From Pyrobaculum sp. (GTDB taxonomy: Archaea; Thermoproteota; Thermoprotei; Thermoproteales; Thermoproteaceae): DNA of 30,340 bases. Position 1 is the first letter of the stretch, and each line of letters starts with the position of its first letter. The position numbers and the translations under genes are program-made. The DNA lies in the NCBI GenBank assembly GCA_046293555.1, contig JBKBOT010000001.1, positions 13,746 to 44,085 of the forward strand, in the 5' to 3' direction. Below, in pieces: positions 1 to 30,340 of this stretch. The notes beneath the pieces are model-generated. The model did not search any database. It worked only from the letters and a program-made list of their open reading frames with translations, and had not been told where the DNA came from.

Positions 1-8
1 AAAAAATT

Positions 9-905
9 TTATAACTTTATACCAAGACGTTTTGCTACTTTTTCAAAGTCGTCTTTAGAGAGACCAGGAGCGAACTCTTCTGGCACTTCTGGAAGTTCTT
101 TATATTCACCGCCCTCTGGCGGCCCCTCCTTGACGATAAGGGGCTGTCCGTCTTGTGGATGTGTTCCACGCCAGATTAGCTCAAGGTCTTTATAATCGGC
201 AGGGCTGAAGCGATATAACATTCTGTGTATGCCCATTTTTTCATATTTCGCAGCCTCTGGGAACTTAGAGTTTTCTACACGGGGCAACGGGAGCATCCTC
301 CACACCTCAACTCCACTCAACGCCTCTAGCGCCTTTCCATACGCCATGGCGTGTACGCCGCCTCTCACCAACAAATAGCCTATCATCTCCCGCGCCACTG
401 GGTTGTCGGTCATCTCATACACTCTCATCTTGGCCAGTCTAGCCCCCACTTCTAGGAAGAAGTTAAACAGTAGATCTATTTCTAAGACACCACTGACAAA
501 TATATAATCACCACGCCACGGCGTGCCGTGGGAATCCATGGGGAAGGCGGTAAGGCCTGTGTTAATTACGTGGTAGGTATTCCGGACATCTTTTAGCCTC
601 TTGAGAGGCGCCTTTTCTGGCGGGGCGTATTCAGTAGAGCCTACATACAGGGCGTTAACCACGGCGCTTACCAGCTCTATATGGCCCAGCTCCTCTGTGG
701 CTATGTTAGAGACTAGGTCTCTAAAGGGTTTAACTGCCGGATTTCTGTGAAGACGGTAGTTAAAAGACTGGTAGGTGTATGTCATTAATGTAGACATCTC
801 GCCGAATCTCCCCCCTAGCAGCTCTTGAACCGCAGCCGCGGCGTTTGGGTCTGGCTCTTTTGGCGTGGGCAACTCTATTTGGAGCCTATCTATTCTTAGC
901 CACAT
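9..905 (-). CDS. Manganese (non-haem) catalase
   Basis: 298 aa with Mn-catalase motifs QELLGGRFGEMST, IATEELGHIE, E..AR..YEMTDNP and LLVRGGVH. Confidence 0.93.
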   Translation of the reverse strand: MWLRIDRLQIELPTPKEPDPNAAAAVQELLGGRFGEMSTLMTYTYQSFNYRLHRNPAVKPFRDLVSNIATEELGHIELVSAVVNALYVGSTEYAPPEKAPLKRLKDVRNTYHVINTGLTAFPMDSHGTPWRGDYIFVSGVLEIDLLFNFFLEVGARLAKMRVYEMTDNPVAREMIGYLLVRGGVHAMAYGKALEALSGVEVWRMLPLPRVENSKFPEAAKYEKMGIHRMLYRFSPADYKDLELIWRGTHPQDGQPLIVKEGPPEGGEYKELPEVPEEFAPGLSKDDFEKVAKRLGIKL

Positions 906-934
906 GTCTCTATCTTCGAAATCTCTTTTAAAGC

Positions 935-985
935 ATTAACTATGTTAAATCGATAAACGTGTCTAACAAATTAACACCGTTAAAT
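935..985. promoter_or_regulatory. Two palindromic ATTAAC-N3-GTTAAAT boxes upstream of the catalase (candidate operators)
   Basis: TTAACtatGTTAA at 936-948 and TTAACaccGTTAA at 971-983, 35 bp apart, in the AT-rich divergent intergenic region. Confidence 0.45.
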
Positions 986-1148
986 ATATATATGGATATC
1001 TTAACGTTGAAAATGAAATACCCAATAAACTTTGATAATGGGAGTGTGTTATACCTAGAAGTTGTAAAAACCCTCGGGTTAATAACCCACTGATTTAGAG
1101 GAGGTGTATTTCTCCTGTTAAATTTTAAGAACTTTTTTAATCTTGACT

Positions 1149-2156
1149 ATGGGCTCTTTGCTAAAGGGATATGACCTAGAGAATTTAGCTGTGGCCACCG
1201 TGGCTTCACATACCGCTCTCCAGATTCTTAGAGGCGCCAAGAAGCATGGCTTTAAGACTATTGCAGTGGCTGGAAGTGAGAGAGCTATGTTGTTTTATAG
1301 ACAATTTTGGTTTATCGACGAGGTGTGGTCTGCAGACTTCTCCAACTTTAGGCCTGTTGCCGAAAAGCTAAGGGGTGAGAACGCCATAATGATACCCCAC
1401 GGCTCATATGTGGAGTACGTGGGCTGGAGACAGGCGCTGGAAGCCCCTGTGCCCACCTTAGGCTGTAGGGAGCTAATAAGGTGGGAGGCAGACCAGTTTA
1501 AGAAAATGGAGTTACTAAAGTCTGCAGGTATTCCAACTCCCCGCCACTTTACATCTATCGAGGAGGTAGATAGAGTAGTTATAGTCAAGCTTTTTGGCGC
1601 CAAGGGGGGCCGCGGGTATTTTGTGGCAAGAGACGTAGAGGAGTTAAAAAAGAGGCTTGTGGCTGTTAGGGAAGGCCGCATACTCCAAGAGTATGTCTTC
1701 GGGGTGCCGGCTTATTATCATTACTTTGCGTCACCGGTCTACCACAGGGTGGAGCTCTTTGGGGCAGACATTAGATATGAATCTAATGTAGACGGGCGGC
1801 ATTTCGGGCTTGTGGAGCCCACCTTTGTGGTTGTGGGAAATTTGCCCATGGTGTTAAGAGAGTCCCTCCTGCCGACTGTGTTAGAATACGGCGAGAGGTT
1901 TGCACACGCCGTGAGGGAAAAGGTGGGCTGCGAGCTGTCTGGCCCCTATTGTCTAGAGTCCATAATTAAAGACGACATGTCTATAGTGGTGTTTGAGTTC
2001 TCGGGCCGCATCGTGGCTGGGACAAATATGTACATGGGCTATGGGTCTCCCTATTCGGCACTATATTTCGACAGGCCTATGGACATGGGGGAGAGGATTG
2101 CCCACGAGATCAGAGAGGCTATTGCCAGGGGGAAATTAGAACAACTTGTGACATAA
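1149..2156 (+). CDS. purP: PurP-like ATP-grasp ligase (5-formaminoimidazole-4-carboxamide ribonucleotide synthetase family), paralogue 1
   Basis: ASHTALQI, PHGSYVEY, KGGRGYF, LRESLL, GPYCLE and FEFSGRIVAGTN motifs. ATG 1149 preferred over TTG 1143. Confidence 0.85.
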   Translation: MGSLLKGYDLENLAVATVASHTALQILRGAKKHGFKTIAVAGSERAMLFYRQFWFIDEVWSADFSNFRPVAEKLRGENAIMIPHGSYVEYVGWRQALEAPVPTLGCRELIRWEADQFKKMELLKSAGIPTPRHFTSIEEVDRVVIVKLFGAKGGRGYFVARDVEELKKRLVAVREGRILQEYVFGVPAYYHYFASPVYHRVELFGADIRYESNVDGRHFGLVEPTFVVVGNLPMVLRESLLPTVLEYGERFAHAVREKVGCELSGPYCLESIIKDDMSIVVFEFSGRIVAGTNMYMGYGSPYSALYFDRPMDMGERIAHEIREAIARGKLEQLVT

Positions 2157-2186
2157 AAATATATATATTTATGTCTTTATATAGAT

Positions 2187-3006
2187 GTGAAATGTGTCAA
2201 GACTGTAGGGTACGTCCCAGAGATTGGGCTGGGGACTTTTGGAACCGGTGGGGACTTCTGGTCTAGAGACAGCAGTAAACACCTGGGTTCAAGCATTGAG
2301 GAGAGGGCTTGAGCTAGGGCTGCGAATTATAGACACCTCTGAGCTATACGGCGCAGGACATACGGACGAACTTGTGAAAATTGCCGCAGCCGAGATATAC
2401 AACGTCTATGTTGTCTACAAGATACAACCCCCGGCGGCGGCTCCAGAGGAGGTAACAAAGAGGGCTGTCATCGCCGCCGAGCGGCTTGGCAGAAGGCCTT
2501 GGATATTGATGTTTCACTGGACGCCTGTACACGTCCACATATGTGATGTAGTCAAGGCGCTGGAGACAGCTGTGGCGAAAGGGCTGGCGGAGCACTACGG
2601 TTTGAGCAACGTGACGTATAAACAGCTAACTGCCGCAATGACGTGCTTCAAGAAGATTGCCCCCGCCGCCGTGGAGAATAGATATAGCTTGAGATATAGG
2701 AGAGACGAGCTAGACGTCCTCCCCCTAACCCAAAGAGAGGGCATGTTATACCTCGCCTACTCTCCACTTGAGAGAGGGCTATTGGCGCTAGATCCCTACC
2801 TGGCCTCCATAGGGGCTAGGTACAACAAGACTGCGGCACAGGTGGCCTTAAACTGGTATCTAGCTATCCCCAACCTAGTCCCCATAGTGAAGTCCGGCAG
2901 CGTGAAGCATGTTGAGGAAAATGCAGGCGCGTTAGGGTGGGCGCTCGGCGAGAAAGACTGGAAGGAGATAGACAAGAGGTTTTACTCATACAGGCTAGAG
3001 ATTTAA
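2187..3006 (+). pseudogene. Aldo/keto reductase split by a +1 frameshift near 2280 (pseudogene or sequence error)
   Basis: GTG 2187 reads MKCVKTVGYVPEIGLGTFGTGGDFWSRDSSK (AKR GxGT motif) and stops at TGA 2310-2312. The rest (DTSELYGAG, GLSN, AYSPL, AQVALNW, HVEEN) is in the +1 frame of ORF 2224-3006. Confidence 0.8.
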
Positions 3007-3026
3007 ATATCCATTTCTTTATCCCA

Positions 3027-3254
3027 ATGGTTATTTACGTCAGGGCAGACCGGTGGCTTTGTACAGGCTGTGGGCTTTGTCAAGGCGCCGTCTTTACCCT
3101 CGAAGATGGGGCGGTGGCCGTAAGGCCTGAGTATAGGTTTAACGGCTCAATAGAGGAGGGCATGGTGGGAGACGACCTGCTGCCAAATGTGCTAAAGGCG
3201 GCGCGGGCTTGTCCCAACGGCGGCATCCGTTGGCTACGTCGTGATCTCCTCTAG
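3027..3254 (+). CDS. Small mono-cluster ferredoxin
   Basis: From ATG 3027, 75 aa with CTGCGLC...ACP. TTTAAATA lies about 25 nt upstream. Confidence 0.85.
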
Positions 3255-4274
3255 CCGCCTTGCCTCCACAGCTTCTCTGATTTCTATCGCAATCCTCCTC
3301 CCCATGGATATAGGCTTGCCGAAATAGAGCTTTGAGTACTGGCCCCCTACCCCCATATACGCGTTGGTCCCACCCCCAATCCTTGGCGCCACGTCGTACA
3401 CCACTACCTCTAGACGTGGGGTGACCACAAACTGTAGGGTAAAGGGCCCTATGGCGCCCGGGGGCACAAGCCTCCGGGCCGCCTCCACAAAGCGGTGGCC
3501 TACATCAAACACCCTCTCTAGGAGAGACTCGCGGAGGGTTGCAGGCTCGTGGCCCACCTCCACGTATCTAACCTCTGGGTCTATGTCTAACTGGTCTCTT
3601 GCCGGGAGTCTATATACTCCATCGAGATTACTCTGTATCCTCCTGTCGAAGCTATGTAACTCTAGCCTCCTCCTCATTGCTGAGTAGAAAAAGTTGGCGT
3701 TAAAATGGGCGCCTAGCACAAGCTCCTCTATTGCAGCCTCCTTTAGGTCTTCCAGCTTTATAACTCCCGCCTCCGCAAGCCGCCTGGCCTTCCTCCACAG
3801 GTCTTCTCTATCTCTCGCAATAAAGAACCCCCTCTCCACCCGCCTCTCCGCCTCCGGCAGTTTTACAATTACAGGCCTGTCTACCTCATCTATGTGGAAA
3901 ACCTTAGGCCGGGGGATGCCGCCCCCGTCTAGGAGCTTGTAGTAATTATGGGGCCCAGTCCTCTCCTCCCACCTTAGGAGAAATCTGTTGCCAAATATGG
4001 GCACTGGAAACTCTCTCTCGATGGCGTCATATCCCACATATACCGCAAAAGAGCGGTTTGGCACAAAGATGGCCTCCTCGCCTTTTAGCAGATCTACAAC
4101 CTTCAGGATGTCTCTATATTCTTCCAACACCACAAGTCTGTCCACTACTGGAAATTCCCTATATGCCCTCTCCCGCCCTCTTTTAGCTATGGCAATAGTT
4201 TTAAACCCCTCGTCTTTCGCCCCATCTAAGACGTCTAACGCGCTGTGGGAAGCCAACACGGCTACAGACACCAC
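3234..4274 (-). CDS. PurP-like ATP-grasp ligase, paralogue 2
   Basis: [34 protein letters not shown] and [11 protein letters not shown] motifs; second PurP subfamily. Confidence 0.85.
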
Positions 4275-4356
4275 GCAAGCTTCTTGTTGGGGTATATAGA
4301 CTTTTTTGTAAACAGAGTGGCAATAGCTTTTTAAAAGAAGGTATATCTTTCACTTT

Positions 4357-5535
4357 ATGGATCTCCTTTCTCCACTTTTTGCAGTAGTGTTAACATATAG
4401 AGAGGTGCGGGGAGACCGTTTGGGGAAGGTGGCTGAAGAGATGAAAAGATGTATAGAGGTGGTGGGGGGGAAGACGCCCATGTTTGTATTACATACATGT
4501 GGGAGAGTTGAGGCGTATCTATACGGCCCCTCTAGGGAGGAGGTGGAGCGTGTCGCCAAGGGGTATAGACGACATGTGGACAACGTGTCTATCCTCAAGG
4601 GTCTGGAGGCCGCCCGCCACCTGTTTCAAGTGGCTGCGGGACTTGACTCCATATTGATAGGGGAGACAGACGTATTAGGCCAGCTGGAGGAGGCATACGA
4701 CAGACAAGTTAGGGCGGGCTACACCAGAGGTCTCTTAAAGCTTGTAGTGGAGAGAGCCATCCGCGTGGGCAAAAGGGTGCGGACAGAAACCAAGATCTCC
4801 CAGGGGCCTAGAGGCCTGGGCTCTCTCTCTATAATCTACGTCTCCAGGCTTCTAGACCTACAGAAAGCCAAGGTCGCCGTGTTTGGCACCGGGGCCCTGG
4901 GGGCAGGTCTAGCCATGGAGCTCGCCGCGAGGGGGGTCGGCAAGCTGTATGTACTAAATAGGACTTTCGAGAAAGCCCTAGAGGTGGCAAGTAAGGTGGG
5001 CGCCGAGGCCAGGCCCCTCACTAGAGAGGAGGTAGAGAGATGTCTGCTAGAATGCGACGTGGTGTTTTCCTCAGTACAGGTCTTTGAATACATAATCGAC
5101 AGCGTGCCCCCCGGCGCTGCGACAAAAGTAGTCGTAGATCTGGGGGTCCCCAACAGCGTTGCGCCAAGCCTCCCCATAAAGGTGGTGCGGATAGAAGACC
5201 TGGGGGAATTAGCCAGCCAATTTAACGAGATGAGGCGGGAGGAGGTGGCAAAAGCCGAGGCTATAGTAGAAGAGGAGGTGGAGAAACTTCCCACATATAT
5301 GGCGAGGAGATATGTGGAGGAGCTAGCGGCATCTCTCATAGAAAAGGCCATGTCTGTCGCCGAGGAGGAGGGCAACAGGGCGGGCTGCCCCACCGCAGTT
5401 CTAGCCGCCAGGACCACCATAAAGAGGACTCTTCTGCCCATAGTAGAAAAGGCGAAAGAGTTGGCTCAAGACGGGAGGCTTGAAGAGGCCGTAAAGCTGG
5501 TTACCTTCCTCAAGGAGCTTTACACCCCGACTTGA
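4357..5535 (+). CDS. hemA: Glutamyl-tRNA reductase
   Basis: TCGRVE catalytic Cys motif, [33 protein letters not shown] site, NRT and DLGVP. Confidence 0.93.
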
Positions 5536-5543
5536 GGCAATAG

Positions 5544-5635
5544 TGGGGCCGCCGGGATTTGAACCCGGGGTCACGCGGACCCGAACCGCGCCTTAGTGGA
5601 CCAAGTCCAATCCTACCAGGCTAGACCACGGCCCC
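5544..5635 (-). tRNA. tRNA-Pro(CGG) with an 18-nt non-canonical intron at about 25/26
   Basis: Minus strand: GGGGCCG-TG-GTCTAGCCTGGTAGGAT[TGGACTTGGTCCACTAAG]G-CGCGG-TTCGGGT-CCGCG-TGACC-CCGGG-TTCAAAT-CCCGG-CGGCCCC-A. Intron about 5592-5609; CCA not encoded; TTTAAA about 25 nt upstream. Confidence 0.92.
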
Positions 5636-5679
5636 CATTGTTCTAAAACTCTCTGTTTTAAATGTTTTGAAAAATGGGG

Positions 5680-5733
5680 TTATTTTTCCTTCTCCTTTTT
5701 CTTCTCCTCCACCTTTTTAGGCGGCGCGCACAT
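5680..5733 (-). CDS. Candidate 17-aa Lys/Glu-rich micropeptide MCAPPKKVEEKKKEKEK
   Basis: ATG 5733 to TAA 5680, with TTTAAATA 20-27 nt upstream and GGGGG just before the ATG. Confidence 0.35.
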   Translation of the reverse strand: MCAPPKKVEEKKKEKEK

Positions 5734-5780
5734 GGCCCCCTTTGGTCTCTACTATTTAAACTTTATTAATTGTTACCCAC

Positions 5781-7100
5781 ATGAAGGTAAGGGTTAGGGG
5801 GGTTTACGCCACGGCGTTAACCAAGCTGTCACTTGAGTGGGGGTTTAAAGTCGTGCAGCCAACAGAAAAGATCAGAGAGAGATTTAAGCTAGAAGAGGAC
5901 CTCTCCCCGCCCGATATTACCATCAAGGACCACGAGTCGAGAAGTGGGGTGGCTATAATTGGGAAGTGTGACCCACTGAGGAGTTTTGTAGAAAAACTCG
6001 TGGAGTATCTCGACCCCTTTGTGGCCTACTCAGACATGGGGCTTCACGACGTCTTTACGGGGAAGGCCCTAGAGGGAGGTTTCGTCGAGGCGCCAGGCGG
6101 TCTTGTGCTTAAAGTTCCGCCTCCCTATTTGCCCACACCTGGCTCCATCCAGGTTTTCACGGTGGTAAGACCCCCCATAGGGCAAGAGGGGGGTCTCGCC
6201 GTGCCGGAAATTGTGGTGGAGGGGGACTACATGGAGCTAAACACCATGGGAGGGGTGAGATACAGTAGGCACATCCCGCAGGTAGATAGGTTCAGACTTG
6301 GCCTCGTCGCCACTAGGTTAAGGCTCGGCGGGCTTGGCCTTAAGTTCAAATCGTCGGCTAGATATGCGGCTGAAGACGTGTTGATTCAAGAGGCTGAAAG
6401 GTTGTATCAAGAGATACAGAGTCTCGCCAACGCCACGGGGATTTTGAGAAGAGGCCGCTGCGTCGCCGTGGTTTTGTTCGACAAAGTGGCTAAGGAGAGG
6501 CTAGACGCGGCGAGGTCGACAGTTGTGCCAACTGTCAGAGGCCACCACGCGTTGAGGGCGCAGGGGATGGGCAGATGTCTCGACCTGCTAGACCACGTGG
6601 GGGCAGATGTCTACGAAAGGGCAGCTGCATTCTTGGCGCGGGGATATATAGAGCTGTGGCACATAAAGCCCTGGGGGAAGGTGGTTAAGATGCGGGGAGA
6701 GGCTCTGGGCTTTAAAGACGGCGTGTTGGTTGTGAAGAGAGCCCTCAAGCCAGGTGGGGTTTTAGACGGCATTGGCGTCAAGATCGGCAGGGGCTATTAC
6801 GCACTGACTTGTGTATCTAGAGATGTGGTTCATACCTACTACACCCCCGAGGGCCAGATGGTGGGGACCTACATAAATATAAACACAGAGCCGGAGCTAG
6901 GGCGTAGGGTTATATACATAGACCTGCTGGTAGACAAGGCCTATGGCCCAGACGGGGTGGAGAAGGTGTTAGATCTGGAGGAATACCACAAATTCCGACA
7001 CATGTTTCCCCAACGGTATAAAGACCTCCCCATGCCAAGAGGAAAAATGGTCTGTACAGAAGGGGGGCTTAAAGCTCTTTCTCAGTCTGACGCCGCTTGA
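5781..7100 (+). CDS. fau-1: FAU-1 family AU-rich RNA-binding protein / ribonuclease (RNase E/G-like N-terminal part plus DUF402)
   Basis: N-terminal VRVRGVYATALT, PTVRGHH, C-terminal GTYININT..E and YIDLLVD. Confidence 0.88.
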   Translation: MKVRVRGVYATALTKLSLEWGFKVVQPTEKIRERFKLEEDLSPPDITIKDHESRSGVAIIGKCDPLRSFVEKLVEYLDPFVAYSDMGLHDVFTGKALEGGFVEAPGGLVLKVPPPYLPTPGSIQVFTVVRPPIGQEGGLAVPEIVVEGDYMELNTMGGVRYSRHIPQVDRFRLGLVATRLRLGGLGLKFKSSARYAAEDVLIQEAERLYQEIQSLANATGILRRGRCVAVVLFDKVAKERLDAARSTVVPTVRGHHALRAQGMGRCLDLLDHVGADVYERAAAFLARGYIELWHIKPWGKVVKMRGEALGFKDGVLVVKRALKPGGVLDGIGVKIGRGYYALTCVSRDVVHTYYTPEGQMVGTYININTEPELGRRVIYIDLLVDKAYGPDGVEKVLDLEEYHKFRHMFPQRYKDLPMPRGKMVCTEGGLKALSQSDAA

Positions 7101-7341
7101 CAGCTTGGTCGAAAACAATCCAGTTTCTATACCACAGCTCGTTAACCTTCTTTAATTCTGTCAAGATGAGTTTAGTTAACTCCTTGGCAGTTATAGACTC
7201 TCTATCGTCTACATAACATTCTATCTTCTTGGCGATTTTTCGCGCCACCTCGGCGGGTGCCCCCGCCTTGAGTATACTTACCACAATTTTCTCGGGGATA
7301 AACTCCTCCTCACGGCCGTCTCTCTTAATTACCTTCACCAT
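7069..7341 (-). CDS. Stand-alone ATP-cone domain protein
   Basis: VIKRDGREEEFIPEKIVVSILKAG ATP-cone signature; 90 aa. Confidence 0.85.
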   Translation of the reverse strand: MVKVIKRDGREEEFIPEKIVVSILKAGAPAEVARKIAKKIECYVDDRESITAKELTKLILTELKKVNELWYRNWIVFDQAVKRRQTEKEL

Positions 7342-7353
7342 ATAATCTTCAAT

Positions 7354-8262
7354 TTATTTAAAGATAAATGCCCCCTCTGTCATCTGTGCCACCTTGACCT
7401 CAGCCCTCAAGCCCTCTTCTAAATAAGCCCTGGCCATTGCCGCCTTTACAGCATCGCTGTGTTTCTCATCTACTAACGCCACGACGGCGGGCCCAGCCCC
7501 AGAGAGGGCAACTCCAAAGGCCCCGGCCTCTTTGGCGTATTTTTTCACCCTATAGTAGCCCTGTACATACGGCGCCCGGGCCGGCTCCACCACCTCATCC
7601 TCCATGCCAAGGGCGGCAGTTCTGGGGTCTGAGTAGGCAAATCCGGAGACCAACGCGGCCACTTTAGCCAGCTGGCTTACATATCTCCTAAACTCCACCT
7701 CTTTTGGCAATACACTCCGCATGATTTTTGTCTTTTCTGGAACTGGCGGCACGTCTGGCACTCCAATCACGAAGAAAAACCGGGGGGAAAACCTAACCAC
7801 CTCCAGGGGGGATGTGGAGATCAGCACCACTGCGCCGCCTAGAGCGGCTCCAGCCACGTTGTCAAAATGTGGCGACCCCGCGGCGGCGGTTTCGCCAAGT
7901 CCCGCAGCCTCTATGGCGATTCTGTAATCTATCGACATTCCAGCCTCATATAGAAAAGCGGCTATGGCGGCAACTGCCGACGCCCCGCTGCTACCCAGCC
8001 CCCTGGCGATGGGGATCCTGTTGTTCACCTCTACCTCCACCTGTCTACATATGCCCAACCTGTCGAAAAGAGCCCTGAGGGCTGCAGCCACAGTGTTGTG
8101 CGGCCCGGGGTTGTACTCCCGAAATCTGACATCTACGCCACATCCAGACTCAATTTTCACATAGGCCTCGGCAAAATACGCGTCGTGCGCCACAGCCACT
8201 ATGTCAAAACCTGCGCCTAGGTTGGCGCTAGTGGACGGAGCCTTTCCGTAGTTACAAGACAT
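7354..8262 (-). CDS. thrB: Homoserine kinase (GHMP family)
   Basis: [31 protein letters not shown] and LSGAGP. True start is most likely ATG 8262, because the longer ORF-track extension runs through the structured RNA. Confidence 0.93.
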
Positions 8263-8291
8263 TAATGGGTGAGAATTGAGGTAAATAAAAG

Positions 8292-8434
8292 ACCCACGGC
8301 CCCCAGCCGTCGGCGCCGACGTGGCCAACAACACCAGACGGGTTGGCCCGTCCAGTGCCGTTGGCCATCCCCCCTGGCCACACGTGGGTTTAGCCCACAT
8401 GTGGCGAGCCCGGGGGCGGCTGGGAGCCGTGGGC
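8292..8434 (-). ncRNA. Unclassified, highly structured GC-rich RNA (multi-branch, 4 helices)
   Basis: 17-18 bp closing stem, 12-bp and 21-bp hairpins, and a GTCGGCGCCGAC palindrome. All non-Watson-Crick pairs in these helices are G-U on the minus strand. AT-rich promoter-like DNA lies upstream and TTTTATTT downstream. Confidence 0.7.
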
Positions 8435-8586
8435 TGTCTATATAACAATAGACACATATAACATTATTTACATAATACATATATAATATATCTCTTAGAA
8501 ATTTGGTATTACCCTATATATTATTAAAGGGTAGTTTAACTACTTGTCATAACGAAATTTTTTAAAGATGGGGTAAAGTCAGCGTT

Positions 8587-9612
8587 ATGGAGAATCTACT
8601 GTTTATTATTACAAACATCCTCGGCGGTTTTTATCTCGCCGTTATTATTGGGGGAATAACCAAACGGGTGAGGAGGCCGGATTTGCCCGAAGCTGAGAAC
8701 TACCTAGTTGTAGTGGTTACTGTAGGCACCCCAAAGGTGCTGCCGGCACTTAGAGAGACGGTGACGCGGCTTGAGCAGCTTGGCCTACGTTATGTAGTGG
8801 TGTCTTCAAACGTCCTACCTTTTAGAAACGTCATCTTGGTGCCCAGAGAGGAAGATGGGAGTAAATACAGGGCAGTCTTATATTTTGTGAAGAGATACGT
8901 ACGGGAGGATACATGGTATATATTTCTCGACGATGATAGCTACCCGTTAGATAGGACATTTCTAAAAGATATCGCCTACTATAGCTCTCTGGGCTGTGTG
9001 GCGGGAAACGGCGTATTGGTACCACGACCTGGGAGGTCTAAGCTAGCCTACGCCCTAGATTGGGTCCGCTATTTTGACGACTTAACCCGTTTCCGTTTTG
9101 CCCTAGAGGTCTTAAGAAAGCCCATATTTGGGATACATGGCGAGTTGTTAATCGTCAGGGGGGACGTGTTGAAAGAGGTGTGGCCAGCCATGGGGGAGAG
9201 CGTCACTGAGGACTTCCGCCTCGCCATGGAGCTCCTAAAGAGAAAATACAAGACCTTCCAGTCCGCCACCAGGGTGTCTATAAAAAGCCCAAACTCGTTA
9301 GGCGATTTCATACGTCAGAGAGCCAGATGGGCTAACTCCCTAAGGGATATGGTCACATATAAAAACGCTTCAGCTCTTATGGCCACTACTGCCTCAATAG
9401 CCATGTGGGTTACGGCACCTCTCTGGCTGATATACGGAGTGAATCTAGCCATGTTGGTAACAATCTACTTCTTAGCAATATATACCTACAGCAGCATTAA
9501 GGCTGGGAGGTATGTAATAGACGTATTACTAATGTCGCTACTAGAGCCAATAGCCATGTCTATAGGACTGGCGAGACGCATGAGGCAGTTCTACGTAATT
9601 GACAAGACTTAA
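8587..9612 (+). CDS. Membrane-bound GT2 glycosyltransferase (D,D,D,QxxRW type; egghead-like)
   Basis: FLDDDS, TED and QRARW motifs; N-terminal and several C-terminal hydrophobic segments. Confidence 0.85.
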   Translation: MENLLFIITNILGGFYLAVIIGGITKRVRRPDLPEAENYLVVVVTVGTPKVLPALRETVTRLEQLGLRYVVVSSNVLPFRNVILVPREEDGSKYRAVLYFVKRYVREDTWYIFLDDDSYPLDRTFLKDIAYYSSLGCVAGNGVLVPRPGRSKLAYALDWVRYFDDLTRFRFALEVLRKPIFGIHGELLIVRGDVLKEVWPAMGESVTEDFRLAMELLKRKYKTFQSATRVSIKSPNSLGDFIRQRARWANSLRDMVTYKNASALMATTASIAMWVTAPLWLIYGVNLAMLVTIYFLAIYTYSSIKAGRYVIDVLLMSLLEPIAMSIGLARRMRQFYVIDKT

Positions 9613-9637
9613 ATATAGACATGTTTAAAATTGGCGA

Positions 9638-9745
9638 GCCGCCGTAGTCTAGCGGTTAGGATGGCGGGTTGTGGACCGCCAGGGGCAAAGTCCCGTTGAC
9701 CCGGGAGGGATAACCCCGGGAGTTCAAATCCCGGCGGCGGCCCCA
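9638..9745 (+). tRNA. tRNA-His(GTG) with two introns (37/38 and 53/54), CCA encoded
   Basis: GCCGCCG...GCGGG-TT-GTG-G[9675-9690]T-CCCGT-TGAC-CCGGG[9706-9722]TTCAAAT-CCCGG-CGGCGGC-C-CCA. Both introns form BHB motifs; C73 discriminator. Confidence 0.95.
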
Positions 9746-9778
9746 CCCAAACTTAAAAACATGTATCTAACCGCTCCC

Positions 9779-9985
9779 ATGCTTAAAGTAGAGAGCCGCG
9801 GCCCGTTGTTAAGACTTGTATACACCAAGGGCGAAAAAGAGGCCGTGGCCGTGGGCCCCGTGTCGGACTTCCCCACGTTGTTAGGCCTATTTGTGGCGCA
9901 GATGGCTAGAGAGGAGTTTGAAATCGACGATATATGCACAGCGTTGAGACAAGTGGCGGAAAAAAAGTTATTTCCTCCTAAGTAG
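9779..9985 (+). CDS. Small hypothetical protein (68 aa)
   Basis: ATG 9779 (MLKVESRGPLLRLVY...) with TTAAAA about 25 nt upstream. The upstream ORF-track extension overlaps the tRNA and is spurious. Confidence 0.6.
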   Translation: MLKVESRGPLLRLVYTKGEKEAVAVGPVSDFPTLLGLFVAQMAREEFEIDDICTALRQVAEKKLFPPK

Positions 9986-11749
9986 CGCCACTATTACGCC
10001 AACTATAAGCAACGCCAGTATGGCCACAGCCTCTATTGGAAACGTCTGTGGCTGCGGGACGGCTATGGGCGACGTGGCGGCTTCAGTTGGAACTGGAGTT
10101 GTCTCGACGGGTCTTGTTTCCACCTGTGGAGAGGTGGTAGTGGGTGTTTGTGGCGGAGGTGTGGTGACAGTAGGCGTGGCTATTTGCCCTATTTGCACCA
10201 CTTGAGGCCTGCCGCCGGGGGGAGTTATCTCAAGCGCCGTGGGCCCCCTGTATTGGAACCGGTAGATATAGACGGGCTGTTCCTCTAGATAAGACGCCAG
10301 CACCCTACTTCCGTTTATTGTCAAAAACGGTATCCCCACCTGGCTGTCGTCAGCCCTAATGTTGACAGTCACCACGTCGCCTGGCGTCGGGCTTCTAGGT
10401 AGGATACGTTCAATTTTTACAACTGGCGAGGGGTCGTAGCTGCCTAACACAAGCCATATGGGGGTTCCCGAAGTCCTGAAGACATATCTGTCGTATTTAC
10501 CCAAGGGGTGCCGTAATGTATTAACTAACTCCGCCGATCCCTGTAGGGCCTTAACCCCGTCGAGGTTGGGGGGTAGGTCTATCGAGATCTCTCCCTTTAT
10601 GAACTCGCTGTTTGTATATATCTGCGCCGCCTTGAAGCCCCACGTGATTACTGCAAAACTCTTATGTGTCCACACCTCCCTACCCACTTCCACCCTGCCG
10701 TCTGGATAGACGGCATAGGTCCTAAAGCCGTGGGAGGTGTCTATAGAGCCGCCGAGCGTCCTGCTGGTGACGAAATACGTGCCGTTTATCAACACCGTGG
10801 AGTTTCCACTGTGTACATGTCCAGACACCACAAGTGCCACTCCATACCTGATGGTCACGTCGAGAAATCTCTCGTATGTACGCCTATTTTGTAGATAGCT
10901 CGTGTAGACAAGGTAGTAACTCCTCCTGCCTGTCGGGTCTTGATTTAACCTATCTACATCCTGGGGGCCTCTATATATCTCCTCCATAAAGCCGTCCCTC
11001 ATGTAGAACGGCGGGTGGTGTACCAGCACTATCTTCACCTTGTCTGGATATCTCCGCAGCACGTTTTCGTAAAACTCCACCACGTCGTCAGTGAGAAATC
11101 CGTTAAAGCCGCTGCTTAGCCCCACCAGTAGGTAGGGCCCCACCACTCTATACCAGAGGGGAGGCCCCACAAACCTCCTGTAGTTTGCCAAAGCCTCGTC
11201 GCCGGCGTACTCGTGGTTGCCAGGGATGACAAATGTGGGCTTTGTGATCAACGTGGCGTATTTTACAAACAGCTGGTAGTGCCAGATCTGGCCGCCTACG
11301 TCCACCTGGTCTCCAGTAAATAGGACCACGTCGTAGGGGCCCGAGCTGGCGACTAGCACCGCATGTATCAGCCTATATACAGAGGCCATGTCTAGCTCTA
11401 CGCCCATGTGGGCATCTGTGAGCTGAATTATTTTGAGGGGCCTACTTATGTTGCCAACCCAGACGGCCTTGGGCTCGTAGAGCTCTCCATTTACCACAAG
11501 GTCGTAAAGCCCCGGCTTTACGCCAGTTGGCACCTTTGCACGTATGGTGGCGCCATCTGTCACATATTCTAGAGATATGGGGGCGACGCCCGGCGCGGTT
11601 AACGACACAGACTTTACCGCAGTTGGCTCGCTAAGCGTTATGTTAAACCAGCCGCCTGGCTCGACATATGTGGGAACTGCCCAACGTGGGTCAACAATAG
11701 AGGGAAAAACAAGTGCGGCTAATAGAAAAAAGAGGAGTAAACCCCTCAT
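9968..11749 (-). CDS. Secreted, C-terminally anchored calcineurin-like metallophosphoesterase
   Basis: Signal peptide; DAH, GDQVD, GNHE, HH and GHVH motifs; Thr/Pro-rich linker; C-terminal TM helix followed by RRK. Confidence 0.88.
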   Translation of the reverse strand: MRGLLLFFLLAALVFPSIVDPRWAVPTYVEPGGWFNITLSEPTAVKSVSLTAPGVAPISLEYVTDGATIRAKVPTGVKPGLYDLVVNGELYEPKAVWVGNISRPLKIIQLTDAHMGVELDMASVYRLIHAVLVASSGPYDVVLFTGDQVDVGGQIWHYQLFVKYATLITKPTFVIPGNHEYAGDEALANYRRFVGPPLWYRVVGPYLLVGLSSGFNGFLTDDVVEFYENVLRRYPDKVKIVLVHHPPFYMRDGFMEEIYRGPQDVDRLNQDPTGRRSYYLVYTSYLQNRRTYERFLDVTIRYGVALVVSGHVHSGNSTVLINGTYFVTSRTLGGSIDTSHGFRTYAVYPDGRVEVGREVWTHKSFAVITWGFKAAQIYTNSEFIKGEISIDLPPNLDGVKALQGSAELVNTLRHPLGKYDRYVFRTSGTPIWLVLGSYDPSPVVKIERILPRSPTPGDVVTVNIRADDSQVGIPFLTINGSRVLASYLEEQPVYIYRFQYRGPTALEITPPGGRPQVVQIGQIATPTVTTPPPQTPTTTSPQVETRPVETTPVPTEAATSPIAVPQPQTFPIEAVAILALLIVGVIVALLRRK

Positions 11750-13032
11750 TTCTTTCTAGTGGCGAGCACAATAGCCACAATGGCTAGAACTAACGCGGCG
11801 AGCGACCCCACAAAGGCCATAGTTCTGGCGTTGTTGGCCTCCGTGGTTGCGGCATTTAGCAGCCTAGATAGCTCATCGATCTTCCTGTTTGCAGAGTCTA
11901 GCTGGGCTGTAAGCTGGTCGATCTTTGCCTGCAGGGCGTTTACCTCCTTTCTTAACGCCTCTGTGACAGCCTTCTCTACTTGGCCCACCTGTTCGCCTAG
12001 CTTTGCCAGCTCTTTTTGTGTAGATTCCGTCGATGCGGTTAGCTGTATGATAGTGGCCAGCTCGCGATAGTTGCCAGTAGCCCATAGCAACACGTTACGT
12101 AGAAATCTCGGCCCGTCTAGCTGCACGCCGTAATACATCGGGGCGACTCCGGGCTCGTAGCCGCCATATGGCGTCTCGCCGGATATGATAAACACGCTGC
12201 CGCCTGGCATAAACTCCAGCGCCATGAGGGCAAAAACCCCCTGGTCGCCGGCCTTATGTGCCTTCCCGTCTCTCCCCTTGCCGTCTGCAGAAGTTCTATG
12301 TTCCACAATGACGCCATTTTCGGTAGTCTTCGCAACTACGTGGATGTTGTTATAATGCCTACCCACCTCGGGCGAGGTGGCTGGAACCCACCTGCCGTCT
12401 GGCAGCACTACAGCCACGGCGCCGGGGCCGTGGAAGAGCACCCTACTTGCCATAAAGCCCAAGAAGGAGAGAGAAGGCGGCGGCGACACCACGCCGACTA
12501 CTCGATAGCCAGCCTTGGCGTTGTGTTTTGGATCCTCCACAGAGACGTAATCCACCCGTAGGCGGGAGCCGAGATATTCGGCAATGTCGTTACACGCCAC
12601 TTGTGACTCCTCAGAGCCCTGGGCTGGGTAGTCAGAATCTGCGGCACACCACAAGACCTTCCCGCCTGCGTCAAACCACTTCTTCAACGCGGCGAGCTCT
12701 GCCTCTGTAAGCGGCTTTGGGGGCTGGCCTAACACAACCACCTTATATTTCGCCAGATCTACAGTAGACAGATCGCCGTATATAAATACGGCAAGTCTGG
12801 AGGCGTTCAGCCTACTTAACACCGGGTCTAGCCGTGCCCCGGGCGAGACTAGTATATGTAGCTCCGCAAAGTCGACAACCGCCAGCGGGTTGGCAGTCCT
12901 ATTGACCCAAAAGTCAAGCCCCTTCGTGATTTCGCCGTGTGACACGTCGACAAGCACCGGCACCGCAAGTTGTTGAGCCAGTACAAAAAATGCGGCTAAC
13001 AACAAGACTGGGGGTATTAACAGCCTGCCCAT
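11746..13032 (-). CDS. Surface-anchored protein (GldG/DUF4350-like domain, coiled-coil stalk, C-terminal TM)
   Basis: Signal peptide, VLVDVSHGE, LTEAELAALKKWFDAGG, heptad-rich stalk and TM+RKK. ATGA overlap with the phosphoesterase gene. Confidence 0.6.
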   Translation of the reverse strand: MGRLLIPPVLLLAAFFVLAQQLAVPVLVDVSHGEITKGLDFWVNRTANPLAVVDFAELHILVSPGARLDPVLSRLNASRLAVFIYGDLSTVDLAKYKVVVLGQPPKPLTEAELAALKKWFDAGGKVLWCAADSDYPAQGSEESQVACNDIAEYLGSRLRVDYVSVEDPKHNAKAGYRVVGVVSPPPSLSFLGFMASRVLFHGPGAVAVVLPDGRWVPATSPEVGRHYNNIHVVAKTTENGVIVEHRTSADGKGRDGKAHKAGDQGVFALMALEFMPGGSVFIISGETPYGGYEPGVAPMYYGVQLDGPRFLRNVLLWATGNYRELATIIQLTASTESTQKELAKLGEQVGQVEKAVTEALRKEVNALQAKIDQLTAQLDSANRKIDELSRLLNAATTEANNARTMAFVGSLAALVLAIVAIVLATRKK

Positions 13033-13116
13033 ATGCCACGCGACGAGGTGGCTTAAAAAAGATTTTTCGTATGAAACATATGCAAAATATTTTTTAGTAT
13101 ATACACATCTGTTATC

Positions 13117-14598
13117 ATGAAAAAACTAGCCTTTTTGGCGATAGCCATCGCCGCGCTGTTAGCAGCTATTATCTACCTACAGAGCCCAGCCCCTCCCACA
13201 GAGACGCCGCCCGAGACGTCGCCCACGCCCACACAGGCCACCCCCATCACAACAGTCCCACCGTCCCCCACGGCCCCCGTCACTACGCCCACGCCGCAGC
13301 CTCAGCAGTGTTCCCAACTAGAGGTCTTAACTAGACATCCCACAGACATCTTAGATGCCACCAGGTCGTTATTTCTAAAAAGCGAAGTCGCCAGGAGGTA
13401 CGGCATTAAAGACGTGAAGTTTAGACCTGTGCCAGCTGCACAGTGGATACAGATAATTAAAGCTGGCGGCGCAGATGTGGCGTGGGGGGGAGGCCCCACA
13501 ACATTTGACACACTTTACAAAGAGGGCCTCTTGTCCCCACTGGAGGGAAGTGAGGTCAAGACAGCTCTAGCACAGATACCACATGCCATAGGCGGTATGC
13601 CCATGGTGAGAACTGGCCCAGATGGGAAGGTCTACTGGGTCGCGTGGGCTATCTCTAGTTTTGGCCTCACGATAAATGCCAAGGTCCTCCAGTTGTTAAA
13701 ACTCCCCGAGCCAAAAGACTGGGTTGATTTGACCACTTTTGACTACGGCAGAGCTGTGCTGGCCGGCTACCCGGCCGTGGGGCTGGCCCAGCTAACTAGG
13801 TCGACTAGCACCACGAGAATGGCTGAGATCGTGTTACAGGCATACGGCTGGGGGGAGGGGTGGCGTGTGATAAAGCTAACTGCCGCCAACGGCAAGATCT
13901 ACGCCGGGAGTGAGCCGGTGAGAGATGACGTAATTGCGGGAGGGATCGGCGTGGGGTGGACTATAGACTTCTACGGCTATACAGCCCAGCTGCAAAACCC
14001 AGACGCTAAATACATATTGCCTCGACTTACTTTAATCAACGGGGACCCCATAGCGGTGGTGGCTAACACGAGGTGTAGAGAGGCGGCCGAGGCCTTTGTG
14101 GCCTGGGTGTTGACAGAGGGGCAGGTGGTTGTATTTGACCCGAAGATCAACAGGATGCCTATAAACCCAAACGTCTTTAACACGCCAGAGGGGCAGAGGA
14201 GGCAAGACCTCAAGGCGTTTTACAGCCAGCTGCGGGAGCTTAGAGGTATAGAGTTCAACGAGTCTCTAGCCCTCGCGGTGGAGTACGTAGTTATGTACTA
14301 CTTTGACGCCGCCGTGACTGACAACCACGACGTGCTTCAGAGGGTGTGGGGCAAGATAGTGAAGGCTTATCTAGACGGCAAGATAGATAGAAATACGGCA
14401 GAGGCGTTGGCAAGAGAGCTGGCCAAGCCTGTCACATTTATCGACCCGGAGAGCGGGAAGCCCGTAACGCTTACGTTAGAATACGCCATCTCTATTAACG
14501 AGAGAGTAGCTAAAGACCCCACCTATCGCGACAAGATATACGCCGCGTGGCGTGAGGCGGCGAGAAGGCAGTACCTAGAGGTGGAGAAGAAAGTTTAG
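13117..14598 (+). CDS. ABC transporter substrate-binding protein (Fe3+/thiamine/sugar-phosphate class)
   Basis: N-terminal anchor, Pro/Thr linker, ADVAWGGG, PKDWVDL, DPIAVV and AAEAFVAWVLT. Confidence 0.85.
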   Translation: MKKLAFLAIAIAALLAAIIYLQSPAPPTETPPETSPTPTQATPITTVPPSPTAPVTTPTPQPQQCSQLEVLTRHPTDILDATRSLFLKSEVARRYGIKDVKFRPVPAAQWIQIIKAGGADVAWGGGPTTFDTLYKEGLLSPLEGSEVKTALAQIPHAIGGMPMVRTGPDGKVYWVAWAISSFGLTINAKVLQLLKLPEPKDWVDLTTFDYGRAVLAGYPAVGLAQLTRSTSTTRMAEIVLQAYGWGEGWRVIKLTAANGKIYAGSEPVRDDVIAGGIGVGWTIDFYGYTAQLQNPDAKYILPRLTLINGDPIAVVANTRCREAAEAFVAWVLTEGQVVVFDPKINRMPINPNVFNTPEGQRRQDLKAFYSQLRELRGIEFNESLALAVEYVVMYYFDAAVTDNHDVLQRVWGKIVKAYLDGKIDRNTAEALARELAKPVTFIDPESGKPVTLTLEYAISINERVAKDPTYRDKIYAAWREAARRQYLEVEKKV

Positions 14599-16391
14599 AG
14601 TATAAACCCGTACCTCGTTTTTAACACCCTCGTAGTTAGCATAATTGCCGTAATCTGTATTGCCACAAGCAGTAAGCCCAGCGTGGCTGCCTCCTGCACG
14701 CCGTAGACGCCGCTTTCAAACCGTTCTTTCATAAAGGCCGTGATGGGCATGGCGGTGTCTGCCCCCACGCCTTTTAGCGTCCCGAGAGTTATGCTGAGAG
14801 AGACCTCGCTCGTGATGTATACAAAGCCTATTAACGCCCCGCTGAGTATATTTGTTGTCAGAAGGGGGATAAGTATCCTCCGCGCCACTCCCGCATAGCT
14901 ATCGCCGAGATTCATAGCCACCTCCTCCATAGATCTGTGAATTTGCAGCAAGCCGGCATATATGCTTCTAACTACAAAAGGCAGCTTTCTGACGGCATAG
15001 CCGACGATAAGATATAGCTCTGGGTGCCTCAAGGGGTTTAGCCACTCTCCCAACGGGGTGTCTCTAAGCGCGGTGGAAAGCTGTAGGGAGGTGAGGAAGT
15101 AGGCGTATGCCACCACCAGCCCAGGTATGGCTATGGGCATTGTGGCTAAGGCATCTAGGGCATCTGCGCGGGTGCCTTTAGACCTACTTGCGGCGACTGC
15201 AATTAGAAAGCCTACTGCCACCATAATCGCCGTGGCGGAAATGCCGTAGTACATAGTGTTAACAATGCCGCGTCTAAACGCCTCGTTTTCTACAATCCAC
15301 CCCATATGCAGCACGAAGTTCTCAAGCGTTAAGGACTCCGGCAGCGGCGAGGTTGTCCACCTCTCCGCAAATACGAGGGTGATGGCGCCCATAAGCGGCG
15401 ACGTGGCGATAATTACCAACGGGAAGGAGGCCGCTATCATTGCCTTCCCCATGAGGCCAGGTCTGTAGGCCTTTGGCCTAAGCTGGCGGATCAACATGGC
15501 GTATTGCCTAAGGCTCACGTATTTACGTACAGCCAAAAAGGCCGAAATAGAGATGGAGAGCAGTATTAACGCCAGGAAGGCGGCGACGGGGCTCACCTGC
15601 CCCCTTACCTGGTCCAAAAAGTTGCTGTATACCTGGTAGGCCAGCAGCTTTCTTGCGGCTGGGTCGTCTTGGAAGATTATGGGCGCAGCCACGTCGTCTA
15701 TAGAGAAGATAAACACGAGCACAAAGGCGGCGGCGAGGCCGGGGGTGGCTAGTGGCAACACCACGTCTCTTACTGCCCTCTTCTCGTCTGCGCCAAGGTT
15801 GTTTGCCACCTCCTCTAACGTGGGGTCTACCCTAGTTAACGCCGCGTAGATATTTAGGTAGGCTATGGGTAGGAACATAAGCGACTGGACGATGGCCACG
15901 GCGGCCAGGCCGGAGATCTCCACCCTAAGGGGCAGATGTAACGCCTCTAGGAGCCAGTTTAAAGTCCCCCACCTGGGGTCGAGAAACTTCCTAATTACAT
16001 ACGCCGTGGCGAAAGGCATTACGATTAGCGGCAATGTGGCCAAAATGCCTAATAACGTCCGGCCGGGGAAGACATATTTAGCTAAGACATACGCCAGGAT
16101 GAAGCCCAGTGTCGTGTCTATAAGGGCAACCAGCGACGCCACCCAAAGGCTGTTTAACACCACGCCGAGGTCTGGCCCACGTATTACCAACACCGGGGGC
16201 TCCACCTCTCTTATAAAGACGGCGTTTCTAAAGGCCTCCGGCGTGGGGTTTATGTAGAAGGGGTCTGTCACCAGGGTGTATACCTCCCCGATACCTGCCA
16301 ACACCTGCCAGAAGACTACAGAAAGTGGAAACACCAGGAGGAGCCCTAGAAATATGTATCCCAATAATGTAGATAGCTTGATAAACATCAT
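14595..16391 (-). CDS. ABC transporter permease (fused double domain, FbpB/ThiP-like)
   Basis: Two EAA loops (LEEVANNLGA and MEEVAMNLGD) and many TM segments. Confidence 0.9.
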   Translation of the reverse strand: MMFIKLSTLLGYIFLGLLLVFPLSVVFWQVLAGIGEVYTLVTDPFYINPTPEAFRNAVFIREVEPPVLVIRGPDLGVVLNSLWVASLVALIDTTLGFILAYVLAKYVFPGRTLLGILATLPLIVMPFATAYVIRKFLDPRWGTLNWLLEALHLPLRVEISGLAAVAIVQSLMFLPIAYLNIYAALTRVDPTLEEVANNLGADEKRAVRDVVLPLATPGLAAAFVLVFIFSIDDVAAPIIFQDDPAARKLLAYQVYSNFLDQVRGQVSPVAAFLALILLSISISAFLAVRKYVSLRQYAMLIRQLRPKAYRPGLMGKAMIAASFPLVIIATSPLMGAITLVFAERWTTSPLPESLTLENFVLHMGWIVENEAFRRGIVNTMYYGISATAIMVAVGFLIAVAASRSKGTRADALDALATMPIAIPGLVVAYAYFLTSLQLSTALRDTPLGEWLNPLRHPELYLIVGYAVRKLPFVVRSIYAGLLQIHRSMEEVAMNLGDSYAGVARRILIPLLTTNILSGALIGFVYITSEVSLSITLGTLKGVGADTAMPITAFMKERFESGVYGVQEAATLGLLLVAIQITAIMLTTRVLKTRYGFIL

Positions 16392-17416
16392 CTATACGCC
16401 CTAGCTTTTAGAATCTCCACATATGTCTCCTCGCCCCTCACGACTGGGGGCTTGGGGCCCTCGGCCTTGATCTTATGGTCTCCACATCTCAACGTGGTTT
16501 GGTAAAACCTGCCGAGAAGCGTCACCTCTTCTACAACACACCTCACCTTGCCGCCGCCTACATAGACGTCTTCCAGCCTAGCCACCACGTTTACCACCTC
16601 GCCCGGGTTAACTCTATGCGGGGCCTCCGCCTCAACTAAAAACCCCACGTCTACAACCACCACCTCGCCCCTACTCTCCACCACACTTCCCCTCAACACG
16701 TTAGACCTCCCGAGGAAGGTGGCCACAAATAGGTCTTGGGGCTTGTGATATATCTCCTCAGGTGTGCCCACTTGTACAACCCTGCCGGCGTTCATCACGG
16801 CTATGCGGTCTGCCACAGCCATGGCCTCCTCCTGGTCGTGAGTGACGTATAGAGTCGTTATGGAGAGCTTTTTCGCAATTTTACGTATCTCTTCTCTAAG
16901 TTCTACCCGCAGCTGGGCGTCTAGATTGGCGAGAGGCTCGTCAAGTAGCAAAACCTGTGGCTCCACCACTAGCGCCCTCGCCAGCGCCACCCTCTGTTGC
17001 TGTCCGCCGGAGAGCTGGTAGGGCCTCCTCCCCTCTAGCCCCGACAGGCCCACTAGTTCTAACACCACCCCCACCCTCCGCCTTATCTCTCCATCTGGCA
17101 TCTTTCTGAGCTTTAGGCCGTAGGCCACGTTCTCAAATACGGTCATATGTGGCCACAAGGCCCACGTCTGTGGCACCACTGCGGTATTTCTCTGTTGGGT
17201 AGGCAGCCTTGTGACGTCACGCCCGTCGAAATATATACGGCCGGAGGTGGGCTCCTCGAGGCCGGCCACCAGTCTGAGCAGTGTGGTTTTCCCACAGCCC
17301 GAGGGCCCCAGCCCGGCTAGGATTTCGCCGTCGCCAATTGTGAGATCTATGTCGTCTAGAGCCACAACCCCGCTGTCGTAAACCTTCCGCAATTTCTCAA
17401 TTTTGACGACAGTCAC
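16388..17416 (-). CDS. ABC transporter ATP-binding protein (PotA/FbpC-like, C-terminal TOBE)
   Basis: GPSGCGKT, LSGGQQQR, LLLDEP and VTHDQEEA. Confidence 0.93.
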   Translation of the reverse strand: MTVVKIEKLRKVYDSGVVALDDIDLTIGDGEILAGLGPSGCGKTTLLRLVAGLEEPTSGRIYFDGRDVTRLPTQQRNTAVVPQTWALWPHMTVFENVAYGLKLRKMPDGEIRRRVGVVLELVGLSGLEGRRPYQLSGGQQQRVALARALVVEPQVLLLDEPLANLDAQLRVELREEIRKIAKKLSITTLYVTHDQEEAMAVADRIAVMNAGRVVQVGTPEEIYHKPQDLFVATFLGRSNVLRGSVVESRGEVVVVDVGFLVEAEAPHRVNPGEVVNVVARLEDVYVGGGKVRCVVEEVTLLGRFYQTTLRCGDHKIKAEGPKPPVVRGEETYVEILKARAYR

Positions 17417-17500
17417 GAGATTGGACGCTGATATATATTTATACTTAGTTCATATTCAACGCGGAGATTAAGAAATTTATATACACCCCATATGTTAGCT

Positions 17501-18736
17501 ATGTCTTTCACCTATCCCGACGCCATTATCTCCACCGCTGGGCATGTAGACCACGGGAAGACGCAAGTTACCTACGCGCTATCTGGGACGTGGGTTATGA
17601 GACATAGCGAGGAGATTAAAAAGGCTATGACCATAAAGCTGGGCTATACCCAGATAGGTATTTACGACTGCGGTGTGGAGTATTTCTACTCAGACGGCAT
17701 ACTTCAAGGCCAGAGATGTCCCAACGGGGCTGAGCCCAAGCTGGTAAGGAGGGTCTCTCTACTCGACGTGCCGGGACACGAGGTGTTAGTGGCGACAATG
17801 GTCTCCGGCGCTGCTGTGGTAGATGGCGCCATCTTGGTGGTAGACTCCTCCCAGCCCGTCCCCCAGCCCCAGACGTTAGAACACTTCACGGTGTTAGACA
17901 TAATAGGGGTGAGACACCTGGTGGTAGCTCAAAACAAGATAGACCTAGTCACAAGGGAGAAGGCTCTGGAGAATTACGAACAGATAAGGTCCTTTCTCGC
18001 CGGCACCTGGGCCGAGAGGGCAAAAATTGTGCCGGTATCTGCATTACATAAGGTAAATATAGACGCCTTGGCGACATATGTCGCAAAGACGATACCAAAG
18101 AGAGAGGGGGATCTGGGGAGGCCCGCCAAGCTTTTAGTTTTGAGAAGTTTTAATGTCAACCTGCCGGGCACCCCGCCGGAGAAGCTCAGAGGCGGAGTTC
18201 TCGGCGGCACGTTAGTACAGGGGGTGTTGAGAGTAGGCGACGAGATTGAAATTAGGCCAGGCCTAAAGATAGATAAGCCCAAGCCGGGGTACCAGCCCAT
18301 ATATACAAAAGTGCTCAGTATTGAGTACAGCGGCTATAAGGTAGACGAGGCGAGACCCGGGGGGCTCGTGGGGGTTATGACCGGCCTAGACCCAGCTCTC
18401 ACAAAGGCAGATGCCCTCTCGGGCGTGGTTGCCGGAAAGCCAGGCACGTTGCCGCCAGTGTGGACTTCTATAGAGATTGAAGCTAAGCCCATGCCTAGAG
18501 CTGCTGAGGGCAAACTTGAGCCCTTTAGACAAAACGAGACCGTGCTCGTGGCCGCAGGCCCGGCTACAGTTTTCGGCATTGTGCAATCCGTAAGGAAAGA
18601 CGTGGTGACAGTCGCGCTTAAGAAGGCCATATGTGTTGAACAGGGGTCTAAAGCCGTGTTGATTAGACAGGTGAGAAATAGGTGGATTGTGACAAACTAC
18701 GGCGTGTTGAGAGGGGGAACTGTGGCGCTTGAATAG
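17501..18736 (+). CDS. eif2g: Translation initiation factor 2 subunit gamma
   Basis: GHVDHGKT, HSEEIKKAMTIKLGY, DVPGHE, PQPQTLEH, QNKID and RSFNVNLPG. Start at 17501 or 17492. Confidence 0.95.
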   Translation: MSFTYPDAIISTAGHVDHGKTQVTYALSGTWVMRHSEEIKKAMTIKLGYTQIGIYDCGVEYFYSDGILQGQRCPNGAEPKLVRRVSLLDVPGHEVLVATMVSGAAVVDGAILVVDSSQPVPQPQTLEHFTVLDIIGVRHLVVAQNKIDLVTREKALENYEQIRSFLAGTWAERAKIVPVSALHKVNIDALATYVAKTIPKREGDLGRPAKLLVLRSFNVNLPGTPPEKLRGGVLGGTLVQGVLRVGDEIEIRPGLKIDKPKPGYQPIYTKVLSIEYSGYKVDEARPGGLVGVMTGLDPALTKADALSGVVAGKPGTLPPVWTSIEIEAKPMPRAAEGKLEPFRQNETVLVAAGPATVFGIVQSVRKDVVTVALKKAICVEQGSKAVLIRQVRNRWIVTNYGVLRGGTVALE

Positions 18737-18737
18737 C

Positions 18738-18795
18738 GGCTCAGCCCGCGGAATATATCTCACTGGTCAATAGGGGGCAAGTCGTCTTCACAGCC
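18738..18795 (-). ncRNA. Box C/D methylation guide sRNA
   Basis: Minus strand: GGCT-GTGAAGA(C)-CGACTTGCCCCCTA-TTGA(D')-CCA-GTGAGA(C')-TATATTCCGCGGG-CTGA(D)-GCC, with a short terminal stem. Confidence 0.8.
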
Positions 18796-18821
18796 TTAAT
18801 AGATAATAACAACTCTACTTT

Positions 18822-19295
18822 ATGTGTGTTCTCCGCGTCTGGCCCCCTGGGGGGGAGGAGTGGGCGGCTGTGGGGGTGTTGCTATGGGGAGACAAGATGC
18901 TTTTGATTAGACGTGTGGAGAGAGATGGAGATCCGTGGTCTGGACAGGTGGCATTCCCCGGCGGGAGGTGGAGGCCTGGAGAAGACCTGCTAGATACGGC
19001 AAGAAGAGAGGTGGAGGAGGAGACGGGGCTGAGGCCACTTGGGCTGTTTGGAGTGTTGGACCCCCAGAGTCCCAGCAATGCGCCGTGGCTCAAGGTGGTG
19101 CCCTTCCTGTTTACAGAATGGGAGGGGGACCTGAGGGTCAACCCGGGGGAGGTACAGGAGGCGCGGTGGGTGTCACGCGGCGAGTTGGCGGAGTGGCAGT
19201 GGGGAGACAGGCCTGCATTTAAGGCAGGCAGCTGGATCATCTGGGGTCTTACCTACAGGATTTTAAAAAGGCTTTTTGATTGCAACGTGTTTTAA
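18822..19295 (+). CDS. Nudix hydrolase, CoA-pyrophosphatase-like
   Basis: WSGQVAFPGG, Nudix box (ARREVEEETG) and IWGLT. Confidence 0.88.
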   Translation: MCVLRVWPPGGEEWAAVGVLLWGDKMLLIRRVERDGDPWSGQVAFPGGRWRPGEDLLDTARREVEEETGLRPLGLFGVLDPQSPSNAPWLKVVPFLFTEWEGDLRVNPGEVQEARWVSRGELAEWQWGDRPAFKAGSWIIWGLTYRILKRLFDCNVF

Positions 19296-19323
19296 GTTTA
19301 TATAATTAGGTCGGGGGATATAT

Positions 19324-20364
19324 GTGGCCTGCGAGCTAGAGGCCGTGGGGCGTTTCCACGTGTTGGAAGGACCGCGGGTGAAAATTAGGGCGTCTGCCGC
19401 CCGGGCGCTAGTGGAGAGACACTACGGCGTCGTGGGGCACGCCGCCGTGGAGCTCTGTAGGTGGACTAAAGAGGCGATGGGGGGAGGCAAGTCTTGCTAC
19501 AAGGTGAAGTTTTACAACGCGCCGGCTGGGGGGTCACATAGATGTGTAGAGATGAGCCCAGCGGGTCTAATATGTAGCAACCGTTGTGTCTACTGCTGGA
19601 GACCTACAGAGGAGTTTGACGTAATTGAGCTAGAGGGGAGGCACTACATGGAGCCAGAGGAGATCATAAGGGGGGTGTTAGAAGAAAGGAGGAGGTTGCT
19701 GTCTGGCTACTGGGGCCACCCACAGGGGCGGTTGAGGATTAAAGAGGCGCTTACGCCAACCCACTGGGCCATCTCGCTCTCCGGAGAGCCCGCCATGTAC
19801 CCCAAGTTACCTCAGCTAATTAAAGCCATAAGATCTCTTCCGCACACTAAGTCCATATTTCTTGTGACAAATGGACAACATCCAGAAATGTTGAGAAGAC
19901 TTATGGAAGAAGACGCCCTGCCCACACAGCTGTATCTCTCCACAAATGCCCCCAACGAGGAGCTGTACTACAGGATAAACGTGCCGGTAGCCCATAGAGA
20001 AGAGGCGTGGAGACGCTGGCTGGAGTCTCTAGACCTGTTGGCCAAGATGCCCACTAGGACGGTCCTCAGGATAACTCTAATCCGTAGCCTAAATTACGAC
20101 GGGAGATATATCCCACAGTTTGCACAAATTGTAAAGAGGGGCAGCCCCCATTTTGTGGAGATAAAGAGCTATATGTACCTAGGCCACTCCACATATAGGC
20201 TAGAGAGAGGAGACATGTTGACACATGAGGAGGTTAGAGAGTGGGCCCTCAAGCTGTTAAAAGAGCTGCCCGGATTTAAGTACATGGACGACGACGAGCC
20301 AAGCCGTATTGTGGTGTTACAAAACGTGGAGAGATATGTGGACAGATGGATAGTGCCGCCTTGA
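19324..20364 (+). CDS. taw1: 4-demethylwyosine synthase (radical SAM, TYW1/Taw1)
   Basis: C..CYK..FY, SHRCVEMSP, CSNRCVYCWR, AISLSGEP, LVTNG and EIKSYM.LG.S. Confidence 0.93.
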   Translation: MACELEAVGRFHVLEGPRVKIRASAARALVERHYGVVGHAAVELCRWTKEAMGGGKSCYKVKFYNAPAGGSHRCVEMSPAGLICSNRCVYCWRPTEEFDVIELEGRHYMEPEEIIRGVLEERRRLLSGYWGHPQGRLRIKEALTPTHWAISLSGEPAMYPKLPQLIKAIRSLPHTKSIFLVTNGQHPEMLRRLMEEDALPTQLYLSTNAPNEELYYRINVPVAHREEAWRRWLESLDLLAKMPTRTVLRITLIRSLNYDGRYIPQFAQIVKRGSPHFVEIKSYMYLGHSTYRLERGDMLTHEEVREWALKLLKELPGFKYMDDDEPSRIVVLQNVERYVDRWIVPP

Positions 20365-20792
20365 TGACATACGACGAGATTTCGGCAGGCGTTGTGGTGT
20401 TCTACAGGGGGGGAGAGGTGGAGTACCTCCTGCTTCACTACCCGGCGGGCCATTGGGATTTCCCAAAGGGAAATATAGAGCCGGGCGAGAGCCCAGAGGG
20501 GGCTGCCTTAAGAGAGGTAAGAGAGGAGACGGGGCTTGAGGTAAAGCTGTTAGATGGATTTAAGGAGGAGATAGAATATATATACGTCAAGGGGGGTAGA
20601 AGGGTGAGGAAAAAGGTGGTTTTCTTCCTCGGGGAGGCTGGCAGCAAAGAGGTAAGGCTAAGTTGGGAACATAAGGGCTATATATGGCTCCCCTTCGAGA
20701 AGGCGTTAGCCCGTCTGACTTATAAAAACTCGAGGCAGGTGTTGACAAGAGCCAATAGGTACATCAAGGCCTTCTCTCAAGGCGTCTTGTAA
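20364..20792 (+). CDS. Nudix hydrolase, asymmetric Ap4A hydrolase-like
   Basis: [18 protein letters not shown] and LSWEH. ATG 20364 is coupled to the taw1 stop (TGATG). Confidence 0.85.
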
Positions 20793-22131
20793 TCTCCCTC
20801 ACTTCTTTGAGACATTTCTCAATTTCGTCACCTGGCGGCACAACGTCTTGCATAACCCCACGTAGGAACTCGTCATATGCCGACAGGTCTAACAAGCCGT
20901 GTCCCGAGAGATTAAAGAGTATGGCCACCTCCTGCCCCCTCCTCCTGGCCTCTAAAGCCAGATCTATAGCGGCCTTGACGGCATGTGCCGACTCCGGCGC
21001 TGGGATAAACCCCTCCGTGGTGGCGAAAAGCTTGGCCGCCTCAAATACCTCCCTCTGGCCGTAGGCCACTGTCTCCACCTCTCTATGTTTGACTAACAGC
21101 GAAAGCGTGGGGGCGCAGCCGTGGTATCTCAGCCCTCCTGCATGTATTGGAGGCGGCTTGTACGTATGGCCTATGGTGTACATTTTTATCAACGGCGTGA
21201 GTCCAACCGTATCGCCGAAGTCGTATAGATACTCGCCTCTAGTGAGTGTAGGCACCGCGGCGGGCTCTACCGCGACAAACCTCACCTCTTTTTCCGCCTT
21301 CCCCACCTTCTTCTCGTAGTAAAACGGCCAGAAGAGGCCAGAGAAAGAGCTCCCCCCGCCGCATGCCCCCACCACGTAGTCTGGATAGTCTCCAAATTGG
21401 CGTATTTGCTCCAGTGCCTCCAGCCCTATTACCGTCTGGTGTATCAACACGTGGTTGAGGACAGAGCCTAGGACGTATTTAGCCCCGCTCTTTACGGCGT
21501 CTTCCACAGCCTCCGAGATGGCTATACCCAACGAGCCGGGGTGTTGAGAATCCTCGCTGAGGAGCCTCCTTCCGGCTTCAGTCCTGTCGCTAGGGCTTGG
21601 CACCACCTCTGCCCCCCAGAGCTCCATTAACACGCGGCGATAGGGCTTTTGTAAATAGGAGGCTCTCACCATATAGACAGTGGCCTTTACCCCAAAAAAC
21701 GACGCGGCGAAAGCCACCGAGGAGCCCCACTGGCCGGCGCCTGTCTCTGTGGTCACTCTCCCCACGCCCTCTTTAGCCACGTAATACAGCTGCGGCACTG
21801 CGGTATTGGGCTTGTGGCTCCCCGGTGGCGACACGCCTTCAAACTTGTAGTAAATCCGGGCGGGGGTTTTCAACGCCTCTTCCAGGCGGCGTGCCCTCAT
21901 TAATGGCGTTGGCCTCCAGATTAGATATACCTCCCGCACCTCTTTAGGTATGGCGATCCACCTCTCCTGTGAGAACTCCTGCCGCACTAACTCTTTGGCG
22001 AATAACACCTCAAATTCCGGCGGCTTTACCGGCTCGCCGTTTGGTTTTAAATACGGCGGGAGGGGGCTAGGCAGGTCTGGCGCTATGTTATACCAACGGG
22101 TGGGGACTAGCCACTCCTCTAGCGCACGCAT
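20764..22131 (-). CDS. trpB2: Tryptophan synthase beta chain 2 (TrpB2)
   Basis: [17 protein letters not shown] (PLP Lys), [25 protein letters not shown] and NLSGHG. Confidence 0.93.
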
Positions 22132-22178
22132 ATATAGAAAATCGGCCCACTATATAAACATGCAGCAGAGATGTGGTG

Positions 22179-22787
22179 ATGTTTAGAAGTAGGAAGGAGC
22201 TAGAGCTCTTTGTGGAGTCAATACCCACTTTTAAGAAGCCTAAGCTACATTTAGAACAATACCCAACAGACGCGGCGCTGGTGGCCACGGCCGTGTGGGA
22301 TGCCCACATGAGGGGCCTACTTCACACAGTGTTAGATCTAGGCTGTGGCACCGGGAGGTTTGCCATATCCGCGGCAGCCACGGGCGCGACATATGTCTTA
22401 TGTGTCGACATAGATCCAGAGGCGTTATTACTCGCAAAAAGGGCGGCGGAGCGATTTGGCCTAGAGGCAGTGGATTTCCTAACTGCCCACGTGGCCCGGC
22501 TATATGTGAGAAGGAGGTTTTCTGTAGTTTTCCAAAACCCCCCATTTGGCATTTGGGGCGAGAGGGGTGTCGACATCTCTTTCCTCAAGGCCGCAGTTAC
22601 ACACGGCGAGGTGGTATACACAATACACAAGTTAGCCACCTTAGACCACATAAAGAGGACTGTGGAGAGGTGGGGCCTCAGGCTGGAGGTGGTGGAGAGG
22701 TCCACATTAGCCATAAAGCCCATGTATAGACACCACAGGAAGAGGATACATAGGGTAGAGGTCTTTCTAGCGGTGGTAAAAACTTAA
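22179..22787 (+). CDS. METTL5-like (COG2263) SAM-dependent N6-adenine RNA methyltransferase
   Basis: PKLHLEQYPT, DLGCGTG, NPPFG, YTIH and HHRK. Start at 22179 (ATG) or 22173 (GTG). Confidence 0.85.
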   Translation: MFRSRKELELFVESIPTFKKPKLHLEQYPTDAALVATAVWDAHMRGLLHTVLDLGCGTGRFAISAAATGATYVLCVDIDPEALLLAKRAAERFGLEAVDFLTAHVARLYVRRRFSVVFQNPPFGIWGERGVDISFLKAAVTHGEVVYTIHKLATLDHIKRTVERWGLRLEVVERSTLAIKPMYRHHRKRIHRVEVFLAVVKT

Positions 22788-22809
22788 ATGCCAAAAAGCC
22801 TGGGTCTCT

Positions 22810-23811
22810 GTGGTGCACATCCCCGTGGAGGTCAGAAGGAGGGTCGCCAAGAGGACAGCCACAGTGTTTGTATTTATCCTTATGGCTTTTCTAATAGCCT
22901 CTATTGTCCTAGCGCTTTCTATATACTCCTTACCTGCGGGGGTTGTGGCTGTGGTGGTAGACCCAGTGTCAGGCACTGTAAGCAAGCCGGCGATAGGGCC
23001 CGCGTTGGGCTTTAAGGCGCCCTGGGCTTACCTCATTGAGGACACATACGCCATTGAGGTAGTGGAGTTTGTACAAGTGGAGAGAGGGGCCGGCAGGTGG
23101 GAGTTCTCCGCGCCGGTGGTCCTCACAAAAGACGGCGTGACTGTAACAGTAGAGATGGTGGTGCGGTATAGAATCAAGCCAGAGCGTTTTGACGAGCTGG
23201 TCAAGAAGTTCCCCCAAGTTGATTATGACGACAAGGTTCTCGTCCCCAAGGCGAGACAGTTGGTGAGAGACATAATATCTAAGGCCACGTTGGATTACCT
23301 CATTGAGAACAGAGACGTGATTGCAAAACAGATAGAACAACAGTACCGCGAGGCTATTGAACAAGACCCCGCCCTCGCGGGGCTGGTGGATATTCTCGAC
23401 GTCAACGTCCTTAACTTCATCTTGCCGCAGCAGGTCACCGACGCCATAAACAGAAAGGTGGCGGCATATCAAGACGCCATTAGGGCCCAGTTCGAGAGGC
23501 AGAGGGTGGAGGAGCTGGCGCGGGCTAACTTCACCAGGACGGTACTGGCGGCGCAGGCCGAGGCTAACGCCACAATTACGAGAGCCAAGGCGCAGGCCAT
23601 GCAGATATCGCTTGTGGCAAACGCCACCAGGGCCGCCATTGAGATGTTAATTAAGGCGGCTGGCGCCAACGCCACAGAGGCCGTGCGGCTTGCCGAGCTG
23701 TATATATACCTAAGCGGCTTGAGGGAAGTGGCGCAGCTTGGCAACGTGCAGATTGTGGCCATCAGTGGGGGAGGGGGACAGGTGGTGCCGGTGATACCGC
23801 TCGCCAGATGA
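22810..23811 (+). CDS. SPFH / prohibitin (band 7) family membrane protein
   Basis: N-terminal TM, TKDGVTVTVEMVVRYRI, AINRKVAA and an Ala-rich coiled coil. Confidence 0.85.
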   Translation: MVHIPVEVRRRVAKRTATVFVFILMAFLIASIVLALSIYSLPAGVVAVVVDPVSGTVSKPAIGPALGFKAPWAYLIEDTYAIEVVEFVQVERGAGRWEFSAPVVLTKDGVTVTVEMVVRYRIKPERFDELVKKFPQVDYDDKVLVPKARQLVRDIISKATLDYLIENRDVIAKQIEQQYREAIEQDPALAGLVDILDVNVLNFILPQQVTDAINRKVAAYQDAIRAQFERQRVEELARANFTRTVLAAQAEANATITRAKAQAMQISLVANATRAAIEMLIKAAGANATEAVRLAELYIYLSGLREVAQLGNVQIVAISGGGGQVVPVIPLAR

Positions 23812-24143
23812 GATATCTCCAGGCGGCGTTAATAGTAGTGGTCTTCACGCTGGCGGCCTCCATAGCGTTTCCAAGAATTGCGCCTATAGCTCTCCGCGTG
23901 GGGTTAATCGCTTTGATAATTATAGCTGCGTTTTGGATATATCACACAATTACCCACAGGCCGCCCCCGCTGGCCTCTAGAGCTCTCGAGTTAATTAAAG
24001 CCAGGGGGCCGATCTCGAAGAGGGAAGTTATACAACATCTAGACGCCGACCTTGAAGAGGTAGAGAGAGCTCTCGACTATTTGGCAAAAAGGGGGGCAGT
24101 TAGACGGTTTGAAAAAAATGGCGTTGAGTATTACGACGTCTAG
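23808..24143 (+). CDS. Membrane protein with two TM helices and a C-terminal winged-helix-like domain
   Basis: Two hydrophobic helices, then ALELIKARGPISKREVIQHL...VERALDYLAKRGAV. ATGA coupling to the SPFH gene. Confidence 0.65.
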   Translation: MRYLQAALIVVVFTLAASIAFPRIAPIALRVGLIALIIIAAFWIYHTITHRPPPLASRALELIKARGPISKREVIQHLDADLEEVERALDYLAKRGAVRRFEKNGVEYYDV

Positions 24144-24610
24144 GAGACGTTTAACGTCGCCGTGCCGTCATACCGCAGGTAGCCCGTCTTCCCAAAAGTC
24201 TTCACGATGGCAACATACCGGCCGTTATAGTACCAAATTGACACCATCTCGCTGCCAGTATAGACTACCAGCCTGGCTGCCTCAAGCCCGATGACGCCCC
24301 TAACGCTCTTAGCCACATATCTAACTCCCCCAAGCGTCACCTCTCCACCTCCATATACCACCTTGCCGTAAGGCGAAGAGGCGTTTCTATTCACAATGTC
24401 TACAGTAAATGCCGCCTGTATGTCATCGCCTACTATAGAGACTTGTCTAGTGGCGACATATAGCGTGGTGTTAGCAATCCAGCAGGCAGACATCCCATAT
24501 GCCTGCGGGCCAGGGGGAGTCCCGCCCCGCCAGCCGTGAGCATATGCCAATTGCAGTGCGGCGATCGCCAGCGTTAGTGTTACAGCCAGCGTGACTATTT
24601 TCCACCTCAT
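24140..24610 (-). CDS. Secreted hypothetical beta-rich protein, paralogue A
   Basis: Signal peptide ending LAYA; strongly similar to 25772-26251. Confidence 0.75.
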   Translation of the reverse strand: MRWKIVTLAVTLTLAIAALQLAYAHGWRGGTPPGPQAYGMSACWIANTTLYVATRQVSIVGDDIQAAFTVDIVNRNASSPYGKVVYGGGEVTLGGVRYVAKSVRGVIGLEAARLVVYTGSEMVSIWYYNGRYVAIVKTFGKTGYLRYDGTATLNVS

Positions 24611-24695
24611 GTATAGGCCTTACGCCTTGCTTTAAATACTAGACTCACCTGAAGTGAATAGCGGGTGAAGTATATTTATGGGCCTTATTTATGTC

Positions 24696-25250
24696 GTGAG
24701 GGGTTGGGTGAAAGATCTGGCGTGGCTTCTGGCCATATTGATAGCCCTGGTGGCCTACTCGTCAGCTACTGGGGTGGCCTGGCCTATTGCGGTGGTGTCG
24801 TCTTACTCCATGGAGCCCACGCTTAGGTTGGGCGACTTTATTCTCCTCATGTCTGCCTCCTGTAATTCCATACAGCCCGGCGAGATTATAGTATACGTGG
24901 CGAGACACCCCCTATGGGCCGGGAGCTGGATAATACATAGGGTGTATAAAAAAGAGGGCTGTTCCATATACACATGGGGGGATAACAACAATATGCCGGA
25001 CCAGGCGGCGGGAGAGCCCCCAGTGGTGAACAACGTGGTGGGAAAAGTGGCGGTTGTGGTGCCCTACGTGGGGGTGTTTCCACTAGTCGTCAGACCACAG
25101 GGAGTGGGGCTAGAGGCCGTGGCCACATGGCTGGGGAGGATGGCTGTGTTCTTTTTGTTAACTTACGGCTTTTATCACTACTTCAAACAGCCAGATAGGA
25201 GAAAGAAGGGCCTCAAAAAATTTAATATAGGTAGAAAATCGCCAGTATGA
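24696..25250 (+). CDS. Signal peptidase I (archaeal S26B / Sec11 type)
   Basis: VSSYSMEPTL, IIHRV and WGDNN...D. Start at GTG 24696 or ATG 24678. Confidence 0.9.
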   Translation: MRGWVKDLAWLLAILIALVAYSSATGVAWPIAVVSSYSMEPTLRLGDFILLMSASCNSIQPGEIIVYVARHPLWAGSWIIHRVYKKEGCSIYTWGDNNNMPDQAAGEPPVVNNVVGKVAVVVPYVGVFPLVVRPQGVGLEAVATWLGRMAVFFLLTYGFYHYFKQPDRRKKGLKKFNIGRKSPV

Positions 25251-25666
25251 AATACAGGCTGATGGACGTCCTGGCTTGTCCCTATGACAAGACCTTTCCC
25301 CTACGGCTTGTGGTTTTAAAGAGGGGGGAACATCCAGAACGTCAATACACCTGGCCCAGGAAGCCCTTCTGCGAGGAGTACTGCTCATACCGTGACCTCA
25401 GGGTTAAAGATCACCCAAAGCCGGACAGCCTCCCCTGTGAGGAGTGCCACAAGTGGGAAATCGAGACTGGAGTTATCTACTGCCCGTCATGCGGCAGGTG
25501 GTACCCCATAATTGAGGAAATTCCGCGAATGCTGCCAGACGAGTTAAGAAACGAGAAGGAGGAGTTAGCCTTCCTGGAGTCTATAGCCGAGGATTTAAGA
25601 CGCGTCGCGCCAGACGTCGCAGAAAAGGTGGCAAAAAGCGGAAAGCCTTTTGCCTTGAAACAATAA
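25247..25666 (+). CDS. Trm112-family methyltransferase activator (Zn-binding)
   Basis: MKYRLMDVLACP, CPSCGRWYPII..IPRMLPD; coupled to the signal peptidase (ATGA). Confidence 0.85.
   Translation: MKYRLMDVLACPYDKTFPLRLVVLKRGEHPERQYTWPRKPFCEEYCSYRDLRVKDHPKPDSLPCEECHKWEIETGVIYCPSCGRWYPIIEEIPRMLPDELRNEKEELAFLESIAEDLRRVAPDVAEKVAKSGKPFALKQ
25512..25586 (+). repeat. 75-bp direct repeat, copy 1 (inside trm112)
   Basis: TTGAGGAAATTCCGCGAATG...TTCCTGGAGTCTATAG, identical to 26436-26510. Confidence 0.95.
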
Positions 25667-25759
25667 AGCCACGTCGGCAACCTGATCCCCGCCCAGGCAT
25701 TACTCTTTCACAACAGAACAAGTATCCACCTCGACCTTAATATCAACAAGGAGGTTAAG

Positions 25760-25770
25760 AGAAAAAAAGA
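25760..25770 (-). terminator. Oligo-T terminator candidate after secreted paralogue B
   Basis: TCTTTTTTTCT on the minus strand immediately after the stop codon at 25772. Confidence 0.45.
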
Positions 25771-25771
25771 T

Positions 25772-26251
25772 TTAGTCGATTGTATATGTGGCTACTCCGC
25801 CATATTTCTCAAATCCCGGCTTTCCGAAAGTCCTAATTTCTACTACATAGCTCCCATTGTAATATCGAATTTCCACCAGTTCTCTACCGGTGTATATCTC
25901 AAGTTTTGCGCCATCTCTCCCCGCCCTGCCCTCTATAGACTTAACTACATATCGAACGCCGTTGATCACCACATCTCCACTTCCATACACCACTTTGCCA
26001 TAAGGCAGGTTGGGGTCAGGCGTCAAAACGTCTACCGTAAGATCTACAGTAATTCTATCGCCGACGATACTTAAGCGAGCTGTCTTAACGTAGAGCGTGA
26101 CGTTGGCCCACGCCGGCTGCTTTTTTGACGCTGCCGCCCATGGGGGAGGCCCCCCGGCTTTCGGCACCCCAGAGGCATACGCCGCCTGTATGGTCAACAG
26201 AACTGCCGCCACTACCGCCGCCACAGCCACAACTTTTGTCAACAAAGCCAT
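25772..26251 (-). CDS. Secreted hypothetical beta-rich protein, paralogue B
   Basis: Start at ATG 26251 (MALLTKVVAVAAVVAAVLLTIQAAYA signal peptide) with TTTATA just upstream; shares LYV.T..SIVGD, PYGKVVYG.G, GVRYV.KS, YYNG.Y and TFGK.G with paralogue A. Confidence 0.75.
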   Translation of the reverse strand: MALLTKVVAVAAVVAAVLLTIQAAYASGVPKAGGPPPWAAASKKQPAWANVTLYVKTARLSIVGDRITVDLTVDVLTPDPNLPYGKVVYGSGDVVINGVRYVVKSIEGRAGRDGAKLEIYTGRELVEIRYYNGSYVVEIRTFGKPGFEKYGGVATYTID

Positions 26252-26435
26252 GATATCTATAAGTTGTATAAATATGTGTCTTACGTCGAGAGCTGCGCTA
26301 GTGGCCCCAGCCTCTAGCAGTAGACGCCCGACAATCTTCAGTGGGCTATCTGCGGGGCGCACGGCTCAAGCTTTGGAGATACGTATGGCGAGCTATTTAA
26401 CGATTACTTCAAGCTAGAGAGGCCGGGCGGCAGGC

Positions 26436-26510
26436 TTGAGGAAATTCCGCGAATGCTGCCAGACGAGTTAAGAAACGAGAAGGAGGAGTTAGCCTTCCTG
26501 GAGTCTATAG
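26436..26510 (+). repeat. 75-bp direct repeat, copy 2 (trm112 fragment), bounded by AGGCTTGA direct repeats
   Basis: Identical to 25512-25586; AGGCTTGA at 26432-26439 and 26509-26516. Confidence 0.95.
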
Positions 26511-27425
26511 GCTTGAAGTATGCAGAGCTGGCGAAGTTATAGCTTCATATAGCTTTTTGAAGATGGGCGATCTTGGCGGTAGTTCTGACTTTTGTACCAC
26601 CCAGGCGTTAACAAGGGCCCTATATTCAAAGCTGGCCAGCCGCTCGGAGAAGCCGTCCGAGAGGGGGAACCCCGTCTCTCTTAGGAAGTGATGTAGCTCT
26701 TCGAGCTCGCCGTCTTTGGGTTTGGCTTTGCCGAATTTTACGTCTCTCTTGGTGACGTGTCTCTCTCCGCCGCCTGGCAGGAGGACTTTGCCGTATGCCG
26801 CCTTGAGGCGCCAGGTGGCCGTGTCGGTGCTGTCTACCCCCACTGCCTTAAGTATCGGCGTGACGGCGGGGCTGCCGAGGCCGAGGACATGTAGTCTGCC
26901 TCCATATAGCTGTCTAACTTCTGCAATGAGGGAGAGGGCGTAGTGGCGGGAGTTCTTTGGGGCGCCTCTTGTGGTTAGTACATATGGCACAGCCCCCCCA
27001 ATTGCCAACAACGGTGCGTCTAGATACCTCTCTAGGTACTTAAAGAAGTGGGTGGCTTCTTTATATACATGTAGGATGGGCACCACCTCTAGCCTTTTCG
27101 ACATCTTCAGCCAGTTTCTATACGTCTTTTCGAACTTCTTTTTGGCTACCTCCGGCGGGTCTTGGGGGGTGGGCGGCACGTCGAGGGAGAAGTAGAGCTG
27201 GGCGTCTACCCCCTCATATATCTTAATTATGTCGTGAACGTCGATGGAGATACCCTTCTTTAGGATCTGGTAGCCGCCTGAATCCAGCCAGAGCTCCCCC
27301 TCGTATTGCAACACGGCTCTGGGGTCTCTCTTTACCTCCAGGGCGTTTATGAGTAGGGCTTGCACCTTGAAGTACAGCCAGGGTTTTGGCGTGGCGTTTA
27401 GCGGTGTGCCTAGTGTTATTAACAC
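26505..27425 (-). CDS. tRNA-guanine transglycosylase-like (TGT/DpdA superfamily) protein lacking the Zn site
   Basis: LDSGGYQ, SLDVPP, VPILH, AIGG, HVLGLG and VDSTDTATW; contains no Cys. Confidence 0.8.
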   Translation of the reverse strand: MLITLGTPLNATPKPWLYFKVQALLINALEVKRDPRAVLQYEGELWLDSGGYQILKKGISIDVHDIIKIYEGVDAQLYFSLDVPPTPQDPPEVAKKKFEKTYRNWLKMSKRLEVVPILHVYKEATHFFKYLERYLDAPLLAIGGAVPYVLTTRGAPKNSRHYALSLIAEVRQLYGGRLHVLGLGSPAVTPILKAVGVDSTDTATWRLKAAYGKVLLPGGGERHVTKRDVKFGKAKPKDGELEELHHFLRETGFPLSDGFSERLASFEYRALVNAWVVQKSELPPRSPIFKKLYEAITSPALHTSSL

Positions 27426-27506
27426 GTTTTTTTATCTACTGTGGTTAAAAACAGGCCCTGGGGGTTAGCTAAAACTTTTTGTAAACCGCCTGGGGTAATA
27501 TTGTAA

Positions 27507-27560
27507 TATCAGCTAGGGCTAAGCGCTTTCACCTCTCAACCTCTGCCGAAGTCATCACAT
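27507..27560 (-). ncRNA. Box C/D methylation guide sRNA
   Basis: Minus strand: GTGATGA(C)-CTTCGGCAGAGG-TTGA(D')-GAG-GTGAAA(degenerate C')-GCGCTTAGCCCTAG-CTGA(D). Confidence 0.8.
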
Positions 27561-27584
27561 TTTAAATAACACCTTAAGACATAT

Positions 27585-28058
27585 ATGTATCTTGTCATCA
27601 TAAAAAGCCAGAAGGAGATATACAAAAGGCTGGGGCGGCGGATAGAGGCTTTAGAGCTACTGCCGGGGGTATACCTCACTTGGTCTCCAAGAGAGAAGAT
27701 AGAGAAGGCTGTGGAGACCACAAAGAGAGAGCTGACTAGAGAATGGGAGGAAAAGGGGGAGGGGCCCTTTTTCGACACCGCCATAATAGAGCTGACAGAA
27801 GGCCAGACAAAATCTCTAAAAACTCTCTCGAGGGCAGTAATTGAAAGCCTCGCAGAGGCTATGCTTGTAGAGATGGAGAGACTCCACACAAGGCTTAGGT
27901 CTAGAGACAAGAAGGCAGTTGGGTGGTATAGAGACTTGGCTAGACGCTACAAGAAGCTTATAGACACCTCTTTTGTTCTCGACATATACCCCTCGATATT
28001 AGACAAGCTTAAAGAGAAGTGGATGGAGATCTCTCTAGAGGCAGGCAGGTTGAGATAA
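27585..28058 (+). CDS. Hypothetical protein (157 aa)
   Basis: ATG with TTTAAATA about 25 nt upstream; TAATG coupling to the amidohydrolase. Confidence 0.7.
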   Translation: MYLVIIKSQKEIYKRLGRRIEALELLPGVYLTWSPREKIEKAVETTKRELTREWEEKGEGPFFDTAIIELTEGQTKSLKTLSRAVIESLAEAMLVEMERLHTRLRSRDKKAVGWYRDLARRYKKLIDTSFVLDIYPSILDKLKEKWMEISLEAGRLR

Positions 28059-29113
28059 TGGCTGCCATAAAGGCGCGGTACGTCTTAGCCGGCGAGCTGG
28101 AGGCAATAGAAAACGGTGTTGTGGAGATAGACGACGCTGGGGTTGTGGCCGGCGTGGGGAAATATACAGGCGGCGTCGTGGCGGATTTAGGCAACGTTAT
28201 CTTAATGCCGCAGCTGGCAAACAGCCACGTACATGTGCTAGACGCCGCCATTTTGGACAGAGACGACATGTATATCGACGACCTTGTGGGGTGGCCATAT
28301 GGCGTGAAGTATCTAGCCGCCAAAAGGCTTGTGGAGAGGGGGAGACATATGCCGCTCTTGAGAAAGGTGGCAGAGAGGATGCGGAAATACGGCACTGGAT
28401 GCGCCTTAGTGTATGTAGAATACGGCGCGAGAGATGTGGAGGCGGTCTTTAGGCAACACGACATAGAGGTTGTGACGTTTCAAGAGGCACATGGCGATTT
28501 TCCCACACATCCCTACGTACAAGTGGCCTCGCCGTTGGACCACCCCGTGGAGTATCTAAAAGAGCTCAGGAGGCGCTATGTGAAGATCTCTACGCACGTC
28601 TCCGAGACGGAAGACTGCCACGAGGGGGGAGACTTAGAGCTAGCCCTCAAGGCCCTAGACGCAGACGTGTTGGTACATTTGGTACACATAACGCCAGAAG
28701 AGGCCTCCGCCATACCTGAGGAAAAGGCAGTGGTGGTGAACCCCCGGGCGAATGCGTATTTTGTAGGCAGGGTGGCGCCAGTGCCGCTTCTACTTAGCCA
28801 TAAGCCGTTATTAGGTACAGACAACGTCTTTATGAACGAGCCAGATCTGTGGGCAGAGATGAAGTTTCTCCACGCCTACTCAGCCGCCGTTGGGTGGAAG
28901 CTCGACGAGAGGGACATCTTGGCGATGGCCACAGTGTGGAATTGGGAAAAGGTGGGATGTTTACCCCCAATAGACGTCGGCTTGCCCCTACGGGCCATGG
29001 CCCTCTCTGCGCCCTATGTTGGCGACAAGATATATAAATATCTAGTGAAGAGGGCTACAGCTAACGACATTCACGCCTTTATTGAGAGAGGCCAGGTGGT
29101 AAAAATTTATTAG
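28058..29113 (+). CDS. Metal-dependent amidohydrolase (nucleoside/nucleobase deaminase-like)
   Basis: NSHVH (HxH), HVSET, HLVH and LGTD motifs. Start at ATG 28058. Confidence 0.85.
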   Translation: MAAIKARYVLAGELEAIENGVVEIDDAGVVAGVGKYTGGVVADLGNVILMPQLANSHVHVLDAAILDRDDMYIDDLVGWPYGVKYLAAKRLVERGRHMPLLRKVAERMRKYGTGCALVYVEYGARDVEAVFRQHDIEVVTFQEAHGDFPTHPYVQVASPLDHPVEYLKELRRRYVKISTHVSETEDCHEGGDLELALKALDADVLVHLVHITPEEASAIPEEKAVVVNPRANAYFVGRVAPVPLLLSHKPLLGTDNVFMNEPDLWAEMKFLHAYSAAVGWKLDERDILAMATVWNWEKVGCLPPIDVGLPLRAMALSAPYVGDKIYKYLVKRATANDIHAFIERGQVVKIY

Positions 29114-29132
29114 CTTATATCCAACTACCGTA

Positions 29133-30011
29133 GTGATTATTTGTGAAAATTTGGGTAGACGATACGGGGCCACCTGGGCCTTGAGAGAACTCACGTTTGA
29201 GGTTGGGAGAGGACAAGTGCTAGGCGTATTGGGCCCCAACGGCGCGGGTAAAACCACGTTGGTACGTATCTTAGCCACAGAGCTCATGCCCTCTGAAGGC
29301 AAGGCGTGGGTGGCGGGATACGACGTGGTGACAGAAGCGTGGAAGGTGAAGAAAGTCATAGCGGCGGTTCCCCAGGAGAGTAGGCCTATAGACTTCTTAA
29401 CGCCACAGGAGTTTATATTAAGCTACCTCCTCCTCAGAGGTTATTCCATCAGGGACGCCAGAAGGAGGACAGAAGAGGCGTTGAAAAAATTCGGGCTGTG
29501 GGAACTCCGCAATAGGGAGATAGACACGCTGTCTGGCGGCATGAAGAGAAGGGTGCTGGTGGCGTCTGTATTTGCCACAGATGTAGACGTGATCTTTCTC
29601 GACGAGCCCACCACGGGGCTAGATGTATACTCAAGGAGACTTGTCTGGAACACAGTGGCTGAGCTCAAAAAGAGGGGGGTCACTGTGGTTTTGACCACAC
29701 ATTATATAGAGGAGGCGGCTGCCCTCAGCGACGTGGTGTTAGTATTAAACAGGGGGAGGGCGGTGGACCTGGCGCCGCCCGACAAGCTAGTAGAAAAAGT
29801 GCCTGGAAGATATGCCGTAGAGATTTACGGCACAGACGGCGTGATTTTAGACAGCAAGGCGGCTGTATCTATCGGCGAGAGGAGGCTTTACTACACAGAG
29901 ATACTGCCCGTCTTTACAGACCTGCCGCCAGGCGTCAAGGTGGTAGTTAGGCCCAAGTCTCTAGAAGACTACGTCTTGTTAAAAGGGGTGGTGGGAGATG
30001 AAGACAGTTAG
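29133..30011 (+). CDS. ABC-2 type exporter ATP-binding protein (DrrA-like)
   Basis: GPNGAGKTT, LSGGMKRR, FLDEPTTGLD and TTHYIEEA. Confidence 0.92.
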   Translation: MIICENLGRRYGATWALRELTFEVGRGQVLGVLGPNGAGKTTLVRILATELMPSEGKAWVAGYDVVTEAWKVKKVIAAVPQESRPIDFLTPQEFILSYLLLRGYSIRDARRRTEEALKKFGLWELRNREIDTLSGGMKRRVLVASVFATDVDVIFLDEPTTGLDVYSRRLVWNTVAELKKRGVTVVLTTHYIEEAAALSDVVLVLNRGRAVDLAPPDKLVEKVPGRYAVEIYGTDGVILDSKAAVSIGERRLYYTEILPVFTDLPPGVKVVVRPKSLEDYVLLKGVVGDEDS

Positions 30012-30340
30012 AGACGCGCTAGTGATCGCGTGGATAAACGGCTGGGTTGCAGTAATTAGGGGGTGGGTGTGGGTAGTGGCCTCTTCCGTAAGCCCCATCT
30101 CTTTCCTAGTCATATTGGCCATCTATGGGGGCGAGCAAGGCCTCAGGTGGGGCCTTGTCGGAGGCTTTATTTGGACAATGGCGTCTAACGGCATCTTTCT
30201 GATAGGAGACGCCGTGTATTACAGAGTGGGGATTAAATATCAGAGCATGTTGACAGCTGCGCCAGTCTCCCCACTGGCCTACGCCCTGGGTCTAGCCCTA
30301 AGCTCTTTTATCTTCGCAATGCCGACATTGGCAGTATATT
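29998..30340 (+). CDS. ABC-2 type permease, truncated by the window end
   Basis: ATG 29998 (MKTVRDALVIAWINGWVAVIRGWVWVVASSVSPISFLVILAIYG...), hydrophobic and open to the window edge; not in the ORF track. Confidence 0.8.
   Translation, partial: MKTVRDALVIAWINGWVAVIRGWVWVVASSVSPISFLVILAIYGGEQGLRWGLVGGFIWTMASNGIFLIGDAVYYRVGIKYQSMLTAAPVSPLAYALGLALSSFIFAMPTLAVY

Follow-up and report, generated by a model that had tools for sequence, protein, structure and literature searches.

A probable structured non-coding RNA gene, predicted to fold as a four-way junction, in Pyrobaculum and Thermoproteus

The stretch of DNA analysed here (the window, 30,340 nt of Pyrobaculum sp., GCA_046293555.1, JBKBOT010000001.1:13746-44085) very probably carries on its minus strand a genuine, conserved and independently transcribed gene for a structured non-coding RNA, of a family that is not in Rfam. 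Judged by sequence comparison, this family is new, with no match to a described RNA family. Leaving aside rRNA, tRNA, RNase P, SRP and guide RNAs, the structured RNA families of archaea with good support are, to our knowledge, very few. The comparative support for the one presented here is unusually strong, with 67 distinct sequences and 26 covarying pairs, and the RNA is a good candidate for a new Rfam family. Its clear gene anatomy and its sharply bounded range in cultivable hyperthermophiles make it directly testable.

The RNA and its predicted fold

The minus strand from 8434 to 8292 was folded with ViennaRNA as a 143-nt four-way junction with arms P1 to P4. RNA positions (i) are converted to window coordinates as 8435 - i. 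The features of the locus are the following:

8292..8434, minus strand: RNA core of 143 nt, the size of a mature RNA, four-way junction of P1 to P4 (fold and full-length covariance-model match)
8418..8434, minus strand: 5' strand of P1, RNA nt 1-17 (fold and covariation)
8292..8308, minus strand: 3' strand of P1, RNA nt 127-143 (fold and covariation)
8369..8416, minus strand: P2, nt 19-66: conserved CCCCC/GGGGG pairs at its base, then an internal loop, then a 12-bp apical hairpin that varies freely (fold and alignment)
8322..8367, minus strand: P3, nt 68-113, 21 bp and a 4-nt loop, the distal half near-invariant and rich in wobble pairs (fold and alignment)
8309..8320, minus strand: P4, nt 115-126, 4 bp and the loop GCGC, a short hairpin that is the invariant palindrome (G)UCGGCGCCGA(C) (fold and alignment)
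8455..8463, minus strand: BRE/TATA-like box TGTTATATG, -29 to -21 relative to the start of P1, degenerate with respect to the family consensus, cACTGTTATAAA
8472..8489, minus strand: AT-rich two-part element ATATTATATATGTATTAT, a putative regulator site, degenerate with respect to the family consensus of two TAWTAY half-sites
8282..8291, minus strand: pyrimidine/T tract CTTTTATTTA, directly after P1 (sequence)
7354..8262, minus strand: thrB-like GHMP kinase gene, 302 aa, a neighbour outside the RNA (Pfam GHMP_kinases_N and GHMP_kinases_C)

For a 156-nt stretch of the minus strand, the minimum free energy (MFE) was -118 kcal/mol (z -9.96), the MFE and centroid structures agreed, and none of 200 dinucleotide shuffles (mean -73.3) folded as well. 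The plus strand gave a weaker fold (-102.7, z -7.8). The 143-nt core contains 61 pairs, of which 42 are G-C or C-G, 12 are A-U or U-A and 7 are G-U or U-G. At 95 C, P1 to P3 of this core are predicted to be folded and P4 to be melted. The predicted fold offers a natural case of an RNA made to keep its structure near 100 C.

The first-pass annotation, made from the sequence alone, had proposed a four-helix RNA on the minus strand, and its sequence and fold are as described there. The pair count also returned exactly the seven non-Watson-Crick pairs that it had listed, all of them G-U on this strand. Its P1 of 18 bp, however, included C126, which it had also counted in P4, and P1 has 17 bp. The locus is, as was claimed, a sharp GC island (GC 0.70 at 8300-8399 versus 0.22 upstream, at 8450-8549), and the TTTTATTT tract that was said to lie beside the island was located at 8290-8283.

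Conservation, covariation and strand

Homologues with 68-81% identity were found by BLAST in relatives and, when folded singly, they presented the same architecture with differing sequences in P1 and in the P2 tip. To evaluate the pairing, two alignments were considered. In the first one, 20 homologues were aligned with MAFFT without any structural information; the RNAalifold consensus has 46 pairs, and compensatory double changes were present in 23 of them. From this alignment a covariance model was built, and its matches formed a joint alignment of 76 sequences (30 genome copies and 46 metagenome contigs), 67 of them distinct. In this second alignment, which was fitted to the model and therefore favours the model structure, and whose metagenome part was picked by a pattern fixing parts of P3 and P4, standard pairs make up 97.4% of the cells and both sides have changed in 26 of the 46 pairs (67 distinct sequences). 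The outcome was alike on the 30 genome copies alone, which were fitted to the model in the same way. It should be noted that neither of these biases, from model fitting or from selection by pattern, affects the result of the structure-free alignment.

None of 500 column shuffles of the 67-sequence alignment reached any of five pairing measures, and slid controls, in which the partner was moved by 1-3 columns, were 39-53% paired, with 7-10 double-change pairs. By helix, the double changes fall in 11 of the 17 pairs of P1, in all 6 of the P2 tip, in 7 of 16 in P3 and in one of P4, where U-A has become C-G in two copies.

The signal belongs to one strand. The window's copy matches the model over its full length with 129.4 bits on the minus strand and 46.4 bits on the plus strand. 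In the 24 genomes of the family that carry the RNA, the covariance model gave 87.8-139.7 bits in sense and 36.7-56.3 bits in antisense; for genomes and metagenome contigs taken together, the values were 88-148 bits in sense and at most 66 bits in antisense at the same places. The bias towards G-U pairs, previously read as a sign of selection on a single-stranded molecule, holds for the whole family, since 125 G-U cells versus 24 A-C cells were counted within the pairs of 30 homologues. This asymmetry between strands, together with the promoter and terminator motifs described below, argues for a minus-strand RNA rather than a DNA cruciform. As far as the compared sequences can tell, what is conserved is a structure with compensatory changes on one strand, as is expected of an archaeal non-coding RNA gene.

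Promoter and terminator motifs

Archaeal promoters carry a TATA box about 25 nt before the transcription start. In the 60 nt before P1, the family-shared cACTGTTATAAA ends near -21 from the first P1 base, and two TAWTAY half-sites are located farther upstream. Full flanks were available for 66 distinct loci, and in 61 of these a TTWWWAW heptamer begins between -26 and -29. The strict form CTGTTWTAAA was found in 34 of these 66, the window having a degenerate form only. A TAWTAY half-site at -55 to -29 was observed in 51 of 66, a count in which chance matches are likely given that the DNA is AT-rich. On the other side of the RNA, the first 12 nt after P1 are on average 84% pyrimidine (66 loci), and 51 of the 66 loci have a run of three or more T or of eight or more pyrimidines downstream of P1.

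At the level of motifs, the RNA is framed by a BRE/TATA promoter of its own at about -27 and, at the 3' end, by a T/pyrimidine-rich terminator, as a non-coding RNA gene should be. From the spacing of the TATA box, the start is predicted to coincide with the first P1 base or to lie no more than a few nt from it, which would give an RNA of about 143-150 nt, and the tract CTTTTATTTA is likely to be its terminator. The two-part element upstream is possibly the site of a regulator; the presence of an own promoter plus this conserved AT-rich element suggests regulated expression. The combined pattern of half-site and TATA box is nearly confined to this gene in five complete relatives, with 0-3 matches per genome, and in four of them the promoter of the RNA is one of the matches. 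The search for a regulon by means of the promoter element gave unrelated AT-rich matches in the window's own genome and no regulon in the five complete relatives.

A different set of promoter-like sites was observed in the same genome. At least five sites with the near-identical upstream sequence GTAATAT..GTCGAAC..ACTGTTATAAATA, each followed by an ATG about 24 nt later, are present in L070 at about 2900-11400 (G000 contig C26, 12.9-21.3 kb), where the large ORFs (395, 368, 203 and 188 aa) have no Pfam match. One further site of this type is on contig C35 (L071, about 2480). These sites may correspond to a co-regulated or recently expanded gene family.

Expression data

Public runs matching the locus of a cultured relative were also inspected. 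Four small runs labelled as RNA-seq contain the whole 360-nt stretch; in three such runs of the cultured relative the contigs measure 2.5-23 kb, too long to bear on transcription. In a hot-spring metatranscriptome, a contig of 117 nt lies wholly inside the RNA of a close relative (L042 1532-1620) with a word depth of 104, and a contig over a neighbouring gene has a depth of 5.6, with the proviso that contig depths cannot rank genes and that the library may hold DNA. We take the 117-nt contig as a weak hint of expression. Part of the P3 hairpin is repeated in the first 28 letters of this contig, apparently an artefact of assembling a near-palindrome.

Conserved positions and proposed function

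The sequence of P1, the apical hairpin of P2 and both terminal loops vary freely. In contrast, three parts are near-invariant across both genera in which the RNA is found: P2 at its CCCC/GGGG base, P3 in its distal half, and the 10-nt palindrome of P4. The 10-mer of P4 is UCGGCGCCGA in 25 of 30 copies and, with a compensatory change, CCGGCGCCGG in 2. One position of P3 is A.C in 25 of 30 copies, G-U in 4 and A-U in 1, the window's; other positions of this helix are G-U in 23/30 and U-G in 17/30. A G-U pair has the same shape as a protonated A.C pair. The copy of the window is slightly derived: an A-U pair takes the place of A.C, and Watson-Crick pairs replace the AUAA/GAAA junction linkers of most copies.

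Helices conserved with their non-Watson-Crick pairs, next to loops that are not conserved, are the pattern of a structural RNA recognised by protein and not that of an antisense RNA seeded from a loop, and this is our main reason for proposing a scaffold or decoy. According to this model, the RNA would be transcribed from its own BRE/TATA promoter, with a start on the first base of P1 or only a few nt away; its 3' end would fall in the pyrimidine/T tract right after P1, and it would then fold as a four-way junction. The product would be a trans-acting, regulated structural RNA, working as the scaffold of a ribonucleoprotein (RNP) or as a protein decoy. The 17-bp P1 and the variable P2 tip would contribute stability only, and the recognition surface would be formed by the distal P3 with its A.C/G-U wobbles, the CCCCC/GGGGG base of P2 and the UCGGCGCCGA palindrome at the junction (P4).

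We give roughly even chances to the proposal that the RNA acts in trans as a structural, protein-binding molecule. Action in trans is preferred to action in cis since, as shown in the next sections, both the orientation to thrB and the two neighbours vary, and the one or two copies per genome are unlinked. A scaffold is preferred to an antisense RNA on account of the unconserved loops and P2 tip, the near-invariant helices of P3 and P4, and the prediction that P1 to P3 are folded at 95 C. On the other hand, no protein gene is constantly adjacent to the RNA in the 76 loci, which counts against a protein-binding role, and so do the A-U pair and the lost AUAA/GAAA linkers of the window's copy, which depart from the family. 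Moreover, conserved helical sequence would fit equally well a strand-dependent role, either pairing to a target after unfolding or dimerisation.

A more specific version of the model, which we put forward tentatively, is that of an unrecognised class of archaeal RNP RNA: a regulated, hyperstable four-way junction of Pyrobaculum and Thermoproteus, by which a protein would be captured or scaffolded through the wobble-rich P3 and the junction palindrome, possibly as a dimer. If true, this RNP RNA would be the archaeal counterpart of the decoy RNAs 6S, 7SK and Y RNA, in logic and not in ancestry. With SRP RNA, Y RNA and RNAs of the 6S/7SK type it shares a long terminal stem that joins the 5' and 3' ends, an own promoter, conservation placed in non-Watson-Crick helices over loops, and a free peripheral hairpin. 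It differs from them in that there is no sequence or model similarity, and in its range of two genera only.

Among the alternatives, the one that survives best is a regulatory sRNA that would act in trans by base pairing, with a conserved segment such as the region of the P4 palindrome pairing with mRNA targets. The own promoter and the conserved two-part element, which suggest regulated expression, would suit such an RNA, as would a P4 predicted to be open, that is single-stranded, at 95 C. We nevertheless consider it unlikely, given that the terminal loops are unconserved, that almost all the conserved nucleotides are inside very stable helices, and that the palindrome TCGGCGCCGA occurs five times in the genome, the RNA itself included, with no positional pattern and no target found. 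The palindrome was also considered as a genomic binding site and rejected in view of these five copies without pattern.

Somewhat more doubtful is a precursor or self-associating RNA, which would be cut, circularised or diced, or would form a homodimer through the invariant 10-nt palindrome. The palindrome is indeed invariant and its one observed change leaves it palindromic; besides, in 9 of 10 sequences the co-folded dimer was 6-8 kcal/mol below two monomers at 95 C (3.5 in the tenth). Such a co-fold, however, is obtained with any hairpin having a self-complementary loop, and is therefore not specific. As to processing, no bulge-helix-bulge motif is visible in the fold, and the odd join that the metatranscriptome contig shows within the P3 hairpin looks, as we mentioned before, like an artefact.

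Genomic neighbourhood and the relation to thrB

In the window, the RNA is 30 nt from the ATG of the thrB-like gene and on the same strand, and the divergent ORF upstream of the RNA encodes a family-2 glycosyltransferase. Most genomes of the window's genus present the same thrB-glycosyltransferase neighbourhood with the RNA pointing away from thrB and a cyclase-family gene (PF04199) between them. Only in the window and in one relative is the cyclase gene missing and the RNA flipped, so that it lies directly upstream of thrB and co-directional with it. Over the 76 loci, the nearest upstream ORF is most often a cyclase on the opposite strand (25/76). The genes located downstream differ among loci and include a glycosyltransferase, a short-chain dehydrogenase, an FtsX-type or amino-acid permease, a metallo-beta-lactamase and PAC2, among others. 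Near the copies of the second genus, neither thrB nor any other neighbour from the window was found.

The position in the window had led to the suggestion of a thrB leader, and a cis-acting leader or riboswitch of thrB deserves to be considered for two reasons: the RNA directly precedes a co-directional thrB in the window and one relative, and 21 of the 76 loci have a homologue of thrB no more than 2.5 kb away. The RNA also resembles four-way-junction riboswitch aptamers such as SAM-I in its size (about 100-150 nt), in its four-helix junction and, in the window, in its place upstream of an amino-acid pathway gene. This explanation is nonetheless highly improbable. In those 21 loci thrB is always upstream and on the opposite strand, mostly behind the cyclase gene; the RNA is mostly transcribed away from thrB, its neighbours in the second genus are unrelated, and the downstream gene varies, so a constant co-directional position upstream of thrB was not observed. 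The leader proposed by the first-pass annotation can therefore be set aside. In addition, the RNA has no Rfam riboswitch match and no fixed downstream gene, unlike SAM-I, and its 17-bp P1 is followed at once by the terminator-like tract, which leaves no expression platform of the SAM-I kind. No competing alternative fold was visible: the MFE and centroid shapes are the same and P1 holds at 95 C.

The gene thrB appears to have signals of its own, which also speaks against a leader. The T tract at 8283-8290 is at -28 to -21 from the thrB ATG, and thus thrB is plausibly transcribed from a TATA box of its own, as a leaderless mRNA. One tract may have two roles, as terminator of the RNA and as TATA box of thrB.

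It should also be mentioned that the longest thrB ORF, 7354-8457 on the minus strand (367 aa), spans the whole RNA gene. Alignments with relatives take in about 293-298 of the 302 residues of the thrB-like protein, and the start that the relatives support is the ATG at 8262. Gene callers can swallow the RNA gene into this over-long ORF, and automatic annotation may for this reason hide the RNA inside thrB.

Distribution and copy number

With the covariance model, the RNA was detected in 24 of the 29 genomes of the window's taxonomic family, with one or two copies in each; nine genomes have two. In the window's genus it is present in 16 of 18 genomes (15 of 17 others plus the window's own) and in the second genus in 8 of 9. 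No match was obtained with this model in the two genomes of a third genus, nor in the 33 genomes of two sister families of the order (0/31 and 0/2). The five genomes of the family without a match gave no weaker model match better than E 0.02; one of them, of the second genus, is 99% complete, and the others are 61-93% complete, so that absence there is uncertain. The lack of a match in the 99%-complete genome and in two less complete genomes of the window's genus suggests that the RNA may be dispensable.

Metagenome contigs were scanned with a gapped pattern, which returned 56 loci; 46 of them have a full-length match, all from hot springs, and the other 10 are due to chance. Among the genome-contig pattern matches listed, which include chance ones in GC-rich bacteria, the named carriers are Pyrobaculum sp., Thermoproteus sp. 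and uncultured Thermoproteaceae. The RNA family is specific to two genera of Thermoproteaceae, with named carriers labelled as Pyrobaculum and Thermoproteus.

As regards copy number and synteny, which BLASTN had been proposed to settle, the 1.75-Mb assembly of the window's genome has a single full copy, the remaining BLAST matches in it being of 26 nt or less, and the gene order around the RNA varies among relatives.

Two genomes carry inverted copies of the RNA. They are separated by 24 kb in one case (G006:C1 437054-437228 on the minus strand and 461422-461596 on the plus strand) and by 43 kb in the other (G008:C1 729016-729190, minus, and 771809-771983, plus). In these two genomes the apical hairpin of P2 is about 35 nt longer, in both copies of G006 and in at least one of G008. 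Recombination between inverted copies could be the cause of the flip of the RNA with respect to thrB in the window. In a quick tree made from the 143-nt alignment, the second copies L065 (G043) and L066 (G003) fall with the other genus; since the assemblies of both are fragmented, mis-binned contigs are as likely an explanation as gene transfer.

These inverted pairs and displaced copies, fragmented as the assemblies of the latter are, could also be cited in favour of an element acting at the DNA level or a mobile one (a MITE-like hairpin repeat, a cruciform, an integration site or an origin element), together with the long near-perfect helices and the rearranged gene order among relatives. 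Such an element is very unlikely, and the non-autonomous mobile hairpin that had been offered as one reading of the locus does not agree with the data. There is a single copy here and one or two elsewhere, always with the same promoter, where a MITE would be expected in many dispersed copies; no terminal repeats or target duplications were seen. No blastn match to the RNA was found in phage and plasmid collections, and the single pattern match among viral contigs is in a contig that does not contain the RNA. The excess of G-U over A-C cells, the higher sense scores and the conserved promoter and terminator motifs also point to an RNA.

Comparison with known RNAs

The whole window was searched with Rfam 15 at the gathering threshold, and the only match was a tRNA at 9638-9742. 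In a permissive search of 8150-8600 the best match reached 22.2 bits, against a threshold of 90 (E 0.11), and 20 homologous loci gave only a tRNA at E<=0.1. ARAGORN found no tRNA in the RNA. It had been stated that no signature of tRNA, 5S, SRP, RNase P, C/D or H/ACA RNA could be seen, and this agrees with the lack of any match to the RNA, among riboswitch and ribozyme families too, in the window and in the 20 homologous loci.

Two RNA candidates of Pyrobaculum required a separate comparison. According to Weinberg et al. 2010 (PMC2864571) and its supplementary alignments, Pyrobac-1 (RF01722) and Pyrobac-HINT are single hairpins of about 60-68 nt, the latter located upstream of HINT genes and without an Rfam accession in the table of the paper, for which reason Rfam alone would not exclude it. 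RF01722 had no match in the window or in the 20 homologous loci, so that the Rfam search that had been recommended is negative for Pyrobac-1 too. Pyrobac-HINT was set apart by eye against the published alignment and not by a model; the RNA does not have the form of one hairpin of about 65 nt that precedes HINT genes. As these two are described in the same paper, they share with our RNA the condition of orphan structured RNA candidates that are GC-rich and lineage-restricted (to Pyrobaculum in their case), but differ from it in size, shape and sequence. The claim of an undescribed stable non-coding RNA is therefore upheld by the covariation, by the promoter and terminator motifs, by the lack of an Rfam 15 match and by the dissimilarity to Pyrobac-1 and Pyrobac-HINT.

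No description of the RNA was found in the full text open to search, which included PMC3388794, PMC4731332 and PMC2864571. The Pyrobaculum small-RNA libraries described in PMC3388794 are of 16-70 nt, and the RNA would not show whole in them. A further piece of ribosomal RNA was also discarded, as the available passages of the preprint on the P. calidifontis ribosome (10.1101/2024.11.12.623245) concern new proteins only.

The identity with RNase P RNA was rejected, since the type T RNase P RNA (RF02357) of this genome is on another contig, with 195 bits, and the RNA has no RNase P model match. Both RNAs are lineage-specific, compact and GC-rich and occur in the same archaea, but the taxonomic range of type T is wider. 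Ordinary RNase P RNAs likewise have a four-way junction as the core of their S domain, and the genome does have a type T RNA, which lacks this domain; it is, however, scarcely credible that our RNA supplies it in trans, as type T was found in 29 of 31 genomes of a sister family and in both of the third genus, where the RNA is in 0/31 and 0/2, and as the sizes and order of its arms are unlike P7-P12.

A split-off SRP Alu domain was likewise rejected, given that the flanks of the SRP locus carry, by eye, the rest of the SRP RNA. The SRP match in the window's own genome covers only model positions 102-270, with 76.8 bits against a cut-off of 96.5. At this locus, which is on another contig than the RNA (L039 1501-1668, G000 contig C38), only the S domain aligns, and the flanks of the Alu domain are present by eye; an SRP RNA below the Rfam threshold with its Alu flanks in place suggests that the Rfam model is a poor fit for this clade.

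Finally, the tRNA match at 9638-9742, on the plus strand, measures 105 nt and has an Rfam score of 34.9 bits; it was not reported by ARAGORN and probably contains an intron. A similar tRNA is located near the RNA in one relative (L052 1782-1887).

Follow-up and report, generated by a model that had tools for sequence, protein, structure and literature searches.

Why does a Pyrobaculum genome that already encodes a complete archaeosine TGT (arcTGT) keep a second, shorter protein of the TGT superfamily, and on what substrate does this protein act? The question is raised by one locus in the window, by which we mean the whole stretch of 30,340 nucleotides of Pyrobaculum sp. DNA that was analysed. 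An original prediction, made from the letters alone, had recognized there a cysteine-free frame of 306 aa with the motifs DSGGYQ, LDVPP and DSTD, and had proposed that it encodes a stand-alone, zinc-less, DpdA-like transglycosylase. The frame and its motifs are where they had been placed: the reading frame is uninterrupted by stops, there are 0 Cys in 306 aa, and the N-termini of orthologues agree with that of the protein (alignment A1). The gene and its sequence features are as follows.

26505..27425, minus strand: TGT-like gene, 306 aa, GTG start; predicted zinc-free, DpdA-like transglycosylase fold
27267..27284, minus strand: DSGGYQ, residues 48-53; D48 corresponds to arcTGT D95 and to bacterial DpdA (bDpdA) Asp95, general acid/base, by alignment to 1iq8 and 7ui4
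27171..27185, minus strand: LDVPP, residues 81-85; D82 corresponds to arcTGT D130 and bDpdA Asp130, base-edge binding; invariant in A1 and A2
27069..27071, minus strand: H119, at the position of bDpdA His181 and arcTGT Gln169; invariant in A1
26823..26834, minus strand: DSTD, residues 198-201; D201 is the nucleophile equivalent of arcTGT D249 and bDpdA Asp256; invariant in A1 and A2
26754..26813, minus strand: clade-specific motif WRLKAAYGK...PGGGERHV, common to the zinc-bearing sister group and the STSV proteins (A3 consensus)
26601..26711, minus strand: zinc-knuckle replacement region, from ...GFPL... through RALVNAW (A2, 1iq8 alignment, Cys counts)

The roles attached to these residues are those given for Asp95, Asp130, Asp256 and His181 of bDpdA in the accessible text of PMC10164549. 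D48, S49, G50 and G51 are invariant in A1, Y52 occupies the position of the base-stacking Phe in the alignments to 1iq8 and 7ui4, and at H119 the profile alignments read 'vaHGw' in 7ui4 and 'atiQgs' in 1iq8, while the genome's own arcTGT reads APIQGA in A2. Within the region of the clade-specific motif W205, K208-K213, P217, G220 and E221 are invariant in A1, and patterns made from this motif picked out the STSV1/2 loci. In total 29 columns are invariant among the 23 sequences of A1, with D48, D82, D201 and H119 among them; together with the 100 close homologues of the protein and a low dN/dS (about 0.13-0.15 between copies, with values of 0.11-0.19, and dS near saturation), they put the conservation of the gene far beyond chance. 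Judged by these residues, the active site is complete and maintained by purifying selection.

In the AlphaFold model (pLDDT 92.7) the protein is one TIM barrel followed by a helical tail, with no added domains, which bears out the predicted lack of a PUA or any other C-terminal domain. The top five VIA structure matches all belong to the TGT superfamily (Z 16.2-26.5) and the next one is an unrelated TIM barrel at 14.0. The best solved structure is the arcTGT 1iq8 (Z 26.5, rmsd 2.7, 281 residues aligned), and DpdA 7ui4 gives Z 21.8 over 271 aligned residues. The sequence alignment to 1iq8, the arcTGT of P. horikoshii (E 5.3e-11), pairs D48, D82 and D201 with D95, D130 and D249 and stops at chain residue 338-383 of 582, with 28% identity in the catalytic core; the A1 profile retrieves from the PDB arcTGT at 9.4e-17, DpdA at 5.7e-3 and Cap10 at an insignificant E of 0.5. 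We conclude from the modelled fold and the three aligned active-site Asp that the protein belongs to the TGT superfamily. The comparison with family HMMs that had been suggested gave a divided answer: the gathering score of PF01702 is missed (19.7 bits against a cut-off of 26.3, E 4.9e-4, residues 43-219 only), the arcTGT equivalog TIGR00432 reaches 45.1 bits against a cut-off of 350, and the Pfam DpdA model PF23859, the PADLOC DpdA model PDLC02807 and the DpdA4 model PF20314 (DUF6610; haloarchaeal viruses) leave the protein unmatched at E<=1. STSV2_15, SIRV2 ORF310 and the WildeMaa DpdA have zero Pfam matches at 1e-3, and the zinc-bearing sister group matches PDLC02807 at 1.2e-14 and 2.5e-12.

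The original prediction had named one outcome that would make the gene ordinary, namely that it is the catalytic half of a split arcTGT. This can be ruled out, since a full arcTGT of 492 aa (PF01702, 235 bits) lies on another contig, C7; the separate canonical tgtA that was to be looked for is thus present, and a complete arcTGT is found apart from the TGT-like gene in nearly every Thermoproteales genome. With the catalytic triad intact, the description as a stand-alone, zinc-less paralogue of the superfamily is sustained. One might still imagine a non-catalytic, QTRT2-like subunit that assists a PUA-less arcTGT or QueF-L. QTRT2 does match the model (Z 20.1), the genome's own arcTGT has no PUA match, and the arcTGTs of four Thermoproteales genomes are without CxCxxC in their first 350-360 residues; the invariance of the three catalytic Asp and of the base-reading His, which would be unexpected in a degenerate subunit, makes the idea barely credible. 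As for the remainder of the archaeosine pathway, the genome carries the preQ0 genes QueC and QueD-like, and ArcS is represented by just a weak DUF5591-like stretch within the arcTGT.

A further match to the model is Cap10, a TGT-like protein that conjugates 7-deazaguanine to protein in type IV CBASS (9ntn, 'Cap10-CdnD complex containing NDG modification'). It shows that the TGT fold supports chemistry on substrates other than polynucleotides, and the protein might accordingly link 7-deazaguanine to a protein or carry out base exchange or salvage on free nucleosides or nucleotides. We regard this as quite improbable, given that Cap10 is the lowest of the five TGT-superfamily matches (Z 16.2) and insignificant by sequence, that neither a CD-NTase nor a QueC-like Cap9 was seen among the neighbour genes scanned, and that a nucleic-acid substrate would suit a basic protein (pI 9.45) with HerA and ArcS-C1 as partners.

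If the substrate is a nucleic acid, the choice lies between RNA and DNA. The catalytic domain of arcTGT is the closest in both fold and profile, which favours a second RNA-guanine transglycosylase, one that would place preQ0 at a tRNA position other than G15, in rRNA or in another stable RNA, with QueF-L turning it into archaeosine; the arcTGT of Thermoplasma acts at two tRNA sites, as described in the accessible part of PMC4770233. Against this reading, the RNA-binding C-terminal domains are absent, and the protein has the DpdA-type His where tRNA enzymes have Gln (a distinction found in the accessible texts of PMC10164549 and PMC6884629). A tRNA-mapping paper contains nothing on a second archaeosine-type site, and a Pyrobaculum ribosome preprint contains none of the modification terms looked for in it. 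The RNA reading, to which we return below, seems to us unlikely.

The Zn-ligand His had been thought replaced in RALVN, and so it is: where zinc-bearing relatives have CxCxxC ... RA(L/I)HNAW, the TGT-like family has GFPL ... RALVNAW (residues 269-275, 26601-26621), with Val at the His position and no CxCxxC (A2, 1iq8 alignment). What did not survive is zinc loss as a distinguishing trait, for CxCxxC and His are also absent from the DpdA proteins, 306 aa each, of WildeMaa (Seuratvirus) and Pantoea phage Vid5, from STSV2_15 and from the rudivirus proteins; on these sequences it is normal for phage-type DpdA and no special feature of the protein.

The nearest named relatives are DpdA-type proteins of archaeal viruses, as the label DpdA-like had implied, with STSV2_15 and STSV1 as best viral matches (36% identity, E 5e-41, residues 39-306) and rudivirus proteins of the ORF310 type at E down to 3e-20; the best fold match in BFVD is likewise a rudivirus protein (E 6e-19, TM 0.71/0.74). 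Coliphage and Seuratvirus proteins named 'DpdA', whose genes lie inside preQ0 clusters, match at ~25% identity (E 6e-5 to 1e-4, residues 43-276). A phylogeny had been proposed as a check, and both trees that were built unite all the zinc-free proteins in a single clade (SH-aLRT 100 and 99) beside the zinc-bearing group and apart from arcTGT; the placement of bacteriophage DpdA within this clade is unsure because of its very long branches (2.0-3.6 changes per column). The proteins of archaeal viruses nest within the chromosomal proteins of another family, f32, and not within Thermoproteales (SH-aLRT 100), and thus look like captured host genes and do not count as independent evidence for a DNA substrate. 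According to the accessible text of PMC10516641, the DNA of STSV-2 holds dCDG at 0.04% of G, a base that differs from the one its authors predicted, and STSV2_15, which they filed as DpdA, is a putative one.

How widespread is the gene? An orthologue occurs, usually as a single copy, in 61 of 62 Thermoproteales genomes, the family extends to other hyperthermophilic Thermoproteota, and its tree broadly tracks taxonomy, so the gene is near-universal and largely vertically inherited in hyperthermophilic Thermoproteota and is not peculiar to one genome. Such a housekeeping-like distribution, with usually one copy and a broadly taxonomic tree, speaks for an RNA target; copies on viruses and accessory DNA speak against it. 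The assembly contains three TGT-like copies, that at 26505..27425 being the syntenic and ancestral one, and the two others, found in no other assembly, are in DNA that is accessory and looks mobile (contigs C21 and C26), beside additional PCNA, TFB and dCTP deaminase genes; the genes that flank them are missing from all 17 further genomes of the genus. Contamination by co-binned contigs from other Pyrobaculum species is not favoured as the source of the three copies: the contamination estimate of the assembly is 0.14%, and BLAST matches (E<=1e-10) on another contig exist for just 7 of the 39 ORFs of C21 and 5 of the 29 of C26. The extra copies may nonetheless come from a mis-binned mobile element.

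The TGT-like locus is syntenic with 9 Pyrobaculum loci, and two genes on its divergent side recur among them.

27585..28058, plus strand: 157-aa gene, divergent from the TGT-like gene and adjoining it in the window and in 7 of 9 other Pyrobaculum loci (cluster 3)
28019..29113, plus strand: 364-aa amidohydrolase-like gene, in the window and in 8 of 9 other Pyrobaculum loci (cluster 4); Pfam Amidohydro_1, E 1e-5

The 157-aa protein belongs to no Pfam family, Atlas leads to a Cas2-like / ChrB_N / PaaX_M fold scoring under 0.9, and we would see in it a genus-conserved neighbour that may at most be a candidate member of the system; the 364-aa protein has no sequence match in the PDB. The window also contains genes of the tRNA-modification kind, a Trm112-like gene (25247-25666), Taw1 and a methyltransferase, a company that would suit an RNA target, although beyond the genus the surroundings with Trm112 and Taw1 are not conserved.

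QueF-L and the ArcS-C1 domain convert preQ0 to archaeosine, and it is with these, and with HerA-like ATPases, that the gene is recurrently linked. The original prediction had counted no dpdB/C or preQ0 gene in the window. The former are indeed missing from its 17 genes in a Pfam scan and the statement is true of the window itself, but a QueF-L gene begins ~350 bp past its end (C1:44436-44807, which corresponds to window coordinates 30691-31062), 3.3 kb from the TGT-like gene. In the sister genus Thermoproteus QueF-L adjoins the TGT-like gene in 8 of 9 genomes, and in 13 Pyrobaculum genomes it lies on the same contig at 3-33 kb; a single-protein QueF-L query had no match in some genera. Its action in tRNA archaeosine synthesis, given in the accessible part of PMC5485725, lets the adjacency in Thermoproteus be read in favour of an RNA target; yet there is one QueF-L per genome, and since this single copy is already needed for tRNA, the linkage does not discriminate between the targets. 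A HerA-like ATPase adjoins the gene in 21 of 62 Thermoproteales genomes, from 4 of 9 genera; in this genome the HerA-like orthologue is unlinked, on C15. It is not one of a canonical HerA-NurA repair pair, there being no NurA next to the C15 orthologue and both NurA genes pairing with other HerA paralogues. In family f32 an ArcS-C1 gene is adjacent or near in 8 of 8 loci, two of which also have HerA. Five f32 genomes have no strong DUF5591 match besides this ArcS-C1 gene, and they also contain a ~470-aa QueC-family frame, which we take to be the Gat-QueC that serves tRNA; that a short ArcS-C1 gene is paired with the TGT-like gene despite this protein counts against an RNA target. The f32 and f31 loci were scanned with purpose-built HMMs from our own alignments (labels ArcSC1, QueFL and HerAz), the ArcS-C1 label being confirmed by Pfam PF17884 in the five f32 genomes; the 'QueFL' matches of f31 (188-189 aa, E about 1e-6) were not counted and may be FolE-type T-fold proteins. 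Small genes directly downstream in f3 (109-128 aa) had been considered as divergent QueF-L, for which Pfam at E<=1 gives no support. The zinc-bearing sister group has operons of the form HerA-1410aa-DUF5591-TGT or TGT-NurA-HerA, with integrase and PLD genes nearby, and such recurrent partners (HerA-type DNA translocase, NurA, integrase, PLD) again argue against RNA. Because the relatives are not independent, all these linkage counts amount to a few evolutionary events.

What has been shown for this gene is its fold, its catalytic residues, its relatives and its linked genes; that the protein is catalytically active, that it acts on DNA, which base it inserts and what part QueF-L or HerA may play are inferred. 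The best explanation, to which we give even chances of being right, is a DNA-guanine transglycosylase of the DpdA-like branch of the TGT superfamily. Guanine would be removed from the nucleic acid through a covalent Asp201-ribose intermediate, Asp48 serving as acid/base while Asp82 and His119 read the base, and preQ0, at hand in the cell from the synthesis of tRNA archaeosine, would be inserted in its place. The likeliest target would be the double-stranded DNA of the cell and its resident mobile elements. The linked amidinotransferase might then turn the inserted preQ0 into a base of the archaeosine type; in Pyrobaculum and Thermoproteus this enzyme would be QueF-L, in other lineages a protein with an ArcS-C1 domain. 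Bacterial DpdA needs the ParB-like ATPase DpdB; the HerA-type translocase that is adjacent in many relatives could take that part by giving ATP-driven access to DNA. In favour of DNA as the substrate we count the apparently intact catalytic residues, the separate arcTGT and lack of C1/C2/PUA in the model, the kinship to viral DpdA and the aligned DpdA-type His, as well as the recurrent QueF-L, ArcS-C1 and HerA partners, the mobile-looking extra copies, the basic pI and the preQ0 genes of the genome. Against it we count arcTGT as the closest relative by profile and Z, the failure of PF23859 and the PADLOC DpdA model to match, and a single-copy, vertical, near-universal gene, which is the pattern of a housekeeping RNA-modification enzyme; the putative status of the STSV2_15 activity with its unpredicted dCDG, the unlinked HerA of this genome and the lack of an identified restriction partner also weigh on that side.

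DNA with 7-deazaguanines has been described from phages, from a small number of archaeal viruses and from bacteria with Dpd islands. The literature searched describes no cellular, vertically inherited archaeal system of this kind and contains no DNA analysis of any Thermoproteales organism; a haloarchaeal host DpdA is mentioned in passing in the accessible part of PMC6884629. It is with rather less than even confidence that we propose, tentatively, that hyperthermophilic Thermoproteota, meaning Thermoproteales and several other families, carry an archaeosine-type 7-deazaguanine in their chromosomal DNA, installed after replication by the TGT-like enzyme, QueF-L or ArcS-C1 and a HerA-type motor, and that viruses (STSV, rudiviruses) and resident mobile elements, with the two extra copies of this genome as examples, captured the gene to wear the same mark. 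If DNA is the target, a whole group of hyperthermophiles would possess a hypermodified, positively charged genomic base, which would be relevant to how DNA withstands high temperature, to the marking of self against non-self and to mimicry between virus and host, and would explain the origin of the DpdA genes of Sulfolobus viruses; an RNA target would imply instead a second, unmapped archaeosine-type site. The database names 'tRNA-ribosyltransferase' and 'queuine tRNA-ribosyltransferase' given to members of the family are unsupported.

Set beside known systems, the protein has with arcTGT/TgtA (1iq8) the same three Asp, the best solved-structure match and, as a likely common substrate, preQ0; it differs by the missing zinc site and C1/C2/PUA domains and by a His where arcTGT has Gln169. 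DpdA of the bacterial Dpd islands (Salmonella Montevideo, 7ui4) resembles it in fold, Asp triad and the equivalent of His181, and a likeness may be drawn to the double-displacement chemistry proposed for that enzyme in the accessible text of PMC10164549. The bacterial protein is longer (400+ aa; the 7ui4 chain has 436), carries four insertions and conserves a zinc site, CXCX2CX22H (PMC10164549, same text), whereas ours has 306 aa and no Cys, goes unmatched by the DpdA models and has neither dpdB nor dpdC in its window. A computational precedent for a TGT-family protein together with a HerA/FtsK translocase is the predicted HerA/FtsK-centred, BREX-related system for which a DNA-marking defence was proposed (NAR 2026, PMC12839542, accessible part); of its seven components as named there (PglZ, DUF6079, STAND NTPase, DUF4007, GNAT and others) none was seen beside the TGT-like gene. 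Bacteriophage DpdA of the DpdA1 type (Enterobacteria phage 9g, CAjan and other Seuratvirus, Pantoea Vid5), which inserts preQ0 into DNA (PMC6884629, accessible part), is also a zinc-free protein of ~306 aa with the Asp triad, the His and a C-terminal ...GF(P/T)... / ...RA..N.W segment; it stands apart by its ~25% identity, its long branches, its location within phage preQ0 clusters and its AAAFG where KAAYGK is not kept. The closest likeness is with the DpdA of crenarchaeal viruses (STSV2_15 / STSV1 ORF18 of Bicaudaviridae, and the rudivirus SIRV2 ORF310 type), zinc-free single TIM barrels of 287-310 aa with three Asp and the His, of which the STSV proteins share the W-R-x-K-A-x-x-G ... P-G-x-G-E-R motif and STSV2_15 is followed by an ArcS-C1 (DUF5591) gene, in parallel to the QueF-L and ArcS-C1 partners of the cellular genes. 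In contrast to these viral genes, that of Pyrobaculum is chromosomal, near-universal in its order and largely vertical in descent, and its partner is QueF-L and not ArcS-C1.

The analysis turns on the following features, in which C1 (the contig bearing the window) and C7 are contigs of the same genome:

Window 26505-27425, minus strand: TGT-like ORF, intact, 306 aa, GTG start.
C7:23885-25363 (locus L001:1465-2943): canonical archaeosine tRNA-guanine transglycosylase (arcTGT), 492 aa, PF01702 at 235 bits across the full model.
L001 (the C7 locus), L107, L108 and L109: arcTGT loci behind the cysteine survey.
C1:44436-44807: QueF-L, 3.3 kb from the TGT-like gene and about 350 bp past the window end.

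The N-terminus of the short protein (MLITLGTPLN) is in register with those of its orthologues in a 23-sequence family alignment and, as the original prediction held, the translated ORF has no cysteine and carries DSGGYQ (48-53), LDVPP (81-85), DSTD (198-201) and RALVNAW (269-275). It scores 19.7 bits with Pfam TGT (cut-off 26.3) and 45 bits with NCBIfam TgtA (cut-off 350), and PADLOC models gave no relevant match. Its sole real match by sequence among solved structures is the P. horikoshii arcTGT (E 5.3e-11), D48/D82/D201 being aligned to D95/D130/D249. The AlphaFold model, made from 23 family members, is one TIM barrel (pLDDT 92.7, pTM 0.90), and an exhaustive comparison with solved structures placed TGT-superfamily members in all top five positions: Z was 26.5 for arcTGT (rmsd 2.7, 281 residues aligned), 21.9 for bacterial TGT, 21.8 for the DNA preQ0 insertase DpdA, 20.1 for QTRT2 and 16.2 for Cap10, and 14.0 for the highest-scoring unrelated barrel. 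The protein is basic (pI 9.45), which is compatible with any nucleic acid.

The protein might have been the catalytic half of a split arcTGT, the only one of its genome; this identity is ruled out by the complete 492-aa enzyme on C7, the separate canonical tgtA, found in an assembly of 1.75 Mb (145 contigs, 96% complete, 0.14% contamination). The C7 enzyme shows a C1-like stretch only weakly, has no match to PUA at E<=1e-3, and reads ...LPCSTKLCQIP... at the place of the zinc motif. Four Thermoproteales arcTGTs (genomes G000, G036, G054 and G004) have only 1-2 cysteines in residues 1 to 350-360, without CxCxxC; that of G016 retains the motif.

Zinc layouts were judged from a second, 20-sequence alignment and from cysteine counts. 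Members of a zinc-bearing group (340-400 aa) have CxCxxC and RA(L/I)HNAW, exceed the Pfam TGT cut-off and match the PADLOC DpdA model (E 1.2e-14 and 2.5e-12). A zinc-free group (about 290-400 aa, without either motif) comprises the window family, relatives in other crenarchaeal families, the STSV and rudivirus proteins and phage DpdA, the coliphage and Pantoea-phage enzymes being both 306 aa long. The zinc loss singled out by the original prediction is thus real, although phage-type DpdA is normally zinc-free as well; DpdA of bacterial Dpd islands retains the zinc site (PMC10164549). His119 pairs with Gln169 of arcTGT, and the same position is Gln in the genome's own arcTGT; a conserved His is described as a DpdA hallmark (PMC6884629; PMC10164549).

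When the window protein was compared by tblastn with 50,697 phage and virus records, 59 viral records matched, headed by the Sulfolobus viruses STSV2, STSV1 and STSV4 (36% over residues 39-306, E 5e-41 to 5e-40). Rudiviruses formed a second tier (25-29% identity, E 4e-7 to 3e-20); further matches were the Seuratvirus coliphage '7-deazaguanosine inserting enzyme DpdA' (25%, residues 43-276, E 6e-5 to 1e-4), DpdA of Pantoea phage Vid5 (E 2e-5) and, partially, Cellulophaga phage DpdA (E 2e-4). A rudivirus protein is also the top fold match among predicted viral structures (E 6e-19, TM 0.71/0.74). The next gene after STSV2_15 (291 aa) in the STSV2 record, STSV2_16, has a match to DUF5591, the catalytic C1 domain of ArcS. 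Both the STSV and the rudivirus proteins are classed as DpdA by Hutinet et al. (PMC10516641).

With the window protein as query, the gene was found in 61/62 genomes of the order Thermoproteales, usually as a single copy, and in all 37 high-quality ones; the sole genome without a match is 54% complete. A weaker arcTGT match is also present in nearly all 62. A family profile matched 63 of 120 genomes of the class (2/58 outside the order), and in a sample of 401 genomes, even across the phylum, 62 matched at E<=1e-25: all members of the order's two big families (22/22 and 15/15), 5/5 of family f31, 10/16 of f32, additional ones in f4, f37, f42 and f51, and, for example, 0/61 of f16. Among 1.84 billion representatives the profile found 2447 relatives at E<=1e-3, including 147 at E<=1e-30; public databases name homologues 'tRNA-ribosyltransferase' or 'hypothetical protein'.

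The origin of the family was approached with two quick maximum-likelihood trees (IQ-TREE, LG+C20, SH-aLRT only), rooted on five Thermoproteales arcTGT catalytic domains, with group labels (T, T2, Z) given by similarity rather than taxonomy and rows without bacterial DpdA, bacterial TGT or euryarchaeal arcTGT. In the 50-row tree, all 30 zinc-free rows form one clade (SH-aLRT 100) nested within a zinc-bearing grade. For the 60-row tree, ten rows were dropped (seven zinc-bearing ones and the three zinc-free ones with the longest branches), and 20 chromosomal proteins of other crenarchaeal families added; the zinc-free clade then has 46 rows (support 99), Thermoproteales form a clade (99), f51 and f31 are each one group and f42 is nearly so. 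The five archaeal-virus proteins nest in f32 chromosomal proteins (13 rows, support 100), with a path length of 0.42 from the STSV2 protein to its nearest neighbour; the bacteriophage DpdA branches (2.0-3.6 changes per column) are so long that their placement is unsure. The reading we take is that the zinc-free proteins are probably an old cellular family of hyperthermophilic Thermoproteota, of which the crenarchaeal-virus 'DpdA' genes would be captured copies.

The neighbours of the gene speak to its function. QueF-L, the crenarchaeal enzyme that converts preQ0-tRNA to archaeosine-tRNA (PMC5485725), lies on the same contig 3-33 kb away in 13 Pyrobaculum genomes and within 100 bp in 8/9 genomes of a sister genus; it was not found in the ninth, which is 76% complete, nor, with a single-protein query, in five genera. 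Family f3 has a distant, unlinked QueF-L-like gene. A HerA-type ATPase (HAS barrel + DUF87, about 530 aa) is present in 62/62 genomes of the order and directly adjoins the TGT-like gene in 21 of them, from 4/9 genera; it is unlinked in Pyrobaculum and Thermoproteus. In 4 of these 21 genomes HerA is fragmented or has stops (genus g9: G022:C3:117267-118874, G023:C4:62969-64571, G027:C1:242072-243672 and G028:C7:128808-130402), which may be assembly error or real decay; the TGT-like gene beside it is still open. The HerA-like gene of the window's own genome stands alone (C15:8828-15324, locus L115:6827-13324); a gene for diphthamide synthesis and genes encoding a type IA topoisomerase (Toprim + Topoisom_bac, 608 aa) and an XPD-type helicase are lined up with it.

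In f32, scanned with HMMs made in this analysis, a short ArcS-C1 gene occurs near the TGT-like gene in 8/8 loci (adjacent in 6, within four genes in 2), together with HerA in 2/8, a third example coming from f37. In five f32 genomes this is the sole strong DUF5591 match, and there is also a roughly 470-aa QueC-family frame, presumably the Gat-QueC serving tRNA archaeosine in Sulfolobales; Phillips et al. are said to have ascribed this role to Gat-QueC in 2012. One of the two genomes of the class outside the order also has the TGT-like + DUF5591 pair. The zinc-bearing sister group (25 loci, L082-L106) covers Archaeoglobales, Methanobacteriaceae, Bathyarchaeia, Methanodesulfokora, Nitrosopumilus, Thermoplasmata, Heimdallarchaeia and four bacterial phyla; 8/25 loci hold an operon of HerA, a 1400-aa protein without Pfam domain, DUF5591 and TGT, 4/25 hold TGT + NurA + HerA, and integrase and PLD-nuclease genes or a STAND-like ATPase lie near some. 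The HerA operon (e.g., L090:128-7068, L098:70-9618) spans very diverse archaea and one Bacteroidota MAG, and appears to be an undescribed DNA-marking or defence island that uses deazaguanine. Vulcanisaeta HerA is 24% identical to sister-group HerA over 539 residues (E 2e-25). Given these QueF-L/ArcS-C1 and HerA linkages, the transglycosylase, separately from the tRNA pathway, travels with an archaeosine-type finishing enzyme and a DNA translocase in at least four lineage-level contexts; the linkage counts exceed the number of events because related genomes are not independent.

Judging from the conserved residues, Asp201 would attack C1' of the target guanosine and Asp48 would protonate the leaving guanine, a mechanism known for TGT and put forward for DpdA (PMC10164549). 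The genome also has QueC and a QueD-like gene. We consider DNA the most likely substrate, at about an even chance, because RNA-binding domains are missing, the His is of the DpdA type, HerA, NurA and integrase genes keep it company, the amidinotransferase is separate where tRNA appears otherwise served, copies occur on viruses and accessory elements and, as the one experimental anchor, deazaguanine occurs in STSV-2 DNA. Against this, the viral genes appear to have been captured from hosts and so carry little independent weight, STSV2_15 is itself a putative DpdA, and the base found in STSV-2 DNA differs from the predicted one (PMC10516641). Modification of a second RNA site is a serious rival, if a less probable one: near-universal, single-copy, vertical inheritance is typical of RNA-modification enzymes, QueF-L is required for tRNA in any case, and arcTGT, rather than DpdA, comes closest both among solved structures and by profile.

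The short protein occurs three times in the window's genome, the other copies lying on contigs C21 (74% identity) and C26 (70%); all three keep the invariant residues, and pairwise dN/dS is 0.13-0.15, a rough value because dS is near saturation. Of these, the copy in the window is ancestral, and the nine other Pyrobaculum loci compared share its surroundings: Trm112-like gene, 196-aa secreted protein, TGT-like gene, divergent 157-aa gene, amidohydrolase-like gene, ABC transporter and QueF-L. Around it in the window lie:

18822-19295 and 20346-20792: NUDIX hydrolase genes, on either side of a Taw1-like wyosine radical-SAM gene (19324-20364), the row 18822-20792 being on the plus strand.
24140-24610 (156 aa) and 25772-26362 (196 aa), minus strand: paralogues, predicted secreted or membrane-anchored, flanking signal-peptidase and Trm112-like genes; C-terminal half in common (…GKVVYG.G.V…GVRYV.KS…YYNG.YV…), no Pfam family, clustered only with each other when synteny was compared.
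27585-28058, plus strand: 157 aa, divergent from and conserved beside the TGT-like gene in Pyrobaculum; Atlas leads to a Cas2-like / ChrB_N / PaaX_M fold (0.77-0.85, below the 0.9 bar), several nearest clusters viral.

The C21 and C26 copies are within accessory DNA, and the genes adjoining them were not found in the genus's other 17 genomes. On C21 there are numerous small orphan ORFs, a pair of AAA/STAND ATPases (AAA and nSTAND3) and an HTH protein with a Pyrobaculum-spherical-virus (PSV) ORF131-like domain; none of 33 ORFs scanned is an integrase, and the contig resembles a mobile element or a provirus. This 24.5-kb contig (loci L037 and L038) also has a row of four paralogous 173-188-aa genes, an extra PCNA (63% to the C16 copy), an extra TFB (46%) and an extra dCTP deaminase (93% to the C66 gene). 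The C26 copy adjoins a PCNA/Hus1-like gene and two Hsp20 genes. The extra copies may belong to a mis-binned mobile element; an orthologue in another Pyrobaculum MAG, 81% identical to the window copy and thus closer than they are, indicates that they go back to an old duplication or came by transfer from related lineages. Divergent second copies (34-41% identity) also occur in two more genomes of the order. One adjoins an FtsK-like ATPase (L111, G045:C10); the other is flanked by a DUF87/AAA_10 ATPase of 595 aa and by an AAA/nSTAND3 ATPase of 605 aa (L112:2533-8643, G003:C4). Either setting resembles a defence island or a mobile element.

In the full-text literature, subscription papers and supplements aside, we found no paper on a zinc-free cellular crenarchaeal TGT-like family and no description of a deazaguanine in crenarchaeal chromosomal DNA; more may be recorded in the Supplementary Data of Hutinet 2019 and 2023. 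The window adds three copies in one genome, QueF-L just outside its end, the order-wide HerA linkage, the His119 signature and viral genes nested within host-family genes. A HerA/FtsK-centred defence system containing a TGT has been proposed computationally (PMC12839542). The protein itself is probably a DpdA-like transglycosylase, here cellular and apparently vertically inherited.
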